DNA from: Patescibacteria group bacterium
Lineage (GTDB): Bacteria; Patescibacteriota; Doudnabacteria; UBA920
Reading direction: 5' to 3'
NCBI GenBank assembly: GCA_023484515.1
Contig: JAMDAY010000007.1
Location: forward strand, 50,179 to 114,178
Length of the DNA stretch: 64,000 nucleotides
Below, in pieces: positions 1-64,000 of the stretch (positions within the stretch are counted from its first letter, which is position 1; each line of letters opens with the position of its first letter). The notes beneath the pieces were generated by a model, which worked only from the letters and a program-made list of their open reading frames with translations, searched no databases and had not been told where the DNA came from. A program made the translations under genes and the position numbers.

Positions 1-940
1 GTTACGGCAATCTCGACGTCTTTCAAATAATGGCTTTCCGCTCCGCGGTTAAATACTTCAAGCGCGCCCTTGTTAAAAGTTTCTATCCCGATTGCAACTT
101 CTTTTAATGTCTTGAGTTGCTTGAGATCTTTTATACTGCACTTTGCGACCGCTTCCGGCCGGCTCATCCCCCGCCAGATTTTACCGGAGTGGAACAAAAA
201 CTGATCGAGACGATAACTTCTTGCCGAGTCGAGCAGAGAAAGATTATCTACTGCCCAAAATCCCTCGTAGCCTTCCAACTGCTTTACGCGAGTTATTTCG
301 TCGATGACACTCGGGTAATCTCGGGCCTTTAACCCTTGAAACATCCGCGATTCGCAATAACCGCAGTAGTAAGGACAGCCGAGCGCTGCCGTATATATCG
401 GATACCAGCCTGCGGAAGCTGAAGCATATCGGCGGTGGGTCTGGCGGTCAATTTGGTCCAGAGCCGGCGTAGGGTAATCTTCGTTAAGAAATCTGTAATC
501 CGGCCGGATATTGCCCTGGGTTTTTGACAAAACAGCATCAACAACGTCAAAACCATGGGCAAATCCTTGGACCACTGCGTCGGCATGCACGCCCCAGCAG
601 GAAAAGTAATCAATACTCAATTGGGCGCACACATTTCCTCCAAGCACGGTGTAGGGGAGGGAAGACCACTGGCTTGCCAGCACCCGCAGCAACTCGCGAA
701 CCACCGGGATATTACGGCGGGTATGGCAGCTAATAGCCAAAATATCGGGCTTGGATGCAGGCAGGAATCGCTGCCAATCCTCTTGAAATACCAGGTCAAG
801 AGTGCTCACTACTTGCTTATGCTGCTGCAGCCGCGCCGCAAAGGTCAAAGCACCTACCGGCAGCATTGCTTTATGCGGCAACACCGCCTTATTGCCTTCC
901 CCCAAGACGTAAGGGGGAATTATCAACAGGATGTTCATAA
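1..940 (-). CDS. B12-binding domain radical SAM protein, partial (C-terminus beyond window start)
   Basis: Hand translation of the minus strand from ATG at 938-940 gives MNILLIIPPY... with a CxxxCxxC motif (CPYYCGYC) after a cobalamin-binding-like N-terminal domain. AAGGAGG RBS 8 nt upstream. No in-window stop, so it is absent from the ORF track. Confidence 0.55.
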
Positions 941-1034
941 CACTTCCCCTCCTTGGGGAAGAAAAGAACTATTTTTGTTTTAACAATCGATTTTGCCACT
1001 AAATAAAGCATATGTCAATATATTTCGTCGTTTA

Positions 1035-1063
1035 TTGACGAGCCGTGTTATATTTGATAATAT
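1035..1063 (+). promoter_or_regulatory. sigma70-like promoter TTGACG-17-TAATAT upstream of the TrmB paralog
   Basis: Hexamers and 17-nt spacer read directly; lies in the divergent region between the radical SAM gene and the TrmB gene. Confidence 0.4.
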
Positions 1064-1112
1064 TTGATTGATATTTTATTGTTTTTCTGACGACGAATTT
1101 TTAGTCATAATT

Positions 1113-1856
1113 ATGAAGCTGGGTCAATTGCTACGAAAATTAGGTTTTTCCAATAACGAGGCCAATGTTTATTTGGCCGCTTTGGAACTGGGACTTTCCA
1201 GCGCCCAAGACATCGCGGAAAAAGCCGGAATCAAAAGAACTACCGGTTATTCCGTATTATCTTATTTGACCAATCGGGGAGTGGTAGCCAAAACCAAGAT
1301 CAAAGGCAAAAACAGATTTCTGGCCGAACCTCCCGAAAGACTTTTAACGCTAATCAATGAGCTGGAAAAAGGCATCAAGCAAGCCTTACCTGAATTGACC
1401 GCCATTTACAACAAAAAGGAAACCAAACCGAAAATTACCTTTTACGAAGGCCCGCATGCCGTGCAAAAAGTTTATGACGACACGCTGGCGGAAAAACCCC
1501 AAGAAATTTTGGAGTGGAATACCAACGCCTATTTTGAAGGCAAAACTAACGTTGACCCGGATTATATTAAAAAACGCGTGGCCTTAAACATCAGCGCACG
1601 CCGGATTGCCGGCAAAGGCAGCATGTGGGACACTAAACATAGGTATTTGGATGAAAAAGAATTATCACAAACCGCAATAATACCCAAAGAACAATTTAAC
1701 CCGCAAATCGAAGTAAATATTTACAACAATAAGATCGCCTTCCTAAATTATGCCGAAAGTATGTCGGTTATAATAGAGTCCAAGGCCATTGCCGAGGCTA
1801 TGAGGCAGGTTTACGAGCTTTCGTGGAAGGGCGCCAAGGCGGTGGAAATAAAGTAG
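1113..1856 (+). CDS. TrmB-family (sugar-specific type) HTH transcriptional regulator, paralog 1
   Basis: N-terminal LGxSxxEAxVYLAALELG winged-helix motif typical of TrmB. Start chosen at MKLGQLL (1113) rather than the ORF-track start 1068. Confidence 0.7.
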   Translation: MKLGQLLRKLGFSNNEANVYLAALELGLSSAQDIAEKAGIKRTTGYSVLSYLTNRGVVAKTKIKGKNRFLAEPPERLLTLINELEKGIKQALPELTAIYNKKETKPKITFYEGPHAVQKVYDDTLAEKPQEILEWNTNAYFEGKTNVDPDYIKKRVALNISARRIAGKGSMWDTKHRYLDEKELSQTAIIPKEQFNPQIEVNIYNNKIAFLNYAESMSVIIESKAIAEAMRQVYELSWKGAKAVEIK

Positions 1857-1974
1857 GACGCCGTAAATAATATTTCCCTTGCCTCCTACCCCTATATTTG
1901 CGCAAATAAAAAAGAGAGAACTGGGTTATCCATAAATAACTGCCGATTTACTAAAGTAAATCGGCAGTTATTTA

Positions 1975-2565
1975 TTACCACATCCTGTCCCAGAATTTTT
2001 TTAATTTGCCGGAAACGACAAAATGTTCAAAGAGTATGAATAGGATTAACAAGCCCAGCAGGCCGAATTCCAAGTAGTGCAAGTAATGCTGGAATAAATA
2101 AAAAACCGGCAGGCTAATGGTGTATCCTACGCCAAATAAGATTAACACCCACCAGACCAGCACCGGCACGGAAATTTTTAAAAACTTTTTCAGCGGCACG
2201 CCCATGGCAGCCACCCTGACCAGGGAACTGCGATGGATGCCGTATATAAACTTAGTGACAAACAAGGCCAGTTTGGGCCTTTTTTCAAAATGCCGGTCAA
2301 ACTGGCTGCCGGCTTTGGTCAGCCATGACCAGACCAGCGAATTATTATTCCTCAACTTTAACCCGGCCCAAAATAAAATTAGCTGTTCGCCAAACCCTCC
2401 GACAGTGCAGGCCAGTATCGCGTAAAAAGGGTTTAAAACTCCGCCGCTGGAAAGGAAACCGGCAACCAGCAGGGTAATATTCCCGTCCAAAACCATGGCA
2501 ACCGCCACTCCCGCATACAGCCACTGCCCCCAGGAATTAATATAATTGGCAATAAAAGAATCCAT
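1975..2565 (-). CDS. DedA/SNARE-associated family membrane protein
   Basis: 196 aa multi-TM protein with DedA-like composition (GxxxGxxxG-type helices, PLKKFL segment). Confidence 0.6.
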   Translation of the reverse strand: MDSFIANYINSWGQWLYAGVAVAMVLDGNITLLVAGFLSSGGVLNPFYAILACTVGGFGEQLILFWAGLKLRNNNSLVWSWLTKAGSQFDRHFEKRPKLALFVTKFIYGIHRSSLVRVAAMGVPLKKFLKISVPVLVWWVLILFGVGYTISLPVFYLFQHYLHYLEFGLLGLLILFILFEHFVVSGKLKKFWDRMW

Positions 2566-2586
2566 CTTTTATATTCTAACACGGAT

Positions 2587-4110
2587 TTAGAATCCATGGA
2601 GGATTTCTATTTTTGCACCCAATTTTTTCAAACGATTGGCCAAATCTTCATAACCGCGGTTAATGGAATAGACGTTACGCAAAATTGACGTGCCTTTGGC
2701 GGCCAGCATGGCAATTAAAATAATGGCGGCCGGCCGCAAGGCCGGCGGGCAGATAATTTCCGCGCCGCGCAACTCAGTGGGGCCTTCAATATACACGCGG
2801 TGGGGATCGGCTAAAATTATATTAGTGCGCAGCTTGTTAAGCTCCATGTAATAAATAGCGCGGTTTTCATAAACCCAGTCATGAACAAGCGTGGTTCCGC
2901 TTGCCTGGGTGGCAATAGGCACAAAAAACGGCAAATTGTCTATGTTTAAGCCGGGAAACGGCCGGGCGTAAATTTTTTCCTCCAAGGCCATAAGCTTGCC
3001 CGGAAACGTCTTAATGTCCGCCAAATTAGTAAAGCCATTCCTGCTTTTATAACGTTTTAAAATCTTAAACTTAAAGCCCATTTTTTCCAGTTTCAGCAGC
3101 TCCAATTCCAAAAAATCCAGAGGACAGCGCTGTATGGTAATGGAAGAATTGGTAGTCGCGGCCAAAGACAAGAACATCATGGACTCTATGGGGTCTTCGC
3201 TTAAATAATAAGTTACCGGCTGGCATAAATCGGCCTTGCCGTGGACAGTCAAAGTGGTAGTGCCAATTCCTTCTATCTTCACTCCTAAAACCTGCAGAAA
3301 ATAGCACAAATCCTGCACCATATAATTGGACGAAGCAAACTTAATGACTGTTTTGCCGGGAATTTTACTGGCTGCCATAATTGCATTTTCCGTAACAGTA
3401 TCCCCGGATTCGTATAAAATAATTTCCGCGGGTTTTAAACGCGCTGCCACCACCTGATAACTGCCATGTTCGGTTTTTATGCTAATCCCAAGTTTTTCAA
3501 GGGCAAACAAGTGCGGCCGCACTGTCCTGGCGCCCAATTTGCAGCCGCCGGCCAAAGGCAATTTAAAATTTTTAGACAGATGGACCAGGGGTCCGAGCAG
3601 CATTAGCACGCTCCTGGTTTTAGCGGCGGCTTCCGCATCAATGTTCCCCAAATCTAAAGCTTGCGGAGGAACAACTTCCACGTCGTTGCCGCTCCATTTC
3701 ACTCCCGCCCCAATGCTGGACAAGACTTCCATAATGCGGAAAACTTCCTCAATTTTAGGCACATTCTTCAGCGTGGTTTTGCCCTTATTCAGCAAGCTCG
3801 CACACAGCAGGGCTACCGCTGCGTTTTTGGAAGTGTTGGTGGCTATAGTTCCAGACAGCTTATGGCCGCCCTCTATTTTAAAATTGACCGACTTGTCGGC
3901 CAAAGTAATTATTTCCTGGTTTAACGCCGCGCTGACCTTGGCCAAAGTTTCCGTAGTCAGGTTCTGCTGGCCTTTTTCCATCCTGGCTACCGCGCTTTGG
4001 GAAGTCTTTAAGGCCTTGGCAAATTCTTCCTGGGTCAAACCTTTTAATTCCCTTAATTCCGCAATAAATTTTCCTATTTTTAACTGCTCCCGGTTAATTA
4101 GTGTCTTCAT
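2587..4110 (-). CDS. murA: UDP-N-acetylglucosamine 1-carboxyvinyltransferase (MurA) with an N-terminal XRE-type HTH domain
   Basis: Residues 1-70 are a classic XRE HTH (LTQEEFAKALKTSQSAVARMEKGQ). The rest is an EPSP-synthase-fold MurA (KLSGTIATNTSKNAAVALLCASLL ...). Confidence 0.8.
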   Translation of the reverse strand: MKTLINREQLKIGKFIAELRELKGLTQEEFAKALKTSQSAVARMEKGQQNLTTETLAKVSAALNQEIITLADKSVNFKIEGGHKLSGTIATNTSKNAAVALLCASLLNKGKTTLKNVPKIEEVFRIMEVLSSIGAGVKWSGNDVEVVPPQALDLGNIDAEAAAKTRSVLMLLGPLVHLSKNFKLPLAGGCKLGARTVRPHLFALEKLGISIKTEHGSYQVVAARLKPAEIILYESGDTVTENAIMAASKIPGKTVIKFASSNYMVQDLCYFLQVLGVKIEGIGTTTLTVHGKADLCQPVTYYLSEDPIESMMFLSLAATTNSSITIQRCPLDFLELELLKLEKMGFKFKILKRYKSRNGFTNLADIKTFPGKLMALEEKIYARPFPGLNIDNLPFFVPIATQASGTTLVHDWVYENRAIYYMELNKLRTNIILADPHRVYIEGPTELRGAEIICPPALRPAAIILIAMLAAKGTSILRNVYSINRGYEDLANRLKKLGAKIEILHGF

Positions 4111-4202
4111 AAAAATATCATATATGATATATTTATTTCCATAATATCCTTCTATGCCCTTTTTGTCAATTGCTGATAATAATATTATATCATTTATGAA
4201 AT

Positions 4203-4228
4203 AAACCCCGCAGGAAGATGCGGGGTTT
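4203..4228. terminator. rho-independent terminator hairpin AAACCCCGCA-GGAAGA-TGCGGGGTTT
   Basis: Perfect 10-bp stem with flanking T/A runs between murA and the small minus-strand ORF. Confidence 0.6.
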
Positions 4229-4245
4229 AAACAAAGCCTGAAAGG

Positions 4246-4455
4246 CTAAATGTGGAATATTTTTCCGAACAGGTTTTCCAAATAATGGGATTTGTTATTG
4301 GAATAGAACACGGCAAGAACGGCTGCCAAATATACTAAGTTTAAAATTACCACCCTAAGCAGGTCATGCCTGATAATCCGGTATTCGCCCTCGTGGGTTA
4401 AAGACGCCGAAACCGGACCGCCCTGGATATTCGTTTTTTTATGCTTTTTGCTCAT
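4246..4455 (-). CDS. small hypothetical membrane protein (69 aa)
   Basis: ORF-track ORF with one hydrophobic helix and a terminator immediately downstream; weak RBS. Confidence 0.3.
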   Translation of the reverse strand: MSKKHKKTNIQGGPVSASLTHEGEYRIIRHDLLRVVILNLVYLAAVLAVFYSNNKSHYLENLFGKIFHI

Positions 4456-4570
4456 AATAAAAACCTTAAATTTTTATTCTTATGCTATCTTGGTTAAGTA
4501 TAATATTACTCAAATTTCCAGTCAAATTTTTCAGCGAAACAACCATTAAAAATTTTCAGGTTTTTATAAT

Positions 4571-4600
4571 TTGAAATTATCCTGCCAATAATGCTACAAT
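4571..4600 (+). promoter_or_regulatory. sigma70-like promoter TTGAAA-18-TACAAT; the mRNA would be nearly leaderless
   Basis: The -10 ends 9 nt before the ATG at 4610. Confidence 0.4.
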
Positions 4601-4609
4601 ATTTGGGAT

Positions 4610-5095
4610 ATGACATATTCCCAGCTAATTTTACCGGCCCTGATAATAGGACTACTGGCCCTCCTGGCTTCCCTGTATGCCTCCTGGCAAATAATGTCCT
4701 TTAACCGCCTCAGGCGCGACTTATTTACAGGCAGTAACGGGCTGGACCTGGAAAAAACCCTGCGCATTTTGGCACAGGAGCTTAACGGCCTGCGGGAAGA
4801 GCAGGTGTTTTTAGAACAAAGCCTGGAACAATTAAAAAGCGATTCCCGTTTTACCTTGCAGAAAATCGGCTTGGTAAGATTTAATCCTTTTGCCGACGGG
4901 GGAGGCAATTTCAGTTTTTCCCTGGCCTTGCTGGACGGCAATAACAGCGGAGTAGTGCTAACTTCCATGCACGGCAGGCAACAAAACCGCATTTACACGA
5001 AAAAAATTCAGGCGGGAAAGAGCGAAATGGCCTTAACCGAGGAGGAACAACAGGCCATTAGCCTGGCAAACGCAAAACAAAAGCCCGTTTCGTAA
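4610..5095 (+). CDS. DUF4446-family protein
   Basis: N-terminal TM helix plus FNPFADGGGNFSFSLALLD segment characteristic of DUF4446. Confidence 0.55.
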   Translation: MTYSQLILPALIIGLLALLASLYASWQIMSFNRLRRDLFTGSNGLDLEKTLRILAQELNGLREEQVFLEQSLEQLKSDSRFTLQKIGLVRFNPFADGGGNFSFSLALLDGNNSGVVLTSMHGRQQNRIYTKKIQAGKSEMALTEEEQQAISLANAKQKPVS

Positions 5096-5119
5096 TTAAC
5101 CTAAGAAAGGAAAACGACA

Positions 5120-5536
5120 ATGGAAAAGGATTTAGACGAAAACTTAAGCGCCCAAGCGGAAACCGTAGTCGGCCCTTCCGTTAAAATCCAGGGGGATTTG
5201 AATTCCGAAGGGAATATCAGGATAGAAGGCCAAGTAGCCGGAAAAGTTACGACCAGCCAAAGCGTATTCGTAAACCAGGGGGCGCATATAGCCGCGGATA
5301 TTTTGGCGGGCAATGCCATAGTGGGAGGGGAAGTACAGGGCAATTTAAAAATTTCCGGACATTTGATTCTGCAGTCCACCGCTAAAATTAGCGGAGACAT
5401 TTCCTGCGCCATTTTGCGCGTGGAAGACGGTGCCCAGTTCACCGGCAAATGTGCCATGAACAGCAACGGCAATTCCGCCCACGGCAAAAAAGAAGCCTAT
5501 AACAGGGAAAAAGAACCTGCTTTAGAAACGGAATAG
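5120..5536 (+). CDS. bactofilin (polymer-forming cytoskeletal protein)
   Basis: Repetitive beta-helical bactofilin/DUF583 pattern (IxGxVxGxV repeats) with Pro/Glu-rich tails; AAAGGA RBS. Confidence 0.7.
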   Translation: MEKDLDENLSAQAETVVGPSVKIQGDLNSEGNIRIEGQVAGKVTTSQSVFVNQGAHIAADILAGNAIVGGEVQGNLKISGHLILQSTAKISGDISCAILRVEDGAQFTGKCAMNSNGNSAHGKKEAYNREKEPALETE

Positions 5537-5598
5537 CTTTTACGGATTTAATTACTGCTGCCAAAAACCCTGGAGAACGGCATTAACCCGTAAAGCTG

Positions 5599-6441
5599 AT
5601 GTATTATTATATTGTTGACCAAAACCACCTCCCATTGGAAAAATTTGAACGCCTGCAAACCCAGCTGCAAGGGTTGCTGGCGGAATTTAAAATTGCCGGG
5701 GAGGTCGCCCGCGTCACCCCGCTGCGGAACATTACGGACCTGGTTAACACGGCCAGCCAACGGGGAGCTAAAACCCTGGTAGCTTGCGGCAGCGATGACA
5801 CCTTTAACCAGATGCTGGCTGCGCTAAAAGGGCGCGACTTTACGGCCGGCTTTATCCCGTTTGACGAAAATTCCATTTTGGCAAAAATCCTGGGCACGGA
5901 AAACCTGTTTACGGGCGTAAAAACCATTGCGGCCAGAAGGATAGAAAAAATTGACCTGGCCAAAATTTCCGGCAATTACTTTATCAGCTTTCTGGAATTC
6001 GGGGTCATGAGCCAGAACATAAAAGATGCGACCCTGTGGCAAAGCTTAAAACTGCTGTCCAGCGAATCCAAGTCGTTTACCATTAGGATTGACGACTCCT
6101 ATAACGTTACCATAAACGGCCAGGGTGGGCTGGTGGCCAACATCCGTTCCAGTTCCGCGCACAACGAGCGCATTGCCAATCCCACCGACGGTAATTTGGA
6201 CCTGCTCATTCTGGAAAAACTTTCCAAAATGCAGATTCTGGCGCATCGCAAAGCCATTGGCGAAGGCTGCCTGGAAAAAGTCCCGAACACTACGGTAATC
6301 AAGTGCAAAAAAATTGAATTTTTGGAGCCACGGGGCTTTAGCCTGACCATGCTCGGCCGCGTGGTGGCCAAGTTCCCGGCCACCGTTGAAATTATACCGC
6401 AAAGGCTGCGCATGATCGTGGGCAAAAGCCGCACATTTTGA
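5599..6441 (+). CDS. diacylglycerol/lipid kinase catalytic domain (YegS/DAGK_cat-like) protein
   Basis: LVACGSDDTFNQML resembles the GGDGT motif of the DAGK_cat family. Confidence 0.5.
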   Translation: MYYYIVDQNHLPLEKFERLQTQLQGLLAEFKIAGEVARVTPLRNITDLVNTASQRGAKTLVACGSDDTFNQMLAALKGRDFTAGFIPFDENSILAKILGTENLFTGVKTIAARRIEKIDLAKISGNYFISFLEFGVMSQNIKDATLWQSLKLLSSESKSFTIRIDDSYNVTINGQGGLVANIRSSSAHNERIANPTDGNLDLLILEKLSKMQILAHRKAIGEGCLEKVPNTTVIKCKKIEFLEPRGFSLTMLGRVVAKFPATVEIIPQRLRMIVGKSRTF

Positions 6442-6499
6442 TTTTGCCCCCAACAAAAGTTAGTATTATAGTTTTTAACGGCCGAAAATAATTATGATA

Positions 6500-7018
6500 C
6501 TATTTTAAATTAAACTTTTTCCTTAAATCCGTATCATTATCCATTTCTTCTACCTTAATTATCCTGATAAAATCAATCAACTTTGTCTCCTGTAAATATT
6601 TTATTGCCTCTCTGTTTAAGGGATAGGGGTTAATGTAAACACTTGCTTGTAGTTTATTGTAGCCATTTTTCTTTAACAGCCATCTAAGTAAGTTGCGCTT
6701 TGCCTTACTTTCCTCAGGGATATCAAACACAACTATCCTCCACTTTCCATCCCAAACGGATGGCTTTTTCATTACTGCCTTTTTCAGCAAAATTTCCAGT
6801 TGCCCTTTTTTTGTGCACTTAATGAATTTTGTATTGTTCTTTTTGACAATTTCTATTAACCCCTGCCTTTCCATTTGCCATACAGAGCTGCAAAATTGCC
6901 GTCGTTTCATTTCCTTAAGCCTCTTGGCAAAATGATACATAGATTCATAAGGACGGGGATATAATTGCGGCTGGCCAGTTAAGGCCTCAAGTAATAAATC
7001 TACAAAACTTGCAAGCAT
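6500..7018 (-). CDS. PaaX-like winged-helix regulator (wHTH plus PaaX_C-like WRIVVFDIPE...LQASVY segment)
   Basis: Architecture and the W..W.VV.FD.PE...R..L.......G...LQ.SVY pattern recalled from PaaX-family proteins. Confidence 0.4.
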   Translation of the reverse strand: MLASFVDLLLEALTGQPQLYPRPYESMYHFAKRLKEMKRRQFCSSVWQMERQGLIEIVKKNNTKFIKCTKKGQLEILLKKAVMKKPSVWDGKWRIVVFDIPEESKAKRNLLRWLLKKNGYNKLQASVYINPYPLNREAIKYLQETKLIDFIRIIKVEEMDNDTDLRKKFNLK

Positions 7019-7139
7019 AAATTAGTATATTAACGTTTTTATTTCATATTTAAAGTATTTAGCCTTTAATAATTATATCATACAATTATCCGGCCGTATA
7101 TTTTTATGATATTCTATTTTTGCTAAACAATTTACAAAA

Positions 7140-7192
7140 CAAAACCGGCAGTGTTCGCGCATAACCATCCACGCGGATTTTCTGCCGGTTTT
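7140..7192. terminator. bidirectional terminator AAAACCGGCAG...CTGCCGGTTTTT
   Basis: 11-bp stem with flanking T/A runs; closes the three-gene minus-strand cassette. Confidence 0.6.
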
Positions 7193-7196
7193 TGAT

Positions 7197-7684
7197 TCAT
7201 TCGCAATTTTTGACGGCGCTGCCCGCAGGTAGATGCAAAACAATCCCGAAAATGTCCCTGCCGGGCAGCCCAACAAGGCTTGGATGGGCAAAGCTTGTCT
7301 GGTAATAAAGCAACCAGCCCAGCCGGCCCTTAGGGACGTTAAAGATAATGTCAGCATCTTCGCCGGCAATCTCACTGAACAACCTTTGCTGCCGGGCGCC
7401 ATTGGCATCAACAAAAGTTACTTGCACCTTTCCTTCCCGATAGCAGGCACCCGCCACGTTATCGTAAAGCCTTGCTCCGGGGTTGTTGCGCCATACGGCA
7501 AATTCCATGTCTTCGGCAGAAGGAGGACTGCTCGCTTTGTAAAACACATCTCCCAAATTAACTCCTTGGGGATGCGCCTTAACGTAAGCGTCCCAGCGTC
7601 TTTTGTATTCAGTGGGCGGCAACAGCAGGGCCAACAACACCAGAGCCGCCAAAAAGCCGCCACCAACCGCCAAAATAAGTTTCA
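7197..7684 (-). CDS. hypothetical signal-anchored/secreted protein (cassette gene 3)
   Basis: Start moved to MKLILAVGG (7684), which has a GGAGGAG RBS 5 nt upstream; N-terminal hydrophobic segment; no recognisable domain. Confidence 0.5.
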
Positions 7685-7739
7685 TATCTCCTCCAAAGCT
7701 TGCATTTTCCAAATGTCCACTGGTTTTTGCGTCACCAAT

Positions 7740-8075
7740 CTACTCGCGAACGATTCGGTATTTCTCCGTTTCTTCTGCTGCTTTTAGGCTCCGCAGATTC
7801 TCTTTAGCTGCAGCTAGCGCCATCTTGACCAGATCCTCGGTCAGACGCTGCTTTAAGGCCTGCATCTCGGAATTGAAAAAATCTTTTCCGTTGTAATCGA
7901 AGCACCCGCTTCTATCTCCACTCTGCCTGTAAAACACTCCCGAGCTGGCTGCTCCCAAAACCACCCCAACGCCGCCCCATCTAACCTCAACCTCGATGCA
8001 ACGATTAAAATCTAACCATCCGAGGTTGGGATAGTTTGGCGCGTTGCAAACCCACTCCACTTTTACTTCCCACAT
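7740..8075 (-). CDS. hypothetical protein (cassette gene 2)
   Basis: GGAGG RBS 6 nt upstream of ATG; no recognisable domain. Confidence 0.5.
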   Translation of the reverse strand: MWEVKVEWVCNAPNYPNLGWLDFNRCIEVEVRWGGVGVVLGAASSGVFYRQSGDRSGCFDYNGKDFFNSEMQALKQRLTEDLVKMALAAAKENLRSLKAAEETEKYRIVRE

Positions 8076-8084
8076 ATTAGCCTC

Positions 8085-8504
8085 CTATGTTTCGATTGCT
8101 GGAGAGAATGGTATGCTTTCGCAGCCCCCCAGCACATCCTTTTCTCCATACCCGATGGACAAGCTCTCTTCACTGCGCGGATTGTAGGTATGGCTATGCC
8201 AATCACTGTGTGCAACCAACCACCTTTCCCCGTCAGGCGCAACCACAAACGTGAACCTGGCGCTGCCGGAGTAATCGCTGCTTCTCTGGCGATGATGAAC
8301 TACAAACCCCCGGTAGCCATCTGCAAAAAAAGTAAAAGGAGGAGTACCTCTTATCCACCCTTCTCCTAGACGGGTATCGCCAAGATTCCAGCGATCGACC
8401 TGCGCTAGAATCAGCCGAGCCCTTTCTTCCATCTCCGGCCAATCAACTCTCTTAGTATGGTCATTTTCAAAAACCAGGACTGTTTTAAATCCAACTGCTT
8501 TCAT
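8085..8504 (-). CDS. hypothetical protein (cassette gene 1)
   Basis: GGAGG RBS 6 nt upstream of ATG; 9-nt gap to the next gene; no recognisable domain. Confidence 0.5.
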   Translation of the reverse strand: MKAVGFKTVLVFENDHTKRVDWPEMEERARLILAQVDRWNLGDTRLGEGWIRGTPPFTFFADGYRGFVVHHRQRSSDYSGSARFTFVVAPDGERWLVAHSDWHSHTYNPRSEESLSIGYGEKDVLGGCESIPFSPAIET

Positions 8505-8618
8505 CGTTCCTCCAAAAGTGTTGAAATTTGTTACTTTTTTGGTAACAACATAATATAATCCCTTGATTAATTAAAGTAAACAATGCTACAATAAAAGTGT
8601 CATAAATAACAACACTTT

Positions 8619-9383
8619 ATGGTAATACCGGAATTATTGCAAAATTTGGGGCTTTCTGGCGAGGAAACAAGAATATATTTGGCTGCTTTGGAAATGGGGA
8701 AAAGCCTGCCTAAGCATTTGGCGGAAAAAGCCGGAGTAAAACGGCCCACGCTTTACAAGCTAATGCCGGGACTGCTGGAAAAAGGCCTGCTTTCGGAAAC
8801 CGTCATGGGCAAGCGGAGATATTTCGTGGGGGAAGACCCCGAAGTTTTGCTAAACAAGAAGCAGTCGGAAATAGACCAAATGGAAGCGCTGCTGCCCCGG
8901 CTCCGCATGTTACTGGCCACCGCCTCCCACAAACCGAAAATAATCTTTTACGAAGGGCTGGAAGGCATAAAAAAATTATATTTTGACAACTTGCGGGAAA
9001 AGCAGCCAATTTTGGAATTCGTCTCTTTGGAAAAGATTAGTCCCAAAATAGAATTCCATTCGTCTAACTATTACATCCCTCAAAGGATTAAAAGAAAAAT
9101 TCCCATAAAAATAATTATTAGCGGCGCGGCCAAATCCCATTCTATAAAGTTAAAAACCGACCCTTATGCCTTAAGGGAAATTAAACAAATTAGCGAAAAA
9201 CATTTTCCTCTGCCCTTAGACTGCTATATTTACGGCAACAACGTGTCTTTTGCCCTTTACCGCAGGGACAGCGAGCCGGTCGGAGTGATTATCAGGTCAA
9301 AAGAAATTGCCACGGCCATGAGATCGCTGTTTAATTTTGTCTGGCAAGCTGTTCCGACCGACAATTTGTCGCGCCACCACTAA
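8619..9383 (+). CDS. TrmB-family HTH transcriptional regulator, paralog 2
   Basis: Same N-terminal LGLSxxExxIYLAALEMG motif and overall length as the other two paralogs. Confidence 0.7.
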   Translation: MVIPELLQNLGLSGEETRIYLAALEMGKSLPKHLAEKAGVKRPTLYKLMPGLLEKGLLSETVMGKRRYFVGEDPEVLLNKKQSEIDQMEALLPRLRMLLATASHKPKIIFYEGLEGIKKLYFDNLREKQPILEFVSLEKISPKIEFHSSNYYIPQRIKRKIPIKIIISGAAKSHSIKLKTDPYALREIKQISEKHFPLPLDCYIYGNNVSFALYRRDSEPVGVIIRSKEIATAMRSLFNFVWQAVPTDNLSRHH

Positions 9384-9403
9384 AATATTTTTTAAAATTT
9401 CCC

Positions 9404-9432
9404 TTGATTTATCTTTGCATTTTTGATATACT
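9404..9432 (+). promoter_or_regulatory. sigma70-like promoter TTGATT-17-TATACT for infB
   Basis: Read directly; followed by a 5' UTR containing a 13-bp imperfect hairpin (9466-9517). Confidence 0.4.
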
Positions 9433-9515
9433 TTGACAGTTAAGTAAAAATATTCCCAAATTAACCATTACTATAACTTCAGATGCTTAATGGTCTTCCG
9501 TTATAGTTATGGTGA

Positions 9516-11468
9516 TTGTTATCGTGTTATCTTATGAACCTCTCTTCATTATCCAGCCAACTGAATATGTCCGTGCAGGAACTTCGCTCCAAGGCGCGCG
9601 AGAGAGGTTTTTTTATTTCGCCCAAGGCGAACAAGATAGACAACTTTTTAGCCAAGAAGATTATGGACGCGCTGGGCCAGCAGGACAGCGCACGGCTAAA
9701 ACCTGCCGCTGCAGCCGCAGAGCCGCAAAAAGTTAAGCTGCCGACTTTCATTAAAGTCAGGGATTTTGCAGATTTGTTAAAACTGCCGGTGACGGCTGTC
9801 ATTAAAGAATTGATCAAAAACGGGATAATGGCCACCATTAACGAAGAGGTGGACTTTGAAACCGCGACCATTGTGGCCCAGGACTTAGGTTTTATTGTGG
9901 AAGAAGAAGCGCAAAAAGACACGCAGGAATTCGGCCTGGGATTTTTGCAAGACGTGTTAAAATCGGAAAAAGAAGAGGACTTAAGGCTGCGCCCTCCCAT
10001 TGTGGCCATTATGGGGCACGTTGACCACGGCAAAACCACGCTTTTGGACACCATCCGCAAGACCAAGGTGGCCGAAGGGGAAAGCGGCGGCATTACCCAA
10101 CATATTGGCGCTTATCGCGTCAAAAAGAACGACAAATGGATTACGTTTTTGGACACGCCGGGCCACGAGGCCTTTAGTGAAATGCGCGCCCGCGGGGCGA
10201 ACGTGACGGACTTGATTGTGCTGGTAGTGGCGGCGGATGACGGCGTGCGGCCGCAGACTTTGGAAGTCATTAACCGCGCCAAGTTCACCAACACCCCCAT
10301 GATTGTGGCTATTAACAAAATAGACAAGCCCGAAGCCAACGTAATGAAAGCCAAGCAGGAACTGGCCGGCCAGGGAGTTTTAACCGAAGAATGGGGCGGC
10401 AAGACCGTGGCCGTGGAAATTAGCGCCAAACAGGGAATAGGCATAGACAACCTGTTGGAAATGATTTTGCTGACCGCGGAAGTGGAAAATTTTCGCGCCA
10501 ATCCCAGCGGCCGGACCGTAGGGACCATTATTGAATCTAAAGTCATGCAGGGCAAGGGGCCGACTGCCACAGTTATCGTGCAAAACGGCCACTTGCGGGT
10601 AGGGGACATTATTGTGGCCGGCGCGGCCTTTGGCCGCGTCCGCAGCCTGGAAGACGAAAAAGGACGCAGGCTGAAAGAGGCCGGGCCGTCCACTCCGGCG
10701 CAAATTTCCGGTTTCAGCGAAGTTCCCCAAGTGGGCGACATTTTGCAGACAGTAGCGGCGCTGGACGAGGCTAAAAAAATCGCTTCCGTCGCGCAAAAAA
10801 AGAACCAAAGCCACCGCCTCATTTCCAAGCAGGCTATTATGGGAGACGCGGAAAGCAAAACCCTGAATTTGATAATCAAGGCTGACGTTGCCGGCTCCCT
10901 GGAAGCCATTAAGCAATCTATTGCCAAACTTAAAAATGACGAGGTCAAAATTAACATTTTAAGCGACGGCGTGGGGGAAGTCAATGAGTCCGACGTACTT
11001 TCCGCGGACAATTCCAAGGGCATTATTATCAGTTTTAGGAGCAAAATTAATCCCAAAGCCTTGGGCCTAGCCAAACAAAAAGGCGTTGTTATTGATTCTT
11101 ACGACGTTATTTACGAATTAATAGAAGACGTGACCAGCGCCGTCATTAAAATGTTCACGCCGGAATTGGAAAAAATTGTGAACGGCCAGGCGCGGGTGTT
11201 GGCCATTTTCCGCACGGAAAAAGGGCAGATGATAGTGGGCGGCCGCTCCGAAGAAGGGATTGTAAAAAAGAACAGCCAAATTGCCATTTACCGCGACGGC
11301 ACGGAACTTGGCCGTGGCGAAATTTTAGAGCTGCAACAAAGCAAGGTGGCGGCCAAGTCCGTCAACAAAAACGAGGAATTCGGCATCAAGCTGAAAACCG
11401 CCGTAAAAATTAAGGAAGGCGACATTTTGGAGAGTTTTGAGGAGAAGATAAAGAAAAAAACATTATAA
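9516..11468 (+). CDS. infB: translation initiation factor IF-2
   Basis: GTP-binding motifs [25 protein letters not shown], then IF-2 domains. True start may be 9534 or 9567. Confidence 0.9.
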
Positions 11469-11566
11469 ACTCTACAAGATACGATTAGCGGGTGAAGACG
11501 GCCTTCCAGGACAAACAGACTTTAGATTATTAGACGTTGATTGCTTTCAGCCTGGGTTTAGAGGCA

Positions 11567-11664
11567 GTGATGACGCACATCTGGGACAATCTTCCTTAAG
11601 TTTGGTTGATAATGATTATTATCCGGCAATCTAAAAACCGCTTATCCCAGATGTGCGTCATCAC
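11567..11664. repeat. perfect 20-bp inverted repeat (GTGATGACGCACATCTGGGA / TCCCAGATGTGCGTCATCAC) with a 58-nt loop
   Basis: Read directly in the infB-rbfA spacer. Confidence 0.7.
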
Positions 11665-11784
11665 CCAATGTTAATCACCAGCCTTACTTTAGCAGGATAA
11701 CTCCGGAAGGCCGTTTTCATTGCCAAGGACCAAACATCTCCCCGATCCTTATATCCCCGCCAGAGCGTACAACCCATACCGCTC

Positions 11785-11813
11785 TTGAAACAAACTTAAA
11801 AATAAGCTATACT
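11785..11813 (+). promoter_or_regulatory. sigma70-like promoter TTGAAA-17-TATACT for rbfA
   Basis: Consensus-like hexamers with a 17-nt spacer, 35 nt upstream of the rbfA ATG. Confidence 0.5.
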
Positions 11814-11848
11814 GTTAAGCTCTAAATCTTTAAGGGCAGAATTTTTAT

Positions 11849-12223
11849 ATGGACAAACCGCAAAAGAACCCAAACCGCATAGCTAAGGTTAATTCCCTAA
11901 TCGAGCATGAACTAGGGCCTATTCTGCATGAATTTTTTGAAGGGGAAAACGGCCTGGTCACCGTCAGCAAAGTGGAAACCAGCCGCGACATGCGCTGGGC
12001 CAAGGTTTGGGTATCCGTTTTCGGCGGCGACGACAATAAAATTTTTAACCGCATCAATACCCATATTTATGAAATTCAGGGCGAATTAAACAAGTCCTTT
12101 GCCACCAAAATTATTCCGCGTTTGCAATTTTTTTTGGACACCAGCCCCCGCTATGCGCAGCATATTGACGAAATGATTAAAAAGATGCATGCGGAAGAAC
12201 AGCTATCCGGAACTGCGGAATGA
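11849..12223 (+). CDS. rbfA: ribosome-binding factor A
   Basis: Typical RbfA sequence (KVNSLIEHELGPIL...VTVSKVETSRDMRWAKVWVS), directly downstream of infB. Confidence 0.85.
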   Translation: MDKPQKNPNRIAKVNSLIEHELGPILHEFFEGENGLVTVSKVETSRDMRWAKVWVSVFGGDDNKIFNRINTHIYEIQGELNKSFATKIIPRLQFFLDTSPRYAQHIDEMIKKMHAEEQLSGTAE

Positions 12224-12316
12224 AATCCGAATCTGCAAAAAGCTACGAAGCCCTTTTCCGCGGTTTCCGTAATTCCGGATACATTTTCGGATGGCGTTAT
12301 TTTACAAACACAACCC

Positions 12317-13267
12317 ATGCAGCAAAATTTTCAAAAAGCCAAAGAACTGATTGACCGCTCCTACAATATACTTTTAACCATGCACGAACGCATGGACGGC
12401 GACGACGGCGGAGCGCTTTTGGCAATAACCCATCATTTAAAGTCCACTGGTAAACAGGCCGTTTGCGCCATAAAAAAAGGGGTACCGCCGTCCTTAAGTT
12501 TTTTGCCCGGAAGCAAGCATGTCCGGGAAGACATTGGCGAGGAGGAATTTGACTTGCTGGTTGCATTCGGCTGCTCGGACAAAAACCGGATCGGTAACGA
12601 AAAAATAACCGGCCTAGACATTGCCGCCATTAACATTGACCACCATCCTGACAATACTAATTTTGGAGATGTCAACCTGGTGGATGCCGGTAAGTCTTCG
12701 GTGGCTGAATTGGTTTACGATTTTTTTAAATTTTGCAAATGGCAAATAAACAAAGACGTCGCCACCTGCCTGCTGACCGGCATTATTACGGACACGGGCT
12801 CGTTCATGCACAGCAACACCAAGACCTCCACCCTGCAAGCTGCGGCCGACCTGATGCGCCAAGGCGCCCTGGCCAATAAAATTATCAAACATACTTACCA
12901 CAGCAAGAGCCCAAATATTTTAAAAGCCTGGGGCAAAGCCATGGAAAATTCTTACTACGACGCCAAACACAAGGTTATTTTTTCCATAATGACCGAAGAT
13001 GACCTAAAAGAAACGGGCAAACTGCCGCAAGCGGCTTTTGACGGCTTTGCCGTAACGCTTAACAGCGTGCCGGAAGCTAAATTTGCCATGTTTTTAAGAC
13101 AGGAAGGAAATATTGTAAAAGGCAGCTTAAGGAGCGAGTCATACAAAAACGTGGACGTTTCCAAAATTGCCAAGCTTTTCGGCGGCGGCGGCCACAAACA
13201 AGCCGCGGGCTTTTCCATACCCGGCAGATTAACCCGCGACAAAAACGGCAAATGGAAAATTGAATAA
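12317..13267 (+). CDS. nrnA: DHH-family phosphoesterase (NrnA-like oligoribonuclease/pAp phosphatase)
   Basis: DHH motifs (NIDHHPDN, ITDTGSF) and DHHA1-like C-terminus GGGGHKQAAG. Confidence 0.8.
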   Translation: MQQNFQKAKELIDRSYNILLTMHERMDGDDGGALLAITHHLKSTGKQAVCAIKKGVPPSLSFLPGSKHVREDIGEEEFDLLVAFGCSDKNRIGNEKITGLDIAAINIDHHPDNTNFGDVNLVDAGKSSVAELVYDFFKFCKWQINKDVATCLLTGIITDTGSFMHSNTKTSTLQAAADLMRQGALANKIIKHTYHSKSPNILKAWGKAMENSYYDAKHKVIFSIMTEDDLKETGKLPQAAFDGFAVTLNSVPEAKFAMFLRQEGNIVKGSLRSESYKNVDVSKIAKLFGGGGHKQAAGFSIPGRLTRDKNGKWKIE

Positions 13268-13282
13268 ATTAAGTTTAACAAA

Positions 13283-13310
13283 ACCAAAAACAGCCTTTAT
13301 AGGCTGTTTT
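13283..13310 (+). terminator. terminator AAACAGCCTTTATAGGCTGTTTT
   Basis: Hairpin plus T-run immediately after the nrnA stop. Confidence 0.6.
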
Positions 13311-13349
13311 CGGTTAAGTAAGAAAAAAAATGCTGTTTCGTCTTAAATT

Positions 13350-14069
13350 TTGGATTTAATGAATAAACCCCTTATGGACAGCGCAATCCAACAAACCGGG
13401 TCTTCCGTGGCAGGTTCTCTCCAGGATTTATACAACAAAGTTGCCGCTTTCCTGCCCCAATTGGTGGCGGCTATTATTATTCTGATAATCGGCTGGATTA
13501 TTGCCGTTTTGCTGGGCAACGGCGTAACCCGCGTTTTACATTTTATTAAAGTGGACAGTTTGGCCGACCGTTTCGGGCTGCACCAACTAGGGGAAAGAAT
13601 CGGGAGGAAAGTCACTGTGTCCGGGTTATTCGGCTGGCTGGTAAAATGGTTTTTTTTAATTGCCACGTTCGTGGCCGCGGCAGAAGCGCTGGGGCTTAAC
13701 CAGGTCAGCCAATTCCTGTATAACGAAGTTTTCCCGTATTTCGGGAACGTGGTCGTAGCTGCCATTATTTTGGTGATCGGCTATTTAGTCGCCCATTTTT
13801 TATACGAAGTTATCCGCGATTCGCTCAAAGCCAGCGGTTTTGCCGCGGCCACTACCGTAGCCGCGGCAGGCCGGTGGGCAATTTTGATCTTTTCGTTCAT
13901 TGCAGCGCTGGCACAGTTAAAAATTGCTCCGGACTTTATGAAACTGCTGTTTACCGCCATTGTCTTTATGCTTGCCCTGGCCGGAGGACTGGCGTTCGGC
14001 CTGGGCGGGCGGGACCAGGCCCGCGACATGCTGGAACAAATCCGCAACAAGTCGCGCCCGGCAAAATAA
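13350..14069 (+). CDS. membrane protein with conserved TM-helix repeats (mechanosensitive-channel-associated type)
   Basis: Two similar hydrophobic repeat units (…VAAIIILIIGWIIAVLLG… / …VVAAIILVIGYLVAHFL…). Confidence 0.45.
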   Translation: MDLMNKPLMDSAIQQTGSSVAGSLQDLYNKVAAFLPQLVAAIIILIIGWIIAVLLGNGVTRVLHFIKVDSLADRFGLHQLGERIGRKVTVSGLFGWLVKWFFLIATFVAAAEALGLNQVSQFLYNEVFPYFGNVVVAAIILVIGYLVAHFLYEVIRDSLKASGFAAATTVAAAGRWAILIFSFIAALAQLKIAPDFMKLLFTAIVFMLALAGGLAFGLGGRDQARDMLEQIRNKSRPAK

Positions 14070-14077
14070 TTAATACT

Positions 14078-14120
14078 AACACAAAGGGCATCTTTACGTT
14101 ATGTAAAGACGCCCTTTGTT
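14078..14120. terminator. bidirectional terminator between convergent genes
   Basis: Imperfect 15-bp palindrome AAAGGGCATCTTTACGT/ATGTAAAGACGCCCTTT. Confidence 0.5.
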
Positions 14121-14138
14121 AATTGTTAATCGTTATAG

Positions 14139-14774
14139 TTACTGTCGTTCTTTCCGGCCCTCCCTTAATTTCTTCATTCCTTCCGCCGCAAAAACCAGGC
14201 TGGCAATAAACCCGCCTATTTTTTTGTTATATGATTCGTCTATTAACAGTCCTTCCGCGTTAAAAGCTTTCTGCACCGGCCCGAACATTACGGTTTCGCG
14301 GATGGCAAACATGGAAAAATTCGCCATTAAGGGCCGTAATTGTTCCATGGCTCTGGCTCCCCCGGTTATCCCGGATGAGACACCGGCAAATCCTACCGCT
14401 TTATACTCGAATTCCTTATATAACCAATCCAGCGCGTTCTTGAGCACTGCCGGATACCCGTGGTTATATTCCGGCGTAACGATTACGAACGCATCCGCAG
14501 CCTCGGCAATTGTGCTCCACTTTTGGACATTGGCGTCAGGATACTTTTTATTTAAGGACGCCGGCGGAGGGTCGCAAAACATAAACGGCAAAGTCAGTTC
14601 CTTAAAATCCACCAATACGGATTCATGCCCGCTATCCAATAGTATTTTATTAATTAGCCGCGCCGGAAAAATACTTTTCCGGCTGTCGCGCACGCTCCCT
14701 AAAATGACAGGAATGTTCAATTTCATAAATATAAATTTATAATAGTAGACGATCAATTTTGCAAAATCAAACAC
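14139..14774 (-). CDS. NAD(P)H-dependent FMN reductase family oxidoreductase
   Basis: MKLNIPVILGSVRDSRKS...VIVTPEYNHGYPAVLKNALDW pattern of the FMN_red family. Confidence 0.7.
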   Translation of the reverse strand: MFDFAKLIVYYYKFIFMKLNIPVILGSVRDSRKSIFPARLINKILLDSGHESVLVDFKELTLPFMFCDPPPASLNKKYPDANVQKWSTIAEAADAFVIVTPEYNHGYPAVLKNALDWLYKEFEYKAVGFAGVSSGITGGARAMEQLRPLMANFSMFAIRETVMFGPVQKAFNAEGLLIDESYNKKIGGFIASLVFAAEGMKKLREGRKERQ

Positions 14775-15420
14775 CTGTTTGAACCGGAAAAATTTGTCTG
14801 AAAGACTTTAAGCGGGATTTTCCCATGCGCGGCAAACTCATTAATTCAATATCCGAAGCCTGCGCCAGGTTATCTATTGTCTTAAAAACTGTTAAGAGAT
14901 CGCTGGCTGTTTGCCTGCCAATTCCCGAAATTTGCGTGAGGATATTTATTTGCCGCTGCCAAGGAGTAATTATTTTCCGCTGCTGGCGGCATTGTTGCAG
15001 GTTTGCTGCCGCATTGGCGGAATATTTTTTCGCCAGCAAGCGCAATATGCTGGAAGAATCTTCTTCGTTGCAAGTCCTGACTAAAGAAACTTTTTTAGTA
15101 ACCGTGATCCAAAGGATTACCCCGCGGATAACATCGGACGACACGCGCCCTTGATGGTATAAGCCCCCGCCTTCCAGTAACAGCAAAGGATGCTTGCAGC
15201 TTCTTGCCAGCCAGGCCACTTGCCGAAACAAGCGGCCGTCGGCAATGGAAGTAATAAAGTCGCTAATGGTTTTGCGTTCAACAAAACAATCGGAACCAAT
15301 AACGTAGTCCGTAGCCAGGCTGCCAAACTGGACGGAAAACCCCAAATGGGACAAAAATTTCGGCACCAAGCACCTCTGCTCGCGGAAATCCGCCAAAATT
15401 GAATTTTTGTTTATATGCAT
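14767..15420 (-). CDS. ERCC4-type (XPF/Mus81/Hef-like) nuclease domain protein with C-terminal HhH
   Basis: ERKTISDFITSIADGRLFRQ matches the ERK...D...GR ERCC4 signature. Start set at MHINKNS (15420), which has a GGAGGG RBS. Confidence 0.6.
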   Translation of the reverse strand: MHINKNSILADFREQRCLVPKFLSHLGFSVQFGSLATDYVIGSDCFVERKTISDFITSIADGRLFRQVAWLARSCKHPLLLLEGGGLYHQGRVSSDVIRGVILWITVTKKVSLVRTCNEEDSSSILRLLAKKYSANAAANLQQCRQQRKIITPWQRQINILTQISGIGRQTASDLLTVFKTIDNLAQASDIELMSLPRMGKSRLKSFRQIFPVQTGV

Positions 15421-15438
15421 AAACCCTCCGGATTTAAC

Positions 15439-15600
15439 GGGTCTGTTGCCGAATGCCATTTTGGCTGCAATTTTAGAATTTCGGCATCTTGGCCAAAAAA
15501 TTTTTTCCCCTTAGCCTACGGCTAAACATCAAAAATTATTTTAGCCAATCTGCTCGGAATTCTGAAATTTCGCCTTAAAAGCGCATTCGGCAGCAGACCC
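15439..15600. mobile_element. 162-bp MITE-like element, copy 1 (terminal inverted repeats GGGTCTGTTGCCGAATGC / GCATTCGGCAGCAGACCC)
   Basis: Near-identical second copy at 61969-62130; internal TTAGCC-TAC-GGCTAA hairpin; TTAAC/TTAAT-like flanks. Confidence 0.7.
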
Positions 15601-15602
15601 TT

Positions 15603-15642
15603 AACGGCCGCCATTCCAATTAAAGGAATGGCGGCCGTTTTG
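15603..15642. terminator. perfect 15-bp hairpin AACGGCCGCCATTCC...GGAATGGCGGCCGTT followed by TTTTG
   Basis: Read directly, adjacent to MITE copy 1. Confidence 0.5.
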
Positions 15643-15653
15643 TTAAAGCCCGC

Positions 15654-15875
15654 TTATTTGGTATTGGCGCCCGCTTCCGCAAGCGCTTCGCCGAAAGCCT
15701 GCAACTGGTCCGAAAACACGGTAATGCTGCCGCGGTGGCGCTGGCCGTCTTTGTTCATCCAGCTTTCGGAAATTTGCATGTACTTGCTTTGTTTGCCGCC
15801 CTGGGCCTGCTTGACGTCAAAAAAATACGTATTGCCGCCGGCTTTGAGGGACTTGGAAAAAATTGCTTCGTTCAT
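15654..15875 (-). CDS. PUR-like (DUF3276-type) putative nucleic-acid-binding protein
   Basis: KAGGNTYFFDVKQAQGGKQSKYMQISE resembles the bacterial Pur-alpha-like repeat. Start at MNEAIFS, because the ORF-track start codon is TTG. Confidence 0.35.
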   Translation of the reverse strand: MNEAIFSKSLKAGGNTYFFDVKQAQGGKQSKYMQISESWMNKDGQRHRGSITVFSDQLQAFGEALAEAGANTK

Positions 15876-16118
15876 AAATTTATATAGCAATTAGCTGGCA
15901 GTATTTGGCATTTAGCAGTCTGGATAAATACTATTTGCCAAATACGTAACACTAAAAGCTATTTTTGCGTTAAGGCTGCCTCGACCTTTGTTAAAGCGAA
16001 CAAGAGTGATGGAGGGGAAAGAATAAACAGCCTATCCTTTCCCATTATGAACGATCGTTCACCTATTGTCAATAACCTTAAAATCAGGGGTTTTCTGATA
16101 TCTCAATTGATTTATCCA

Positions 16119-16146
16119 CAAAAAAAAACGGCCTGCATGGCCGGTT
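16119..16146 (-). terminator. minus-strand terminator CGGCCATGCAGGCCG + T9, ending the LAGLIDADG/tRNA-Leu transcript
   Basis: Read directly on the minus strand. Confidence 0.6.
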
Positions 16147-16277
16147 CCATTACCATCCTATACCGCTTGCCCTGTTTATAGTCGTACCACACACCTGAGC
16201 GAGCCAGATAGCCTTGCACCAGTCACGATGCTCCGGTTCATGGCGGCGCCATATACCCGAGCGAAGCGGGTGGTATA

Positions 16278-16362
16278 TGGTGCCCTCGGTGGGATTCGAA
16301 CCCACAAGCCTTGCGGCACATGCACCTCAAGCATGCACGTATTCCAGTTCCGTCACGAGGGC
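16278..16362 (-). tRNA. tRNA-Leu (anticodon GAG), class II with long variable arm, CCA encoded
   Basis: Manual fold: acceptor GCCCTCG/CGAGGGC, 3-bp D-stem with GG, anticodon stem CATGC/GCATG with loop TTGAGGT, variable arm GCC-GCAA-GGC, T-arm GTGGG-TTCGAAT-CCCAC. Confidence 0.85.
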
Positions 16363-16368
16363 CAAAGA

Positions 16369-17022
16369 TTAGGGATTTTCTCTATTTATTGCTAATGCAG
16401 TATACACTTTTCTGTATTTTCTTTCAAGCATCGGGTTTTTTTCATTTGCATACATCTTGGCAATAATCTTCTGCGCTTCAGATTTAGCATATTTAAGCTG
16501 ATATACCTTCGCTCCAAAACTTGTATTGAAATGCCCTTTTACTTTAAGAATAAAAAATAACCTTTTTTGTACCCACTGGAGATGCTTTAAACTAGCTGAA
16601 ATAAATTCTAAATAAAACATAAAACTGGAAGCCCAACGTTTGTCCCAATAAGAATAAAAAGTTCCATCACCGTCAAAACTGCCTCTAAGAAAATCAAAAA
16701 AATATTTATTCGGAATTTTTAGTCCCGCTATTGTTTTAGATTTTGCTGGAGTTAGCCCTATTGATAATAAAAAACTATAAAATTTAATATCGCCAAACTG
16801 TACCCAGTAAGCAGCCTTGTTTTGATCGTAACCACTATGCTTTATGGATATCTTATTTTTTATACCCAAACAATTTTTAAAAATTTTTACCAATTCCAGA
16901 TCTTTTGACACAAAGGCCATGTGCCTACCATCATTGTAAAGACACCCGTCAGTGGCGATCAAGCCTACCACATAAGCCAAATTTGAGGACCATTGAGTTT
17001 TTATTTTATTTGCAGGTCTCAT
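16369..17022 (-). CDS. LAGLIDADG homing endonuclease, double-motif single-chain type
   Basis: Two LAGLIDADG motifs (LAYVVGLIATDG and FDFLRGSFDGDG). ATG at 17022; the ORF-track start 17085 is TTG. Stop lies 6 nt before the tRNA-Leu 5' end. Confidence 0.85.
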   Translation of the reverse strand: MRPANKIKTQWSSNLAYVVGLIATDGCLYNDGRHMAFVSKDLELVKIFKNCLGIKNKISIKHSGYDQNKAAYWVQFGDIKFYSFLLSIGLTPAKSKTIAGLKIPNKYFFDFLRGSFDGDGTFYSYWDKRWASSFMFYLEFISASLKHLQWVQKRLFFILKVKGHFNTSFGAKVYQLKYAKSEAQKIIAKMYANEKNPMLERKYRKVYTALAINRENP

Positions 17023-17050
17023 TTGTCTCAATGTATAAGCGTATACCAAT

Positions 17051-17085
17051 ATTATAGCAAAACTGCGGAAAAAATCCAGAGACAA
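17051..17085 (-). promoter_or_regulatory. extended -10 (TGcTATAAT) promoter candidate for the LAGLIDADG-tRNA unit
   Basis: Read directly on the minus strand; the -35 is weak. Confidence 0.3.
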
Positions 17086-17090
17086 AATGC

Positions 17091-17117
17091 AGGGACAGGT
17101 CTAGACCTGTCCCTACG
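17091..17117 (-). terminator. REP-like perfect palindrome AGGGACAGGTC-TAGA-CCTGTCCCT acting as the pyrB terminator
   Basis: Sibling palindrome at 47612-47641. Confidence 0.55.
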
Positions 17118-17131
17118 GTAATGGCACAATA

Positions 17132-18058
17132 TTACTTTCCCAGCAAGTAATGCAGCAGGGCCATGCGCATAAACAAGCCATTGCGTGCCTGGCGGAAATA
17201 AGCGGCGCGCACGTCCGCGTCCACTTCCGGCGCTATTTCGTTCACGCGGGGCAGGGGATGAAGAATAATGGAATCTTTCTTGAGTTTTTCCAAAACCGCG
17301 GAATTTATTACATAACAATCCTTTAACCGCTCATATTCTTCATGCGAAGCAAACCTTTCCTTTTGCACCCGCGTCATATAAACCACGTCTATCTTGTCCA
17401 AAATGCCTTCAAAATTTTCCAACTCTTCAAATTCCACGTTTTTTTCTTTTAAGATATCCTTAAACTTTTCCGGCATTCTTAACTTGTCCGGGGAAACGAA
17501 GTAAAATTTGTTTTTTTGGTATAGGGACAGCAGGGGCAACAGGGAATGCACGGTGCGGCCGTACAGCAAGTCGCCTATCATGGCAATGTTTAAATTGTCC
17601 AGGCGGCCCAGCTCTTTTTTAACGGTGAACATATCCAGCAGCGCCTGGGTCGGATGTTCGCCCTTGCCGTCGCCGGCGTTTACTATCGGCACCGGCGAAA
17701 CCGCGGCCGCCCGCTTGGCCGCGCCTTCTTCCGGATGCCGCATTACTATGCCGTCGGCATAGCCGCTAATTATGCGGATAGTATCTTCCAAAGTTTCGCC
17801 CTTTACCGCGGACGAAGAAATAGCGGCATTCTCCGTGCCAATAACGCTGCCGCCAAGCTTTAAAACAGAAGTTTCAAAAGACAGGCGGGTGCGGGTGGAC
17901 GGCTCAAAAAACATGCAGGCTATAACCTTTCCCGCCAGGGAAGTCGGCACTTTGCCGCCGTGATTACTTTTTTCCATCTCTGCGGCCAAAGCAAACAGCT
18001 CCTGCTGGAGCCCCAAGTCTAAAAATTGGTCTGCGCTTAAAATGTGTTTGAGTTTCAT
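17132..18058 (-). CDS. pyrB: aspartate carbamoyltransferase catalytic subunit
   Basis: STRTR motif and HPxQ; typical ATCase length (308 aa). Confidence 0.9.
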   Translation of the reverse strand: MKLKHILSADQFLDLGLQQELFALAAEMEKSNHGGKVPTSLAGKVIACMFFEPSTRTRLSFETSVLKLGGSVIGTENAAISSSAVKGETLEDTIRIISGYADGIVMRHPEEGAAKRAAAVSPVPIVNAGDGKGEHPTQALLDMFTVKKELGRLDNLNIAMIGDLLYGRTVHSLLPLLSLYQKNKFYFVSPDKLRMPEKFKDILKEKNVEFEELENFEGILDKIDVVYMTRVQKERFASHEEYERLKDCYVINSAVLEKLKKDSIILHPLPRVNEIAPEVDADVRAAYFRQARNGLFMRMALLHYLLGK

Positions 18059-18168
18059 AATATTTTAATCCGGATATGCGAATAACGTAATCCGAATTTA
18101 CGGATGGCTACGGATATAAATCCGCGGCCGTCTGCCGATCCGGATGCTATTTGCATATCCGGATCGGG

Positions 18169-21100
18169 TTACTTGTTATTTATAAATTCCCTCCTGTATT
18201 CCTGCCAGGAGACTATTCCTAAATTATCCGGCTGGTTTCTTCCCAGGGCTTTAACGAACGCGCGGGCCAAATGTAGGTCAATAAACAGCGGAATCTGGTT
18301 ATCTACGGCGGCGCGCCTTATGCGGAAACCGTCATTTAAATGCCGCTTGAGCTTGTCCTGTTCCTGCCTGCCTTCATTCTGGCTCAAATTTACCACAAAA
18401 GCAATATCCTTTCCCTCAATCGCGTTTAAGACGTTAGGCTGCTGCTCGGAAACCTTCCGCACAACAGTGCAGGCCACATTCTGTTCCCGCAGATACGAAG
18501 CAGTGGTATCGGTCGCGAGAATCTCATACCCCAAGAACACTAAAGTTTGTGCGGCTTCCAAAAATTTTATCTTGTTCAGTTCACCGCCCAAAGAAAGCAG
18601 CACGCGTTTTTTGGTAAAGTCAAAACTATTGGCGGACATTATGGACTTAAGCAAAGCCTCGTCGTAAGTGCGGCCAAAACAGGCTACCTCGCCGGTAGAG
18701 GACATTTCCACCTGCAAAACCGGATCCGCTCCTGAGAGGCGGGCAAAGGAAAACTGGGGCGATTTGACTACGACCGCGGGCGGATATTCATAATTGAATT
18801 TTTTTGCCTTGCCAAAAAAACTGTCCACGGCAATGGCCGGAAAATTGGTAAACAAGGCCTTGGACAGCAAGGGAAAGGTGCGGCTGGCGCGCACATTCAC
18901 TTCTATAACAAACGGCTGGTTGTCCTTGAATAAAAATTGGATGTTGAACGGCCCGGTAATTTTCAGCTCCTTGCTGATTTTTTTCGCAATCTGGCGAAGC
19001 TGGTATTCGGTGGAAGCGTATACGCGCTGCGTCGGATAAACAATGGTCGCGTCTCCGGAATGCACGCCCGCGTTTTCCACATGCTCGGCAATGGCATAAA
19101 CCATTAACTCTCCGTTTTGGGCGACTGCGTCAAATTCCAGCTCTTTGGCGTTTTCAATAAATTTGGATACTGTTACCGGATGCCGCTGGTTTAAGTCCGC
19201 GGCTTTGCCAATGAAATCCTTTAACTGCTGGGGATTGCGGCAAACGCTCATGGCGCTGCCCGATAAAACATAAGAAGGCCGCACCAGGACCGGGTAACCA
19301 ACTTCTTCGGCAAACTGTTCCGCCTTTTCCAGGCTGGCAAAGCTCTGCCAGCGGGGCTGCAAAATGCCCAGTTTGTCCAGGAGCGCGGAAAACTTATTGC
19401 GGTCTTCGGCACGGTCAATGTTTTCCGCGCTGGTCCCTAAAATGGGAGCTTTATAAGCCGCCAGCGCATTGGCCAGGTTGTTGGGCCGCTGCCCTCCTAC
19501 CGACACCGCCACTCCGCCCGATTGCTCAAAATCTAAAATGTCTGCCACGGTTTCAAAATTCAAATCTTCAAAATACAGCCGGTCGGACATGTCGTAGTCA
19601 GTGGACACGGTTTCGGGGTTGCAGTTGATAATTATGGTTTTTTTGTCATATTTTTTTAAAGCCAAAGCCGTATTCACACATGACCAGTCAAACTCCACCG
19701 AAGATCCGATATGATAAGGCCCGCTGCCCAAGACCATGACGGATTTTTTGCCCAAAGGCTGGACATCGTGATGGTTGCCATGATAAGTCAGATACAAATA
19801 ATTGGTCTGGGCCGGCACTTCTCCCGCCAAGGTGTCAATTTGGAACACGCTCGGCAATACGCCGGCTTTTTGGCGCAGGGCGCGAATTTCCAATTCGGTT
19901 TTTCCCGTCAAAAATGCAATTCTTTTGTCCGAAAGTCCGGCTTGCTTATAGCGGCACAGGCTTTGAGGATCCAGCATTTGTGACGCCTTCAGATTTTCTT
20001 CCGTGTCCACAATATTTTTTATCCGGTACAAAAACCACAAATCAATTCCCGTTGCCTGATAGATATCCTTTACTTTTGCGCCATTTTTTAAACTTTCAGC
20101 CAGGGCAAACAAACGTTTGGGCGTCGGTATTTTTAAAAATTTTTCGGAAAATTCTTTTTTTGATAAATTTTTAATGTTAAACCCGTTTTCCGTAACGCCT
20201 TGGACGCGGCCGCTTAACATGCGGCTGGCTTTTTGTAAAGCTTCTTCAAAACTTCTGCCTATGGCCATAACTTCGCCCACGGACTTCATGGCGCTGCCGA
20301 TTTTTTCTTCCGCTCCGGAAAACTTTTCCAAATCCCAGCGCGGCATTTTAACCACCACGTAATCAAGCGCCGGCTCAAAAAAACTTTGCGTAACTTTGGT
20401 CACTTGGTTTTGCACTTTGTTTAAAGTCTTACCCAAAGCCAGCTTTGCCGCAACATAAGCCAAAGGATAGCCGGTGGCCTTGGAAGCCAAAGCCGAGGAG
20501 CGCGACAAACGCGCGTTGACCTCGATTACATAATAATCTAAACCTTGCTTGCCTGTATGTCCATGCATCCGTGTTGATCCGTCATCTTTGATCTGTGTAG
20601 ATCCGTTTGGGTTTAACGCAAATTGGACATTGCATTCGCCAACAATTCCCAAGGATTTGACGATATTTACAGACACCTCGCGCAAACCATGGTATTCGTC
20701 GCTGGTCAAGGTCTGGCTGGGCGCCACCACAATGGAATCGCCGGTGTGGATGCCCAAAGGATCCATGTTTTCCATGTTGCAGACCGTGACGCAGTTGCCT
20801 TCTTTGTCGCGCACAACTTCGTATTCAATTTCCTTAAAATGATGCAAATATTTTTCCACCAGCACCTGCGGCGACACGGCCAAGGCGCCGCTGACTATCT
20901 CATTTAATTGCTTAAGATTATAAGCCACCCCGCTCTTTTGCCCGCCCAAAGCGTAAGCCGCGCGCACCATAACCGGAAAGCCAATTTGCTTGGCTATGGC
21001 TTGCGCCTGTACCAGAGTAGCAGCCGCTCCGCTCGGCGGAACTGCCACATTAATCTTCCGGAGATGGTCCGCAAAATTTTTCCGATCCTCCGTCAAAACA

Positions 21101-21459
21101 ACAGCTTCTATGGGCGTGCCCAAAACTTTAACCTTATGCTTCTTTAAAATGCCTTTACGGTGCAATTCCAACCCGCAATTTAGCGCGGTTTGCCCGCCAA
21201 AAGACAACAATATCCCGTCCGGCTTTTCCTTGGCAATAACCTTTTCCACAAAATAGGGCGTCACCGGCAAAAAATAAATTTCGTCAGCCAAAAGGGGAGA
21301 AGTTTGGATAGTGGCAATGTTGGGATTGACCAAAACCGTCTTTATCCCTTCTTCCTTTAACGCCTTCATGGCCTGGCTGCCCGAATAATCAAACTCCCCG
21401 GCCTCGCCAATTTTTAATGCCCCGCTTCCTAAGACTAATACTTTCTTAAGTGTTTTCAT
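18169..21459 (-). CDS. carB: carbamoyl-phosphate synthase large subunit
   Basis: 1096 aa with duplicated ATP-grasp halves and MGS-like C-terminus; N-terminus VLVLGSGALKIGEAGEFDYSGSQA. Confidence 0.95.
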   Translation of the reverse strand: MKTLKKVLVLGSGALKIGEAGEFDYSGSQAMKALKEEGIKTVLVNPNIATIQTSPLLADEIYFLPVTPYFVEKVIAKEKPDGILLSFGGQTALNCGLELHRKGILKKHKVKVLGTPIEAVVLTEDRKNFADHLRKINVAVPPSGAAATLVQAQAIAKQIGFPVMVRAAYALGGQKSGVAYNLKQLNEIVSGALAVSPQVLVEKYLHHFKEIEYEVVRDKEGNCVTVCNMENMDPLGIHTGDSIVVAPSQTLTSDEYHGLREVSVNIVKSLGIVGECNVQFALNPNGSTQIKDDGSTRMHGHTGKQGLDYYVIEVNARLSRSSALASKATGYPLAYVAAKLALGKTLNKVQNQVTKVTQSFFEPALDYVVVKMPRWDLEKFSGAEEKIGSAMKSVGEVMAIGRSFEEALQKASRMLSGRVQGVTENGFNIKNLSKKEFSEKFLKIPTPKRLFALAESLKNGAKVKDIYQATGIDLWFLYRIKNIVDTEENLKASQMLDPQSLCRYKQAGLSDKRIAFLTGKTELEIRALRQKAGVLPSVFQIDTLAGEVPAQTNYLYLTYHGNHHDVQPLGKKSVMVLGSGPYHIGSSVEFDWSCVNTALALKKYDKKTIIINCNPETVSTDYDMSDRLYFEDLNFETVADILDFEQSGGVAVSVGGQRPNNLANALAAYKAPILGTSAENIDRAEDRNKFSALLDKLGILQPRWQSFASLEKAEQFAEEVGYPVLVRPSYVLSGSAMSVCRNPQQLKDFIGKAADLNQRHPVTVSKFIENAKELEFDAVAQNGELMVYAIAEHVENAGVHSGDATIVYPTQRVYASTEYQLRQIAKKISKELKITGPFNIQFLFKDNQPFVIEVNVRASRTFPLLSKALFTNFPAIAVDSFFGKAKKFNYEYPPAVVVKSPQFSFARLSGADPVLQVEMSSTGEVACFGRTYDEALLKSIMSANSFDFTKKRVLLSLGGELNKIKFLEAAQTLVFLGYEILATDTTASYLREQNVACTVVRKVSEQQPNVLNAIEGKDIAFVVNLSQNEGRQEQDKLKRHLNDGFRIRRAAVDNQIPLFIDLHLARAFVKALGRNQPDNLGIVSWQEYRREFINNK

Positions 21460-21526
21460 AATAATGCTCTTTACAAAACTTTTTTTGCTTGCTATTCTAT
21501 GATATCCAATTGAAAGGAGTGGACAT

Positions 21527-21751
21527 ATGGGTCAGGTGATGAATACAGGCTCTCGTCTCTTTGGAAAGGTTAAGGTGGAGATTGAGGGTATAGGATCGCA
21601 AGTCCTGGACAACGTCCAGGGTTCAACGGTCGTGGGCTGTATCAATGTAGTCGGAGCGGCTTTGAGTGGGGGACCGTTTCAGGTTACTCCGGAGGAATGG
21701 GACGTTGGTTATCGCGCTTCCGACAATTTCATCCTGGTGCGGCGCAAGTGA
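21527..21751 (+). CDS. small hypothetical protein (74 aa), apparently inserted between carB and carA
   Basis: Strong AAAGGAGTGG RBS, own terminator; composition differs from neighbours. Confidence 0.5.
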   Translation: MGQVMNTGSRLFGKVKVEIEGIGSQVLDNVQGSTVVGCINVVGAALSGGPFQVTPEEWDVGYRASDNFILVRRK

Positions 21752-21767
21752 CCCGGCTTTCATTCGT

Positions 21768-21810
21768 GAGGCAGCTTGCCGGTAATACCGGAGGCTGCCC
21801 TCTTTTTTTA
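21768..21810 (+). terminator. terminator GAGGCAGC...GGCTGCCCTC + T8
   Basis: Read directly after the small gene. Confidence 0.6.
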
Positions 21811-21818
21811 TGTGTATT

Positions 21819-21902
21819 TGTAGTTAGCTGATTTATCACGGTCGTTCGCGAACGACGTGATTTATCAGCTGTTATTAACAGCCCATAAATGGGCTAACTA
21901 CA
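21819..21902. mobile_element. 'TGTAGTTAGC...GCTAACTACA' palindromic element, copy A, carrying a nested 19-nt palindromic insert flanked by a TGATTTATCA duplication
   Basis: Aligned by eye to the copies at 60129-60184 and 24204-24261. Confidence 0.65.
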
Positions 21903-21935
21903 TCTTAAATCTTAAATCCTAAATCTTAAATCTTT
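21903..21935. repeat. heptamer tandem repeat (CTTAAAT)x5 abutting the carA stop codon
   Basis: Read directly; a related TTTAGGATTTAAGATTT motif occurs at the pyrE 3' end (25484-25505). Confidence 0.6.
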
Positions 21936-23101
21936 TTAAGGAACTCATCAAACAGCCACCCGGTATCCAACGGCCCCGGATGCGCTTCGGGATGGAATTG
22001 AACGGACATAAACGGCAGTTTGTTATGGATAATGCCTTCGTTGGTCTTGTCGTTGGCGTTGTAAAACCACTGTTTAAAGCCTTTGGGAATTTTTTTAATG
22101 GCGAAACCGTGGTTCTGGGTGGTTAAATAGCATTTGTTCGTGCCCTGCAAAACACACGGCTGGTTCTGGCCGCGATGCCCATACTTTAGCTTATAAGTAT
22201 CACCATCGGCTGCTAAAGCTAGAATTTGATTGCCTAAACAAATACCAAATGTCGGGATCTTTTTGGCCAGTAGATATTTTACGTTTTCTATGGTGGTGGT
22301 TGCCTGCTTGGGGTCGCCCGGGCCGTTGGAAATTAAGGCAGCGTCAAATTTCAGTTTTTTCAAATTGTAATCCCAAGGCACTACCACGACTTTTACGTTG
22401 CGCTTGACCAATTCGCGCACAATGTTTTGCTTAAGGCCGCAGTCAATAACCACAACCGTCTTTTTGCCCGAACCCGCGCGGTAAACTTTTTTCGTGGAAA
22501 CTTTGGCGGCTAAATTTTCAAGGTTGGGGTCTTTGAATTCTGTCATTGCCAGGCCGCCTTGCCCGCCGAAGCCTTGGCGGAGGAGGGGGTTTTGTCCGGC
22601 CGACCGAAGATACGCCGAAGCCTTGGCGAAGGTGGACGAAGCAATCTTCTCCTGTGATAGATTGCTTCGCTCGGATGCACTCGCTCGCAATGACACATTA
22701 TTAAATTCCATTTTCCCCAACATGACTCCATGGGTCCGCAGCTTTTGCGTAATTTCCCTGGTATCCTTAATCTCCAAAGCAGGAATGTTTTGCTTTTTCA
22801 GCCAGTCTGACAATGTCTGTTTGCTTGAATGATGCGAAGGCGTATCTATATAGCTTGATACCACTAACCCCGAAACTTGAATTTTACCAGATTCCCAATA
22901 TTTTTTCTCCGGCACGCCATAATTGCCCTGCAGGGGATAGGTTAAAACCAAAATCTGCCCGGCATAAGAGGGATCGGTCAAGCTTTCCGGATACCCGACC
23001 ATGCCCGTGGCAAATACCACTTCGCCCGCCATGGGCTTTTCTTTGCCAAAACTTTTACCAACGTATTCGCTGCCGTCTTTTAAAATAAGGTTGCCGATCA
23101 T
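21926..23101 (-). CDS. carA: carbamoyl-phosphate synthase small subunit; the linker carries an in-frame palindromic-element insertion
   Basis: CarA N-domain plus class-I GATase (GICLGNQ, HPE) with about 45 extra low-complexity residues in the linker, encoded by the 22541-22695 element. Confidence 0.9.
   Translation of the reverse strand: MIGNLILKDGSEYVGKSFGKEKPMAGEVVFATGMVGYPESLTDPSYAGQILVLTYPLQGNYGVPEKKYWESGKIQVSGLVVSSYIDTPSHHSSKQTLSDWLKKQNIPALEIKDTREITQKLRTHGVMLGKMEFNNVSLRASASERSNLSQEKIASSTFAKASAYLRSAGQNPLLRQGFGGQGGLAMTEFKDPNLENLAAKVSTKKVYRAGSGKKTVVVIDCGLKQNIVRELVKRNVKVVVVPWDYNLKKLKFDAALISNGPGDPKQATTTIENVKYLLAKKIPTFGICLGNQILALAADGDTYKLKYGHRGQNQPCVLQGTNKCYLTTQNHGFAIKKIPKGFKQWFYNANDKTNEGIIHNKLPFMSVQFHPEAHPGPLDTGWLFDEFLKKI
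22541..22695. mobile_element. 'TGTCATTGC...GCAATGACA' palindromic element inserted in-frame in carA
   Basis: Terminal inverted repeats, internal CGAAGCAATC...GATTGCTTCG hairpin and GCCGAAGCCTTGGCG direct repeats; homologous copy in rsmI. Confidence 0.7.
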
Positions 23102-23365
23102 AATATTATCTTTGCCTATTGATATCCGCCTTCGCTTTCACCTTCGCGCAAGGCTACGGAGGACTTTCAGAAAGCTCCGGCGTATTATCCTCTATATTTT
23201 CCTGCCTTCGGCAGATTTAATTAATATGGATAAAAAAATAACCACCTTTCGGGTGATTAAATTTTAAACAATAGATTTAAATTGGAATCCGGAAACAGTG
23301 CTTCCATATCGCGCTTCGGAATATTTGTGCTGGTTCGTTGATTGCTTTTCATTCGCGGATTTGTG

Positions 23366-24655
23366 CTAATTCGTATTGTTATATACTCTGCCTCTTACAA
23401 TAGCACACTTTACTTTTCCTGGGAAGACCCTGCCGGTAAAGGGCGACCAGCCGCATTTGGTTTTTAAATTCTCCTTTTTTACAAGCCATTTTTGCGATAA
23501 ATCCAAAATTGTCAGCGACCCCGCAAAGCCCTCCTTTATTTCCCCACACCGTTCCGTGCGAAAGCTGTTTACAAAACGGCCCGGATTAAAACTGCAAATC
23601 CTGGCAATGTCTTGCGGCTCAAAATTACATTCCTTAAGCAGCCACGCGGCAAAAGCCCCGTAAGTATCCAAGTGAGGGACTCCTGACATGCCTTTTAATT
23701 TTTCTTCTGCGGTATGCGGGGCATGGTCAGTTGCCAAAAAATCTATGTCGCCTTTTCTTAAGGCCTCAATCATGGCCAAACGGTCTTCCGGTGCCCTAAG
23801 TGGCGGGTTCATTTGCAGCCACTTGCGGTTTTCTTCTGTCAGCATCGTGTCGTCAAAATACAAATGGTGAGGCGCAACTTCGCAAGCCACGTCTAAGCCT
23901 GCTTTTTTGGCACTGATAATTTTAGCCAGGCCTTCCTTAACGGAATAATGGCATAGTTTCCCGTGCAAGCGGTATTTTTCAATAAGATACAAAGCAAAAT
24001 CCGTGGCCTTAAGTTCGGCCTCGGCCGGGCGGCGCTGTTCGTGAGTCGGCTGGTTTTTGTTGGCTTCCAAAATTTCCGGATCTTCGCAATGGAAACTTAC
24101 ATATTGGCCTTCATATCGTTTAATCGCTTCTTCCAATTCCTGCTGCGAATGGAAAAACAAATCGCCGATTGACGGGCCCATAAAGGCTTTGTAAGGCGGT
24201 TGTGTTGTAATGTGCCCATTTATGGGCTGCATTGATGGCCGATAAATCGGCGCACTACAACTAAATGGCTTCGTCTTCGGTCCAATCCCCCCATACAGCG
24301 TTACGTCCACCAACGCTTTTTCGGCAAGCGCCAATTTTTCCCCGTAAGATTTTTCGTCCACCGGCGCCACGGGGTTATTGGGCATATCGCAAATATGCGT
24401 TACCCCGCCGTTTATGGCCGCCTCGGACGCGCTTAAAAAGTCTTCTTTGTAATTTTGCAAGCCCGAGACATCTTCCCGCGCATGCACGTGCAAATCTACA
24501 AACCCGGGAAATACCAGACAATCTTCGCCGCATACAATATCGGCGCTGCCCGTAGCCTCGCCAACACTTTTGATCAATCCCGTCTCCTGATTAATCTCCA
24601 CGCGCCCGTAAATTTCGCTGTCGTGGTTTATTATTTTGCCTTCAATTGATAACAT
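23366..24655 (-). CDS. pyrC: dihydroorotase
   Basis: DLHVHAR metal-binding motif and FHCED, DHAPH motifs (HxH, FHCE); 429 aa. Confidence 0.9.
   Translation of the reverse strand: MLSIEGKIINHDSEIYGRVEINQETGLIKSVGEATGSADIVCGEDCLVFPGFVDLHVHAREDVSGLQNYKEDFLSASEAAINGGVTHICDMPNNPVAPVDEKSYGEKLALAEKALVDVTLYGGIGPKTKPFSCSAPIYRPSMQPINGHITTQPPYKAFMGPSIGDLFFHSQQELEEAIKRYEGQYVSFHCEDPEILEANKNQPTHEQRRPAEAELKATDFALYLIEKYRLHGKLCHYSVKEGLAKIISAKKAGLDVACEVAPHHLYFDDTMLTEENRKWLQMNPPLRAPEDRLAMIEALRKGDIDFLATDHAPHTAEEKLKGMSGVPHLDTYGAFAAWLLKECNFEPQDIARICSFNPGRFVNSFRTERCGEIKEGFAGSLTILDLSQKWLVKKENLKTKCGWSPFTGRVFPGKVKCAIVRGRVYNNTN
24204..24261. mobile_element. divergent 'GTTGTAGTG...CACTACAAC' palindromic element lying in-frame inside pyrC
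   Basis: Same order of TIR / GATTTATC hairpin / GCCCATAAATGGGC hairpin as the 60129-60184 copy; encodes FSCSAPIYRPSMQPINGHI. Confidence 0.5.
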
Positions 24656-24675
24656 GTTTGGAATTCATGATTCAA

Positions 24676-25470
24676 TTACCTGTATTTGTTTATCTCATCC
24701 CTGAGCTTTTTCGCCTCCTCCGCCGGGTTTTCCGCAAAAATAATGCCTCGTGCGGAATGAATAAACAGCCCGCGTTTTTGGTCGTTTAATCCCGCTTCCA
24801 CCACAGCCTTTACGTCCCCGCCCTGTGCGCCCACTCCCGGAACCAAAAATGCAGTCCTTCCCATTATTTCCCGCAATTTTTCCATTTCTTCCGGATACGT
24901 TGCCCCGGCAACCAACATACAATTATGATTATAATTCCATTCGTCCCGCACTTTTTCGGCAACAATCTGCCACACCGGCTTGCCGTCGGCAACCAAATCT
25001 TGCAACTCGCCGGCGCCGGGATTGGAAGTCCGGCACAGCACAATACAACCCTTGTCCGCGCGGTCCAAAAACGGCTTTAGCGCCTCCTTGCCCAAGTATG
25101 GATGCAGGGTTGTAGCGTCAAAATTAAAATAATCAAACAATTCCTCCACGTAACCGTTGTTGGTATTGCCAATGTCCGCGCGCTTGGCATCGCAAATAAT
25201 AAACATGTCCGGATGCCGCTGCTTTAAGTATTCCACGGATAATTTTAAGTCATTCAACCCTTGTCCGCCCCGCGCTTCGTAAAAAGCGATGTTGAATTTA
25301 AAACTGGCGGCAAATTCCGCCGTCTGGTCAATAATCCACTTATTAAATTCAAACTGCAGGTTCTCCATTTGCTTAAACTTATCCGGCAGCTTGTTAAAAT
25401 CGCTGTCCAGCCCCACGCATACCAGAGAATTAACCTTATCCGCCCGCTGATTGTATTTGTCTATGACCAT
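24676..25470 (-). CDS. pyrF: orotidine 5'-phosphate decarboxylase (long type 2)
   Basis: DAKRADIGNT motif. Confidence 0.85.
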   Translation of the reverse strand: MVIDKYNQRADKVNSLVCVGLDSDFNKLPDKFKQMENLQFEFNKWIIDQTAEFAASFKFNIAFYEARGGQGLNDLKLSVEYLKQRHPDMFIICDAKRADIGNTNNGYVEELFDYFNFDATTLHPYLGKEALKPFLDRADKGCIVLCRTSNPGAGELQDLVADGKPVWQIVAEKVRDEWNYNHNCMLVAGATYPEEMEKLREIMGRTAFLVPGVGAQGGDVKAVVEAGLNDQKRGLFIHSARGIIFAENPAEEAKKLRDEINKYR

Positions 25471-25491
25471 AAAAAAATTTAGATATAAAAT

Positions 25492-26124
25492 TTAGGATTT
25501 AAGATTTTTTGCTTCTAAATATTTTTTACCATGGCCAACTGCCGTATTAATGGGAATTCCCGAATCGCACAGCGGGCAACGGCCTTCTTCATACATAGGC
25601 ACCTCTAAAATATCCAGAGGGAAAAAAGGGGTGTTGAAATATTGGCTGTTTACTTCCCTGGTATTTTTATTTACCATCACGCACACGCCCGCAACTTGGC
25701 CGCCAATAGACCTTACAGCATCCGTGGTTTTTTTTGCGCTGCCCCCGGTCTGGGTTAAATCTTCCACCACCAAAATTTTTTTCCCGGCAACATACTTGTC
25801 GTATCCTCTGGTAAACTGCATCCCGCCTTCCGGAGTTTTTTCCGCATACACGCCAAAAATTTCCGTGCCTTTAATTTGGGAAAGATGAAACGCCACCCAT
25901 TGCGATAAAATAACCCCTCCCAAAACCGGACCCACTATTGTATCTATATCCAGATCTTTCACCGCTTCTGCCATAAGGCGGCAAACCTCGGAAGTCTCCT
26001 TGGTATGGGGGTATAAGGCATCTTTATTAATATACGTATCAAAATGCTTGCCTGAAGTTCCGACAAAATGGCTGCCTGCAATAACTGCACCGACTTGTTT
26101 TAAAATATCCAATACTTGACTCAT
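25492..26124 (-). CDS. pyrE: orotate phosphoribosyltransferase-like type I PRTase
   Basis: PRPP-binding motif ILVVEDLTQTGGS; pathway context. Confidence 0.75.
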   Translation of the reverse strand: MSQVLDILKQVGAVIAGSHFVGTSGKHFDTYINKDALYPHTKETSEVCRLMAEAVKDLDIDTIVGPVLGGVILSQWVAFHLSQIKGTEIFGVYAEKTPEGGMQFTRGYDKYVAGKKILVVEDLTQTGGSAKKTTDAVRSIGGQVAGVCVMVNKNTREVNSQYFNTPFFPLDILEVPMYEEGRCPLCDSGIPINTAVGHGKKYLEAKNLKS

Positions 26125-26129
26125 AAAAT

Positions 26130-27218
26130 TTATTTAATTGCCTTTTTAATCTCCTGCGCCAAAAAAGGGTTCCACATGGCGCCGGTGGCGGACATAACCG
26201 CGTCCGCGCCGCTTTCAACGTATTGATGATAATCGTCCACACTCATAACCCCGCCCACACCGATTATGGCAAATTTCATGCCCAATTCTTCGCGCAAAAA
26301 TTTTAATCTTTCTACCATATCCAGACCCGCCCATTTGACCGGCGCGCCGCAAATACCGGATTTAAGCCGCCAGGGCCCGCCAGGCAACGCCTGCTTGCCG
26401 TTTTCATCCAAAACGGCGGAAGGTATGGTGTTTATTGCGGATATGCCGTCAACAATACGTCCCAATTCTTTTACTAATGACCGCAGTTCATCGTCACTTT
26501 GGAAATACGAAACTTTAATAACGAGCGGAGTGTTACCGATTTCGTTCTTTATCGCATCCGCAATGCGCTGCGACTGGGCAATGTCGTAACACAACAACCT
26601 TTTTACTAAATTGCCTTCGTTTGGGCAGCTAAAGTTCGCCTCAATTCCGTGGACCTTGGTTCCGTTCATCAGGCGGGCGGCCAGCACCCAATCTTTCAGA
26701 AAATCATTTTCCGTAAAATTCGCGCCCCAGCGCGTGCCTTCTATCATGCCGCTGACAAATTTTCCCGGATGTCCGTTGGCCCATTTTATAACATCCGCAA
26801 TGTCCTGCTGCCAGACATCAACAGAAAACGAAGGATTGCCGAACGAATTGGTTATAGCCAGCGGTTCGGTAAAACCTTTTTTTACCACCAGGCCTTTTTG
26901 GGCTTGTTCCAAAGTTAAGTCGCCCCGGACCTTAACCGGTAAAATATTTGGCCATTCGTTTACCTTTTTTGCCCGCGTCCGCACGGTCTTGTAAACGCAA
27001 ATATCAAATCCTTTTTCAAATGCCGCTTTAACAAAATTACTGTTAATCAGCGGTCCTGCCGGAATGCCAAAAGGCGCAAACACCTTTCTGCCTAAAAATT
27101 CATACTGCGGTTCGCCTTCGTCTTTAAAAATTTGATGGTCTGCAAACGCGCCAAAAGGGCCTTGCTCGTAATTTTCTTCGTAAGTTTTTAGCGGGTCGTA
27201 AAATGGTTGTAATAACAT
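26130..27218 (-). CDS. pyrD: dihydroorotate dehydrogenase family protein
   Basis: DHO_dh-like TIM-barrel motifs (IEANFSCPN, IIGVGGV); pathway context. Confidence 0.75.
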   Translation of the reverse strand: MLLQPFYDPLKTYEENYEQGPFGAFADHQIFKDEGEPQYEFLGRKVFAPFGIPAGPLINSNFVKAAFEKGFDICVYKTVRTRAKKVNEWPNILPVKVRGDLTLEQAQKGLVVKKGFTEPLAITNSFGNPSFSVDVWQQDIADVIKWANGHPGKFVSGMIEGTRWGANFTENDFLKDWVLAARLMNGTKVHGIEANFSCPNEGNLVKRLLCYDIAQSQRIADAIKNEIGNTPLVIKVSYFQSDDELRSLVKELGRIVDGISAINTIPSAVLDENGKQALPGGPWRLKSGICGAPVKWAGLDMVERLKFLREELGMKFAIIGVGGVMSVDDYHQYVESGADAVMSATGAMWNPFLAQEIKKAIK

Positions 27219-27283
27219 GGTATTATAATGCGAAACAGTATGCGAATGATGTAAAAAAGGTTATTTGCAATTTTCACATTATA

Positions 27284-28141
27284 TTATATTGATAACTGGT
27301 CTTTTATGCTGACGGCAGAAACGGGAGAAGGGATGGAATCGGAAACAAACACCTTTTCAGCCAAAGCCTGCAGGCGTTCCAAAGAATCGTGGAGAAATAA
27401 GCCGTGGGATGCCGCGCAGCAAATTTTTTTAGCGCCACACTCCTTCATTCGTTCCAAAGCCTTGATCATAGTAGAGCCGGTGCTGATCATATCGTCCAGA
27501 ATAAGGACATTTTTTCCTTCCACGTCCAGCTCGCCTTCCAATTTTTCTATATTCCGGTAAGAAATGGTGTTATCTTTGTAATCCTGTCGCACTTTTTTCA
27601 TGGATTGCCCCCCATGCTGCTTAACCAAATAATTCGCGCCCTGGTCAGGGCCGATAATTTCAAATCCTTCGCCGCCAAACACCTGCTTGGCATGTGCCAC
27701 CAAGGCCTTGCTTAAGGAATGGTTTTGGATTTTCAGGCCGCAATATTCGCTTTCACCTTCTTCGTTCAAAAAATGGCAGTCAAAAGTCACGAATTTTTCG
27801 CAACCCATCATCCTTAACATCCGGCAAACCACGTCAGCGCTGGCCACTTCTCCTTCCAAAAGTTTTTTGTGCTGCCGCGCATAAGGCAAGTAAGGAGAAA
27901 CAACCGTGACTTTGGCGCCAACTTCGTTCAGCGCATCCAAAACCAAGAACAGTTCCATAAATGAGTGGTTCTGGTGCGGATACAGCCGGTGGAAAAGCGT
28001 TATCTCTTTGCCTTTAAAACTATTAAGATGCGGAATGTGCACGTGGCTGTCGCCGTCCGGAAAAGTGCCAATTTCTATATTTGGGGTTAAGATGTCGCTA
28101 AAATTCGGGGAAACAAGCCTTAAGGGCGCGGATTGGTCCAT
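27284..28141 (-). CDS. prs: ribose-phosphate pyrophosphokinase (PRPP synthetase)
   Basis: PRPP-binding loop VLILDDMISTGSTM; start moved to MDQSAPL (28141). Confidence 0.85.
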   Translation of the reverse strand: MDQSAPLRLVSPNFSDILTPNIEIGTFPDGDSHVHIPHLNSFKGKEITLFHRLYPHQNHSFMELFLVLDALNEVGAKVTVVSPYLPYARQHKKLLEGEVASADVVCRMLRMMGCEKFVTFDCHFLNEEGESEYCGLKIQNHSLSKALVAHAKQVFGGEGFEIIGPDQGANYLVKQHGGQSMKKVRQDYKDNTISYRNIEKLEGELDVEGKNVLILDDMISTGSTMIKALERMKECGAKKICCAASHGLFLHDSLERLQALAEKVFVSDSIPSPVSAVSIKDQLSI

Positions 28142-28317
28142 ATAAATTTTAATTTTATTAATGTCAACGACCTTATGATAACAAATTTTATATAGTATTC
28201 GCAAATATACAAATTTAATGCTAATATACAAATCGCCGCCTGGCCAATTATTTCAGTAAATATGGCCGAATGGCTATTTATATATTTGTTACAATTTATA
28301 TTTTTGCGAATACTCCC

Positions 28318-28617
28318 ATGAAAAAATTCCAGCGTAAAATTGAAAATTTTATTTGTGAAAATTGCGGCTTTAGCGTTAAAGGCACGGGCTACACCAACCA
28401 TTGCCCCAAATGCCTGTTTTCCAAGCATGTTGACATTAACCCCGGCGACCGCGCCAACACTTGCGGCGGCTTAATGGAACCAGTTGGTTTGGAATTGGAT
28501 CACGGCGAATATATTATAGTATACGAATGCGAAAAATGCGGGGAAATAAAAAAAAACAAAGCGGATAAAAATGACGCTTTTGACGAACTGCTTAAGCTCG
28601 CTAAATCTCTTGCATAA
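28318..28617 (+). CDS. RNHCP-domain zinc-ribbon protein
   Basis: CENCGFSVKGTGYTNHCPKCLFSKH matches the RNHCP (xNHCPxC) signature; start at MKKFQRK. Confidence 0.55.
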   Translation: MKKFQRKIENFICENCGFSVKGTGYTNHCPKCLFSKHVDINPGDRANTCGGLMEPVGLELDHGEYIIVYECEKCGEIKKNKADKNDAFDELLKLAKSLA

Positions 28618-28673
28618 TCCTATCTTTTTGTTATAATATCAAGGCTGACTATTTAATTTACAAAAGGCGGTAA

Positions 28674-28750
28674 GGGCGGTTAGCTCAGCTGGTTAGAGCG
28701 CCTCGTTTACACCGAGGAGGTCAAAGGTTCGAATCCTTTATCGCCCACCA
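28674..28750 (+). tRNA. tRNA-Val (anticodon TAC)
   Basis: Manual fold: acceptor GGGCGGT/ATCGCCC, anticodon loop TTTACAC, T-loop TTCGAAT, CCA encoded. Confidence 0.85.
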
Positions 28751-28795
28751 GAAAAAGTTATTTTTGCTTAAGGTATTAAAAAATGATAAAATAAA

Positions 28796-28872
28796 GCCGG
28801 ACTAGCTCATCGGTTTAGAGCGCTGCCCTGAAGAGGCAGGCGTACCCAGTTCGACTCTGGGGTCCGGCACCA
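28796..28872 (+). tRNA. tRNA-Phe (anticodon GAA)
   Basis: Acceptor GCCGGAC/GTCCGGC, anticodon loop CTGAAGA, CCA encoded. Confidence 0.85.
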
Positions 28873-28873
28873 A

Positions 28874-28947
28874 GCGGCTATGGTTCAATGGTAGAACTTC
28901 TCCTTGCCATGGAGAGGATAGGGGTTCGATTCCCCTTAGCCGCTCCA
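28874..28947 (+). tRNA. tRNA-Gly (anticodon GCC), discriminator U73
   Basis: Acceptor GCGGCTA/TAGCCGC, anticodon loop TTGCCAT, CCA encoded; 1-nt spacer after tRNA-Phe. Confidence 0.85.
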
Positions 28948-29041
28948 CAAAGAACACCAGTTTTTGCTGGCGTTTTTTGTTTGACTTGATAAGTTTTATG
29001 CTTATCCGATAGGAGAATAGAATTAAAAACTATCGCCTGCA

Positions 29042-29611
29042 TCAATGCAAACCGGAAAAACTATATACAATAAACCATATAGGTATACTCACTAAAAATA
29101 AACGTTCAAAAAAACCACTATAAGAGTGCCTTAATTTTGGGATTAACCAAATAATTACAAAGCTGAAAAAGGCTATCATGACAAACCAGGTAACTGAAAT
29201 CATATAAGAATTTGCATAAGCTTGGTAGGCGTTTACCATAAAAATAAAAATCGTTGAAAATTTAATTATTGCAAGTATTAAGTGGATAATGCCAGTTTTA
29301 GTCAGTTTACCGGAGCCGGTTAAATCTGCGTGATAATAAAGTAAGGCAATGGAGCTTATAATACTGCCCGCCAAAATATATAGCTGCCAAACCATAGATA
29401 CTTTTTCAATTAAAAGGTATGAAAAAAGAGAAGTATAAGCAAATATAAACGAGAGTCCATATAAAATATAAACTTTCCGGGACTTTACATCAGCGCCGTA
29501 ATCACTGACCGTATTTTTGAGAAAATCAAAAGACGGATACTTATTATGAAGCAGCCCAAGTAATATAATGTTGGCAACGCAACAAATAATTACTAATATA
29601 AGTAAAAGCAT
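29042..29611 (-). CDS. hypothetical multi-pass membrane protein (AT-rich, island gene)
   Basis: 189 aa with five or six hydrophobic helices; flanked by similar terminator-like direct repeats (28943-28985 and 29781-29822). Confidence 0.5.
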   Translation of the reverse strand: MLLLILVIICCVANIILLGLLHNKYPSFDFLKNTVSDYGADVKSRKVYILYGLSFIFAYTSLFSYLLIEKVSMVWQLYILAGSIISSIALLYYHADLTGSGKLTKTGIIHLILAIIKFSTIFIFMVNAYQAYANSYMISVTWFVMIAFFSFVIIWLIPKLRHSYSGFFERLFLVSIPIWFIVYSFSGLH

Positions 29612-29847
29612 AAGCTTATTATACTTCGCAAACTTGATTGTGCATAGTCTAAACTTATTTGACCTAACAAGCTTTGAACCATATAGCCAAACCCCTAAAC
29701 CGCAAATTCCGGCACGTAAAACCCTTCGCCAACTTTGACAATTTCATTTCTAGTTGCCATTACCAACGAGCTCCACAAAAAACACCAACAATTTGAAGTT
29801 GGTGATTTTTGTTTGGCAATAAAATTACCCTAGCGCTTTGTGTTTAT

Positions 29848-30111
29848 TTAGGCACCAACCTCTTTAGCGATTGCCTGTTTAATCAGGGTTTGGTAAGGGA
29901 TATCCAGCCGATTGGCTTTTACTTTTAGTTCTGAAACCAGATAGCTGGGCAGACGAATGGAAATGGAGGTGGATGTGGGTTTTAGATTCGGAAAACGCGC
30001 ACGTTTAAATTTTGACCAATCCAAATATTCGGTGGAGTCATGGGTATTCCAAAACTTCGCCTCTTCGTCTTCATTTTTAAATTTAGGGATTTTTTTAAGC
30101 TTTTTTGCCAT
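29848..30111 (-). CDS. brnA: BrnA antitoxin (CopG/RHH-type, DUF4415 family)
   Basis: EAKFWNTHDSTEY...IRLPSYLVSELKVKANRLDIPYQTLIK is typical of BrnA; overlaps the brnT 3' end by 17 nt. Confidence 0.7.
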   Translation of the reverse strand: MAKKLKKIPKFKNEDEEAKFWNTHDSTEYLDWSKFKRARFPNLKPTSTSISIRLPSYLVSELKVKANRLDIPYQTLIKQAIAKEVGA

Positions 30112-30397
30112 AATTGCTCCTTTCCTTTCTATTTGCGCTGCGCGCTGAAATTATCCTGACTTTATTATTCCTGATGGTAAAAACAATGAATAAAATTTGC
30201 CCCTTATTGTTCGGCCCTACCAGTTGATATCTCTTTTCGCCAATACTATGCCTGTCGTCAAACAAGACGGCATAATCGCTTAAAAAAGGCTGTTCGGCTT
30301 CCACGGGCATTATGTTATGACGGAGCCGAACCTTGTTACTGTTATGTTCGTCCCATTCAAACTGCAAAGGCTCGGGCAAATCTATAATGTTTTGCAT
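30095..30397 (-). CDS. brnT: BrnT ribonuclease toxin (DUF497 family)
   Basis: FEWDEHNSNKVRLRH N-terminal signature of BrnT; toxin-first operon order. Confidence 0.7.
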   Translation of the reverse strand: MQNIIDLPEPLQFEWDEHNSNKVRLRHNIMPVEAEQPFLSDYAVLFDDRHSIGEKRYQLVGPNNKGQILFIVFTIRNNKVRIISARSANRKERSNYGKKA

Positions 30398-30680
30398 ATT
30401 AATATTGTATATGAAATTCGCTACATTGTCAAGTTTTGGCGAAAAAAGTGTGTCAATTTGTGTTAGTTCGTGTCAGTGGAAATAGTGTATAGCGGGGTGG
30501 GGTAAAAGGTGGTATAATTAAGGCAAACAATTAAACCACAAAAGAAACCAAATGAAATCTATAACTACCAAGCCAAGGACAGTAAATTTTCCACTGAGAC
30601 AAATAATTTGATTTCTAACATACTTGTTTGACTTTGGCCGCTTTTCCGTCTATTATAGAACTACGGTTAATTTTAAAACT

Positions 30681-30908
30681 ATGGATGAAAACAAAGTTTT
30701 ACAAAAACTTATTGAGCACGATGAACAGCTTGCGGATATTAAGGAAAGAATGGCTACTAAAGATGATATTCGCGAAATTCGACAGGTTATGGACAAAGCC
30801 ATGACTATCTTAGAGCGTCTTGACCAGGAACGGGTTTTTACCGTGGAGTGGATACGCAGGATTGAAGGAGACGTAGACAAAATTAAACGCCAATTACATA
30901 TTGCATAA
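30681..30908 (+). CDS. small coiled-coil hypothetical protein (75 aa from MDENKV)
   Basis: Charged heptad-like sequence; 36 nt upstream of the nucleotidyltransferase gene. Confidence 0.35.
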   Translation: MDENKVLQKLIEHDEQLADIKERMATKDDIREIRQVMDKAMTILERLDQERVFTVEWIRRIEGDVDKIKRQLHIA

Positions 30909-30943
30909 TACCCCCAAAGCCGGGGGTATTTTTTAAGTAAAAT

Positions 30944-31597
30944 ATGAAAACAACACCACAAACCCAAGAGCTGGCAAACTCCGTAAATTTAGCAACAACC
31001 GTTTTTAACGCTTGCCAGGTTGAATACCGAATTTTGGGCTCGGTATTAATTGTTTCCCACACCGGAAAGCTATTCCGGCGTATTGGCGATTTGGATATTT
31101 TGCTTGATGAAAGCAAGAAGGCCTGCGTTTTTGGCAAACTAAAGGAAATGGGCGTTGAACTTGTTGCAAGACGTTGGCTAAATTTCTCCTGGACAGAAAC
31201 CAGAAAAGACGGATATTTAGGCCTAACGTTCCTGTTAGTAGGTAAATTTAATAAAGAATACTTTAGCTATCGGTTTCTAAAAGTCTGCGAGCTAAGGATT
31301 AATGCTGATTATTTAACCCCCACTACTTATTGCTTCCACGGTATAAATTTTATTGGCATCCCTATTTCATCAGCCGTTGCCGGTATCCGTAAATCTTTGT
31401 TAAATCCAAAAAGAAAATTAGACCAGGAAGTTTTAGGCGAAGATTTTACCAAATCCAAGACCAGAACTTATAATTGCATTAACGTTTACGTCTTCGGCAT
31501 TAAAATTCCGTTCCTCTATGACGTGTTTTCCTGTCTCTATAACATATACGGCGGCCTTCGCGTTAAATTTGGCCGCAAATACGAAGTATGGGACTAA
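30944..31597 (+). CDS. nucleotidyltransferase-fold protein (polymerase-beta-like; ANT(2'')/Lnu-like)
   Basis: ILGSVLIVSHTGKLFRRIGDLDILLDE matches the hG[GS]x9-13Dh[DE] nucleotidyltransferase motif. Confidence 0.5.
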   Translation: MKTTPQTQELANSVNLATTVFNACQVEYRILGSVLIVSHTGKLFRRIGDLDILLDESKKACVFGKLKEMGVELVARRWLNFSWTETRKDGYLGLTFLLVGKFNKEYFSYRFLKVCELRINADYLTPTTYCFHGINFIGIPISSAVAGIRKSLLNPKRKLDQEVLGEDFTKSKTRTYNCINVYVFGIKIPFLYDVFSCLYNIYGGLRVKFGRKYEVWD

Positions 31598-31756
31598 CAC
31601 ACAAACTGTCTCTATGTGAAAATTCGGATTCAATATTGGATGGAGGTGTCACAAAATCCCTTTAAAATAAAAGGGTTTTTAATTGAGAAAATGGCTGTTA
31701 TTTAGAGGAAAATCATTTTAAAGCTCATAAATAAGCCAAAATATGGCAAAACAGCC

Positions 31757-31785
31757 TTGAAAAAACTGCAAAAAAGAGGTATAAT
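31757..31785 (+). promoter_or_regulatory. near-consensus promoter TTGAAA-17-TATAAT, directly followed by a terminator hairpin
   Basis: Read directly. Confidence 0.4.
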
Positions 31786-31795
31786 TAATTTACAA

Positions 31796-31818
31796 AGTGC
31801 TATTTGGCACTCTTTTTT
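31796..31818 (+). terminator. terminator AGTGC-TATTTG-GCACTC + T6
   Basis: Read directly. Confidence 0.5.
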
Positions 31819-32039
31819 AATTAAAAGGGGCTTTAAATAGCGGCTTTACCGGCACTGTCAGACTATTAACAATAATCCGTTATTGCTGTTAGTGCCGGCG
31901 GTTGTCAATTTTTTGTCCACTTTTTACCATTACAAAAAAGCGCGGCAAAAAACGGTCAAACAGCCGTTCCTTAATAATCGCATACTTGTCGTTCCCTTAA
32001 ATAAGGAATGATAGGGGAGAAAGGAGTTTGATTTAAAGA

Positions 32040-32735
32040 ATGAAAGCTCTTTCTCGCCTTCAGTCTGCCATTGATCAAAGCTCCTTTATAGGAATTACCG
32101 CTTTGATCGCGCTGGTGCCGGTGGCTTTCCCCCATTTAACCCTGGCCGCCGAAACAGCTCAGCCTGAAGCGCAATCGGCTTTAGTCTTTGAAATCAAAGA
32201 TCCCTCTGTTTTAAACAGCGAAAATAAAAATTCCATCACTATGGACCAGGTGGTCCAAACCGACCCCCTGGTGGCCAAAGTTAAGGCATATTTGGAAGAC
32301 CACGGTTCGCCTTTGGCCGAATACGCCGCGCAAATCGTGCAGCAGCCCCAATGGCAAAGGGCCTTGGGAGTCAGCTACGTGGAAAGCAATATGGGCATCC
32401 ACTGCTATAATAACAATTGCAGCGGGATAGGAGTTAAGCCCGGACACCCTTCTTGGAGGAAATACGCCACCAAATTGGACTGGTTTATAGACCTGAATAA
32501 TTTGCTGGAAACTCCTCTCTATAAGGAAAAATATAACACTTTCCAAAAAATGAAGGGCGTTTACGTGCAGCCGGGCAGCCAAAGCTGGGTTTACGGCGCT
32601 CAAAAAGTCTATAACGAATTAATGCAGATTACCGAGGAAGCAAACGCCGAACGCCAGCAGCTTGCGCAAAAATATACCAATCCGATTTCCATTGCCATGG
32701 TCGGAACTCCAGAACTAGCCAAATTGGACCAATAA
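32040..32735 (+). CDS. secreted glucosaminidase-domain (GH73, FlgJ-type) peptidoglycan hydrolase-like protein
   Basis: Signal peptide; YVESNMGIHCYNNNCSGIGVK resembles the ESGwG...NNLFGIK motif of the glucosaminidase family (PF01832). RBS GGGGAGAAAGGAG. Confidence 0.55.
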   Translation: MKALSRLQSAIDQSSFIGITALIALVPVAFPHLTLAAETAQPEAQSALVFEIKDPSVLNSENKNSITMDQVVQTDPLVAKVKAYLEDHGSPLAEYAAQIVQQPQWQRALGVSYVESNMGIHCYNNNCSGIGVKPGHPSWRKYATKLDWFIDLNNLLETPLYKEKYNTFQKMKGVYVQPGSQSWVYGAQKVYNELMQITEEANAERQQLAQKYTNPISIAMVGTPELAKLDQ

Positions 32736-32779
32736 TGAAATCCCCCATCCAAAACGGATGGGGGATTTAAATTTTACGA

Positions 32780-32867
32780 TGGTGCCCAGGGAGGGAATCG
32801 AACCCTCAATCCCTTGCGGGCGACAGATTTTAAGTCTGTTGCGTATACCAGTTCCGCCACCTGGGCT
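32780..32867 (-). tRNA. tRNA-Leu (anticodon TAA), class II, CCA encoded
   Basis: Acceptor GCCCAGG/CCTGGGC, anticodon loop CTTAAAA, long variable arm, T-arm GAGGG-TTCGATT-CCCTC. Confidence 0.85.
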
Positions 32868-33140
32868 CATTGACTTTTAGTCTAGATTGTTCCCGTTTTT
32901 ATGGAAGTTTAGCAAAAATACACCTTGCCGCCTTAGCAAATAAATTATAGTCTTACTTCACATAAAGCTTCCTGCTTCGCCAAGACTTCGCCGAACAAGC
33001 CTTAAGGCACTTCTTCGCGATAATAAGCAGCATCAGCAATTTAAACAATACCCGACTTCTAAGCCGCGCTTGCACTTCCTGCTTCACGTAAAGCTTCGCA
33101 GGACGAGTCATAGCTCCGACGTTAAGTCGGAGCGAAGAAG

Positions 33141-33216
33141 TGGAGGCGCAGATGGGATTTGCACCCATGAGTCGCGGTTTTGCAGACCGCTGTGTTAGCT
33201 ACTTCACCACTGCGCC
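33141..33216 (-). tRNA. tRNA-Cys (anticodon GCA), discriminator U73, CCA encoded
   Basis: Acceptor GGCGCAG/CTGCGCC, anticodon stem GCGGT/ACCGC with loop CTGCAAA, T-loop TGCAAAT (non-canonical), atypical D-loop. Confidence 0.7.
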
Positions 33217-33653
33217 ACAGCTAAAATACCCTAATAATTCTATCTAAAAACCGGACTTTAAGCAAGACCAGCAAGCTTCGAACTAAACCCCAACCTAAAA
33301 GTAAAAATATTTGACAAATAAAAATTCCGGTGTTAAATTATTTTCAACGCCCTATTTCACAGTTAATTAGTCCGGTCATGTCCTATTTAAGGAAGGGATT
33401 AGCCGGACCGAATTTTATCCAATCAATTTGTCCCACACGGCCAAATTTTTACATAAAAATATTTTTTATTCCAGCACCCGCGGCCCAGTGCTTAATTTGG
33501 CGTAAACAAATTCATTTGAATTTGTTTTTTTATTTCCCGGGCAAGCCAAAAGCGGGAAGGTTGACAGATGAAACATTTTCCTGTACTATACACAGTCAAT
33601 AATTATGCCAATCTTTCAATTATTTAATCTTTAAATTATTCAATTAACCTATT

Positions 33654-35039
33654 GTGACCACCAAAACCGCATCCAAAAAAAAGAACGGCTTCCGCAAATT
33701 CTGGCGCTTGGGCATTGAAGAATACAATACCCAAAACTTTGACATTGGCCCGGACGGGGAACTGATAGTCCGCGAAGGCAACTACCAGTACAATATTTTT
33801 GACATTGTAAAAAAATACGGGACTTCCACGGAGATTGTTTTTCCCACGGTCATTGAAAACCGCGTGCGGGACCTGATTGAAACCTTTAACGCTTACATAA
33901 AAGTACTGGGCTACCGGGGCAAGTTCCACTACCATTACGCCATGAAAGTCAACCAGAACAAGGAATTCGTGCTGCCGGCCGTGGCCGAAGGGGCAAATTT
34001 GGACGTGGCCAGCGCCAACGAATTATTCTTGGTCAAACGGATGATAGAACAGGACAAGTTTAACAACAAAATCCGCGTCATTTGCAACGGGCCCAAGACT
34101 GAAAAATATATTGGCCTGATAGAAGAGCTTAAGAGCAAGGGCCTGATTGTCGTTCCCATTATTGAAGACCATGTAGAGCTGGAGCGCTTGAAAAAATTCA
34201 AGGGCGAGGTGGGGGTGCGCGTAAATTTGGACGTAAAAGTCAACAGCCATTGGGACAAAAAATTCAACCGTTACGGGTTCACCGAGGCCGAACTGCTGCG
34301 GCTGGGCAAAATTAAGAACCTGTCCACGTTGCATTACCATATTTCCAGCCAGATTGAACGGATGGAAGGCATGCTTAAGCCGCTCAAGCGGGCGCTGGAG
34401 CTTTACGCCAAGCTGCGGGAAAAGAATCCCGGCCTGGACACCTTGGACATGGGCGGGGGAGCGGGCGTGCCTTACGAAAAACGCAAGCATTTTTATTCCG
34501 CGAAAAATTTAATCCATCACCTGGTTAAGACTGCCAAAAATACCTGCGACCGGCTGCAGGTTAGGCATCCCAACTTGATAGTGGAATGGGGCAGGTACGT
34601 GGCCGCGCCGGCGCAAATTACCATCTACAAAATACTGGCGGAAAAAACCGTGGAAAACAAAGGTAATAACAAGTGGTATGTAATTGACGGCAGCTTTATG
34701 AACGATTTGATTGACACCTGGGCCATACACCAAAAGTGGCACGTGGTGCCGGTTAATTACATGAACACGCGCAAGCTGGAAAAGGTCTGGCTGGCAGGCG
34801 CCTCCTGCGACAGCGACGACAAATATACTTCCGGCGGCGGTTACATTTTGTTGCCCAGGCTAAGCGAGACCGACGAGCTGTATGTCGCCTTTTTGGACAC
34901 CGGCGCTTACCAGGATTCCCTGGCCTCGCACCACTGCCTGCTGTCCAGCCCGGCCAAACTTATAGCCCAAAACGGGGAAATAAAAATTGCCCGCCGCCGC
35001 GAAGTCCCGGAAGAGGTGGGAAAACTTTTTGGCTGGTAA
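33654..35039 (+). CDS. speA: arginine decarboxylase-like PLP-dependent (Orn/DAP/Arg decarboxylase fold III) enzyme
   Basis: HYHYAMKVN (PLP lysine region) and C-terminal beta-sandwich; 461 aa. Confidence 0.7.
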   Translation: MTTKTASKKKNGFRKFWRLGIEEYNTQNFDIGPDGELIVREGNYQYNIFDIVKKYGTSTEIVFPTVIENRVRDLIETFNAYIKVLGYRGKFHYHYAMKVNQNKEFVLPAVAEGANLDVASANELFLVKRMIEQDKFNNKIRVICNGPKTEKYIGLIEELKSKGLIVVPIIEDHVELERLKKFKGEVGVRVNLDVKVNSHWDKKFNRYGFTEAELLRLGKIKNLSTLHYHISSQIERMEGMLKPLKRALELYAKLREKNPGLDTLDMGGGAGVPYEKRKHFYSAKNLIHHLVKTAKNTCDRLQVRHPNLIVEWGRYVAAPAQITIYKILAEKTVENKGNNKWYVIDGSFMNDLIDTWAIHQKWHVVPVNYMNTRKLEKVWLAGASCDSDDKYTSGGGYILLPRLSETDELYVAFLDTGAYQDSLASHHCLLSSPAKLIAQNGEIKIARRREVPEEVGKLFGW

Positions 35040-35743
35040 TTAACAATCTCTTAATATCATATGCGCAAAGGCTGTCTTTAACCCGGCAACGCCACCATGG
35101 GCGGGGGAGCGGGCGTGCCTTACGAAAAACGCAAGCATTTTTATTCCGCGAAAAATTTAATCCATCACCTGGTTAAGACTGCCAAAAATACCTGCGACCG
35201 GCTGCAGGTTAGGCATCCCAACTTGATAGTGGAATGGGGCAGGTACGTGGCCGCGCCGGCGCAAATTACCATCTACAAAATACTGGCGGAAAAAACCGTG
35301 GAAAACAAAGGTAATAACAAGTGGTATGTAATTGACGGCAGCTTTATGAACGATTTGATTGACACCTGGGCCATACACCAAAAGTGGCACGTGGTGCCGG
35401 TTAATTACATGAACACGCGCAAGCTGGAAAAGGTCTGGCTGGCAGGCGCCTCCTGCGACAGCGACGACAAATATACTTCCGGCGGCGGTTACATTTTGTT
35501 GCCCAGGCTAAGCGAGACCGACGAGCTGTATGTCGCCTTTTTGGACACCGGCGCTTACCAGGATTCCCTGGCCTCGCACCACTGCCTGCTGTCCAGCCCG
35601 GCCAAACTTATAGCCCAAAACGGGGAAATAAAAATTGCCCGCCGCCGCGAAGTCCCGGAAGAGGTGGGAAAACTTTTTGGCTGGTAATTAACAATCTCTT
35701 AATATCATATGCGCAAAGGCTGTCTTTAACCCGGCAACGCCAC
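34448..35743 (+). repeat. perfect tandem direct duplication, 2 x 648 bp (34448-35095 and 35096-35743), covering the speA 3' third plus the 3' UTR up to the terminator loop
   Basis: ORF-track proteins 33654..35039 (C-terminal 196 aa) and 35097..35687 are identical; the DNA is identical by eye, including the 56-nt UTR. Confidence 0.85.
35097..35687 (+). pseudogene. duplicated 3' fragment of speA (promoterless 196-aa C-terminal copy)
   Basis: Second repeat unit; starts at the internal Met of speA. Confidence 0.6.
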
Positions 35744-35762
35744 TAAAGGCAGTCTTTTTTTG
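35717..35762 (+). terminator. speA terminator GCUGUCUUUA...UAAAGGCAGUC + U7, complete only after the second repeat unit
   Basis: The duplication junction lies in the hairpin loop. Confidence 0.55.
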
Positions 35763-35806
35763 AAAATTAACCGTAATTTACTTTTAATCCAAGCGTCTGG
35801 CTAAAC

Positions 35807-36616
35807 ATGGAACAAAAAGACTTGGTTTTAGATAAAATTTTGCAAACCATTCCGGCTGCCAGCCCAATTTTAGTAATTTTGGATAAGGATGGCGTGCTAG
35901 ATCCGTTCGTGGAAAACCCGGAAAAGGCGTTTGTGCCGGAGCTGACAAGGGACGCCGTTAATCGGCTGGCCGGCGCTCCCGATACCGACGTGGCAATCGT
36001 CAGCGGCAGGTCCGTAGAGCAGTTAAAAACGCTGGCGGGAAATTTAAACGTGACTTACATAGGCCTGCACGGCAATGAAAAATACGACAACCAAACGCGC
36101 AAATACCAACGGCAACCGGACCCGGAAATAGCGGAAAAAATTATCCTGCTGGGAAAAAATTTAAAAAAAATTTTGGCGGAAAAAAAGCTGGGAAACAAAG
36201 GCGTAATTTTAGAAGTTAAAAATTGCGCGGCTGCCATCCATTGGCGCAAGGCGCCGGAATTGGAGCAAGCAGTCACGGATATATTCCTTAAGGCCCTATC
36301 GGACCAGAACTTGCTGGCAGACGGCAAATTATCCTTGCAGGCAGGCTCCATGTTTTTGGAACTGAAGCCGAATTTATACAATAAGGGCAGCGCCGCAGCC
36401 GAACTTATAAGGTCTAAAAATTACAACCATATAGTGTGCATAGGCGACGACCAAACCGACCTTTCCATGATGGAAGCGGTCAAAGAGTCCGGCAAACCGC
36501 ATACCATTGTAATCGTGGACAGCCGGATAAATTTTCCCGGAGCATTCAGGTTGGACAGTCCCGAAGAAGTTAAAACTTTGCTTTCGCTTCTTGCGGCTAA
36601 GCGCAAGACAAATTAA
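35807..36616 (+). CDS. HAD-IIB family phosphatase (trehalose-6-phosphate phosphatase-like)
   Basis: DKDGVL (DxDGT variant) and GDDQTD motifs of the Trehalose_PPase/HAD-IIB family. Confidence 0.6.
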   Translation: MEQKDLVLDKILQTIPAASPILVILDKDGVLDPFVENPEKAFVPELTRDAVNRLAGAPDTDVAIVSGRSVEQLKTLAGNLNVTYIGLHGNEKYDNQTRKYQRQPDPEIAEKIILLGKNLKKILAEKKLGNKGVILEVKNCAAAIHWRKAPELEQAVTDIFLKALSDQNLLADGKLSLQAGSMFLELKPNLYNKGSAAAELIRSKNYNHIVCIGDDQTDLSMMEAVKESGKPHTIVIVDSRINFPGAFRLDSPEEVKTLLSLLAAKRKTN

Positions 36617-36660
36617 AAAAAATCTATACACCCGGACTTGGTGCGGCATATAAATTGCGA

Positions 36661-36690
36661 GCGCGTATGACATCTGTCATACGCGCTTTT
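36661..36690. terminator. perfect 12-bp palindrome GCGCGTATGACA-TC-TGTCATACGCGC + TTTT
   Basis: Read directly; bidirectional between convergent genes. Confidence 0.6.
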
Positions 36691-37219
36691 GTGTTACAAT
36701 CATCTGACAATACTGGCAGATGCCAAGGCCGCCAAAAACCGCCATAATACCGGCACAAATTGTGCTAGTTACCGGATCGGCAACCAACCAAGTTATAGCC
36801 GCTGCCGCCAAGGCTACACCTCCTATCCGCGATGCGGGACTCGGTTTCCAGATCGGCCTCTTAATTATGTGACTAAATGGAACCAAGACGGTGACAGTCG
36901 CCTGAACCAAGGTAGCAGCCGCATACACCCACAGAGGAAAGCCGGCCTTAAACACCATTACCAGCAATACTCCTTGGACTACCATCCTGTCTCCTATGGC
37001 GTCGGCTAATCGTCTTATCATAGCTATCCTCCTATTAGAAGCAAACGGAGAGAGCCTAAATACCACGCCATCACAAATATCCAACAAGGCTATCAAGGCA
37101 ATTCCCATACCAGCCCTAAGAGGAGAATAAACTACCCAATAAGCCGTAATCGTGCCGATCAGGGGTTTTATGAATGTTAACCCCAAGCCCGCCCATCCTG
37201 CAATGATCCTAAATTGCAT
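36677..37219 (-). CDS. CDP-alcohol phosphatidyltransferase-like membrane protein
   Basis: LDICDGVVFR...IGDRM resembles the D-G-x2-A-R...G...D...D motif; multi-TM. Confidence 0.4.
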   Translation of the reverse strand: MQFRIIAGWAGLGLTFIKPLIGTITAYWVVYSPLRAGMGIALIALLDICDGVVFRLSPFASNRRIAMIRRLADAIGDRMVVQGVLLVMVFKAGFPLWVYAAATLVQATVTVLVPFSHIIKRPIWKPSPASRIGGVALAAAAITWLVADPVTSTICAGIMAVFGGLGICQYCQMIVTQKRV

Positions 37220-37378
37220 TACAACCTCCTTATCTTTATTTAAAATTATATCACAGTTTAGAGTTGGCTTTTTCCTTAAATTAGCTTATAATATAACCAA
37301 ATAAAGGCTTTTGAGACAAAAAACCTCCTTTTGGCCTTCTTTACGGGCAAAAAGGGACAAGGAAGGGAGGTGAAAAAA

Positions 37379-37603
37379 ATGAACGTATTAAATTGGATCG
37401 CTTACGTGCTGGTGGTAGTAGGCGGCTTAAACTGGGGGCTGATTGGCCTCTTTGACTTAAACCTGGTAAATAAAATTTTGGGCAGCGTTTCCTGGCTGGA
37501 AAAATTAGTCTATATTTTGGTAGGCCTTTCCGCCTTATTGATCATTTTTACTGTCCGTCCCGGTCCGGCCAAAGCCAAACCCACGCAACAGCCGGCAATG
37601 TAA
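37379..37603 (+). CDS. DUF378-family small membrane protein
   Basis: YVLVVVGGLNWGLIGLFDLNLV matches the DUF378 signature. Confidence 0.6.
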   Translation: MNVLNWIAYVLVVVGGLNWGLIGLFDLNLVNKILGSVSWLEKLVYILVGLSALLIIFTVRPGPAKAKPTQQPAM

Positions 37604-37617
37604 CGTTGTATTTGTTA

Positions 37618-37664
37618 AACAGCCGCCTTCCTTGGCTCTATGCGCCGGGCGGCTGTTTATTTTG
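37618..37664 (+). terminator. terminator AAACAGCCGCC...GGCGGCTGTTT + ATTTTGG
   Basis: Read directly after the DUF378 gene. Confidence 0.55.
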
Positions 37665-37720
37665 GCTGACAAATTTTTTATCCGGAAAAGTGAAGCCTGT
37701 AAGCCTTAAACCGGAAATTT

Positions 37721-37843
37721 TTATTCCTTTCCACCCCCTCCTTCAGTAGAGCCGAAACCGCGACCGGTTTCCTCTCCTGACTCTTCGGAATCGGTCCGGC
37801 CAAAACCGTGGCCGGTTCCTTCCTGGTTAAAAATTTTAAACAT
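37721..37843 (-). CDS. glycine-rich small protein (40 aa: MFKIFNQEGTGHGFGRTDSEESGEETGRGFGSTEGGGGKE)
   Basis: Strong GGAGGTG RBS 6 nt upstream of the ATG; below the ORF-track size cutoff; preceded by two related palindromes. Confidence 0.4.
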   Translation of the reverse strand: MFKIFNQEGTGHGFGRTDSEESGEETGRGFGSTEGGGGKE

Positions 37844-37865
37844 GTTATTCACCTCCTGACAATCG

Positions 37866-37990
37866 CCGGTAATTCTTATCCCCTGAAGGCGCCCTTCGGG
37901 GATAAGTATTCTTAAGATAGCTTGATAATGGCCATTGCCTGATAATCTAAACCCGTTTGTCCCGGAAGGGCGCCTTCAGGGAAAACAGCC
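37866..37990. promoter_or_regulatory. pair of related perfect palindromes (CTTATCCCCGAAGGCGCCCTTCGGGGATAAG and CCCTGAAGGCGCCCTTCCGGG) upstream of the glycine-rich peptide gene
   Basis: Read directly; possible operator or attenuator sites. Confidence 0.4.
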
Positions 37991-38062
37991 GCATTTTAAA
38001 TTGAATGCGCACACAAATGCCTGCAACGCCTAAATGACGGTATAATAATTTTCCACTTACAA

Positions 38063-38093
38063 GCAAAAATCCTCCCTTTTAAAAGGGAGGATT
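38063..38093 (-). terminator. rpsA terminator, perfect palindrome AATCCTCCCTTTTAAAAGGGAGGATT + T5
   Basis: Read directly on the minus strand. Confidence 0.65.
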
Positions 38094-38108
38094 TTAAATC
38101 TTGGCGTT

Positions 38109-39365
38109 TTAAGACTTGGCTTCTTCGCCTGGAACAGGAGGTTTTTCTTCCGGCTGGTTTTCGGGCGATACTTCTTCACTTTTACCAGACGCGGAATTTT
38201 TTGCAGCAAGTTCAGCTTGTGTGTCTTCTGCTTTTTTCTTGGATGTTTCGTGCAAGGCTTTTAGGGAAAGGCCCAGGCGGTGTTCGGCGGGTTCAATGGA
38301 AATAATCTTGAATTCCTTTTCCTCGCCGGCCTTAAGGACTTCTTCGGCATTTTTAATGGCGTCATGGGACAATTCCATTATATGGGCCAGACCTTGAATA
38401 TCCTTGTCCAGCTCCACAAACACGCCAAACGGCATAATTTTAGTAACCTTGCCTGTTACTTTCTGGCCAATTTGGTATTTTTTGACAGCTTCCAGCCAGG
38501 GGTCAGGCTGTAATTGCTTAATGGACAGGCTGACGCGGCCTTTGTCTATGGAAATGACTTTTGCCTGAACTTTCTGGCCTACCCTGATAATATCCTTGGG
38601 ATTTTCTATGCGCTGCCAGGCCAGTTCGCTAATGTGCACCAAGCCTTCCAAGTCGCCAAATTTCACGAAAGCCCCAAAATCCACCACGCCGGTAACCGTG
38701 CCTTCCACCACTTGGCCGATTTTTAATTCCCCAAGTTTTTGCTCCACTTCTTTTTCGTATACGGCTTTTTCGCTGACAATTAATTTTTCCTCGTTGCTGT
38801 CTGCGGTAATAATCTGCACGTCAAACAGCTGCCCCACGTAAGATTGCAGAACTTGTAAAATTTTGTTCTTGTCCCCGTCTTCCACGCGCGGATAATGTTC
38901 CAAAGACAACTGGGAAACCGGCAGGAATCCCAAAACATTGTTTATTTCCACCATAAGGCCGCCTTTGTTGGCTTCCAAAATCTTAGTGCGAACAACTTCC
39001 TTGCTTTCCAGCTTGGACCTTAAGGTCTGCCACACGCGCTCCTGGCCGGCCTGGCGCAAGGACAGTTCCGCAATGCCTTCCTTATTTTCCGGCTCCACTA
39101 CGGAGACGAAAATTTTGTCGCCGGGCTTTAAGGAATTCAAGGTGGCCTCGTCGTCGTAAAGCTCGCGGCCGCGAACCACGCCCACGCCGTAGCCTTCCAA
39201 ATCCACGTAAACTTCGTTCTTGCCGACTGAAATTAAAGTGCCTTCCACCATGTCGCCGGTTTTAAGCACCTTTATTTCCGCGCCGGCCGACAGCAAATCC
39301 GCCATGGTTTGTGCGGACTGCGCGGCAGGGGAAATAGTAGAGATTGTTTGGGTATTTTCTTCCAT
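38109..39365 (-). CDS. rpsA: 30S ribosomal protein S1 (four S1 domains)
   Basis: Repeated S1-domain pattern (G.V.G.V..I...G.FV.L); start taken at MEENTQTI. Confidence 0.85.
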
Positions 39366-39812
39366 AAAAAAATAATGAACAAAAATGACAAAATTGAACA
39401 AAAATAAAACAACGGCTAATCGTTGTTAAAGATTATCAAAACCTTATCAATTTTGTTAATTGTTAACAGCGCTCCTTACATTGGCTTATTCGGGATTAAT
39501 AATATTGATTCTTTTGAGCGCCTTGCGCCAAATAAGCATTAAGATTATAGCATTTTTACAAAAAAAAGCAAGGGCTGCTATTATTTATTTTACACGGATT
39601 TTAAAAAAAATATTCAGAATTTAGCCCTAAAAACGCTTCCAATTTGGGTAAAAAGATGCTATCATTATTGGGTAGATTTATATATTTATTCCGATCTGCA
39701 GATTGCCAAATCTTACGGATACCTACAGATGTTAATATATCAAAGCGCGATAAATAGCCATATCTGTAGGCATCCGTAGATCCGCATTAATCCGTAGATC
39801 TGCATTATATTC

Positions 39813-40439
39813 ATGCAAATACAATACTTTGGCCTGTCATCGTTTAAAATTTCCACCAAAGAAGCGGCAATTATTACCGACCCGTTCCATAAAGATTCGG
39901 GACTGACTCCGCCCAGGGGAGCGGCGGACATTTTAATTTTGGCGGAAAAAAATAAGGCGTTATACTCCGCCGCCTCCGGCATCCAAGGCGAACATTTTGA
40001 CATTATTGACCCGGGCGAATACGACGTCAAAGGAGTAACCGTTACCGGCATCCCCTTAAAGCAGGAAGACAAATATGTCACTATCTTTTTAATAGAGAGC
40101 GAAGACATCCGCATCTTGAACCTGACGCACATTAAGGACTTTAACTTAAAAGAGGAAGAGCTGGAAGAGCTGGGCGACATAGATATTTTAATTTTGCCGG
40201 TCGGGGGCAATACGGTCTTGTCCGCTTCGGCCGCCAGCAAGGCCGTCAACTCCGTGGAGCCGAAAATTGTCATCCCCTCCCACTATAAGATGCCGGGGCT
40301 AATTTCAGACCTGGACCCGCTGGACAAATTTATTAAGGAAATGGGCGGCAAAAAGGAAGAAATGGAAAAACTTACGGTGAAGAAAAAAGATTTGGCGGAA
40401 GAAGGAATAAAAATAGCGGTGTTGGAACCGTTAAGGTAA
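39813..40439 (+). CDS. MBL-fold metallo-hydrolase (UlaG-like/beta-lactamase-fold short form)
   Basis: Typical MBL-fold layout; DILILAE and HYKMPG regions. Confidence 0.55.
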   Translation: MQIQYFGLSSFKISTKEAAIITDPFHKDSGLTPPRGAADILILAEKNKALYSAASGIQGEHFDIIDPGEYDVKGVTVTGIPLKQEDKYVTIFLIESEDIRILNLTHIKDFNLKEEELEELGDIDILILPVGGNTVLSASAASKAVNSVEPKIVIPSHYKMPGLISDLDPLDKFIKEMGGKKEEMEKLTVKKKDLAEEGIKIAVLEPLR

Positions 40440-40525
40440 TTGAAAAATTAAAAATTGAAATATTTAAAGATTCTTTAAAGCCGCCAATTATTCATTTTTC
40501 AATCATTCAATTTTTCAATTATCCC

Positions 40526-40729
40526 ATGTCTTTAATAGACAAAATCAGGCAAAAGCCCCAGGAAGAAAAGCTAAGGATAATTTGGACGGCAGCCATTGCC
40601 GCTGCCGTTGCCTTAATAGCGCTCTGGGCCTTAACCGCCAAATATTTGGTCAACAAGCCCAAAGACACCACCTTGTTCCAAAAAATCGGCGAAGGCATTA
40701 AAGGCGTGCAGGAGAATTTTAAAAAATAA
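40526..40729 (+). CDS. small single-pass membrane protein (67 aa)
   Basis: One TM helix (IIWTAAIAAAVALIALWALTA). Confidence 0.35.
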   Translation: MSLIDKIRQKPQEEKLRIIWTAAIAAAVALIALWALTAKYLVNKPKDTTLFQKIGEGIKGVQENFKK

Positions 40730-40734
40730 TACCC

Positions 40735-41364
40735 ATGGGCCGTTTTCCAAAATATCTGCCAAAGGGGGAAGGCGAAGGCAATTATTACAGGCCAAATAGC
40801 AAACAAGAAAAACACCTTCCGGAAAAAAGAATAGAAGTGCTGGAAATCAGCAAAGAAGGGACGGAATATCTGCAAACTTTAAGAGAAGAGACCGAGGCAA
40901 TCCGTAAATGGCTGTTTGAAGAAGCCAGGCCCCTTGTCCAGCCCATAATTGACGCCCAAAAAAAATCCAATAGAAGAGAATACCAACTTGCTAAAAACGA
41001 TTTGTGGCAAAGTTTTAAGAATAAATTTGCCACACAACCAAATCTGGCGCTAAAGTCCTTGATCCACCAACTTCAGGGCAGGGAACTGAAAACCATCCAT
41101 TTACAACTGGCAAAAAATTATAACCCCGGATCGCCTGACCTGCCGCCTAAAAACCAGGTTACCGGACCAAGCGATGTGTTCCCAATTACCCACTTGAGGG
41201 ACGACTTGCAAAAAACGCTGCAGCAATTCTGGCTTTCTGAAAAAATGGAATCTTATGACAATAAGGAAGAAAATATCTTTCGTCTCCCGTTTTGGATAGA
41301 AAAAACCAATAGGGCCGCCATAGCAATCTTGAAAACCATTAATCAAGTTAATATTATTCCTTAA
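40735..41364 (+). CDS. hypothetical protein (209 aa)
   Basis: ORF with coding-like composition directly upstream of gyrA; no recognisable domain. Confidence 0.4.
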   Translation: MGRFPKYLPKGEGEGNYYRPNSKQEKHLPEKRIEVLEISKEGTEYLQTLREETEAIRKWLFEEARPLVQPIIDAQKKSNRREYQLAKNDLWQSFKNKFATQPNLALKSLIHQLQGRELKTIHLQLAKNYNPGSPDLPPKNQVTGPSDVFPITHLRDDLQKTLQQFWLSEKMESYDNKEENIFRLPFWIEKTNRAAIAILKTINQVNIIP

Positions 41365-41373
41365 TCCTAACTT

Positions 41374-43839
41374 ATGCCTAAAGATTCAAAACAACCTGTT
41401 CCCGCAGATGTCGGCCTGGTCAAGCCCAGGGACATCCAGCAGGAAATGCAGGAGTCTTACCTTGACTACGCCATGAGCGTCATTGTCAGCCGCGCCTTGC
41501 CCGACGTGCGCGACGGCCTTAAGCCCGTGCACCGCCGCATTTTGTATGCCATGCACGAACTGGGCCTGCGCCATAACGTCAAGTTCCGCAAGTCCGCCAC
41601 CGTGGTCGGGGACGTGCTTGGCAAATATCACCCCCACGGCGATATGGCGGTTTACGATTCCATGGTCCACATGGCGCAGGACTTTTCCATGCGCTACCAG
41701 CTTATAGACGGCCAGGGGAACTTTGGCTCCATGGACGGGGACGGCGCCGCTGCCATGCGTTACACCGAAGCCCGCATGTCGGCCGCGGCCGAAGAACTTT
41801 TGCTGGATTTGGATAAAGATACGGTAGACTGGCGCGACAACTACGATGCCACGCGCAAAGAACCCGCCGTCTTGCCCGGCAAGCTTCCCAACCTGCTGCT
41901 TAACGGCACTTTGGGTATTGCCGTAGGCATGGCCACCGACATTCCGCCGCACAATTTAAATGAAGTCTGCGACGCCGTAATTAAATTGATTGACGACCCC
42001 GAGGCCACCACCGAGGACCTGATGGAATTTATAAAAGGTCCCGACTTTCCCACCGGCGGCATAATTTACGACATTGCGGCCATTAAAAACGCCTACGCCA
42101 CCGGCAAAGGCAGCATTGTCATGCGCGCCAAAACCGAAATTGCGGAAACCAAAACCGGCGCTTTCCAAATTTTAGTGCATGAAATCCCTTATAGGGTAAA
42201 CAAGGCCACGCTGCTGGAAAAAATTGCGGAACTGGTGCGGGACAAAAAAGTGGAAGGCATCCGCGACGTGCGGGACGAGTCGGACAAGGACGGTGTAAGG
42301 ATAGTAATAGACCTGAAAAAAGAAGCGCTGCCGAATAAAATTCTAAACCAGCTTTTCTCTTACACCCAACTGCAGGAAAGTTTCCACCTGAACATGCTGG
42401 CCTTGGTGGACGGCATAGAACCGCACATCTTAAATTTAAAGACAGTCCTGGAAAAATACATAGAGCACCGGCAAAAAGTGGTGCGCCGGCGCACTGAATA
42501 CGAATTAAGGAAAGCCAAGGAACGCGCCCACATACTGGAAGGCTTAAAGAAGGCGCTGGACCACATTGACGAGGTTATCAGCACCATCAGAAAAAGCCCG
42601 ACCAAGGAAGAAGCCAAGGTTAATCTGATGAAAAAATTCAAGCTGACGGACATTCAAACCGACGCTATTTTGGAAATGCGCCTGCAAACCCTAGCCGGCC
42701 TGGAACGCAAAAAGATAGAGGACGAGCTGAAGGAAAAGAAAGCGCTTATTGCCGAACTGGAAGACATTTTAAAATCCAACAAGAAAATTTTAGGGATTAT
42801 ACGCAAGGAAGTGCTGGAAATGAAAGGCAAATTCGGCGACGAGCGCCGGACCGCAGTGGTAAAAAACGCGGTTGGCACCTTTAGCGCGGAAGACCTGATC
42901 CCGGAAGAAAACGTCATAGTCACCATTACCAAGTCCGGCTACGTTAAAAGGATTCCGCCCGACACTTACCGCAGCCAGAGCCGCGGGGGCAAAGGAGTAA
43001 TCGGCCAGACTCTGAAAGAGGAAGACGTGGTAGAAAAACTCTTCACCGCCAACACCCACGATGACATTTTGTTCTTTACCAATAAAGGGCGGGCGTTCCA
43101 GACCAAAGTTTACGAATTGCCCGAAGGCTCGCGCGTCAGCCGCGGCCAGGCCCTGGTGAACTTTTTACAGCTCGGAGCCGGGGAATTTTCCACCGGTGTC
43201 CTGACGTTAAGTAAAAAAGACCCGGCCAAATTCCTGGTAATGGCCACGCGCAACGGCCTGATCAAGAAAGTGCCGCGCGAAGAATTCGCCAAAGTCAGGC
43301 GCAGCGGCATGATAGCCGTTTCGCTCAAAGGGAACGACGAGCTCCGCTGGGTGGAATCCAGCGACGGCGATGACCAGATTATGCTTTCCACGGAAAACGG
43401 GCAGGCCATCCGTTTCAGCGAAAAAGACGTGCGGCCCATGGGCCGGTCGGCGGCGGGCGTTACCGGCATGAGGCTGAAAAAGGGAGACTTAATTATTAGC
43501 ATGGATGTCATTAAAAAATCCGCGGACGCTAAAAACCTGGCCGTTCTGGTAATTACGGAAAACGGTCTGGGCAAAAAAACCGAGCTGTCGTTTTACAAAA
43601 TCCAAAAACGCGCCGGGTCGGGGATTAAAACCCTGAAAGTGACTCCCAAAACCGGCAAGATTGTCTCCATGTATATTTTAAACGCTGAAGAAGAGCACGA
43701 CCTGGTTTTAATTTCCCGCGCCGGACAGGCTATAAGGACGCCCCTGGGCTCGGTTTCCATGCTTGGCCGCGCCACCCAAGGCGTCAGGGTCATGCGCCTG
43801 GAAGAAGGGGATAAAGTCGCCAGCGCCACGATAATTTAA
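41374..43839 (+). CDS. gyrA: DNA gyrase subunit A
   Basis: [22 protein letters not shown], active-site Tyr region [11 protein letters not shown]-terminal beta-pinwheel repeats. Confidence 0.95.
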
Positions 43840-43881
43840 CGCAAAAGCGAAATCCTAACGGGTTTCGCTTTTTACAAAATT

Positions 43882-44871
43882 ATGGACAACCTAACTCGCA
43901 GGGAATTCCTCACTGCCATGGGAAGCTTGACCGCAAAACCCTTGGAAAGCAAACATTTGCCTGCCCAAGAAACAAAAGAAAGCGGATCGGACAAGGACGT
44001 CTTAAAAAAATTACAATTTGAAACGATTTATGGAGAACCGGAACTGAGTATCTTACATTTTACCCGGGCTGACGGAAAAAAATATTGGACATCGCCCAGC
44101 CAGGGGACGGCAACCATGTCTTCGCCGTTTGAATTCTTTAACCGAATCCATATTTGCCAAGGCAAAGAAAAAATTATTGAAGGACAAATTTGGCATACCC
44201 ATACCCTAGCCGCGCTAAATAAACTAAAACGGCTGCCTGACAATCTGTTAAAAAAATTTCAGCAGGATCCCAAGTCAATAAATTTTTCCATCCCCCCTGG
44301 TCTTTCAATCCGCAACCAGGTGTTCTTAGATGGCGATATTTTTGTTTTGTTGGCTGCGACTTCGGAATTCCATAAAAATGTAAAAATTTCTGCAGGGTTG
44401 GCTGAGCCTGGGGGGCAGTGGCAGATGGAAGCCAAACTCAATCCAGGAACTTTTTCAAAAAAATACGTCCAGCTACAAGATGAAGCGGATAAGTTATTCC
44501 ATCCTTTAATATTTAAAAACCAAAACTGGCTGATTGATTTATATGGGACTAATGAACGGGCGAACAAACTAGTCCGCACCCGTACATACTTAGAATTTTG
44601 TCGCTACCTATGGCTTAATCACTGGGACGAACCCGTTTCTCAAGAAGTGAGAAAAGAAGTACCCTTGTTAGTTACCCGAGAAGACGAATTAATAAAACAG
44701 TATGCGCCCGTATTTACCCGAGCAAGCAGGCATATTGAAGAATGCATGGATAACCCTAAAAATAATGCTAATATCCATAGTTTAAGATCTGCTCTAGTTC
44801 AAGACTTTCGCGAATTGGGAATAGCAACTACGTTTACCCCCTATGAATGGGGAAGCTTGCCAACAACCTGA
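43882..44871 (+). CDS. Tat-signal (RREFL) secreted hypothetical protein
   Basis: N-terminal twin-arginine motif RREFLTAMGSL; no recognisable domain. Confidence 0.5.
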   Translation: MDNLTRREFLTAMGSLTAKPLESKHLPAQETKESGSDKDVLKKLQFETIYGEPELSILHFTRADGKKYWTSPSQGTATMSSPFEFFNRIHICQGKEKIIEGQIWHTHTLAALNKLKRLPDNLLKKFQQDPKSINFSIPPGLSIRNQVFLDGDIFVLLAATSEFHKNVKISAGLAEPGGQWQMEAKLNPGTFSKKYVQLQDEADKLFHPLIFKNQNWLIDLYGTNERANKLVRTRTYLEFCRYLWLNHWDEPVSQEVRKEVPLLVTREDELIKQYAPVFTRASRHIEECMDNPKNNANIHSLRSALVQDFRELGIATTFTPYEWGSLPTT

Positions 44872-44885
44872 TACTTATAAAACCT

Positions 44886-44960
44886 AATAACCCGTACCTA
44901 GACCGGTACGGGTTATTATTAATACAATAACGGCTCAACGCGTTGAGCCGTTATTAGCCG
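44886..44960 (+). terminator. two tandem perfect hairpins (AATAACCCGTACC-TAGA-CCGGTACGGGTTATT and AATAACGGCTCAACGCGTTGAGCCGTTATT)
   Basis: Read directly between the hypothetical gene and the tRNA-Ile. Confidence 0.55.
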
Positions 44961-44987
44961 TTATTTAAGATATCCTAAACTATGTTC

Positions 44988-45063
44988 TGGTGGGCGCGGA
45001 AGGACTCGAACCTTCGACCAATCGTGTATAAGACGATCGCTCTACCAACTGAGCTACGCGCCC
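44988..45063 (-). tRNA. tRNA-Ile (anticodon TAT, i.e. UAU), CCA encoded
   Basis: Acceptor GGGCGCG/CGCGCCC, D-loop AGTTGGTA, anticodon stem ATCGT/ACGAT with loop CTTATAC, T-arm GAAGG-TTCGAGT-CCTTC. Confidence 0.8.
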
Positions 45064-45141
45064 GTGAAGGTTATTATACCAGATTTTAATTTCTTTTCAA
45101 TATCGCAATAATGGTTTACAATATAAATACCAAAATCCCTT

Positions 45142-46842
45142 ATGGCAACAAAAATACAAACCATTGCCGGTTACTGGAAAAGAGATAAGATATTTTACTT
45201 ATCCTTATTGGCCATTGCCGCCGCAGTAACGGCGTGGTTGTTTTTAAAACACGGTTCCGCGCCGCAAGCAGCGGTAGCCGAACCGCTGACCCAGGAAGAA
45301 CTGGTTAAGCTGGTCAAGCCTTCGGTAGTCCGCATAATCCAGCACGCCACCGGACAGGCCGCCATACCGCAGTTGGACTTTGACGCAAAAAACCTGGCCG
45401 TTAACATATTGCCCGGCAAACCTTTAAATATTATTAACGTAGACGAATATGTCGCCGGCAGCGGATTCATAGTTAATCCCGACGGATACATTTTAACCAA
45501 TTCCCACGTAATTTCCCAAGAAACCATAAAGGAACTGTATCTGGAAGACGCCCTGCGTTCAGCCATAGAAGCCAAGACAAACAGCTTAAGCACCGAAGAA
45601 ATAAGAAACCTGTTTCCCAGCCAGGAAGCCCTGGCCAATTTTGCGGCGCAAAGCCTGGATCTTGTGCAAAAAAACAGCTCTTTCACTTTAAAAAGCGTTA
45701 TCACGGTCCTAAACCCTTCCGCTTCGGTTGATGATCTAATCACATTGAGCAAAACCGGTTTTATTGCCAATATAATAAGCATAAACGAAAATTTTTTTAA
45801 GGACGAAAAGGACGTCGGTCTGATAAAAATTGCCGGCCGCAACCTCCCGGCAGTCCAATTAGGCGACGCCGGCCGGGTAAATGTTGGCAATAAAATTTAT
45901 GTTTTTGGATTTCCCGCCACGGCCGAACTTAACGGACGCAGTCCCCTGGAGTCCACTTTTACCCAGGGTATTGTTAGCGCCATTAAAAATTCCCAAAATC
46001 GCGAGTTCAAGGTTTTCCAGACTGATGCCAAAATTTCCCAAGGGTCTTCCGGCGGCCCGCTATTTAACAACAAAGGCGAGGTGGTTGGCATTGTCACTTT
46101 CCAAACCAGCGCCAGCCTCCAGGGAATTGGCGACAACTTTGCTTTTGCCGTGCCTGTAAATTTGGCACAAGAAGTCCTGCAGAAAGCAAGGGTCAGCAAT
46201 GATACAAACGGATACTGGCAGCATTTTCAAACCGGACTGCAATATTTCAACAAAGGACAATGCCGGCAAGCCAAAACGGAGCTAACCCTGGCCGCCCTGG
46301 CTAATCGCGACTTTGCGGCAGGCCAATATATTAACCCTTATCTGGAACAATGCGACCAAATAATCTTTAACGGCAGTTCCATTGGCAGCAATTACCGGTT
46401 CGCCCTGTCATGGTTGCAAACCATAAGCGGATTTGCCTGGTTTGTCATAATCGGCAGGATTATTTTAATATTTGCCGGTATTTTGGTGCTGGCAAAAGGA
46501 ATAAAAAGACTGCGGAAAGACGAAAGGGAAATTGTCGAAATGGAAGCGGAGCTGCGCGAAGAGGAAAGGGAAAAATCCAAATTGTTAGGCCAATTGGAAA
46601 AAAAGGGCATCCCCCTGCCTTTGCCGGACCAGGAACTGCACGCCGACCACCGTCTGGCTTTAAACATTCCGCATCCGCACGTCGCGCAATTCGTCCAAGA
46701 AGCAAAAACCATAGGAATGAAAGACAGGCATATTTCCGAAGAACTGGCCAAAGCCGGCTGGAAAGAACAGGACATTACTAACGCCTTAAAACAAGACACG
46801 GGCGCAGCCAGCCAGGCGGAAGACCCGGCTTATGTGCTATAA
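45142..46842 (+). CDS. trypsin-like (S1C/HtrA-type) serine protease domain protein with C-terminal TM and coiled-coil region
   Basis: Catalytic triad context (TNSHV, D, GSSGGPLF); C-terminal hydrophobic helix plus EELREEEREKSK. Confidence 0.7.
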   Translation: MATKIQTIAGYWKRDKIFYLSLLAIAAAVTAWLFLKHGSAPQAAVAEPLTQEELVKLVKPSVVRIIQHATGQAAIPQLDFDAKNLAVNILPGKPLNIINVDEYVAGSGFIVNPDGYILTNSHVISQETIKELYLEDALRSAIEAKTNSLSTEEIRNLFPSQEALANFAAQSLDLVQKNSSFTLKSVITVLNPSASVDDLITLSKTGFIANIISINENFFKDEKDVGLIKIAGRNLPAVQLGDAGRVNVGNKIYVFGFPATAELNGRSPLESTFTQGIVSAIKNSQNREFKVFQTDAKISQGSSGGPLFNNKGEVVGIVTFQTSASLQGIGDNFAFAVPVNLAQEVLQKARVSNDTNGYWQHFQTGLQYFNKGQCRQAKTELTLAALANRDFAAGQYINPYLEQCDQIIFNGSSIGSNYRFALSWLQTISGFAWFVIIGRIILIFAGILVLAKGIKRLRKDEREIVEMEAELREEEREKSKLLGQLEKKGIPLPLPDQELHADHRLALNIPHPHVAQFVQEAKTIGMKDRHISEELAKAGWKEQDITNALKQDTGAASQAEDPAYVL

Positions 46843-47576
46843 TGCCATCAAACAAGCAAGAAGGGTATAAACATACCCTTTTTATTATTAAACGAAATCA
46901 AATGAAGAAAAAACGCTTATGGTTTGTGTTATTGTTTGCGGTTTTAGGGCTGGCGGCCTTGCAAGTTCCGCTCTTTGCCGTAGTGGGATCAAGCACCAAG
47001 TTTACGCTGTTTGACCTGTTCGGGCCAATCGCTTCAGGGTTTTTAGGCACTATTCCAGGAATACTGGCCGTTTTTTTAATGCAAATTTTTAACTTTTTTG
47101 CCCACGGTTTTTCCTGGTCCAATACGGCCGCAGTCATTAGGATATTCCCCATGGTTTTCGGGGCCTTGTATTTCAGCCGCAAGTCTAAATTAAATATTAT
47201 TGTTCCGCTTTTGGCAATTTTAGCCTGGAACCTCACGCCGGCCGGCCGCGCCGCCTGGTTTTACTCTTTATTCTGGATTATTCCCATAGCTTGTTATTTT
47301 TTGCAAGAAAAATATTTGCTCGCCCGCAGCTTGGGCGCCACTTTTACCGCACATGCGGCAGGAGGGGCTTTGTGGATTTATTTCCTGCCTTTGCCAAAAG
47401 CCGTATGGCTGACGCTAATACCCACAACCTCAATGGAGCGCGCCATTTTCGCCCTGGGCATTGCCGGCATGTATTTGGCGTTTAATAACGCGATCAACTT
47501 TTTGGCGCAAAAGCATTTTCCAAAACTGGGTGTTCTCGTGAACCCAAGATACGCGTGGAAATGGAAAACGGCATAA
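46842..47576 (+). CDS. hypothetical polytopic membrane protein (possibly an ECF-transporter S-component-like protein)
   Basis: Six predicted TM helices; likely start at MKKKRLW (46904). Confidence 0.4.
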   Translation: MPSNKQEGYKHTLFIIKRNQMKKKRLWFVLLFAVLGLAALQVPLFAVVGSSTKFTLFDLFGPIASGFLGTIPGILAVFLMQIFNFFAHGFSWSNTAAVIRIFPMVFGALYFSRKSKLNIIVPLLAILAWNLTPAGRAAWFYSLFWIIPIACYFLQEKYLLARSLGATFTAHAAGGALWIYFLPLPKAVWLTLIPTTSMERAIFALGIAGMYLAFNNAINFLAQKHFPKLGVLVNPRYAWKWKTA

Positions 47577-47611
47577 GTTGCAATATGATTAATGATGCCT
47601 TAAACTGTAGG

Positions 47612-47641
47612 GACAGGCCGCGGCCTGTCCCTACATTATAT
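47612..47641. repeat. REP-like perfect palindrome GTAGGGACAGGCC-GC-GGCCTGTCCCTAC (sibling of 17091-17117)
   Basis: Read directly, just upstream of the folC start. Confidence 0.6.
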
Positions 47642-47644
47642 ATG

Positions 47645-48919
47645 GATAAATTCCCATCTTATTACAAAGCCGTGAATTTTTTGGAAGGCTTGGCCAACAT
47701 GCAGGACAAGCATAATTTTACGGCGGCCGACAGCCGCGCTGTTTTTTTTCTCAAGCGGACCGAATTTCTGTTAAATTTGCTCGGCCACCCGGAAAGATCG
47801 TTTAAAAGTATTCATGTGGCGGGAACCTCGGGCAAGGGTTCGGTTTCTGCCTTAATCCACTCCGCCCTGGTCGTCTCCGGCAAGAAAGCGGGGCTGTTCA
47901 CTTCTCCGTTCGTTACTACTACCGTTGAAAAAATTCAAGCGGGCGCCAAATACATCTCCCCAAAAGAATTTACGGACCTGGTGGAAAAAATAAAGCCCGC
48001 GCTGGACGAAATGGCCGTAACTTCCCCTTACGGGCCGGCTTCTTATTTTGAAGCCCTATTCGCCATGGCAGCGCTGTATTTTAAGAAACAAAAATGCGAA
48101 TGGGCGGTGCTGGAAGTCGGCTGCGGCGGCCGGTTTGACGCGACCAATGCCATTCCGGCGCCAAAAATTTCCATAATTACCAACATCGGCCTGGACCACA
48201 CGAAAACCTTGGGCAAAACTTTAAAAAAAATCGCTTTTGAAAAAGCCGGCATTATAAAAAAAGGGTCAAATTTTTGGACTACGGAACAGCGGCCCAAGCT
48301 TCTGGTTTTTTTTAAAAATACCTGCAAGAACAAAGGCACAAAATTCCACCACATTGAACAAAACAAAAGAGATTATGCCGGACTTAACCGCGAGCTGGCC
48401 CGGCAGGCTTGCCGGCATATTGGCCTGAAAGAAAAAGATATTAAAAAAGGATTTAGCAATGCCTTTACCCCCTGCCGGTTTGAAACCATGCAAACCAAAC
48501 CCCTGATAATTTTGGACGGCGCCCACAACGAAGATAAAATTAAAAGCACGGTTTACAACCTGCAAAGGTTAAAATACAAAAAACTTTTCCTTATAATCGG
48601 CATGGCAGGGGACAAGGACCATTCTAAAATTTTAAAAATGCTGGTGCCGCTGGCTGACCGCATTTTCATCACCAGGTTTGAACTGGCCAAAAGAAAATGC
48701 GCGGACCCGGGAATGTTATACCACGAGACGCAGATGATTAAAAAAAAGGGCGCCAGGTTATTTTTGTACCTGGACCCCAACCATGCGCTAAAACAGGCTC
48801 TAAAACTGGCCGGCAAAAACGACGCCATTTTGGCTACCGGTTCCTTCTACCTGGTGGGCAAATTGCGAGAACACTGGTATCCGGAAGAATGGATTTTAAC
48901 CCGCCGCAAAAGCCGCTAG
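47645..48919 (+). CDS. folC: folylpolyglutamate synthase/dihydrofolate synthase (Mur-ligase family)
   Basis: P-loop IHVAGTSGKGSV and Mur-ligase middle and C-domains; start moved to MDKFPSYY. Confidence 0.8.
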   Translation, partial: DKFPSYYKAVNFLEGLANMQDKHNFTAADSRAVFFLKRTEFLLNLLGHPERSFKSIHVAGTSGKGSVSALIHSALVVSGKKAGLFTSPFVTTTVEKIQAGAKYISPKEFTDLVEKIKPALDEMAVTSPYGPASYFEALFAMAALYFKKQKCEWAVLEVGCGGRFDATNAIPAPKISIITNIGLDHTKTLGKTLKKIAFEKAGIIKKGSNFWTTEQRPKLLVFFKNTCKNKGTKFHHIEQNKRDYAGLNRELARQACRHIGLKEKDIKKGFSNAFTPCRFETMQTKPLIILDGAHNEDKIKSTVYNLQRLKYKKLFLIIGMAGDKDHSKILKMLVPLADRIFITRFELAKRKCADPGMLYHETQMIKKKGARLFLYLDPNHALKQALKLAGKNDAILATGSFYLVGKLREHWYPEEWILTRRKSR

Positions 48920-48945
48920 ACAAAACCCGCAAAATTTGCTATAAT
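48917..48945 (+). promoter_or_regulatory. promoter TAGACA-17-TGcTATAAT (extended -10)
   Basis: Read directly; drives the structured leader upstream of the radical SAM operon. Confidence 0.45.
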
Positions 48946-48976
48946 ACCTATAGAAAAGTGAGTTCTTCTCCGCCAG

Positions 48977-49075
48977 ATGGCGGATGATAGAAACAAAAAT
49001 CAAAAACAATTTGATAAAAAACCAATCCGTCCGCCAAGGGCGGAGGAATATTATCGCCGACATTTTTTGCGGTGA
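48977..49075 (+). other. possible 32-aa leader peptide ORF (MADDRNKNQKQFDKKPIRPPRAEEYYRRHFLR) embedded in twin hairpins
   Basis: ATG lies in the loop of hairpin CTCCGCC-AGAUG-GCGGA; weak RBS; speculative. Confidence 0.15.
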
Positions 49076-49128
49076 TTGGCCAAAAGGTTTGCTTTTGGCT
49101 TACAATAAATCTTCTTCTTACTTTTCTT

Positions 49129-49195
49129 AAAACCCCCGTTTTCGCGCCAGCAATATCCCCTGTAGGGATTTGGCCGAAAAACCGGGGGTTTTTAC
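49129..49195 (+). terminator. leader intrinsic terminator/attenuator AAAACCCCCG...CGGGGGUUUUU
   Basis: 10-bp outer stem enclosing an inner ATCCC-CTGTA-GGGAT hairpin, followed by a U-run; located between the promoter and the first gene of the operon. Confidence 0.5.
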
Positions 49196-49297
49196 TATTT
49201 ATTCCTCCCAAATTGCCGCTAAATAAAACCAAGGTGGCAATTTGGATCGGAATAAAATTTGGTGTAAAATAAAAAGGCCATAAATAATTTTAATGTT

Positions 49298-49576
49298 ATG
49301 GGACAAGAAGACATAAAATCGTTATTTGAAGATAAATACGCCGAAACTTTAGGCTTATCTTACCAGTCCTGGCAGGCTAAGGCGCCGCAGACCGAAGAGC
49401 AGGCTTATGCCCGATGTATTGAGATCGATCGCGAGCTCAACCGGACCTATGACGAGTGGTTTGAAGCCAGAGGGGATAGGAAGGACGAATTGCAGGACTA
49501 CCGCGACAAGCTTAAGGCCGAGTACGATCTGCTGGAAGAGATCTTCCATTTAGAACCTAACGACAGGGACTGGTAA
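49298..49576 (+). CDS. small highly charged protein (92 aa) translationally coupled to the radical SAM gene
   Basis: Stop TAA is 2 nt before the rSAM ATG; aromatic- and acid-rich; single Cys. Confidence 0.5.
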   Translation: MGQEDIKSLFEDKYAETLGLSYQSWQAKAPQTEEQAYARCIEIDRELNRTYDEWFEARGDRKDELQDYRDKLKAEYDLLEEIFHLEPNDRDW

Positions 49577-49578
49577 AC

Positions 49579-50712
49579 ATGAACAACAAAATTGAAAATG
49601 CTTCTCCGGATGCAAAAAGAGAATTGGAAATACCCAAACTTATACTGGCAGGCATGCCAGACTACTTTATTGCACGGGAAGGAAAAGAGGCTTGGAAAGA
49701 TGACAGTCATCCAGTTTATTTAATGATGAATTTGGATACCAAATGCAGTTGCAATTGTATAAAGTGTGCTTTACATGGCCGTAAGCGCGAGCCGGGCCCT
49801 CCTTTGACTACTCAAGAACGGACAGCTTTTCTAGACCAAAATACAGCTACGCTAGGCTTAAAAGAACTAGTAATAATCGGTTACGGCGAACCGACCGAAG
49901 ATTTTGGCAAAGTAGAACCCCTCATTCGCGAAGCTCATAGCCAAGGCATGGGAACAGTAATCTTTTCAAACCTGGGATTCCTTACTAAAGAACAAGCCGA
50001 ATTTTTTAGAGACCATGAAGTTACATTAATTGTAAGCTTAGATGCGGTTGATGAAAATACCTATAACTTCCTGATTGATCCCAATAAAAGAAAGGGTATG
50101 GACCTTAATAAAGTCTTAAAAAATCTTGAATTATTAAAAGAAACATACAGACAAAATAATAAAACTATAAACGAGCAAAAAGTGGTTAGGCTGGGAATTA
50201 ACACCACTGTCTGTAAACAAAATGTTGATCATTTAGAAGAAATAAAGCAACTGGTTGGAAGAGATATGATGTACATAGCCAACCCTCCAATGCGTGAAGG
50301 CAATTTAACGCAAAAAGATCGGTGGAACATCTTAGTTGGAAATCAATATGATTATTTGGCCAAGAGAGCGGCTGAGGTTTCCCAAACAGGGGGTCACAGC
50401 TCTTTGGCCGAAGGTTCTTGCAGTTATTTTAATCGGGGACTTTCCGTAGATTCCGATGGAGAACTTTTAACTTGTGGTTATGCGGTAAATACTGCCCACT
50501 CCATTGGAAATATTAAAGATAACTTATCGCCGCAACAGTTAAAGAACATTTACCGGAAAAACCGTGAAGTCTTTGAAAAATACAGGCAGGAGACCGGAGA
50601 CGAGCAGGCGACTTGCCCATTAAGGAGTAAAAATTTTGAGGATTATTGCCGAAGAATAGCCTCGGCACATAGCAAAAGGCAAAAAGAAAATCCATTTAAT
50701 ATTTTAGAATAA
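49579..50712 (+). CDS. radical SAM enzyme with C-terminal SPASM/twitch-like Cys-rich domain
   Basis: CxxxCxxC motif CSCNCIKC, GYGEPT glycine-rich SAM motif, C-terminal cysteines (CSYF...LTCGY...ATCPL...DYC). Confidence 0.8.
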   Translation: MNNKIENASPDAKRELEIPKLILAGMPDYFIAREGKEAWKDDSHPVYLMMNLDTKCSCNCIKCALHGRKREPGPPLTTQERTAFLDQNTATLGLKELVIIGYGEPTEDFGKVEPLIREAHSQGMGTVIFSNLGFLTKEQAEFFRDHEVTLIVSLDAVDENTYNFLIDPNKRKGMDLNKVLKNLELLKETYRQNNKTINEQKVVRLGINTTVCKQNVDHLEEIKQLVGRDMMYIANPPMREGNLTQKDRWNILVGNQYDYLAKRAAEVSQTGGHSSLAEGSCSYFNRGLSVDSDGELLTCGYAVNTAHSIGNIKDNLSPQQLKNIYRKNREVFEKYRQETGDEQATCPLRSKNFEDYCRRIASAHSKRQKENPFNILE

Positions 50713-50715
50713 TTT

Positions 50716-51492
50716 ATGCTTTACGTTGTCGCCACGCCCATTGGGAACTTAAAAGATATAACTTTGCGGGCCATTGAGACTTTAAAGGCCTGCGATTTTG
50801 TAATTGCGGAAAATCCGGGGTATAGCAGGAGGCTGTTGCAACACATCGCAAACACCAGTGTCATTGCGAGGCCGAATGCATCTGAGGCCGAAGCAATCTA
50901 TCCATCTGACAGTAAGATTGCTTCGCCGTCCGGCCAAAGCCCCGAACGGCTCGCAATGACATCTAAGAAAGAGATTGTCCAATTTGCGGAATTTAACGAA
51001 CAGCAGGTGGTCAAAGAATTGGCTAGACGATTAATAAAAGAAAACGGATGCCTTATCACCGACGCCGGCACGCCTGGCATTTCCGACCCCGGATTCAGGC
51101 TGGTGAGGGAATGTATAAAAAACAACATCGAGATTGTGCCAATCCCCGGCGCCAGCGCCGCAATTACCGCCTTGTCAGCAAGCGGTTTGCCCACGGACAG
51201 GTTTTTATTCCTGGGCTTTTTGCAAAAGACCGCGGCCAAAACCTTGAAAGCCTTAAAAGACGCCGAACAAGCTGAAGCCACGGCCATATTTTACGAATCC
51301 CCGGAAAGAATTTTCAAGACCATGAGTTACATTGCCAACGCCTTCCCGTCTTCCCAAGTCGTTATCGCGCGCGAACTAACCAAACTCCACGAAGAATTCA
51401 TCCGCGGCAGCGCGGGGGAAGTGCTGGAAAAGCTGAAAGAAAGAACCTCAATAAAAGGAGAATTTACAGTCCTTGTATCATTTAAAAATTAA
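50716..51492 (+). CDS. rsmI: 16S rRNA (cytidine1402-2'-O)-methyltransferase RsmI carrying an in-frame palindromic-element insertion
   Basis: MLYVVATPIGNLKDITLRAIETL N-terminus and DAGTPGISDPGFRLV motif; about 37 extra residues between LLQH and NEQQ encoded by the 50859-50961 element. Confidence 0.8.
   Translation: MLYVVATPIGNLKDITLRAIETLKACDFVIAENPGYSRRLLQHIANTSVIARPNASEAEAIYPSDSKIASPSGQSPERLAMTSKKEIVQFAEFNEQQVVKELARRLIKENGCLITDAGTPGISDPGFRLVRECIKNNIEIVPIPGASAAITALSASGLPTDRFLFLGFLQKTAAKTLKALKDAEQAEATAIFYESPERIFKTMSYIANAFPSSQVVIARELTKLHEEFIRGSAGEVLEKLKERTSIKGEFTVLVSFKN
50859..50961. mobile_element. 'TGTCATTGC...GCAATGACA' palindromic element inserted in-frame in rsmI
   Basis: Shares TIRs, the CGAAGCAATC/GATTGCTTCG inner hairpin and GTCCGGCC with the carA copy; same orientation relative to the host reading frame. 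Confidence 0.7.
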
Positions 51493-51515
51493 CAAATTCA
51501 CAAATTTACAAATTT

Positions 51516-51884
51516 ATGAAACCGGAGGATTTGCAAAAAAGGACCAAAAAATTTGCAATTAGGGTAATTAAATTCGCTCAATTTCTTGAAACGAAAGGAA
51601 TTGTTGGGGTAGTAATCGCAAAACAATTATTACGCGCAGCTACCTCGGTTGCGGCGAATTATCGAGCAGTTTGCCGAGCCAAATCTGGAAAAGATTTTGT
51701 TAATAAATTAGGGATAGTTGTTGAAGAGGCTGACGAAACGCAATTTTGGCTGGAATTAGCGGTAGAGTCAGGATTGGTGGAAACGAGTATGATTCAAGAC
51801 CTGCTTAAAGAAGCTACGGAGGTTACAGCCATCATGCAGGCATCAAAGTCGTCGGCTATTCGCAATCACGTAGGGAAAAAATAA
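51516..51884 (+). CDS. four-helix-bundle protein (TIGR02436 / 23S rRNA-IVS protein family)
   Basis: KDFVNKLGIVVEEADETQFWLEL signature. Confidence 0.6.
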   Translation: MKPEDLQKRTKKFAIRVIKFAQFLETKGIVGVVIAKQLLRAATSVAANYRAVCRAKSGKDFVNKLGIVVEEADETQFWLELAVESGLVETSMIQDLLKEATEVTAIMQASKSSAIRNHVGKK

Positions 51885-51923
51885 TTTGTTAATTTGTGAA
51901 TTATTAAATTTTATTTAATTTCT

Positions 51924-52637
51924 ATGTCTGGACATTCCAAATGGGCGCAAATTAAAAGAACTAAGGGCGTTTTGGACCAAAAGCGTGGGCTGCTGTTTTC
52001 CAAACTATCCAAAAAGATATCAATTGCAGTCAAAGAAGGGGGCAGCACTGACCCCGCGGCTAATTATAAATTAAAGGCCGCGATGGATTACGCCAAAGAC
52101 CAGGGCATGCCCAATGACAACATTGAACGCGCCATAAAAAATACGGCCAATGCCGGGGAAATTAAGGAAGTGGTTTACGAAGGCTACGGTCCTTTTGGCA
52201 CCGCGTTTTTGGTGGAAGCTGCCACGGACAGCCCTAACCGCACTACCAATAACATCAAGCATATTTTTTCCAAGCACAACGGCAACATGGGAGCGCAAGG
52301 CTCGGTTGCCTGGCAGTTCGTGACTAAGGGCCAAATTTTGGTGGAAAGGGAGCGGGAAGATTTGTCCGACCTTGAACTAGCCGCTATTGATGCCGGAGCC
52401 GAGGACGTGCGCGAATCCAAAGAAGGACTGGAAGTTTATACCTTGCCTTTGGATCTGCAAAAGGTCAAGGACATGCTAATAAAAGCCGGCGCCAAAGTGG
52501 CGCGAGCGGATATTATCAAGGAATCTTCGCAGGGCACGGACTTAACCGAAGATCAAAAACCGAAAGTGGACGCATTGTTTGCGGAACTGGAAAACGACGA
52601 GGATGTGATTGCAGTGCATACGTCGGCTAATTTATAG
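51924..52637 (+). CDS. yebC: YebC/PmpR-family DNA-binding transcriptional regulator
   Basis: MSGHSKWAQIKRTKG N-terminus is diagnostic. Confidence 0.9.
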   Translation: MSGHSKWAQIKRTKGVLDQKRGLLFSKLSKKISIAVKEGGSTDPAANYKLKAAMDYAKDQGMPNDNIERAIKNTANAGEIKEVVYEGYGPFGTAFLVEAATDSPNRTTNNIKHIFSKHNGNMGAQGSVAWQFVTKGQILVEREREDLSDLELAAIDAGAEDVRESKEGLEVYTLPLDLQKVKDMLIKAGAKVARADIIKESSQGTDLTEDQKPKVDALFAELENDEDVIAVHTSANL

Positions 52638-52752
52638 TTAAAAATGTAAATATCAAAATTAAAAATGACAATGTAAAATATTAAAGTTGGTTTTCATTTT
52701 CATTTTTAACTTTACATCGTCATTTTACATTTTGATCTTTTCACTTTACCTT

Positions 52753-53253
52753 ATGTTAATCCTTGGCATAGACCCCGGAACCGCCACCACCGGCTACGGG
52801 ATAATTGAATCGACAAAAAATAAAAGCGAACATAGGCTCGCGGATTTCGGCGTAATTTCTACCGACAAAAAACTAAAAGACGCCGAGCGCTTGGAAATTC
52901 TGGCTAATGATTTAGACCAGATTATTAAAAAATACAGACCGGACGTTATTGGGATTGAAAAATTATTTTTGACCACCAACCAAAAAACCGTCATGACCGT
53001 GTCCCAGGCCCGCGGAGTGGCATTATTGACCGCGCAGCAGCATAAAATCCCCATTTTGGAATTTACCCCCCTGCAAGTGAAAAATTTCATTTGCGGCTAC
53101 GGCAAGGCCGAAAAAAAACAGGTGCAATACATTGTGCAAAAAACTTTCAAACTCAAAACCGCGCCCAAACCCGACGACGCCGCCGACGCCCTGGCCATTG
53201 CTTTATGCGCGGCGCATCATTTTAACAGAATTTTTAAACAAAATAAGATTTAA
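52753..53253 (+). CDS. ruvC: crossover junction endodeoxyribonuclease RuvC
   Basis: MLILGIDPGTATTGYGII N-terminus; catalytic acidic residues; start moved from the ORF-track 52687. Confidence 0.85.
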   Translation: MLILGIDPGTATTGYGIIESTKNKSEHRLADFGVISTDKKLKDAERLEILANDLDQIIKKYRPDVIGIEKLFLTTNQKTVMTVSQARGVALLTAQQHKIPILEFTPLQVKNFICGYGKAEKKQVQYIVQKTFKLKTAPKPDDAADALAIALCAAHHFNRIFKQNKI

Positions 53254-53316
53254 TCTTAAAATCATCTCTAATCTAACAGCCTGCAAGCCAGCCATAAAAC
53301 CACGGGATTTCCACTA

Positions 53317-53358
53317 TTGCCAAAACGCCATTTTTTTTAAAAAATGGCGTTTTGGCAA
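53317..53358. terminator. perfect 20-bp palindrome TTGCCAAAACGCCATTTTTT/AAAAAATGGCGTTTTGGCAA
   Basis: Read directly after ruvC. Confidence 0.6.
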
Positions 53359-53455
53359 CTGGACAAGAACAATATTCGTGATATACTAGGGCTAACCTTA
53401 AAACGCTCCCAAAAAACGGCTTAATTAAAAGCCTTGGGCAGCAAAGGAGAATAAT

Positions 53456-53557
53456 ATGGCAGACGAAGACACCCAAGTCCAAAGTGACGACGAAATGGTA
53501 GTGGACGATTTGGACGAAAATGACGGGGAAGAAGAAACCGAATCACCGGAACAATAA
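53456..53557 (+). CDS. highly acidic 33-aa peptide (MADEDTQVQSDDEMVVDDLDENDGEEETESPEQ)
   Basis: AAAGGAGAATAAT-ATG RBS, candidate promoter TGGACA-16-TATACT upstream, perfect terminator downstream. Confidence 0.4.
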   Translation: MADEDTQVQSDDEMVVDDLDENDGEEETESPEQ

Positions 53558-53562
53558 ATAAA

Positions 53563-53601
53563 AATACCCCAATTTGCTTTAAGCAAATTGGGGTATTTTT
53601 T
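53563..53601 (+). terminator. terminator AATACCCCAATTTGC-TTTA-AGCAAATTGGGGTATT + T6
   Basis: Read directly. Confidence 0.65.
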
Positions 53602-54781
53602 ACTTAACTTTTATAAACCTTCTTTTCCCGACCTGGATTAGATACTCGCTGCTGCCGTCAAGCGTCAAAACTTTTTCTTCCGAAGTTTCCCGGTTTATTT
53701 TAACCCCGTTTTGGGAAATAAGCCTTCGCGCCTCGGTCCTGCTGGCAGCAAGGCCCAATTGGACAACCAATTCCGAGAGAACATACCGGCCGGGCCTAAT
53801 TTGCTTAAGCGGAATATTTTGCGGCAGTTCGCCCTTGCTGAACTGGGAAATAAAGGCTTGCCTGGCTGCCTCTGCTTTCTTTCCGCCATGGTACAATTCC
53901 GTAATCCTAAAAGCTAAAGCCAATTTTTGGTCCCTGGGGTTGGGGTATTTTAAAATATCCTCAATTTCCTTAAGCGGCAACCTGGTGGCCAACACGAAAT
54001 ATTTTTTTATCAATTCATCGTTAATGGACATTACCTTGCCGAACATGTCATTAGGATCGTCCAAGATGTTAATGACATTCCCCCAGGAGGATGACATTTT
54101 CCGTCCGTCCGTGCCTTCCATTAAAGTCATGGTTAAAATGTCCTGCGGCTCCTGCCTGTAGTGCGGCTGAATAGTCCGCCCCGCCAGCAAGTTAAAACGC
54201 TGGTCGGTTCCGCCCAATTCCACGTCCGCTTTTACGGCCACGGAATCGTACCCTTGCATTAACGGATACAGCAGCTCCCGCAGGGACACGCGCTTGCCAA
54301 CTTTGAGCCTGCGCGCGATATTTTCCCGCGCCGACATCTCGTGCAGGCCGAACAGGTCGGCCATTTCCCCAATTTCCCTAAACCCCAATTTTTTCAGCCA
54401 AGAAGAATTGTAGTGCATTTCCGCTTTTTGGGGGTCAATAATTTTGGCGGCCTGCTTAAAATATGTTTTAATGTTTTGTCCAACCTGGGCTTCGGTCATC
54501 ATGGGCCGTTCCGCATCTTTGTCCGAGGTGTCCCCGATAATACCCGTAAAGTCGCCGACAATAAACACCACCCGGTGCCCCAATTCCTGGAAAGCGCGCA
54601 GTTTCCACAAAACTGCGGCGCGGCCAATATGGATATTCGGACTGGTCGGATCTATCCCCAGTTTTATCCTTAACTTCTTTTTCCCCCGCAACCTTGCTTC
54701 CAAATGTTTTTTGTCTATTACTTCCTCCACGCCGCGCCCGAGCAGATCGGCAATGGCCAGCTCCTTGTTAACATTGTCCAT
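53600..54781 (-). CDS. tyrS: tyrosine--tRNA ligase
   Basis: HIGH-type motif (DPTSPNIHIGR), KMSSS, C-terminal S4 domain; short 5' UTR without a T-box. Confidence 0.9.
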   Translation of the reverse strand: MDNVNKELAIADLLGRGVEEVIDKKHLEARLRGKKKLRIKLGIDPTSPNIHIGRAAVLWKLRAFQELGHRVVFIVGDFTGIIGDTSDKDAERPMMTEAQVGQNIKTYFKQAAKIIDPQKAEMHYNSSWLKKLGFREIGEMADLFGLHEMSARENIARRLKVGKRVSLRELLYPLMQGYDSVAVKADVELGGTDQRFNLLAGRTIQPHYRQEPQDILTMTLMEGTDGRKMSSSWGNVINILDDPNDMFGKVMSINDELIKKYFVLATRLPLKEIEDILKYPNPRDQKLALAFRITELYHGGKKAEAARQAFISQFSKGELPQNIPLKQIRPGRYVLSELVVQLGLAASRTEARRLISQNGVKINRETSEEKVLTLDGSSEYLIQVGKRRFIKVK

Positions 54782-54888
54782 AATTTAAAAAGTTACCTTT
54801 TAAATCATTGTTCGTATCATATTATACCATTTCTTAGGGCTTTTGCGCCATCTTACCAAAATTCCGGAAAAAAGCTATAATAGATAAT

Positions 54889-57750
54889 ATGCGCGTATAC
54901 AGCTACCAAACCAAAGAGGCTCCGGCCGGCAAGAGCCGCGGGCCGAAAAAATTCAAAAACCGCTGGAAAAAAATTAACTGGAAAAAAGTCTTTACCTGGC
55001 TGTTCCGTCTGGCCGCTGCCGGGGTTTTTCTTGGCGCCCTGCTGTTCTTATACTACGCCAAAGACCTGCCCGACCCCAACAAACTACTGCAACGCGACGT
55101 GCCGGAGTCCACTAAAATTTTTGCCCGCGACAACAGCCTGCTCTACGAAGTCCACGGCGAAGTCAAGCGCACCCAGGTGAACTTGGACCAAATTTCCCCT
55201 TCCCTCAAAGACGCCACCATTGCCATAGAAGACAAAAATTTTTACAAACATAGCGGCATCTCTTTTACCGGCATTGTCCGAGCCGCTTTGGTGGACATTG
55301 TAACCGGCAGGAAGTCGCAGGGCGCAAGCACTATTACCCAGCAATTCGTCAAAAACGCCATCTTGACCAACCAAAAATCGTGGGACCGCAAAATCCGCGA
55401 GGCTATTTTAGCCATTGCCATAGACGCGCGGTTTTCCAAGGACAATATTTTAAAACTTTATTTGAACGAGATTCCTTACGGACGCAACGCTTATGGCATT
55501 GAGGCAGCGTCCCAATCTTATTTCGGCAAATCGGCCAAGGACCTGGATTTGGCCGAAAGCGCTTATTTGGCCGCCTTGCCCCAAGCCCCCACTTATTATA
55601 ATCCCTTGGGGCCCAACCGCGCCGCTTTGGATGCCAGGAAAAATCTAGTACTGGCGCAAATGAAAGAACAGGGTTATATTGACGAAACCCAGGAAAAACA
55701 GGCAAAAGAAGAACAGGTTGCTTTCCAGCCGATTAAGAGCACCATGCTGGCCCCGCATTTTGTGTTAATGGTCCAGGATTACCTGGCCAACAAGTACGGA
55801 GAAAAAACCTTGGAAGAAGGCGGCTTGAAAGTTTATACCACTTTAGACCCCAAGCTGCAGCAAATTGCCGAACAGGTAGTTAAGGACGATGTAAATAAAG
55901 AAAGTAAAAAATATAACGTCAATAACGCCGCCCTGGTTGCCATTGATCCCAAAACCGGACAAATTTTGGCCATGGTCGGCAGCAAGGACTACTTTGGGGA
56001 TTCCGAACCGGCAGGCTGCATTCCGGGAAAAACTTGCACATTTGAACCGATGTTCAATGCCGCGCTTTCCGAACGCCAGCCCGGAAGCAGTTTTAAGCCC
56101 TATGTTTACGCTACGGCTTTTGACTCCGACTTTAAATACAGCCCCGCCAGCATGCTCATTGACGTAACCACGGATTTCGGCACTTTCGGCGGCAAAGACT
56201 ATATTCCCCATAATTTCAATGGCTCTAGTTACGGGGCGGTCTCCATGCGCCAGGCCCTGGCTGGCAGCTTAAACGTGCCTGCGGTCAAAACTTTATCCTT
56301 GGTAGGCGTGGAAAACGCCGTCCAAACCGCGCACAATTTAGGAATTACCAGCCCCTTGCAAAATTGCGGCCTATCCTTGGTGCTAGGAGGCTGCGAAGTA
56401 AATTTGCTTGATCACGTGGCAGCTTATTCCACCATTGCCAACGGCGGCGTAAAAAACGAAAAAACTCCCATTTTAAAAGTAGAAGACAAGGACGGCAATA
56501 TTTTGGAACAATACCAAAACAACCCCAAACAAGTTTTAGACCCCCAGGCTGATTATGAATTAATAAATGTGATGTCTGACAACGACGCCCGAAGCTTTGT
56601 CTTCGGTTCCCATTCGCCTCTAATTTTGCCCGACCGAACCGTAGCCGCCAAAACCGGCACCACGCAGGACTTTAAAGACGGTTGGACAGTGGGTTTTACC
56701 CCTTCTTTAGCTGCCGGCGTATGGACCGGAAACAACAACGGCGATTTATTAAAGGCCGGAGCCGATGGCGTAGTGGTGGCAGCGCCAATCTGGCACGATT
56801 TTATGCAGCAAGCTTTAGCCGGCACTCCGGCTGAAACTTTCCCGGTTCCGGACGGTATTGAGCAAGTTACGGTTGACGCGGTTTCCGGACTTTTGCCTAC
56901 TGACCAAACTCCTTCCACAAAAACTGAAGTGTTTGCCAGCTATTCCGCGCCTGCGCAATATGACAATGTCCACGTTAAGGTGGCAATGGATTCCCAAACC
57001 GGCCTGCCTGCTACATCCTTAACCCCTCCCGGACAAATTACTTACCAAACCTATACGGTCTTCCACAGTGAAAGAAGGAATAATCCCAATTGGGAAAATC
57101 CGGTTATAGCATGGGCGCAAGCGCATGGCTATGCTTATCCTCCCAGTGAACTTGCTGATAATTCTAACGGGCAAGGCAACCCCAATCCCAACGGCCAAGG
57201 GCCGGAGCTGACCATTTTGGAACCTTCCGAAGGTTCTATTGTGTCACAATTGCCCTTACGCGTTTCGGTTTCAGCAGTCTCCGCCAATTTTATGTCCCGG
57301 GTGGATTTATACATGGACGGACAGTTTGTTCAAAGCATAAGCAGTGAGCCTTATGTCTTTAACCTGGACACTCCTTACCGGGACGGACAGCATACTATTG
57401 CCGTAAAAGGCGTTGACAGCGCCGGTACGGTTTCGGATACGAGCGTTAACGTAACCTATTCCTTAGCCACTCCCATCAGCATGGTCGAGCCTTCCGCCCA
57501 GACTCTGGCGTCTTTCCCTCTTACCCTAACCGCGGAAAGCGCCAATTCCTACGGCCAAATCAATTTTTATTATCAAAACAGCTCGGGCCTTTCAAAAGAA
57601 ATCGGTCCGGCTGACGAAATTAGCAGGTTAAACGGCAAATTCCAATACACTTTGGGATGGAACGGGCCGCTGCCTCGGGGAGATTACAAAATTTACGCAC
57701 AAACGGATACGGGAAAAATTACGCCAAAAATTAAGATATCAGTGCCATAA
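54889..57750 (+). CDS. penicillin-binding protein 1A-type bifunctional transglycosylase/transpeptidase with C-terminal extension
   Basis: GT51 motifs (EDKNFYKHSGI, RFSKDNILKLYLNEIPYG) and transpeptidase SxxK/KTGT; 953 aa. Confidence 0.9.
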   Translation: MRVYSYQTKEAPAGKSRGPKKFKNRWKKINWKKVFTWLFRLAAAGVFLGALLFLYYAKDLPDPNKLLQRDVPESTKIFARDNSLLYEVHGEVKRTQVNLDQISPSLKDATIAIEDKNFYKHSGISFTGIVRAALVDIVTGRKSQGASTITQQFVKNAILTNQKSWDRKIREAILAIAIDARFSKDNILKLYLNEIPYGRNAYGIEAASQSYFGKSAKDLDLAESAYLAALPQAPTYYNPLGPNRAALDARKNLVLAQMKEQGYIDETQEKQAKEEQVAFQPIKSTMLAPHFVLMVQDYLANKYGEKTLEEGGLKVYTTLDPKLQQIAEQVVKDDVNKESKKYNVNNAALVAIDPKTGQILAMVGSKDYFGDSEPAGCIPGKTCTFEPMFNAALSERQPGSSFKPYVYATAFDSDFKYSPASMLIDVTTDFGTFGGKDYIPHNFNGSSYGAVSMRQALAGSLNVPAVKTLSLVGVENAVQTAHNLGITSPLQNCGLSLVLGGCEVNLLDHVAAYSTIANGGVKNEKTPILKVEDKDGNILEQYQNNPKQVLDPQADYELINVMSDNDARSFVFGSHSPLILPDRTVAAKTGTTQDFKDGWTVGFTPSLAAGVWTGNNNGDLLKAGADGVVVAAPIWHDFMQQALAGTPAETFPVPDGIEQVTVDAVSGLLPTDQTPSTKTEVFASYSAPAQYDNVHVKVAMDSQTGLPATSLTPPGQITYQTYTVFHSERRNNPNWENPVIAWAQAHGYAYPPSELADNSNGQGNPNPNGQGPELTILEPSEGSIVSQLPLRVSVSAVSANFMSRVDLYMDGQFVQSISSEPYVFNLDTPYRDGQHTIAVKGVDSAGTVSDTSVNVTYSLATPISMVEPSAQTLASFPLTLTAESANSYGQINFYYQNSSGLSKEIGPADEISRLNGKFQYTLGWNGPLPRGDYKIYAQTDTGKITPKIKISVP

Positions 57751-57791
57751 AATTTTGGTGTCCAATAATCTATCGGATCCAGCGCATTGGA

Positions 57792-59141
57792 TTGAATAAT
57801 CTTTCTCATCAGCCAGGCATAATCCGTCCAGCTTATTCCGCAAAAATCAAAAATTTATTTATAATTGAAATTTGCGTCCCAATGCCTTACCTTCTTGCTC
57901 TCACCTTCCTCCTGACTCCCGCTTATGCCGTAAAATTCCAACTTTTGGGCTTTCCGACCAACCTTCTTATGGCCTGGGTGGTTTTGGTTTGGCTGACTTT
58001 TGCCATTTGGTTGATTGTAAAAAAACAGGTTTTACCGTTTTGGAGCTCCATAGCCATGTTTGATAAAAAATTGTTAGCGCTGGTTGGTTTGTTCTTCTTA
58101 GCGGGATTAGTTTCGTTATTCGCTCATGGCTTTGATCGCGCAAAGCTTGGCCAGTTTATTGTCTTATTCCTGCAGCCGATTTCCTTATTTTTTATTGGCC
58201 GATATTTAATTTCACAATTCCCTAAAACCCGTAACTTGTTAATAACTACATGTTATTTGTTGCTGGGCGCAATGGGCATATATGCCGTAATCCAATATTT
58301 TACGCTGGTCGGCCTGCCGCCAGCCTGGTGGGGCAACAGCGAAGAGCCAAAACGGGCCTTGGGATTTTTTGGCCACCCGAATTTTTACGCGTTATTTTCC
58401 ACCCCTCTACTTGCGTTCCTGATTCCTGATGTAGTTGCCCGATTTATCGGGCTCCCAAGCTCCATAAATGGAGCAACTACAAAATCCAGATGGATATTTA
58501 TTACGGCTTGGATTATTGGTGCCACCGGTTTGTTTCTCTCCCTCTCCCGCGCCGGCTGGCTAGGCCTTGGCATGGCAATTCTGGCTTATTTGATTTTTGC
58601 CGCAAATGCAAAAATCCGGCGCCTGGTTACCGTTATAGTTATTGTTATGGTAACTGTTGTTACTACCGTTTCCAACCTTCGCTATCGCGTTGTTTTGCCG
58701 TTTTATGGGGAAAAATCCGCAGTTTCGCGGCTGTCGCTTTGGGAAACAGGCTGGAAAGGTATTAAAGAATCGCCGCTTACCGGTTTGGGCTTAACCGGCT
58801 TTGCGCGACAGTGGCAGATATTAAACACCGATCCCGGCCTGGCCAGCGCTTCTCACAATTTCCCCCACAATATCTTTTTGGATTTATGGGTGGAAACGGG
58901 TCTGCTCGGGCTGATCAGTTTTGTCGGATTAATTTTTATCTACATCTATCGCGGCCTGCGCAATGCCAATCGCCAGCCTGCCTCGCCTGACGCGAGTCAA
59001 GGCAGGTCGTTAAACGTTAATTGTTACGGATTATCCGTTGCCCTTTTCCTCATCGCCTTAATATTCGCCGGCCTCGTGGACAACCCCTACTTCAAAAACG
59101 ATCTTGCCATGGTTTTCTGGTTAGTGCTTTCCCTGGTATGA
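57792..59141 (+). CDS. O-antigen ligase/polymerase (Wzy_C) family membrane protein
   Basis: Polytopic protein with a large periplasmic loop and RAGWLGLGMAILAYL region typical of Wzy_C. Confidence 0.6.
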   Translation: MNNLSHQPGIIRPAYSAKIKNLFIIEICVPMPYLLALTFLLTPAYAVKFQLLGFPTNLLMAWVVLVWLTFAIWLIVKKQVLPFWSSIAMFDKKLLALVGLFFLAGLVSLFAHGFDRAKLGQFIVLFLQPISLFFIGRYLISQFPKTRNLLITTCYLLLGAMGIYAVIQYFTLVGLPPAWWGNSEEPKRALGFFGHPNFYALFSTPLLAFLIPDVVARFIGLPSSINGATTKSRWIFITAWIIGATGLFLSLSRAGWLGLGMAILAYLIFAANAKIRRLVTVIVIVMVTVVTTVSNLRYRVVLPFYGEKSAVSRLSLWETGWKGIKESPLTGLGLTGFARQWQILNTDPGLASASHNFPHNIFLDLWVETGLLGLISFVGLIFIYIYRGLRNANRQPASPDASQGRSLNVNCYGLSVALFLIALIFAGLVDNPYFKNDLAMVFWLVLSLV

Positions 59142-59174
59142 ATATAGTTCACGGCCGTGAACTATATTCATACC
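59135..59174. terminator. perfect 40-nt palindrome GGTATGAATATAGTTCACGG/CCGTGAACTATATTCATACC between convergent genes
   Basis: Read directly; overlaps the stop codon of the O-antigen ligase gene. Confidence 0.55.
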
Positions 59175-59219
59175 AACAATCTGATAAAAAATCGGGACGG
59201 AAACGCAAGAGTGTCTGCG

Positions 59220-59927
59220 TTATCCGCCCCACCTCGAAAAGTGCATAAGGATTTTGTTCTGCAGCCAAGCGGCTGCGTTTTTGTTTGACGGCCGCGGCGT
59301 CAGCCAGTATGTCCCTGTCTCAACAGTAAACATCACGATAAGCAGCCATACTTCGGGTTTTACCATAAACAGCCACCACAAGACCGTGGTGCCGTAAACG
59401 CCAAAGAGATGGATGAACGGCTGGCTTTGCCAGCCAAACTTCACCGGCCAAGTGTAGACAGACTCTTTCCCTTGCGCATCTTCCGCAGCATCGCGCCAAT
59501 CCCCAAGCCAATTGCGAACAGCGGTCGCGATCCCGACAGCCCACGGCAAGATGCTGCCAAAACCGGTAAGAGACGCCACAATCGCAAAAGATTGGATTCC
59601 GCGCAGGAATGGGGAAACTAGCCCCCATGGCCGCTGCTTCTTTCGGGTATAACAAACCGAGCAACCTACAAAAATACACCCTGCCAGGATGTCCTTCCAA
59701 CATATAAGACCAAGCAAAAGAAATAACCACGCTCCTTTATCCGAAACAGATTCACGCCCCTTGTCATGATGCCGTGACTCCAGATAGGCGAGAAAACCAA
59801 CTCAGAGAAACACCGCGCCCCAGAACCGAAGCTTGTCCGGAGAGGTTCCTGCCGCGCCCAGCATGAGCGTTAAATCGGCCAAGGAATACACCCGCAACTG
59901 ACCTAAGTAATTAACGGCCTTTTTCAT
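59220..59927 (-). pseudogene. membrane-protein gene interrupted by a single in-frame TGA (41-aa N-terminal ORF with strong RBS, TGA at 59802-59804, then a same-frame 165-aa ORF)
   Basis: Both ORFs share frame by hand count (ATGs at 59927 and 59717 have equal phase); hydrophobic helices on both sides; AAGGAGAAGGAGG RBS before the first ATG. Confidence 0.4.
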
Positions 59928-60128
59928 TCCTCCTTCTCCTTTCGCGTATCCCCGCCGGGTGTTTTTGTTTTAACGGAGAAGAATAGCAAAAAATAGATAT
60001 ATTGACAATTGAATTCCACTTATAATATAATATATTTAGCCTTAAGTAAGGCTTTTTTATTTCTTTTGATTAGATTTGTCAGAATAGGTTGACACTTGTT
60101 CGCTGACAAATCGACACGCTACAATAGT

Positions 60129-60184
60129 TGTAGTTAGCCCATTTATGGGCTGTCCTTTAACAGCTGATAAATCAGCTAACTACA
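60129..60184. mobile_element. 'TGTAGTTAGC...GCTAACTACA' palindromic element, canonical 56-bp copy B
   Basis: TIRs plus two perfect sub-hairpins (GCCCATTTATGGGC and AGCTGATAAATCAGCT). Confidence 0.7.
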
Positions 60185-60293
60185 ATTACTGCACCCTCTC
60201 TGTCACCCGAAGGGTGACATCTCCCCTAAGGGGGAGGGTTCCGCAGTTTCCGCGATCCGTGTTCATCCGTAATCTATCCGTATTAATCATCCA

Positions 60294-61079
60294 ATGGATT
60301 ATAAGGTTACTGAACAATTACAATCTCTAGGCCTACAAAAACATGAATCCCAAGTCTATTTGGCGCTTTTGGAACTGGGGCAGGGGACTGTTAGCGACAT
60401 CAGTAAGACAGCCCAACTAAACAGAACAACTGGATACGATATATTGGAAAGATTGTCTCTTTACGGGCTGGCCAGCAGAACTACGCGAGACAATAAAAAA
60501 ACGATGTACATTGCCGAGCCGCCGCACCGCCTTAGGCAGTATTTGGAAAACAAAAAACACCAGGCAGAAAGGCGCCTGGCGGACGTCCATGATTTAATCC
60601 CCGATTTGCAGAACCTTTACAAAAAAGAAAACAAACCGGTTATTAAATTCTTTGAAGGCCGGGAAGGCATTAAAAATATTTATTGGCATACGCTGGAAGC
60701 GAAAAGCATAATCTATTCCGTTCTGGATTTAAGCGTGTATTTACCGGAGTATGACCTGTTTGGCAAGGACTATATCCGCCAACGGTCAAAACTCGGCGTA
60801 AAAGAAAAAGCCCTGGTCTTAAAAAACAAAGAAGGTGAGGAGTTTTATGACACTACCTATAAAAATAATCCATTATACCAAAAATTTACCGAATACCGCT
60901 GGCTGGAAAAACAATTTCCTTTTACGCCTGCGGCTGAAGTCAACATTTATGACGATATGGTAATGGGCGTACTGGCCAAGCCAGGCGAAAACGCGGCGTT
61001 TGAAATAAAAAATCCTTCCTTTGCTAATTCTTTAAAAATTATTTTTGAACTGGCCTGGGAACAGGCAAAATCATTATGA
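60294..61079 (+). CDS. TrmB-family HTH transcriptional regulator, paralog 3
   Basis: LQSLGLQKHESQVYLALLELG N-terminal motif. Confidence 0.7.
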   Translation: MDYKVTEQLQSLGLQKHESQVYLALLELGQGTVSDISKTAQLNRTTGYDILERLSLYGLASRTTRDNKKTMYIAEPPHRLRQYLENKKHQAERRLADVHDLIPDLQNLYKKENKPVIKFFEGREGIKNIYWHTLEAKSIIYSVLDLSVYLPEYDLFGKDYIRQRSKLGVKEKALVLKNKEGEEFYDTTYKNNPLYQKFTEYRWLEKQFPFTPAAEVNIYDDMVMGVLAKPGENAAFEIKNPSFANSLKIIFELAWEQAKSL

Positions 61080-61093
61080 CAAAAGGAGGCATT

Positions 61094-61967
61094 ATGCATA
61101 TTCCGATAAAAAAACTTAAAAACGGGTTTGAGATGCCGGGGTTTGGTATGGGAACTTATAAAATGGGAGAAGAAAACCGGGATCAAGACGATATAAACAC
61201 CATTAAAGCCGCAATTGATTTAGGCATTACCCATATTGACACCGCAGAGGCCTATGCTGACGGCAGTGCCGAAGAAATAGTCGGCAAGGCCATAAAAGGC
61301 CGCGTGCGTTCAGGCCTGTTCATTGTTTCCAAGGTCCAGGAAAGCCATTTAAATTACCAAGAAACCAAAACCGCTTTGCACCGCGTTTAAAAAGATTAGA
61401 AACCGGCTATCTTGACTTATACCTATTGCATCGCTATCCAGGCAGCGACAGCAAGCTGAAAGAATGCTTAAAAGCACTGGCAGAATTAAAAGACGAAAAC
61501 CTCATAAAAAATATTGGAATCAGCAACTTTAACCTGGAACATACCAAGCAGGCCTGCGAATGGTCCAAATACCCGGTGGTTGCTACCCAAGTCCACTACA
61601 ACTTGCAATTCCGCGAACCTGAAAAAACCGATTTGCTGGATTTTTGCCAAAATAATGACATAATGTTAATCGCCTGGCGGCCTGTAAATAAAGCATATCA
61701 AGCAAAAAATAAAATCAACTTCACCAAACCGGGTATTCCCGTTTTGGATGAAATTAGCAAAGAATATAAAAAGCCCCCTCCCAGGTTGCCATCAACTGGC
61801 TTATTTCGCAACCGAATGTGGTGACTTTAGTTAAAACCTCTAATCTTAATCATTTACGGGAAAATCTGGGAGCTATTGGCTGGCAAATGAGCGCTGGCGA
61901 TATAGAAAAAATACGAAAGGGATTTCCAAACCAGCAGCCTGTTTCAGATACCGTGCCTTTAGCTTAA
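61094..61967 (+). pseudogene. aldo-keto reductase gene with two -1 frameshifts, both in homopolymers (near 61383-61388 in a T/A run; near 61787-61792 in a C5 run)
   Basis: Three frames each carry consecutive AKR segments, including TALHRV|LKRLETGYLDLYLLH and EYKKP|PAQVAINWLISQPNVV...; AAGGAGG RBS. Confidence 0.7.
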
Positions 61968-61968
61968 T

Positions 61969-62130
61969 GGGTCTGTTGCCGAATGCTATTTTGGCTGCAA
62001 TTTTAGAATTTCGGCATCTTGGCCAAAAAATTTTTTCTTCTTAGCCTGCGGCTAAACATCAAAAATTATTTTGACCAAGCTGCTCGGAATTCTGAAATTT
62101 CGCCTTAAAAGCGCATTCGGCAGCAGACCC
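61969..62130. mobile_element. 162-bp MITE-like element, copy 2
   Basis: About 95% identical by eye to 15439-15600; starts 1 nt after the AKR stop codon within the GCTTAATGGG context. Confidence 0.7.
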
Positions 62131-62156
62131 TTAACGCACTATTTACTTTTATTATC

Positions 62157-62192
62157 AAAACTCGCCCCGAGCAATGCACGGGGCGAGTTTTT
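62157..62192. terminator. terminator AAACTCGCCCCG-AGCAATGCA-CGGGGCGAGTTTTT
   Basis: Read directly downstream of jag. Confidence 0.6.
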
Positions 62193-62202
62193 AAAGTAGG
62201 GA

Positions 62203-62685
62203 TTATCTTTTTTGCCGAATTACCACTTTGCGGCGGGGATCTTCGCCAATAGAGGAGCTTTCCATGTCAGGGAAGTTTTCCTGCAGGTAAGCGTGGATAA
62301 AGCGGCGTTCGTAGTTGGGCATGGGTTCCAGGGCCACCGGCCGGCCCGTGCGCTTGCATTGTTCGGCCGCGCCCTTGGCCGTTTCCTTTAAATACCACTC
62401 GCGCTTGCGTTTGTAATCGTCCACATCCAAGCTGAACCAAAAAGGTTCCGGTCCCGCCGGCTGGCGGGTTAAGCGCCTGGCAACCAAGGCTTGGACTAAA
62501 ATTTGCAAAGCATGCAAGGTTGCGCCCTGGCGGCCTATCAGCAAATAGGAATCCGGGGAACTTATGTTAAAAATCAACCCCTTGGTAATGCTTTCCTCAA
62601 ACTCCACGCTGCCTTTTATGCCGCATTTACCCAAAAGTTCCTCAATTGCCTGCTTGGTTTGGTCAATCTTGCTGTAGTCAGTCAT
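62203..62685 (-). CDS. jag: Jag/KhpB-type RNA-binding protein (KH + R3H)
   Basis: R3H-like RRFIHAYL motif and KH region; conserved position after yidC. Confidence 0.8.
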   Translation of the reverse strand: MTDYSKIDQTKQAIEELLGKCGIKGSVEFEESITKGLIFNISSPDSYLLIGRQGATLHALQILVQALVARRLTRQPAGPEPFWFSLDVDDYKRKREWYLKETAKGAAEQCKRTGRPVALEPMPNYERRFIHAYLQENFPDMESSSIGEDPRRKVVIRQKR

Positions 62686-62748
62686 ATTCTTAGTGATTAG
62701 TTGTTAGTTATTAGTGATTAGTCAAAACCAACCACCAATCACCAAAAA

Positions 62749-63447
62749 CTAAGCAGTCTTAGGCTGTTTGCGCATAATATAATACTGCTGGGCTACGGCA
62801 AACAAAGTGGTGACTATCCAGTATAAAGGCAGGCCGGCAGGCAGTTTTATGGCGACAATTACGCTGATTAGCGGCAAGACATAAGTCGTTTGGAAGCTCA
62901 TGGCCTTAGTGGTTGCATCTTGCCCCGCCACCTTGGGCATCATCATTTTAGATTGCCAAAATTGGGCCAACCCGGCAATTATTCCAAAGACCAAGCTCGG
63001 CTTAGACAAATCCACTAATCCTAAAAATTTGGGATTAATGGTGCCGGGATTCTGCACAAAAGAGTATAATCCCACTAAATGGCTGTTTAAAGCCCTGGCA
63101 AACACCTGGTAAAGAGCGATTAAAATGGGGAGTTGGATAACCAGCGGCAAACAGGAAGACAAGGGGTTTATCTTGTGTTCCTTATACAGCTCCATCATAG
63201 CCTTAGCCTGCCCCTCCTTGTCGTCCTTGTATTTTTCCCGGACTTCGTTCAGTTTGGGCTGAAGCGCGTTCATGGCCTGCTGGCTCTTTAAGGATTTGTG
63301 GAAGCTGGGAGCCAAAATCAGGCGGATTACAATGGTCAGCAATATAATGACCAAACCAATATCGTGCCCGGGCAAAATATTGTAAAAAAATACCAATAAA
63401 TTCAACAGCGGGCGGTATATAATGTCTTGATAAAGCGTAGAAAGCAT
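62749..63447 (-). CDS. yidC: membrane protein insertase YidC (short form)
   Basis: 60 kDa inner-membrane-protein family region (QLPILIALYQVF...); synteny. Confidence 0.9.
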   Translation of the reverse strand: MLSTLYQDIIYRPLLNLLVFFYNILPGHDIGLVIILLTIVIRLILAPSFHKSLKSQQAMNALQPKLNEVREKYKDDKEGQAKAMMELYKEHKINPLSSCLPLVIQLPILIALYQVFARALNSHLVGLYSFVQNPGTINPKFLGLVDLSKPSLVFGIIAGLAQFWQSKMMMPKVAGQDATTKAMSFQTTYVLPLISVIVAIKLPAGLPLYWIVTTLFAVAQQYYIMRKQPKTA

Positions 63448-63453
63448 AATATT

Positions 63454-63726
63454 TTATTCGTTGGGGAGCAGGTCAACTTTCGCCTCGCTCCAAGGATTGC
63501 ATTTTAGAATTCTTTTTGAACCTAAGAACAGCCCTCTTATTAAGCCAAATTTAACAACCGCCTGCCTGGAATATTCGCTGCAGGAAGGATAGTGCCGGCA
63601 GTAGCCGTAAGGATAACGCGCCTTAAGCCAGCTATGGTCAGGAGACAACAGCAGTTGATACGCTTTGATCAGCAATACTGCCATGGCCGCTGGAAAGCTT
63701 ATTAATTTTTTTATAAAATTTGCCAT
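63454..63726 (-). CDS. yidD: membrane protein insertion efficiency factor YidD
   Basis: YQLLLSP...CRHYPSCSEY signature. Confidence 0.85.
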   Translation of the reverse strand: MANFIKKLISFPAAMAVLLIKAYQLLLSPDHSWLKARYPYGYCRHYPSCSEYSRQAVVKFGLIRGLFLGSKRILKCNPWSEAKVDLLPNE

Positions 63727-63729
63727 AAA

Positions 63730-64000
63730 TCAAGTTTTTAGCAATCGGGCGGAAACGGCTAATTCCTTAAATTTTTCCAAATATTCCTTAGCGGGCAGTT
63801 TTTCCGCGGCCGGCTTAACCACCACGGCATAATCCCCTTCGGTGAGGAATAATAAGCGCATTCTGATAAATTCCCTAAGCAGCCGTTTTAACCTATTCCT
63901 CCTAACCGCCCTTTTGGAAACTTTGGTGGAAACTACTACAGTAAAACGGCTGCCCGAACCGGGCTTCCTTAAAAATTTAATGGTGAAATAAGGATTAAAA
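63730..64000 (-). CDS. rnpA: ribonuclease P protein component, partial (N-terminus beyond window end)
   Basis: Hand translation gives ...VSKRAVRRNRLKRLLREF..., the RnpA RNR motif; stop at 63730-63732. Confidence 0.75.
   Translation of the reverse strand, partial: FNPYFTIKFLRKPGSGSRFTVVVSTKVSKRAVRRNRLKRLLREFIRMRLLFLTEGDYAVVVKPAAEKLPAKEYLEKFKELAVSARLLKT

Follow-up and report, generated by a model that had tools for sequence, protein, structure and literature searches.

An in-frame palindromic repeat in rsmI of a Patescibacteria genome, with GIY-YIG nuclease genes as the candidate partner of its family

The palindromic element of rsmI and its counterpart in carA

The window, by which we mean the whole 64-kb stretch of DNA that was analysed, carries in its rsmI gene a 103-nt palindromic element with (T)GTC tags (50859-50961), which lies in frame within the gene, and a second copy of the same element in carA. 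The preliminary description had located an in-frame palindrome between the RLLQH and NEQQ regions of RsmI, and its sequence and coordinates are as given there. The two genes and the parts of the elements are the following:

50716..51492, + strand: rsmI (16S rRNA C1402 2'-O-methyltransferase), 258 aa, with the insert at about residues 48-84
50859..50961, + strand: whole rsmI element, a gene-less dimer of two inverted (T)GTC-tagged units, delimited by its arms and its fold (z = -5.7)
50859..50870, + strand: left outer arm TGTCATTGCGAG, made of the tag TGTC and ATTGCGAG; matches the outer motif of at least 120 genomes
50871..50888, + strand: left variable side arm GCCGAATGCATCTGAGGC, with the marker GA(A/G)TGCATC(T/C)GAG also present in the carA copy and in rsmI orthologs
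50889..50899, + strand: left inner arm CGAAGCAATCT, 11 nt, pairs with AGATTGCTTCG
50900..50914, + strand: central loop ATCCATCTGACAGTA, whose place is occupied by a GIY-YIG gene in full-length relatives
50915..50925, + strand: right inner arm AGATTGCTTCG, 11 nt, pairs with CGAAGCAATCT
50926..50949, + strand: right side arm CCGTCCGGCCAAAGCCCCGAACGG, replaced here (orthologs have TCGGATGCACTC) and resembling the mini-hairpin GCCAAGGCTTCGG of the carA copy
50950..50961, + strand: right outer arm CTCGCAATGACA, pairs with TGTCATTGCGAG
21926..23101, - strand: carA (carbamoyl-phosphate synthase small subunit), 391 aa, host of the second copy
22541..22695, - strand: second element copy, 155 nt, in frame in carA and expanded by two copies of CGCCAAGGCTTCGGCG (22564-22579 and 22613-22628)

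The outer arms TGTCATTGCGAG/CTCGCAATGACA of the rsmI element are complementary over 100% of their 12 nt, the inner pair reaches 88% over 16 nt that include the 11-nt arms, and TGTC (50859-50862) and GACA (50958-50961) are the unpaired outer tags. The predicted RNA fold has an energy of -49.4 kcal/mol, compared with -27.6 +/- 3.8 for 200 shuffled sequences (z = -5.7), none of which (0/200) was equally stable. With at most one mismatch, the 11-mer GTCATTGCGAG has 4 matches in the window for 0.61 expected, all of them arms of the rsmI and carA copies, and exact matches of the inner 11-mer are confined to these two elements. Neither tag pairs nor peptide signatures revealed a further copy in the 64-kb window, so that the total is two. 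A search of the window with Rfam 15 brought only tRNAs to the gathering score, and permissive thresholds added no family for the element: the best match for 50780-51040 has E = 0.43 and 14.7 bits, where the gathering score is 55. The rsmI element bears terminal inverted repeats, and there are elements that share its ends and enclose a gene. Neither the window nor four gene-bearing copies showed a target-site duplication; at its age, the insertion no longer allows such a duplication, or a clean pair of filled and empty sites, to be demonstrated.

The open reading frame at 50716-51492 passes the NCBIfam equivalog model of RsmI, TIGR00096, with 223.7 bits for a cut-off of 167.9, and the carA and rsmI frames both pass their equivalog models with the inserts included. 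Translation of the rsmI element is stop-free and gives VIARPNASEAEAIYPSDSKIASPSGQSPERLAMT. From RLL.. to ..NE the window protein counts 57 residues and the insert-free orthologs 21, so the insert contributes 36 residues, close to the 37 or so first proposed. Residues 4-47 and 56-222 of E. coli RsmI (5HW4) align with residues 2-45 and 91-254 of the window protein, which leaves 8 E. coli residues (48-55) unaligned at the position of the insert. The intact frame points to translation of the insert. The alignment, together with the low confidence of the AF2 model, would place it in a surface loop of about 36 residues that is probably disordered: pLDDT is below 50 over residues 49-81 and no secondary structure is predicted over 47-75, in a model that is mediocre as a whole (mean pLDDT 72, pTM 0.50, TM 0.42 to 5HW4/9PZG). 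The identical protein (P0001) was found in the NCBI and in an independent Logan assembly; the rsmI insert is thus not an assembly artefact.

Among 120 close RsmI orthologs, collected by a protein search that favours intact frames, 48 have no insert, and the inserts of the others (72/72) fall at one common place, where orthologs other than those with the present element carry unrelated palindrome families or decayed sequence. Neither of the outcomes that the preliminary description had named as refuting its proposal was seen: the two element copies align, and the insert region of the orthologs is either absent (48/120) or itself palindrome-derived. A neighbour-joining tree of the RsmI cores was star-like and uninformative at 80-88% identity, and nearest-neighbour concordance was used instead. 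By this measure the presence or absence of an insert clusters among the orthologs (94/120 concordant, whereas permutations average 62 and do not exceed 81), and the type of insert shows no clustering among the insert-bearing proteins (21/72 vs 19.4).

The proposal that the rsmI and carA copies belong to one family and are co-oriented relative to their coding strands holds. The two segments align, with a column identity of 71% on the coding strands and 67% otherwise, and they have the asymmetric left arm GA(A/G)TGCATC(T/C)GAG in common. The further suggestion that this orientation was selected as the stop-free one fails, since six-frame translation of both copies finds equal numbers of open frames both ways (1/3 each for rsmI, 2/3 each for carA) and rules such selection out. 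The cores GTCATTGCGAG, CGAAGCAATCT and AGATTGCTTCG are stop-free in every frame, and the only TGA, in a single frame, comes from ..AATGAC. The reading frames of the two copies differ at their 5' ends (VIAR.. and SLRA..) and agree only at the 3' end (..LAMT); moreover, agreement of two copies in orientation is a 1-in-2 event. What the preliminary description missed is that the family extends across the bacteria and belongs to a known kind, RPE- or CGTC-REP-like; that the rsmI copy is ancient and present in orthologs, whereas the three closest CarA orthologs (75-67% identity) have no insert; and that the same RsmI and CarA loops are occupied, in other lineages, by palindromes of different families, CarA showing at least four different palindrome-derived peptides at one site.

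A repeat family across bacteria and the GIY-YIG gene between its units

The exact pair GTCATTGCGAG-N8-38-CGAAGCAATCT occurs at at least 120 genome loci, for about 2 expected by chance according to our own estimate (596 Gb x 2 strands x 31 spacings / 4^22). The matches listed come from Chloroflexota, Bacteroidota, Desulfobacterota, Planctomycetota, Omnitrophota, Patescibacteria, Cyanobacteria, Tisiphia and others, and among them the motif pair is mostly extragenic outside the Patescibacteria; a gammaproteobacterial MAG also carries the same element, in frame, in its guaA gene. A common plan emerges for the unit: a tag (T/C)GTC, which is CGTC or TGTC in related loci, a half-stem ATTGC, GAG, a small hairpin of free sequence, CGAA, a half-stem GCAAT and CT. 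The 126 distinct variable regions fold better than their shuffled counterparts (MFE per nt -0.19 vs -0.07), and 25% of them have stems of at least 5 bp, compared with 7% of the shuffles. Exactly one forward and one reverse tag, the dimer layout, are present at 63 of the 120 loci listed, and arrays of units were seen in other genomes. The PLSDB plasmids gave no blastn match to the element. A full-text literature search with the 11-mers returned unrelated primers only, the ATTGCGAG subfamily and its presence in Patescibacteria were not found in the literature searched, and a topic search for REP, MITE or palindromes in Patescibacteria/CPR brought nothing relevant.

In full-length relatives, the position of the 15-nt loop is occupied by a stand-alone gene for a 95-aa GIY-YIG protein (UPF0213/Slx1-like, PF01541). 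At L019, L049, L220 and L221 the layout is a unit, some 10-15 nt, the GIY-YIG frame from ATG to stop, 1-7 nt, and an inverted unit. In 8/8 independent loci picked by protein sequence alone, units lie within 150 nt of the GIY-YIG gene. The best inverted repeat between upstream and downstream flanks has a mean length of 18 nt at 20 GIY-YIG loci and reaches at least 14 nt in 10/20, whereas the same score for 55 control genes of the window has a mean of 6.4 nt and a maximum of 13 (0/55 at 14 nt or more). Moreover, the flanking repeats change with the host. The homologs of Sinorhizobium, Rhizobium, Novosphingobium and Sphingobium are bracketed by the host's own CGTC-REP variant with the tags outward, that of Aeromonas by two near-matching CGTC-REP variants, that of Azospirillum by CGTC-REP dimers on both sides and that of Neisseria by dRS3-type units on both sides; the flanking unit of S. 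meliloti is a dispersed repeat found at 397 places in 141 records. N-terminal extensions of the GIY-YIG proteins read through the units, and are of the ATTGCGAG type in 12/36 representatives and VIPAKAGI-, ILRFAQDD- or SFLRKQES-like in others.

The association has its bounds. The window contains no GIY-YIG open reading frame, the Patescibacteria loci with units show no clear GIY-YIG gene (L008 has a weak match 188 nt away), the GIY-YIG genes that adjoin rsmI at L126 and L202 are without ATTGCGAG units, and Rhizobium phages gave weak GIY-YIG matches only. With the exception of GIY-YIG, no recurrent gene, RAYT-like or other, was noticed beside the unit arrays, where open reading frames were judged by eye and from translation starts. 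No literature was found that links GIY-YIG with REP, RAYT, MITE, YhbQ or COG2827. The prokaryotic stand-alone GIY-YIG proteins have been treated as Slx1-like and vertically inherited (Dunin-Horkawicz 2006).

These arrangements suggest that the GIY-YIG nuclease may be the enzyme partner which CGTC REPs reportedly lack. A broader statement, to which we give even weight for and against, is that the stand-alone bacterial GIY-YIG nucleases of about 95 aa would be the cognate enzymes of a whole super-family of (C/T)GTC-tagged REPs, comprising Neisseria dRS3, the alphaproteobacterial CGTC REPs, the ATTGCGAG elements and probably Rickettsia RPE-4/6/7. The 'GIY-YIG REPtrons', in which the gene stands between a unit and an inverted unit, would be the autonomous form, and a structure-specific cut at the hairpin or cruciform would, in trans, mobilise the gene-less dimers or maintain them.

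The GIY-YIG family is well known for its homing endonucleases, and a less probable but serious alternative is that the gene is a free-standing homing endonuclease gene targeting the centre of the dimer, the gene-less dimers being 'empty alleles' spread by another route. The exact location of the gene in the dimer loop fits such a view, as do the reputation of the enzyme family, the weak TIGR01453 similarity of the protein, and the 137-nt array of L225, where the final ~30 nt of a GIY-YIG gene come after each dimer, an arrangement that incomplete homing or deletion, if repeated, would be expected to produce. However, the 95-aa protein is a bare catalytic domain devoid of an I-TevI-type DNA-binding extension, each nuclease lineage is accompanied by a different host-specific REP variant in a manner that rather resembles enzyme-substrate co-evolution, as in RAYT/REP, and homing would leave the spread of the gene-less dimers unexplained.

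Age, upkeep and origin of the rsmI copy

On sequence comparison, the rsmI copy is ancient and common to orthologs. Seven orthologous rsmI genes, with a core amino-acid identity of about 84%, keep the long hairpin, and four arm pairs are altered on both sides among the hairpin-bearing orthologs. At L202, TGTCATT/AATGACA has become TGAAATT/AATTTCA and GCATCC/GGATGC has become GCAGCC/GGCTGC. In the rsmI core, identity is 0.84 for amino acids, 0.88 for codon positions 1+2 and 0.49 for position 3; in the insert the corresponding values are 0.54, 0.71 and 0.56. The coding pattern is lost in the insert, whose conservation nevertheless exceeds that of synonymous sites. The arms of the palindrome have stayed matched although synonymous sites are nearly saturated. 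This upkeep may be due to template switching between the arms (quasi-palindrome correction), to conversion by other copies or to selection on the hairpin; the first is an established mechanism that can preserve a palindrome without selection.

Is the hairpin then kept for the host? It could act as an mRNA structure where ribosomes slow down or RNase III cuts, so that RsmI levels are tuned, or as a DNA cruciform bound by a host protein, the peptide being incidental. The persistence of the palindrome with compensatory changes in seven orthologs whose rsmI synonymous sites are only 49% identical speaks for such a role, and so does the great stability of the hairpin (-49 kcal/mol). Nevertheless we consider a host function improbable: 48/120 close orthologs do without any insert, others have unrelated palindrome families or decayed sequence at the site, the same element is lodged in the unrelated genes carA and guaA and is mostly intergenic in other phyla among the matches listed, and template switching between the arms could preserve the palindrome unselected.

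The reading that we favour, and regard as likely, is that of a non-autonomous repeat of the REP kind, an old insertion into rsmI that is tolerated as a translated passenger and whose family stems from a unit-GIY-YIG-unit element. In rsmI, two inverted units of ~35-45 nt would be joined tail to tail, comparably to a REPIN or a MITE. The dimer would have entered the turn between helix 2 and strand 3 of the RsmI N-terminal domain in an ancestor of a Doudnabacteria-like Patescibacteria clade and would have been inherited vertically since then. Tolerance, which is partly shown, would come from the nearly stop-free conserved cores and from a site that accepts extra residues; with such cores and such a site, the element would be transcribed and translated with rsmI as a loop of ~36 residues. 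Since the rsmI insert has no known benefit, it is best viewed as a passenger or as selfish DNA. Because the GIY-YIG gene sits exactly at the loop position in relatives, the unit-GIY-YIG-unit element would most likely be the origin of the family and its mobilising agent, acting in trans on the gene-less dimers by analogy with RAYT and REPINs.

That the insert is removed or skipped, by intron-like excision, as an intein or by a bypass of the T4 gene 60 or mitochondrial 'byp' type, so that mature RsmI would be without the loop, is very improbable. The strong hairpin bounded by a perfect 12-bp stem is reminiscent of such systems, and yeast mitochondria do possess GC-rich palindromic mobile inserts that are bypassed. 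Against this, the insert is stop-free and the frame is kept in the window and in all orthologs examined at the DNA level, despite differences in length, an open frame that neither excision nor bypass would need; no intron or ribozyme of Rfam matches; 36 residues are far below the size of an intein; and, 103 nt not being a multiple of three, an excision exactly at the arms would put the gene out of frame. Intein, intron and bypass were rejected on size, frame and absence of stops. Finally, an ordinary lineage-specific expansion of the RsmI loop, with the palindromy and the carA resemblance due to coincidence or faulty assembly, may appeal to the variable length of this loop among methyltransferases of the same fold, but is practically untenable in view of a fold that no shuffle equalled (z = -5.7, 0/200), exact 11-mers shared with at least 120 genomes of other phyla, an identical protein from independent assemblies and a palindrome present in seven independently assembled orthologs.

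Significance and comparison with known repeat systems

Taken by itself, the rsmI insert carries a curiosity known from Rickettsia, palindromes that code for protein, over to Patescibacteria with their tiny genomes. Certain loops in housekeeping enzymes (RsmI, CarA, GuaA) are colonised repeatedly by different hairpin repeats, which is of relevance for the annotation and modelling of proteins from uncultured bacteria. The bare GIY-YIG nucleases form a very large family (14,177 clusters at 50% identity), bracketed by repeats in many phyla, each lineage by its own variant. Could these nucleases act on the repeats that surround them? If so, a 95-residue protein and a 35-nt oligonucleotide would allow two old questions to be tested: by what means RPE- and CGTC-type repeats spread, and what role is played by thousands of genes annotated 'GIY-YIG nuclease family protein'.

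The RPEs of Rickettsia are short palindromes found in frame in conserved housekeeping genes, at solvent-exposed sites, and translated. Similarly, rsmI and carA harbour in-frame palindromes in conserved protein genes whose reading frames are intact. To our knowledge, no associated gene has been reported for RPEs, whereas the full-length relatives of the present element carry the GIY-YIG gene. The hosts differ as well, being Rickettsiales for the RPEs and Patescibacteria here, in a family that spans many phyla. The interior may differ too, consisting here of ATTGCGAG...CGAAGCAAT and a variable tip hairpin. An ATGAC motif and the occupation of one site by differing RPE groups in orthologs have been described (Matsutani 2013, PMC3767692). 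Of RPE sequence, it is the ATGAC / (C/T)GTCAT end motif of RPE-4/6/7 that is found here too, and RsmI and CarA also have orthologs with different element groups or decayed inserts at one site.

Bacterial MITEs that extend or interrupt open reading frames are reportedly exemplified by the QMITEs of Coxiella. Like MITEs, the element is small and non-autonomous, has terminal inverted repeats and can add residues to a protein. In contrast to them, no target-site duplication was seen for it, its ends are hairpin units and not the simple inverted repeats of an IS, and the autonomous partner would be a GIY-YIG nuclease instead of a DDE transposase.

REPIN-RAYT systems, or REPtrons, said to go back to Nunvar in 2010 and to Bertels and Rainey in 2011, have as replicating unit an inverted doublet of imperfect hairpins, as here. 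Both systems place a single small nuclease gene between two inverted units and persist for a long time in lineages, and the RAYT enzyme recognises the hairpin and acts in trans on gene-less doublets, a mode of working analogous to the one proposed for GIY-YIG. They differ in the tag, GTAG there and (C/T)GTC here, and in the gene, which encodes an IS200/IS605-type HUH tyrosine transposase in one case and, in the other, a GIY-YIG nuclease (PF01541) whose cleavage is only predicted.

To judge from its sequence, the rsmI element is a gene-less dimer of a REP-like unit akin to Rickettsia RPE-4/6/7 and to the 'CGTC REPs'. The latter are CGTC- or TGTC-tagged, have stems starting with AT and occur mostly as dimers; their super-family includes Neisseria dRS3 and, as intragenic copies, Rickettsia RPE-4 and RPE-6 (Di Nocera 2013, PMC3733652). 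With them, among which TGTC and CCTC are also admitted as tags, the present family shares an unpaired tag of CGTC or TGTC at the outer end of the unit, the inverted dimers foldable into one long hairpin, and some intragenic copies, which encode 20-30 residues in CGTC REPs. However, the unit departs from the four published CGTC families in stem and tail. Their stem is a continuous one of 8-9 bp with two A-T pairs first and a loop of 4-5 nt; here, the AT-start stem (ATTGC/GCAAT) has 5 bp, followed by GAG/CGAA and the variable tip hairpin, that is, by a purine-rich internal loop above the basal stem. At the untagged end, where the published repeats have a short unpaired tail that is mostly CCA, the window and most loci have CT (..GCAATCT); CCA tails are present in the Sinorhizobium, Rhizobium and Aeromonas variants. 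The motif ATTGCGAG is absent from the text and supplements of PMC3733652. CGTC REPs were concluded to have no dedicated transposase (Di Nocera, De Gregorio, Rocco 2013, PMC3733652), whereas the GIY-YIG genes described here are bracketed by such units. If this association is functional, it would supply the missing partner of the CGTC REPs, and a second, independently arisen REP-nuclease system would stand alongside REP-RAYT.

The palindromic element in rsmI and its copy in carA

The element is a genuine, non-random palindrome that lies in frame in rsmI, as the preliminary description had it. The 12-nt outer arms pair perfectly, and the inner arms belong to a 16-nt pair with 88% complementarity. 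In the predicted fold of the single strand, an outer stem closes three arms, with a folding energy of -49.4 kcal/mol (shuffles: -27.6 +/- 3.8; z = -5.7). The host ORF scores 223.7 bits against the RsmI equivalog TIGR00096 (cut-off 167.9), and a 100% identical protein is recorded both in a Patescibacteria MAG and in an independent Logan assembly. The 64-kb window holds no further copies besides those in rsmI and carA:

50859-50961: rsmI element, in the order TGTCATTGCGAG-GCCGAATGCATCTGAGGC-CGAAGCAATCT-ATCCATCTGACAGTA-AGATTGCTTCG-CCGTCCGGCCAAAGCCCCGAACGG-CTCGCAATGACA
50716-51492: rsmI, host ORF of 258 aa containing the palindromic element
22541-22695: second copy of the element, inside carA (ORF 21926-23101, minus strand)

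The two copies align with 71% column identity on their coding strands and 67% with one of them reversed, a small gap because the element is a palindrome. The asymmetric marker GA(A/G)TGCATC(T/C)GAG, which both copies carry on the 5' side of the inner arm, supports the proposed co-orientation on the coding strands over the reversed alignment. The further proposal, that selection for a stop-free reading direction lies behind this co-orientation, is not supported, since the open frames are equal either way (1/3 in the rsmI copy, 2/3 in the carA copy); the conserved cores of the element have nearly no stop codons, whatever the frame. With 52 nt more than the rsmI copy, the carA copy contains the mini-hairpin CGCCAAGGCTTCGGCG twice; in rsmI, GGCCAAAGCCCCG, a motif related to this mini-hairpin, stands in place of the right side arm. 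The 5' reading frames of the copies differ (VIAR.. in rsmI, SLRA.. in carA) and the 3' frame is the same (..LAMT).

Immediately 3' of rsmI, ORF 51516-51884 encodes a 23S rRNA-intervening-sequence protein (PF05635, 59.9 bits), a neighbour also found in the syntenic locus L204 and missing in L201-L203. A 377-aa radical SAM/SPASM ORF (49579-50712) lies between a conserved 92-aa ORF and rsmI; its absence from that position in L201-L204 makes it look like a lineage-specific insertion. The window also contains the following features:

15439-15600 and 61962-62137: near-identical palindromic repeats of another family, ~160-176 nt (arms GGGTCTGTTGCCGAATGC.ATTTT / AAAAGCGCATTCGGCAGCAGACCC), neither spanned by an ORF
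21819-21902 (just 3' of the carA stop codon) and 60113-60200: hairpin elements with common arms TGTAGTTAGC...GCTAACTACA
37881-37981: intergenic inverted repeat with 25-nt arms, 92% complementary (CCCTGAAGGCGCCCTTCGGGGATAA...)
44988-45063, minus strand: tRNA-Ile, anticodon TAT, uncommon in bacteria, where AUA is usually read by a lysidine-modified CAU tRNA

The insert among RsmI and CarA orthologs

Many RsmI orthologs lack the element; in others it is old and has kept its hairpin, and carA offers a parallel. Among the best 120 homologs (67-81% identity), 72 carry inserts of 5 to 55 residues, all at one same position, and 48 are insert-free (..HIGAWP joined to KEMVQF..; 221-222 aa); the insert region is thus not conserved in palindrome-free orthologs, and other orthologs hold other palindromes. 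The RsmI of the window exceeds the insert-free form by 36 residues, close to the 37 or so first estimated, and E. coli RsmI (5HW4) aligns on either side of the site with 8 unaligned residues between. In an AlphaFold2 model built from 118 sequences, pLDDT falls below 50 at residues 49-81 and no secondary structure is predicted at 47-75. Overall, this model is of no more than moderate quality (mean pLDDT 72, pTM 0.50; TM 0.42 to RsmI structures, which are nevertheless its best Foldseek hits, E = 1e-20). The insert would be translated as a tolerated, probably disordered loop.

At the DNA level, seven orthologs whose inserts are of the VIAR..KIAS..LAMT type share the element and its subfamily arms (GAGTGCATCCGA / TCGGATGCACTC), which points to a single ancestral insertion. 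All seven preserve the long hairpin, and in four pairs both sides have changed, L202 being the clearest case (TGAAATTGCGAG...CTCGCAATTTCA; GCAGCC/GGCTGC). The insert evolves unlike coding sequence, though it is conserved above synonymous sites: the identity of the rsmI core is 0.84 for amino acids and 0.49 at the third codon position, and that of the insert is 0.54 for amino acids, 0.71 at codon positions 1+2 and 0.56 at position 3. The palindrome was presumably kept through arm-to-arm copying, conversion or selection.

Other repeats occupy the same rsmI site elsewhere: a dRS3-like unit (ATTCCCGC) in locus L122, a ATTCTGAGG...CGAAGAAT unit in L125 and an unrelated G/C-rich palindrome in L124, and two insert types stand in tandem in some RsmI proteins (e.g. 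P0015). Close relatives tend to agree on whether an insert is present (94 of 120 nearest neighbours; permutation mean 62, maximum 81) but not on its type (21/72 against 19.4). In the case of CarA, the insert is missing in the three closest orthologs, and at the same loop more distant ones show palindrome-derived peptides of at least four kinds. We infer that the RsmI and CarA loops are permissive sites colonised repeatedly, or that existing repeats attract new ones.

A pan-bacterial repeat family that brackets GIY-YIG genes

The rsmI element belongs to a pan-bacterial family with a defined unit. A scan of one genome per species with the pattern GTCATTGCGAG-N8-38-CGAAGCAATCT returned at least 120 loci, where we calculate ~2 by chance; among those listed are Chloroflexota, Bacteroidota (Pedobacter, Flavobacterium, Chryseobacterium), Desulfobacterota, Planctomycetota, Omnitrophota, Ignavibacteriota, Atribacterota, several Patescibacteria, Tisiphia and others. 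The listed loci carry 126 different sequences between the conserved blocks, mostly small hairpins (GA-CCCTCCG-ATT-CGGAGGG-GA or CCGCC-AAC-GGCGG, for example), which gives the unit plan: tag (C/T)GTC, ATTGC, GAG, free hairpin, CGAA, GCAAT, CT. Most listed loci have one forward and one reverse unit, that is, a dimer, and a long ORF crosses it in only a few. Rfam holds no family matching the element. In L025 (4466-4543, a gammaproteobacterial MAG), a ATTGCGAG element lies in frame in guaA, in the amidotransferase domain of GMP synthase, and encodes DVIARPRSGAAISKNSEIASEGAPRNDDG; the class-I amidotransferase fold is common to both hosts, carA and guaA.

In the search for a gene linked to unit arrays, small GIY-YIG ORFs were noticed adjoining the tags. 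In L019 (Planctomycetota) and L049 (Bacillota), the unit GTCATTGCGAG..CGAAGCAATCT is followed by 9-12 nt, the ATG of a 95-96-codon GIY-YIG ORF, its stop, 5-7 nt and the inverted unit AGATTGCTTCG..CTCGCAATGAC, so that the gene takes up the dimer's loop. The protein scores 56.8 bits against Pfam GIY-YIG (cut-off 22.6), and among solved structures the UPF0213 protein 1ZG2 is closest to it. Close homologs number at least 8000, with 70-80% identity across Cyanobacteria, Dehalococcoidia, Desulfobacteraceae, WOR-3 and KSB1, and at 50% identity the family comprises 14,177 clusters (E <= 1e-3). The gene calls of many representatives extend upstream through units, giving N-terminal extensions (..VIARS..SDEAI.., ..VIPAKAGI..). 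When eight independent genomic places were fetched by the protein sequence alone, all eight had ATTGCGAG units within 150 nt; in L220 and L221 the arrangement is exactly unit-gene-inverted-unit, and at several places gene-less dimers form arrays next to the gene. Downstream of the gene in L225 (1100-1888) lies a tandem array whose 137-nt period comprises a gene-less dimer and the final ~30 nt of the GIY-YIG ORF.

Units of the CGTC super-family bracket GIY-YIG genes far above chance frequency. Over 20 GIY-YIG loci, the best inverted repeat shared by the 5' and 3' flanks has a mean length of 18 nt and is 14 nt or longer in 10; 55 control genes from the window average 6.4 nt with a maximum of 13, none reaching 14. 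PLSDB homologs at 40-50% identity come from the taxa listed by Di Nocera as CGTC-REP hosts, and most lie between copies of the local REP variant whose tags point outward: CGTC-ATCCTCGGG-cttga-CCCGAGGAT-CCA ... TGG-ATCCTCGGG-tcaag-CCCGAGGAT in S. meliloti, whose unit is dispersed (397 places in 141 records), CGTC-GCCCCGTG-cttga-CACGGGGC ... GCCCCGTG-tcaag-CACGGGGC-GACG in N. aromaticivorans, and likewise in Rhizobium, Sphingobium and Aeromonas. CGTC-REP dimers lie on both sides of the A. lipoferum gene, and dRS3-type units on both sides of that of N. gonorrhoeae. On plasmid AZO_p3 of Azospirillum lipoferum 4B (255106-256190, L229), the gene and its dimers are inserted between sufB and sufC. The gene on Planktothrix agardhii plasmid p1 (18450-19513, L232) sits inside a defence island, flanked by an MmeI-type restriction-modification gene and DISARM drmA.

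This bracketing suggests that the repeats may be mobilised or maintained by the GIY-YIG nuclease. The main rival explanation is that the gene is a homing endonuclease gene that does no more than target the dimer centre. No GIY-YIG gene was found in the 64-kb window, and no clear one among the Patescibacteria loci that carry units. Small GIY-YIG ORFs, from a related subfamily, occur just upstream of the 92-aa ORF and rsmI in the Patescibacteria loci L126 (1196-1462) and L202 (2244-2450), with neither ATTGCGAG units nor flanking inverted repeats.

Relation to described repeats

The element resembles the CGTC-REP super-family in its CGTC or TGTC tag, its AT-initial stem, its occurrence mostly as inverted dimers and its sometimes intragenic copies, and differs from the four CGTC families in stem/loop geometry and tail (Di Nocera 2013, PMC3733652). 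The ATTGCGAG unit thus departs from the described families, and its sequence does not appear in that survey, according to which CGTC REPs have no dedicated transposase. Full-text literature searches returned no account of the association between CGTC REPs and GIY-YIG genes, which may be described elsewhere. The Rickettsia members of the super-family are RPE-4 and RPE-6 (Di Nocera 2013, PMC3733652). Furthermore, the pattern at the RsmI and CarA sites is that of Rickettsia RPE-4/6/7, which have the common motif ATGAC and of which different groups occur at one site in orthologs, hotspot or common origin being left undecided (Matsutani 2013, PMC3767692). Rickettsia already provides examples of hairpin repeats in frame and of their return to one orthologous site, and in this respect the present element adds a new member in a new phylum.

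What the first reader, a model, noticed from the sequence alone, without database searches (positions are those of the whole stretch)
60129..60184. Second small palindromic element family (TGTAGTTAGC…GCTAACTACA) with two conserved sub-hairpins
The 56-bp element TGTAGTTAGC-CCATTTATGGGC-TGTCCTTTAAC-AGCTGATAAATCAGCT-AACTACA is a composite palindrome. It has 10-bp terminal inverted repeats and two perfect internal palindromes (GCCCATTTATGGGC and AGCTGATAAATCAGCT). The same architecture recurs at 21819-21902, in inverted orientation downstream of the small inserted gene between carB and carA. A diverged copy lies at 24204-24261 inside pyrC. This is a MITE/REP-like family distinct from the carA/rsmI family and from the 162-bp element.
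Basis: seen in the sequence. Interest (0 to 1): 0.62.

Follow-up and report, generated by a model that had tools for sequence, protein, structure and literature searches.

The report
REP doublets of a CPR bacterium
The 56-bp composite palindrome is one copy of a small mobile-DNA family of a well-known kind, two inverted "GTAG + hairpin" REP units of the sort moved by a RAYT transposase, found here in a Patescibacteria (CPR) genome where half of the copies sit in frame inside protein-coding genes.

Summary

Each element is a head-to-head dimer of two GTAG-tagged REP units: GTAG, a 3-nt linker, then a 14-nt hairpin NNNNATTTATNNNN. This is the REPIN architecture.

In related Candidatus Doudnabacteria MAGs, a 137-aa HuH/Y1 transposase gene sits exactly between the two halves. 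Its best NCBIfam match is REP-associated tyrosine transposase, and its only significant PDB match is E. coli TnpA-REP (4ER8). Four further homologues are bordered by the same kind of half-sites.

The family is multi-copy in Doudnabacteria, in other Patescibacteria, and in groundwater MAGs labelled "Deltaproteobacteria". It matches no Rfam family and is essentially absent from viral contigs.

Copy 3 is an 18-19-aa in-frame insertion in PyrC; six of seven aligned homologues lack any insert, and the seventh carries an unrelated one. Copy 4 lies in frame in an O-antigen-ligase-like ORF.

The structured-RNA alternative is not supported.

No RAYT gene lies in the window, so a cognate enzyme in this genome is inferred.

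Verdict: new member of a known kind, moderate interest.

The parts
60129..60184 (+). Doublet copy 1 (56 bp, intergenic, 109 nt upstream of the TrmB-like ORF 60294-61079): T-GTAG-TTA-GCCCATTTATGGGC-spacer-GCTGATAAATCAGC-TAA-CTAC-A
   Evidence: ssDNA MFE -16.3 kcal/mol, z -7.2.
60130..60150 (+). Left REP unit of copy 1 (GTAG head, TTA linker, C-type hairpin GCCCATTTATGGGC)
60163..60183 (-). Right REP unit of copy 1 (GTAG head, TTA linker, G-type hairpin GCTGATTTATCAGC, read on the minus strand)
60102..60122 (-). Degenerate solo REP half (GTAGCGTGTCGATTTGTCAGC), 7 nt upstream of copy 1. It looks like the remnant of an older CGT-type copy.
   Evidence: 2 mismatches to the half-site consensus
21819..21902 (-). 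Doublet copy 2 (84 bp). It lies between the terminator of small ORF 21527-21751 (+) and the end of carA (21926-23101, -). Same TTA-type as copy 1, in the opposite orientation.
   Evidence: ssDNA fold -23.8 / -24.1 kcal/mol.
21839..21867 (.). 29-bp nested piece inside the G-type hairpin of copy 2: palindrome CGGTCGTTCGCGAACGACG plus a second copy of TGATTTATCA
   Evidence: A longer relative with the same ends sits at the same spot of the hairpin in L048 and L082.
24204..24261 (+). Doublet copy 3 (core 24207-24258: GTAATGT-GCCCATTTATGGGC-TGCATTGATG-GCCGATAAATCGGC-GCACTAC). It is read through in frame on the minus strand inside pyrC and encodes CSAPIYRPSMQPINGHIT.
   Evidence: An 18-19-aa insertion relative to PDB 7uof and to homologues P0002, P0003, P0005, P0006, P0008 and P0023.
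23366..24655 (-). Host gene of copy 3: dihydroorotase (PyrC), 429 aa. Still an intact ORF.
58430..58481 (+).
   Evidence: Its left half is identical to the REP beside the RAYT gene in L119. It falls in a length-variable loop of the homologues.

Best explanation
The element is a head-to-head dimer of two GTAG-tagged REP units, a REPIN-type doublet. It is a non-autonomous partner of a REP-associated tyrosine transposase (RAYT, a HuH/Y1 enzyme).

Each half consists of a 5' GTAG head, a 3-nt linker and a 14-nt hairpin with an ATTTAT core. One half carries GCCCAT..ATGGGC. The other carries GCYGAT..ATCRGC.

The full-length form, seen in Doudnabacteria relatives, has a 137-aa RAYT gene in place of the 8-20-nt spacer.

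By analogy with E. coli TnpA-REP and IS200/IS605 TnpA, the enzyme would do the following (inferred, not shown):
- Bind the REP hairpins in single-stranded DNA, for example at the replication fork.
- Read the GTAG head.
- Cut and rejoin the strand, copying or moving the doublet without a target duplication.

Copies that land in frame in tolerant surface loops survive as short peptide insertions, as in PyrC and the O-antigen-ligase-like protein.

Shown here: the architecture, the recurrence, the RAYT-between-halves arrangement in relatives, and the in-frame insertion.

Inferred: the enzymology, and the presence of a cognate RAYT in this particular genome.
For: 1. GTAG plus linker plus hairpin half-sites occur 6 times in the window against 0.03 expected, and all are arranged as inverted doublets.

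2. The hairpin pair recurs in at least 116 stretches of GTDB genomes, with a consensus of tGTAG-nnn-GCCCATTTATGGGC-(8-20 nt)-GCCGATAAATCGGC-nnn-CTACa.

3. In L116 (1430-1910) and L081 (6207-6686), a 137-aa ORF lies exactly between the C-type and G-type halves.

4. That ORF looks like a RAYT:
- Pfam Y1_Tnp is above its cut-off.
- The best NCBIfam model is REP_Tyr_transpos at E 1e-18 to 1e-21, against IS200 at 1e-3 to 1e-5.
- The only significant PDB hit is TnpA-REP 4er8, with the HuH and Y motifs aligned.

5. Homologues at 54-78% identity (L119, L120, L121, L123) are all bordered by GTAG-nnn-NNNNATTYATNNNN halves.

6. In the nzgw383 genome, doublet spacers (GATCTTAGAC, GACCTAAGGAC) match the first ~8 and last ~3 nt of the master copy's interior (GATCTAAG...GGGAC). 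This is what an internal-deletion derivative would look like.

7. The linker triplets covary between the two halves (CGT/ACG, TTA/TAA, TTT/AGA). There are 20, 20 and 12 two-sided changes at the three positions. The covariation score is 0.179, against 0.095 in shuffles and 0.035-0.061 when slid.

8. No target-site duplication is visible. That fits HuH-type rather than DDE-type mobility.

9. The defining features in the literature match. [quoted passage not shown] GTAG REPs mostly form HH dimers, and intragenic dimers encode 20-30 aa (PMC3733652).
Against: - No Y1 transposase gene lies in the 64-kb window (motif scan; tblastn). I could not reach the rest of the source contig. The cognate enzyme in this genome is therefore inferred.
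- The RAYT candidates score 67-74 bits, below NCBIfam's curated cut-off of 80 for the equivalog.
- Copy numbers seen per MAG are in the range of a few to ~16.
- Two of the four window copies are intragenic, which is atypical for "extragenic" palindromes, though it has been documented before.
- No biochemical evidence exists for this RAYT clade.
Confidence: 0.85

Rival explanations
1. It is a deletion derivative (MITE/PATE) of a still-autonomous mini insertion sequence of the IS200/IS605 type. The roughly 480-bp unit made of the transposase gene plus its two ends would itself be the multi-copy transposon, rather than a domesticated single-copy RAYT.
For: - The gene-plus-ends unit is compact and looks like an IS.
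- Spacers look like internal deletions of it.
- Pfam places the protein in Y1_Tnp, "Transposase IS200 like".
- The same hairpins occur in several phyla, which suggests horizontal spread.
Against: - NCBIfam favours REP_Tyr_transpos over IS200 by about 15 orders of magnitude in E-value.
- The ends are inverted and carry GTAG heads. IS200/IS605 ends are non-inverted subterminal hairpins (established knowledge of that family).
- Only one RAYT copy was seen per MAG among the loci held.
- 90%-identity protein clusters map to 1-4 contigs each, with one at 11.
- None was found on viral contigs.
Confidence: 0.08
2. It is a structured non-coding RNA or a cis-regulatory RNA element. The candidate shapes are a three-way junction or a long hairpin, acting as a terminator, a stabiliser or a riboswitch-like motif.
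For: - Predicted folds are strong.
- Pairing is maintained by compensatory changes.
- Some linker pairs are T.G on one strand: 33 cases, against 17 on the other strand.
- Copy 2 lies just after a terminator, and copy 1 lies in a 5' region.
Against: - No Rfam family reaches its threshold. Only generic hairpin hits to miRNA models appear, far below gathering scores.
- Copies occur in both orientations, inside ORFs, and antisense to pyrC.
- A transposase gene can replace the spacer.
- The wobble asymmetry is only about 2:1 among copies that are not independent.
Confidence: 0.03
3. The two palindromes are operators for dimeric DNA-binding proteins, for example the adjacent TrmB-like regulator. The repeats would be regulatory sites rather than mobile DNA.
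For: - Copy 1 lies 109 nt upstream of a TrmB-like gene.
- The element creates a promoter-like TTAACA-18-TACAAT site at 60157-60186.
- Each sub-hairpin is a perfect dyad.
Against: - The other two TrmB-like paralogues in the window have no copy.
- Two of the four copies are inside coding sequences.
- The same sequence recurs in unrelated contexts and phyla, and around a transposase gene.
Confidence: 0.02

Closest known systems
GTAG-tagged REPs, REP doublets and REPINs with their RAYTs. Examples: E. coli REP/BIME with TnpA-REP (YafM, PDB 4ER8); Pseudomonas fluorescens SBW25 REPINs. Sources: Nunvar 2010 PMC2817692; Bertels & Rainey 2011 PMC3116915; Di Nocera 2013 PMC3733652.
   Same: - A 5' GTAG head next to a short hairpin.
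- Two units in inverted, head-to-head orientation that can pair into one long hairpin.
- A Y1/HuH transposase gene flanked by the two inverted units.
- No target duplication.
- Compensatory changes that preserve pairing.
   Different: - The host is a Patescibacteria/CPR genome. I found no report of REP/RAYT there in the searchable library.
- The hairpins are AT-cored (ATTTAT) rather than GC-rich.
- The RAYT is only 137 aa, against 165 aa for the 4er8 chain.
- The two halves are always of different hairpin type (0 homotypic against 97 heterotypic).
- The same hairpin sequences occur in MAGs assigned to several phyla.
- Copy number is modest.
Intragenic REP dimers of Opitutus terrae and Thioalkalivibrio, and Rickettsia palindromic elements (RPE)
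   Same: Small palindromic repeats inserted in frame in housekeeping genes. They add about 17-30 residues while the ORF stays intact (PMC3733652).
   Different: - RPEs are longer and are unrelated in sequence.
- The Rickettsia elements classed as REPs in that paper are CGTC-tagged and have no dedicated transposase.
- Here the elements are GTAG-tagged and linked to a RAYT.
IS200/IS605 insertion sequences and their palindrome-associated derivatives (PATEs)
   Same: - The transposase fold and motifs are homologous (HuH plus a catalytic Tyr).
- The substrates are hairpins in single-stranded DNA.
- There is no target duplication.
- Non-autonomous derivatives arise by loss of the gene.
   Different: - IS200/IS605 ends are not inverted and lack the GTAG head.
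- The protein here matches the RAYT model far better than the IS200 model.
Classical MITEs (derivatives of DDE transposons)
   Same: Short, non-coding, with inverted termini, multi-copy, and derived from a longer gene-bearing element.
   Different: There are no target-site duplications. The associated enzyme is a Y1 HuH nuclease, not a DDE transposase.

Membership tests
GTAG-type REP / REPIN-RAYT system | Unit made of a GT(A/G)G head directly 5' of a short (imperfect) palindrome | tested here: met
   Six exact generic half-sites in the window (0.03 expected), plus one GTAA variant and one interrupted site. 215 half-sites in the loci.
GTAG-type REP / REPIN-RAYT system | Two units in inverted orientation, separated by a short spacer, able to form one hairpin (REPIN / HH dimer) | tested here: met
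   All four window copies are HH doublets of 50-54 nt from GTAG to CTAC (80 nt in copy 2 with its nested insert). The long hairpin is the ssDNA MFE for copy 1 and for L116:3340.
GTAG-type REP / REPIN-RAYT system | [quoted passage not shown] | tested here: met
   Met in related genomes: L116, L081, L119, L120, L121 and L123. Not testable for the source genome itself, because no RAYT lies in the window and the rest of the contig was not retrievable.
GTAG-type REP / REPIN-RAYT system | The transposase belongs to the RAYT clade of Y1 HuH enzymes rather than to IS200 TnpA | tested here: inconclusive
   The best NCBIfam model is REP_Tyr_transpos (E 8.5e-21 and 1.3e-18), but at 74.4 and 67.3 bits it is below the curated cut-off of 80. 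IS200 scores only E 2e-3 and 1e-5. The PDB 4er8 TnpA-REP hit has E 1.8e-7, with the HuH and Tyr motifs aligned.
GTAG-type REP / REPIN-RAYT system | High copy number of REPs with a single-copy RAYT per genome | tested here: inconclusive
   Four doublets in 64 kb here. One RAYT per MAG among the loci held. No whole-genome counts were possible.
GTAG-type REP / REPIN-RAYT system | Extragenic location | tested here: not met
   Two of the four window doublets, and about 10 of about 80 in the loci, lie in frame within long ORFs. Intragenic GTAG REP dimers are a documented exception (PMC3733652).
MITE (DDE-type) | Terminal inverted repeats bounded by a target-site duplication | tested here: not met
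   Inverted termini are present, but no direct repeat flanks any of the four copies.
IS200/IS605 PATE | Non-inverted subterminal hairpins at left and right ends; insertion 3' of a fixed tetra- or pentanucleotide | tested here: not met
   The ends are inverted. Flanks share only T at -1 and A at +1, with no fixed tetranucleotide.
Known structured RNA family (Rfam 15) | Match to a curated covariance model at its gathering score | tested here: not met
   Only tRNAs pass the gathering scores. The permissive scan gives sub-threshold generic hairpin hits (mir-1537 at 27.7 bits against 63) and nothing at the other copies.
Rickettsia palindromic elements | Sequence membership in an RPE family | not tested
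   The resemblance is in behaviour only (in-frame insertion). No RPE sequences were compared.

The most novel reading that the evidence does not exclude
This REP-RAYT system behaves differently from the textbook, vertically inherited gammaproteobacterial ones, in three ways.
- The same 14-nt hairpins occur in MAGs assigned to several phyla, implying horizontal spread.
- Its doublets repeatedly occupy exactly the same codon positions in diverged orthologues.
- The element stays about 92% identical while its flanks have fallen to about 60%.

This would mean site-directed (re)insertion, seamless excision, or RAYT-driven homogenisation acting inside essential coding sequences of ultra-small CPR genomes. 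It would be a mechanism that writes a stereotyped 17-19-aa peptide cassette into housekeeping enzymes.
Probability: 0.2. Interest if true: 0.6.

Novelty: new member of a known kind. Interest (0 to 1): 0.4.

Why it matters
REP/REPIN-RAYT systems have been studied almost only in Proteobacteria. There they are treated as long-lived, vertically inherited residents of intergenic DNA.

Finding a clean, minimal version in Patescibacteria extends the host range. The unit is a 137-aa RAYT nested exactly between its two REPs, with about 54-bp gene-less doublets scattered around it. These genomes are about 1 Mb and have very little spare intergenic space.

That lack of space may explain why many copies survive only as in-frame loop insertions in enzymes. 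Examples here are PyrC and proteins resembling, by eye, ArgRS, ATP synthase gamma and malic enzyme.

For annotation, it explains odd 17-19-residue insertions (CSVPIYG...PINRHAT and similar) in CPR proteins. It may also explain assembly breaks near these repeats.

For mechanism, the compact enzyme and short defined substrates would suit biochemical study of RAYT specificity.

Tried and rejected
- **Rfam.** I searched at gathering thresholds over the whole window and at permissive E-values around all copies. Nothing relevant turned up.
- **Viral contigs.** The element pattern gave 1 hit, about the chance level. The RAYT gave none. Phage carriage is therefore not supported.
- **Reaching the rest of the source contig to look for the RAYT.** Exact-protein look-ups returned only short Logan contigs, or nothing.
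- **RAYTs found by motif scan in "Deltaproteobacteria" loci L077 and L014.** L077 is flanked by a different REP (GGTAGCCGCAGGCTTTAGCCTGCG), and no half-site of this family lies next to L014's gene (downstream flank read; its 5' part is cut by the locus end). They are not the cognate enzymes of this family.
- **The idea that Deltaproteobacteria copies sit at the ends of a large IS.** Alignment of flanks shows only composite palindromic units of about 100 nt.
- **Target-site motif.** Flanks show only T at -1 and A at +1.
- **O-antigen-ligase ORF as a second clean "empty-site" case.** The copy falls in a loop whose length varies among homologues. The window is only about 7-9 residues longer than the nearest ones, so insertion is plausible but not demonstrated.
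- **Strand-specific wobble as evidence for RNA or one-strand function.** The ratio is 33 to 17, which is too weak given that the copies are related.
- **A covariance-model build.** I judged it unnecessary once mismatch-tolerant and generic half-site scans had recovered all copies.

Full report

The first sub-hairpin, GCCCATWWATGGGC, occurs three times in the window, at 21881, 24214 and 60137. Dinucleotide-preserving shuffles give 0.10 expected, and none of 100 reaches three.

The 10-nt terminus TGTAGTTAGC is present on both strands at both intergenic copies.

The copy at 21819-21902 is the reverse complement of copy 1. Its GAT hairpin is interrupted by a 29-bp piece at 21839-21867, made of the palindrome CGGTCGTTCGCGAACGACG followed by a second TGATTTATCA.

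The copy at 24204-24261 has diverged termini. Its second hairpin keeps pairing through a compensatory T-A to C-G change.

All copies fold strongly as single strands, with z-scores from -3.9 to -8.6.

**2.

I searched with the half-site consensus GTAG-N3-GCYSATTTATSRGC, allowing three mismatches. This gives eight sites against 0.51 expected.

A generic scan asked for GTAG, three bases, a 4-bp stem, an ATWHAT core and then the complementary 4 bases. It gives six sites against 0.03 expected.

The two scans add:
- A fourth doublet at 58430-58481: T-GTAGTTG-CCCGATTTATCGGG-CTCCCAAG-CTCCATAAATGGAG-CAACTAC-A.
- A decayed solo half at 60102-60122, 7 nt upstream of copy 1.

The window therefore holds four inverted doublets and one remnant.

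**3. Anatomy**

Each element consists of two units in inverted orientation. Each unit is a GTAG head, a 3-nt linker and a 14-nt hairpin around ATTTAT.

The "two internal palindromes" are the two unit hairpins.

The two hairpins of a doublet always differ: GCCCAT..ATGGGC on one side, GCYGAT..ATCRGC on the other. In 941 kb of window plus fetched loci there are 97 heterotypic and 0 homotypic doublets. The loci were selected with a heterotypic pattern, so this count is biased.

The difference lowers the predicted stability of the long hairpin. It is -22.0 kcal/mol, against -30.7 kcal/mol for a hypothetical homotypic copy. The two local hairpins remain intact.

None of the four copies has a target-site duplication.

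**4. Recurrence elsewhere**

I scanned one genome per GTDB species for GCCCATWWATGGGC-N(8-20)-GATWWATC. My estimate of chance hits is about 14. A few hits are clearly unrelated, such as Acinetobacter terminators and Yersinia.

The rest share one consensus: tGTAG-nnn-GCCCATTTATGGGC-(8-20 nt)-GCCGATAAATCGGC-nnn-CTACa.

They are multi-copy in:
- several Candidatus Doudnabacteria MAGs;
- MAGs labelled Saccharibacteria and "Patescibacteria group" (single copies also occur in Daviesbacteria- and Kerfeldbacteria-labelled MAGs);
- a set of groundwater "Deltaproteobacteria" MAGs.

A related one-headed variant occurs in a Chloroflexia MAG.

The linker triplets covary between the two halves (CGT/ACG, TTA/TAA, TTT/AGA). 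The covariation score is 0.179, against 0.095 in shuffles and at most 0.061 when partners are slid.

**5. The link to a transposase**

A motif scan of all loci for HuH...Y ORFs found five candidates.

In two Doudnabacteria MAGs, a 137-aa ORF lies exactly between a C-type half and a G-type half. In L116 (1430-1910) the arrangement is GTAGCGT-GCCCATTTATGGGC, 16 nt, ATG ... TAA, 7 nt, GCCGATAAATCGGC-ACGCTAC. L081 (6207-6686) has the same layout.

The protein has these matches:
- Pfam Y1_Tnp, above its cut-off.
- NCBIfam REP_Tyr_transpos as the best model, at E 8.5e-21 and 1.3e-18. The scores of 74 and 67 bits are below the curated cut-off of 80. The IS200 model reaches only E 2e-3 and 1e-5.
- E. 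coli TnpA-REP (4er8) as the only significant PDB hit. HIHAIL aligns with HMHCIW and YIINNP with YIYINP.

A database search finds more than 1,000 homologues. JGI names several of them "REP element-mobilizing transposase RayT".

I fetched four homologues at 54-78% identity. They come from a MAG labelled Saccharibacteria, a Doudnabacteria MAG, WOR-3, and a 173-kb contig. All are bordered by GTAG-nnn-NNNNATTYATNNNN halves whose hairpin letters differ between lineages.

The half beside the gene in L119, GTAGTTGCCCGATTTATCGGG, is identical to the left half of window copy 4.

In the nzgw383 genome, doublet spacers (GATCTTAGAC, GACCTAAGGAC) equal the first ~8 and last ~3 nt of the interior of the gene-bearing copy. 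The doublets therefore look like internal-deletion derivatives.

There is no RAYT in the window itself.

**6. Copies inside genes**

The window's PyrC is 429 aa. Its nearest homologues, at 73% identity, are 410 aa.

The alignment shows a single 19-residue block, CSAPIYRPSMQPINGHIT(T), absent from six of seven homologues. It sits exactly where the element lies. The ORF remains open.

Copy 4 is read through as VVARFIGLPSSINGATT in an O-antigen-ligase-like ORF. It falls in a loop whose length varies among homologues, so the insertion is plausible but not cleanly demonstrated.

In the fetched loci, about 10 of about 80 doublets lie in frame in long ORFs. All of these are in Doudnabacteria-type MAGs and none in the Deltaproteobacteria MAGs.

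Judged by eye from their sequences, the hosts are proteins like ATP synthase gamma, ArgRS, a pfkB kinase, malic enzyme, a GT2 glycosyltransferase, RimK and PyrC. The encoded peptides are stereotyped: CSVPIYG...PINRHAT or ...ADKSARY.

**7. Two unresolved points**

First, the PyrC of a Doudnabacteria MAG (L043) is only 54% identical to the window's PyrC. It carries a 54-nt doublet at exactly the same codon boundary, but in the opposite orientation. Closer homologues lack any insert.

Second, two RimK-like orthologues carry the doublet at the same position. The element is 92% identical between them, while 408 nt of flanks are 60% identical.

The candidate explanations are independent same-site insertion, ancient insertion with seamless losses, in-situ inversion of a quasi-palindrome, or homogenisation. 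I cannot tell which applies.

**8. Comparison with what is known**

[quoted passage not shown] The REPs have a GT(A/G)G head followed by a palindrome. Inverted doublets are the predominant cluster type in some species (PMC2817692).

Di Nocera et al. describe GTAG-tagged REPs in Proteobacteria, Cyanobacteria, Chloroflexi and the PVC group. They report HH dimers as the predominant type in most families, and intragenic dimers encoding 20-30 residues (PMC3733652).

The present family meets the structural criteria. It differs in these respects:
- the host lineage;
- AT-cored hairpins;
- a very small RAYT;
- strictly heterotypic halves;
- modest copy number.

I found no paper in the searchable library that links REP/RAYT to Patescibacteria or CPR. 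That is absence from that library only.

**9. Rival readings**

- **A still-autonomous IS200-like mini-IS with MITE-type derivatives.** It cannot be excluded without whole-genome copy counts. The inverted GTAG-headed ends and the profile preference argue against it.
- **A structured RNA.** Disfavoured by the Rfam results, by mixed orientations and antisense coding copies, and by the fact that a gene can replace the spacer.
- **An operator role for the neighbouring TrmB-like gene.** Disfavoured because the paralogous genes lack the element, and because copies sit in unrelated contexts. Copy 1 does create a promoter-like TTAACA-18-TACAAT, which remains a consensus match only.

**10. Verdict**

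It is best described as REPIN-type doublets of GTAG-tagged REPs belonging to a RAYT system of Patescibacteria. Two of the four local copies persist as in-frame peptide insertions.

It is a new member of a known kind. Interest is moderate and rests on three things: the CPR host, the frequent coding-sequence residence, and the unexplained same-site and high-conservation pattern.

Noticed in passing
window 22540-22705 (inside carA ORF 21926-23101, minus strand): carA carries an in-frame insertion of roughly 55 aa (…SLRASASERSNLSQEK…QGFGGQGGLAMT…). The DNA has inverted ends TGTCATTGC…GCAATGACA. It is a different repeat family, with no GTAG half-sites.
   Followed up: partly
protein P0004 (PyrC homologue), alignment A1 columns ~135-165: A PyrC homologue at 68% identity has an unrelated insertion of about 30 aa at exactly the loop where window copy 3 sits. 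That loop tolerates or attracts insertions.
   Followed up: no
L043 (Doudnabacteria JBBREH010000041), PyrC gene on the minus strand: This PyrC is 54% identical to the window's. It has a doublet at the identical codon boundary but in the opposite orientation. It also has a second doublet further downstream (RSVPIYRPSPDAHKWARY).
   Followed up: partly
window 58975-59015 (same ORF as copy 4): There is a second small palindromic in-frame segment (CCTGCCTCGCCTGACGCGAGTCAAGGCAGG) in the O-antigen-ligase-like ORF. Homologue P0241 has a different insert at that place, and the other homologues have none.
   Followed up: no
window 21839-21867; L048:1796-1859; L082:2923-2987; L028 ~3150-3190: The G-type hairpin is a recurrent site for nested small palindromes. 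The window has a short GTCGTTCGC|GCGAACGAC version. A MAG labelled Saccharibacteria has a ~65-nt version with the same ends. L028 has another hairpin at the same spot. In each case GATAAATC is duplicated.
   Followed up: partly
window 60002-60062: A perfect TTGACA-18-TATAAT promoter consensus is followed within 7 nt by a terminator-like hairpin (AGCCTTAAGTAAGGCT plus a T-run). This would be a very short transcription unit, or a coincidence.
   Followed up: no
window 60203-60237; L116:1911-1929: Two further small hairpins, GTCACCCGAAGGGTGAC and CTCCCCTAAGGGGGAG, lie directly after copy 1. A similar CTCCCCCCTCAAGGGGGAG follows the RAYT unit in L116. This may be another co-travelling repeat.
   Followed up: no
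window 34448-34747 and 35096-35395; 15434-15606 and 61964-62136: There is a 300-nt perfect direct repeat 648 nt apart, and a 173-nt repeat at 95% identity 46.5 kb apart. Neither contains GTAG half-sites.
   Followed up: no
window 21903-21936 and 25471-25507: A run of CTTAAAT-like heptamers lies immediately beside copy 2. It has an inverted counterpart 3.5 kb away, at the other end of the carA-pyrC-pyrF block.
   Followed up: no
L036, L077, L045, L049, L053, L086, L100, L068 (groundwater MAGs, mostly labelled Deltaproteobacteria): There the doublet is nested in a composite palindromic unit of about 100 nt (TATAGTG.ACGA…AAATAAGTAG…[doublet]…AAATTTAT.TCGCTG.CTATA), repeated on many contigs. A copy with the same flanks sits in a MAG labelled Ignavibacteriae from the same study (NC_groundwater series), which may reflect cross-binning.
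   Followed up: partly
L055:3700-4550 (Chloroflexia MAG CAVSXS01): A 156-aa RAYT-like gene is flanked by directly repeated units CGTAGGGGCCGGTTTACCGCGCCCA.CAGCCCATTTATGGGCGCG and by tandem CGTAGGGGCCGATGTATTTTCA repeats. This is a one-headed relative of the family and has many copies in that genome.
   Followed up: partly
L077:5680-6290 (MAG labelled Deltaproteobacteria, JACRNJ01): A second RAYT scores 83 bits, above the NCBIfam cut-off. It is flanked by a different REP (GGTAGCCGCAGGCTTTAGCCTGCG). That genome therefore hosts at least two REP families.
   Followed up: partly
window pyrC (23366-24655) and homologue list: The window's PyrC is 58-64% identical to many proteins from non-CPR sources, for example Bryocella elongata (Acidobacteria) at 62%. 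It is only 54% identical to the Doudnabacteria PyrC of L043. The gene may have been acquired horizontally.
   Followed up: no
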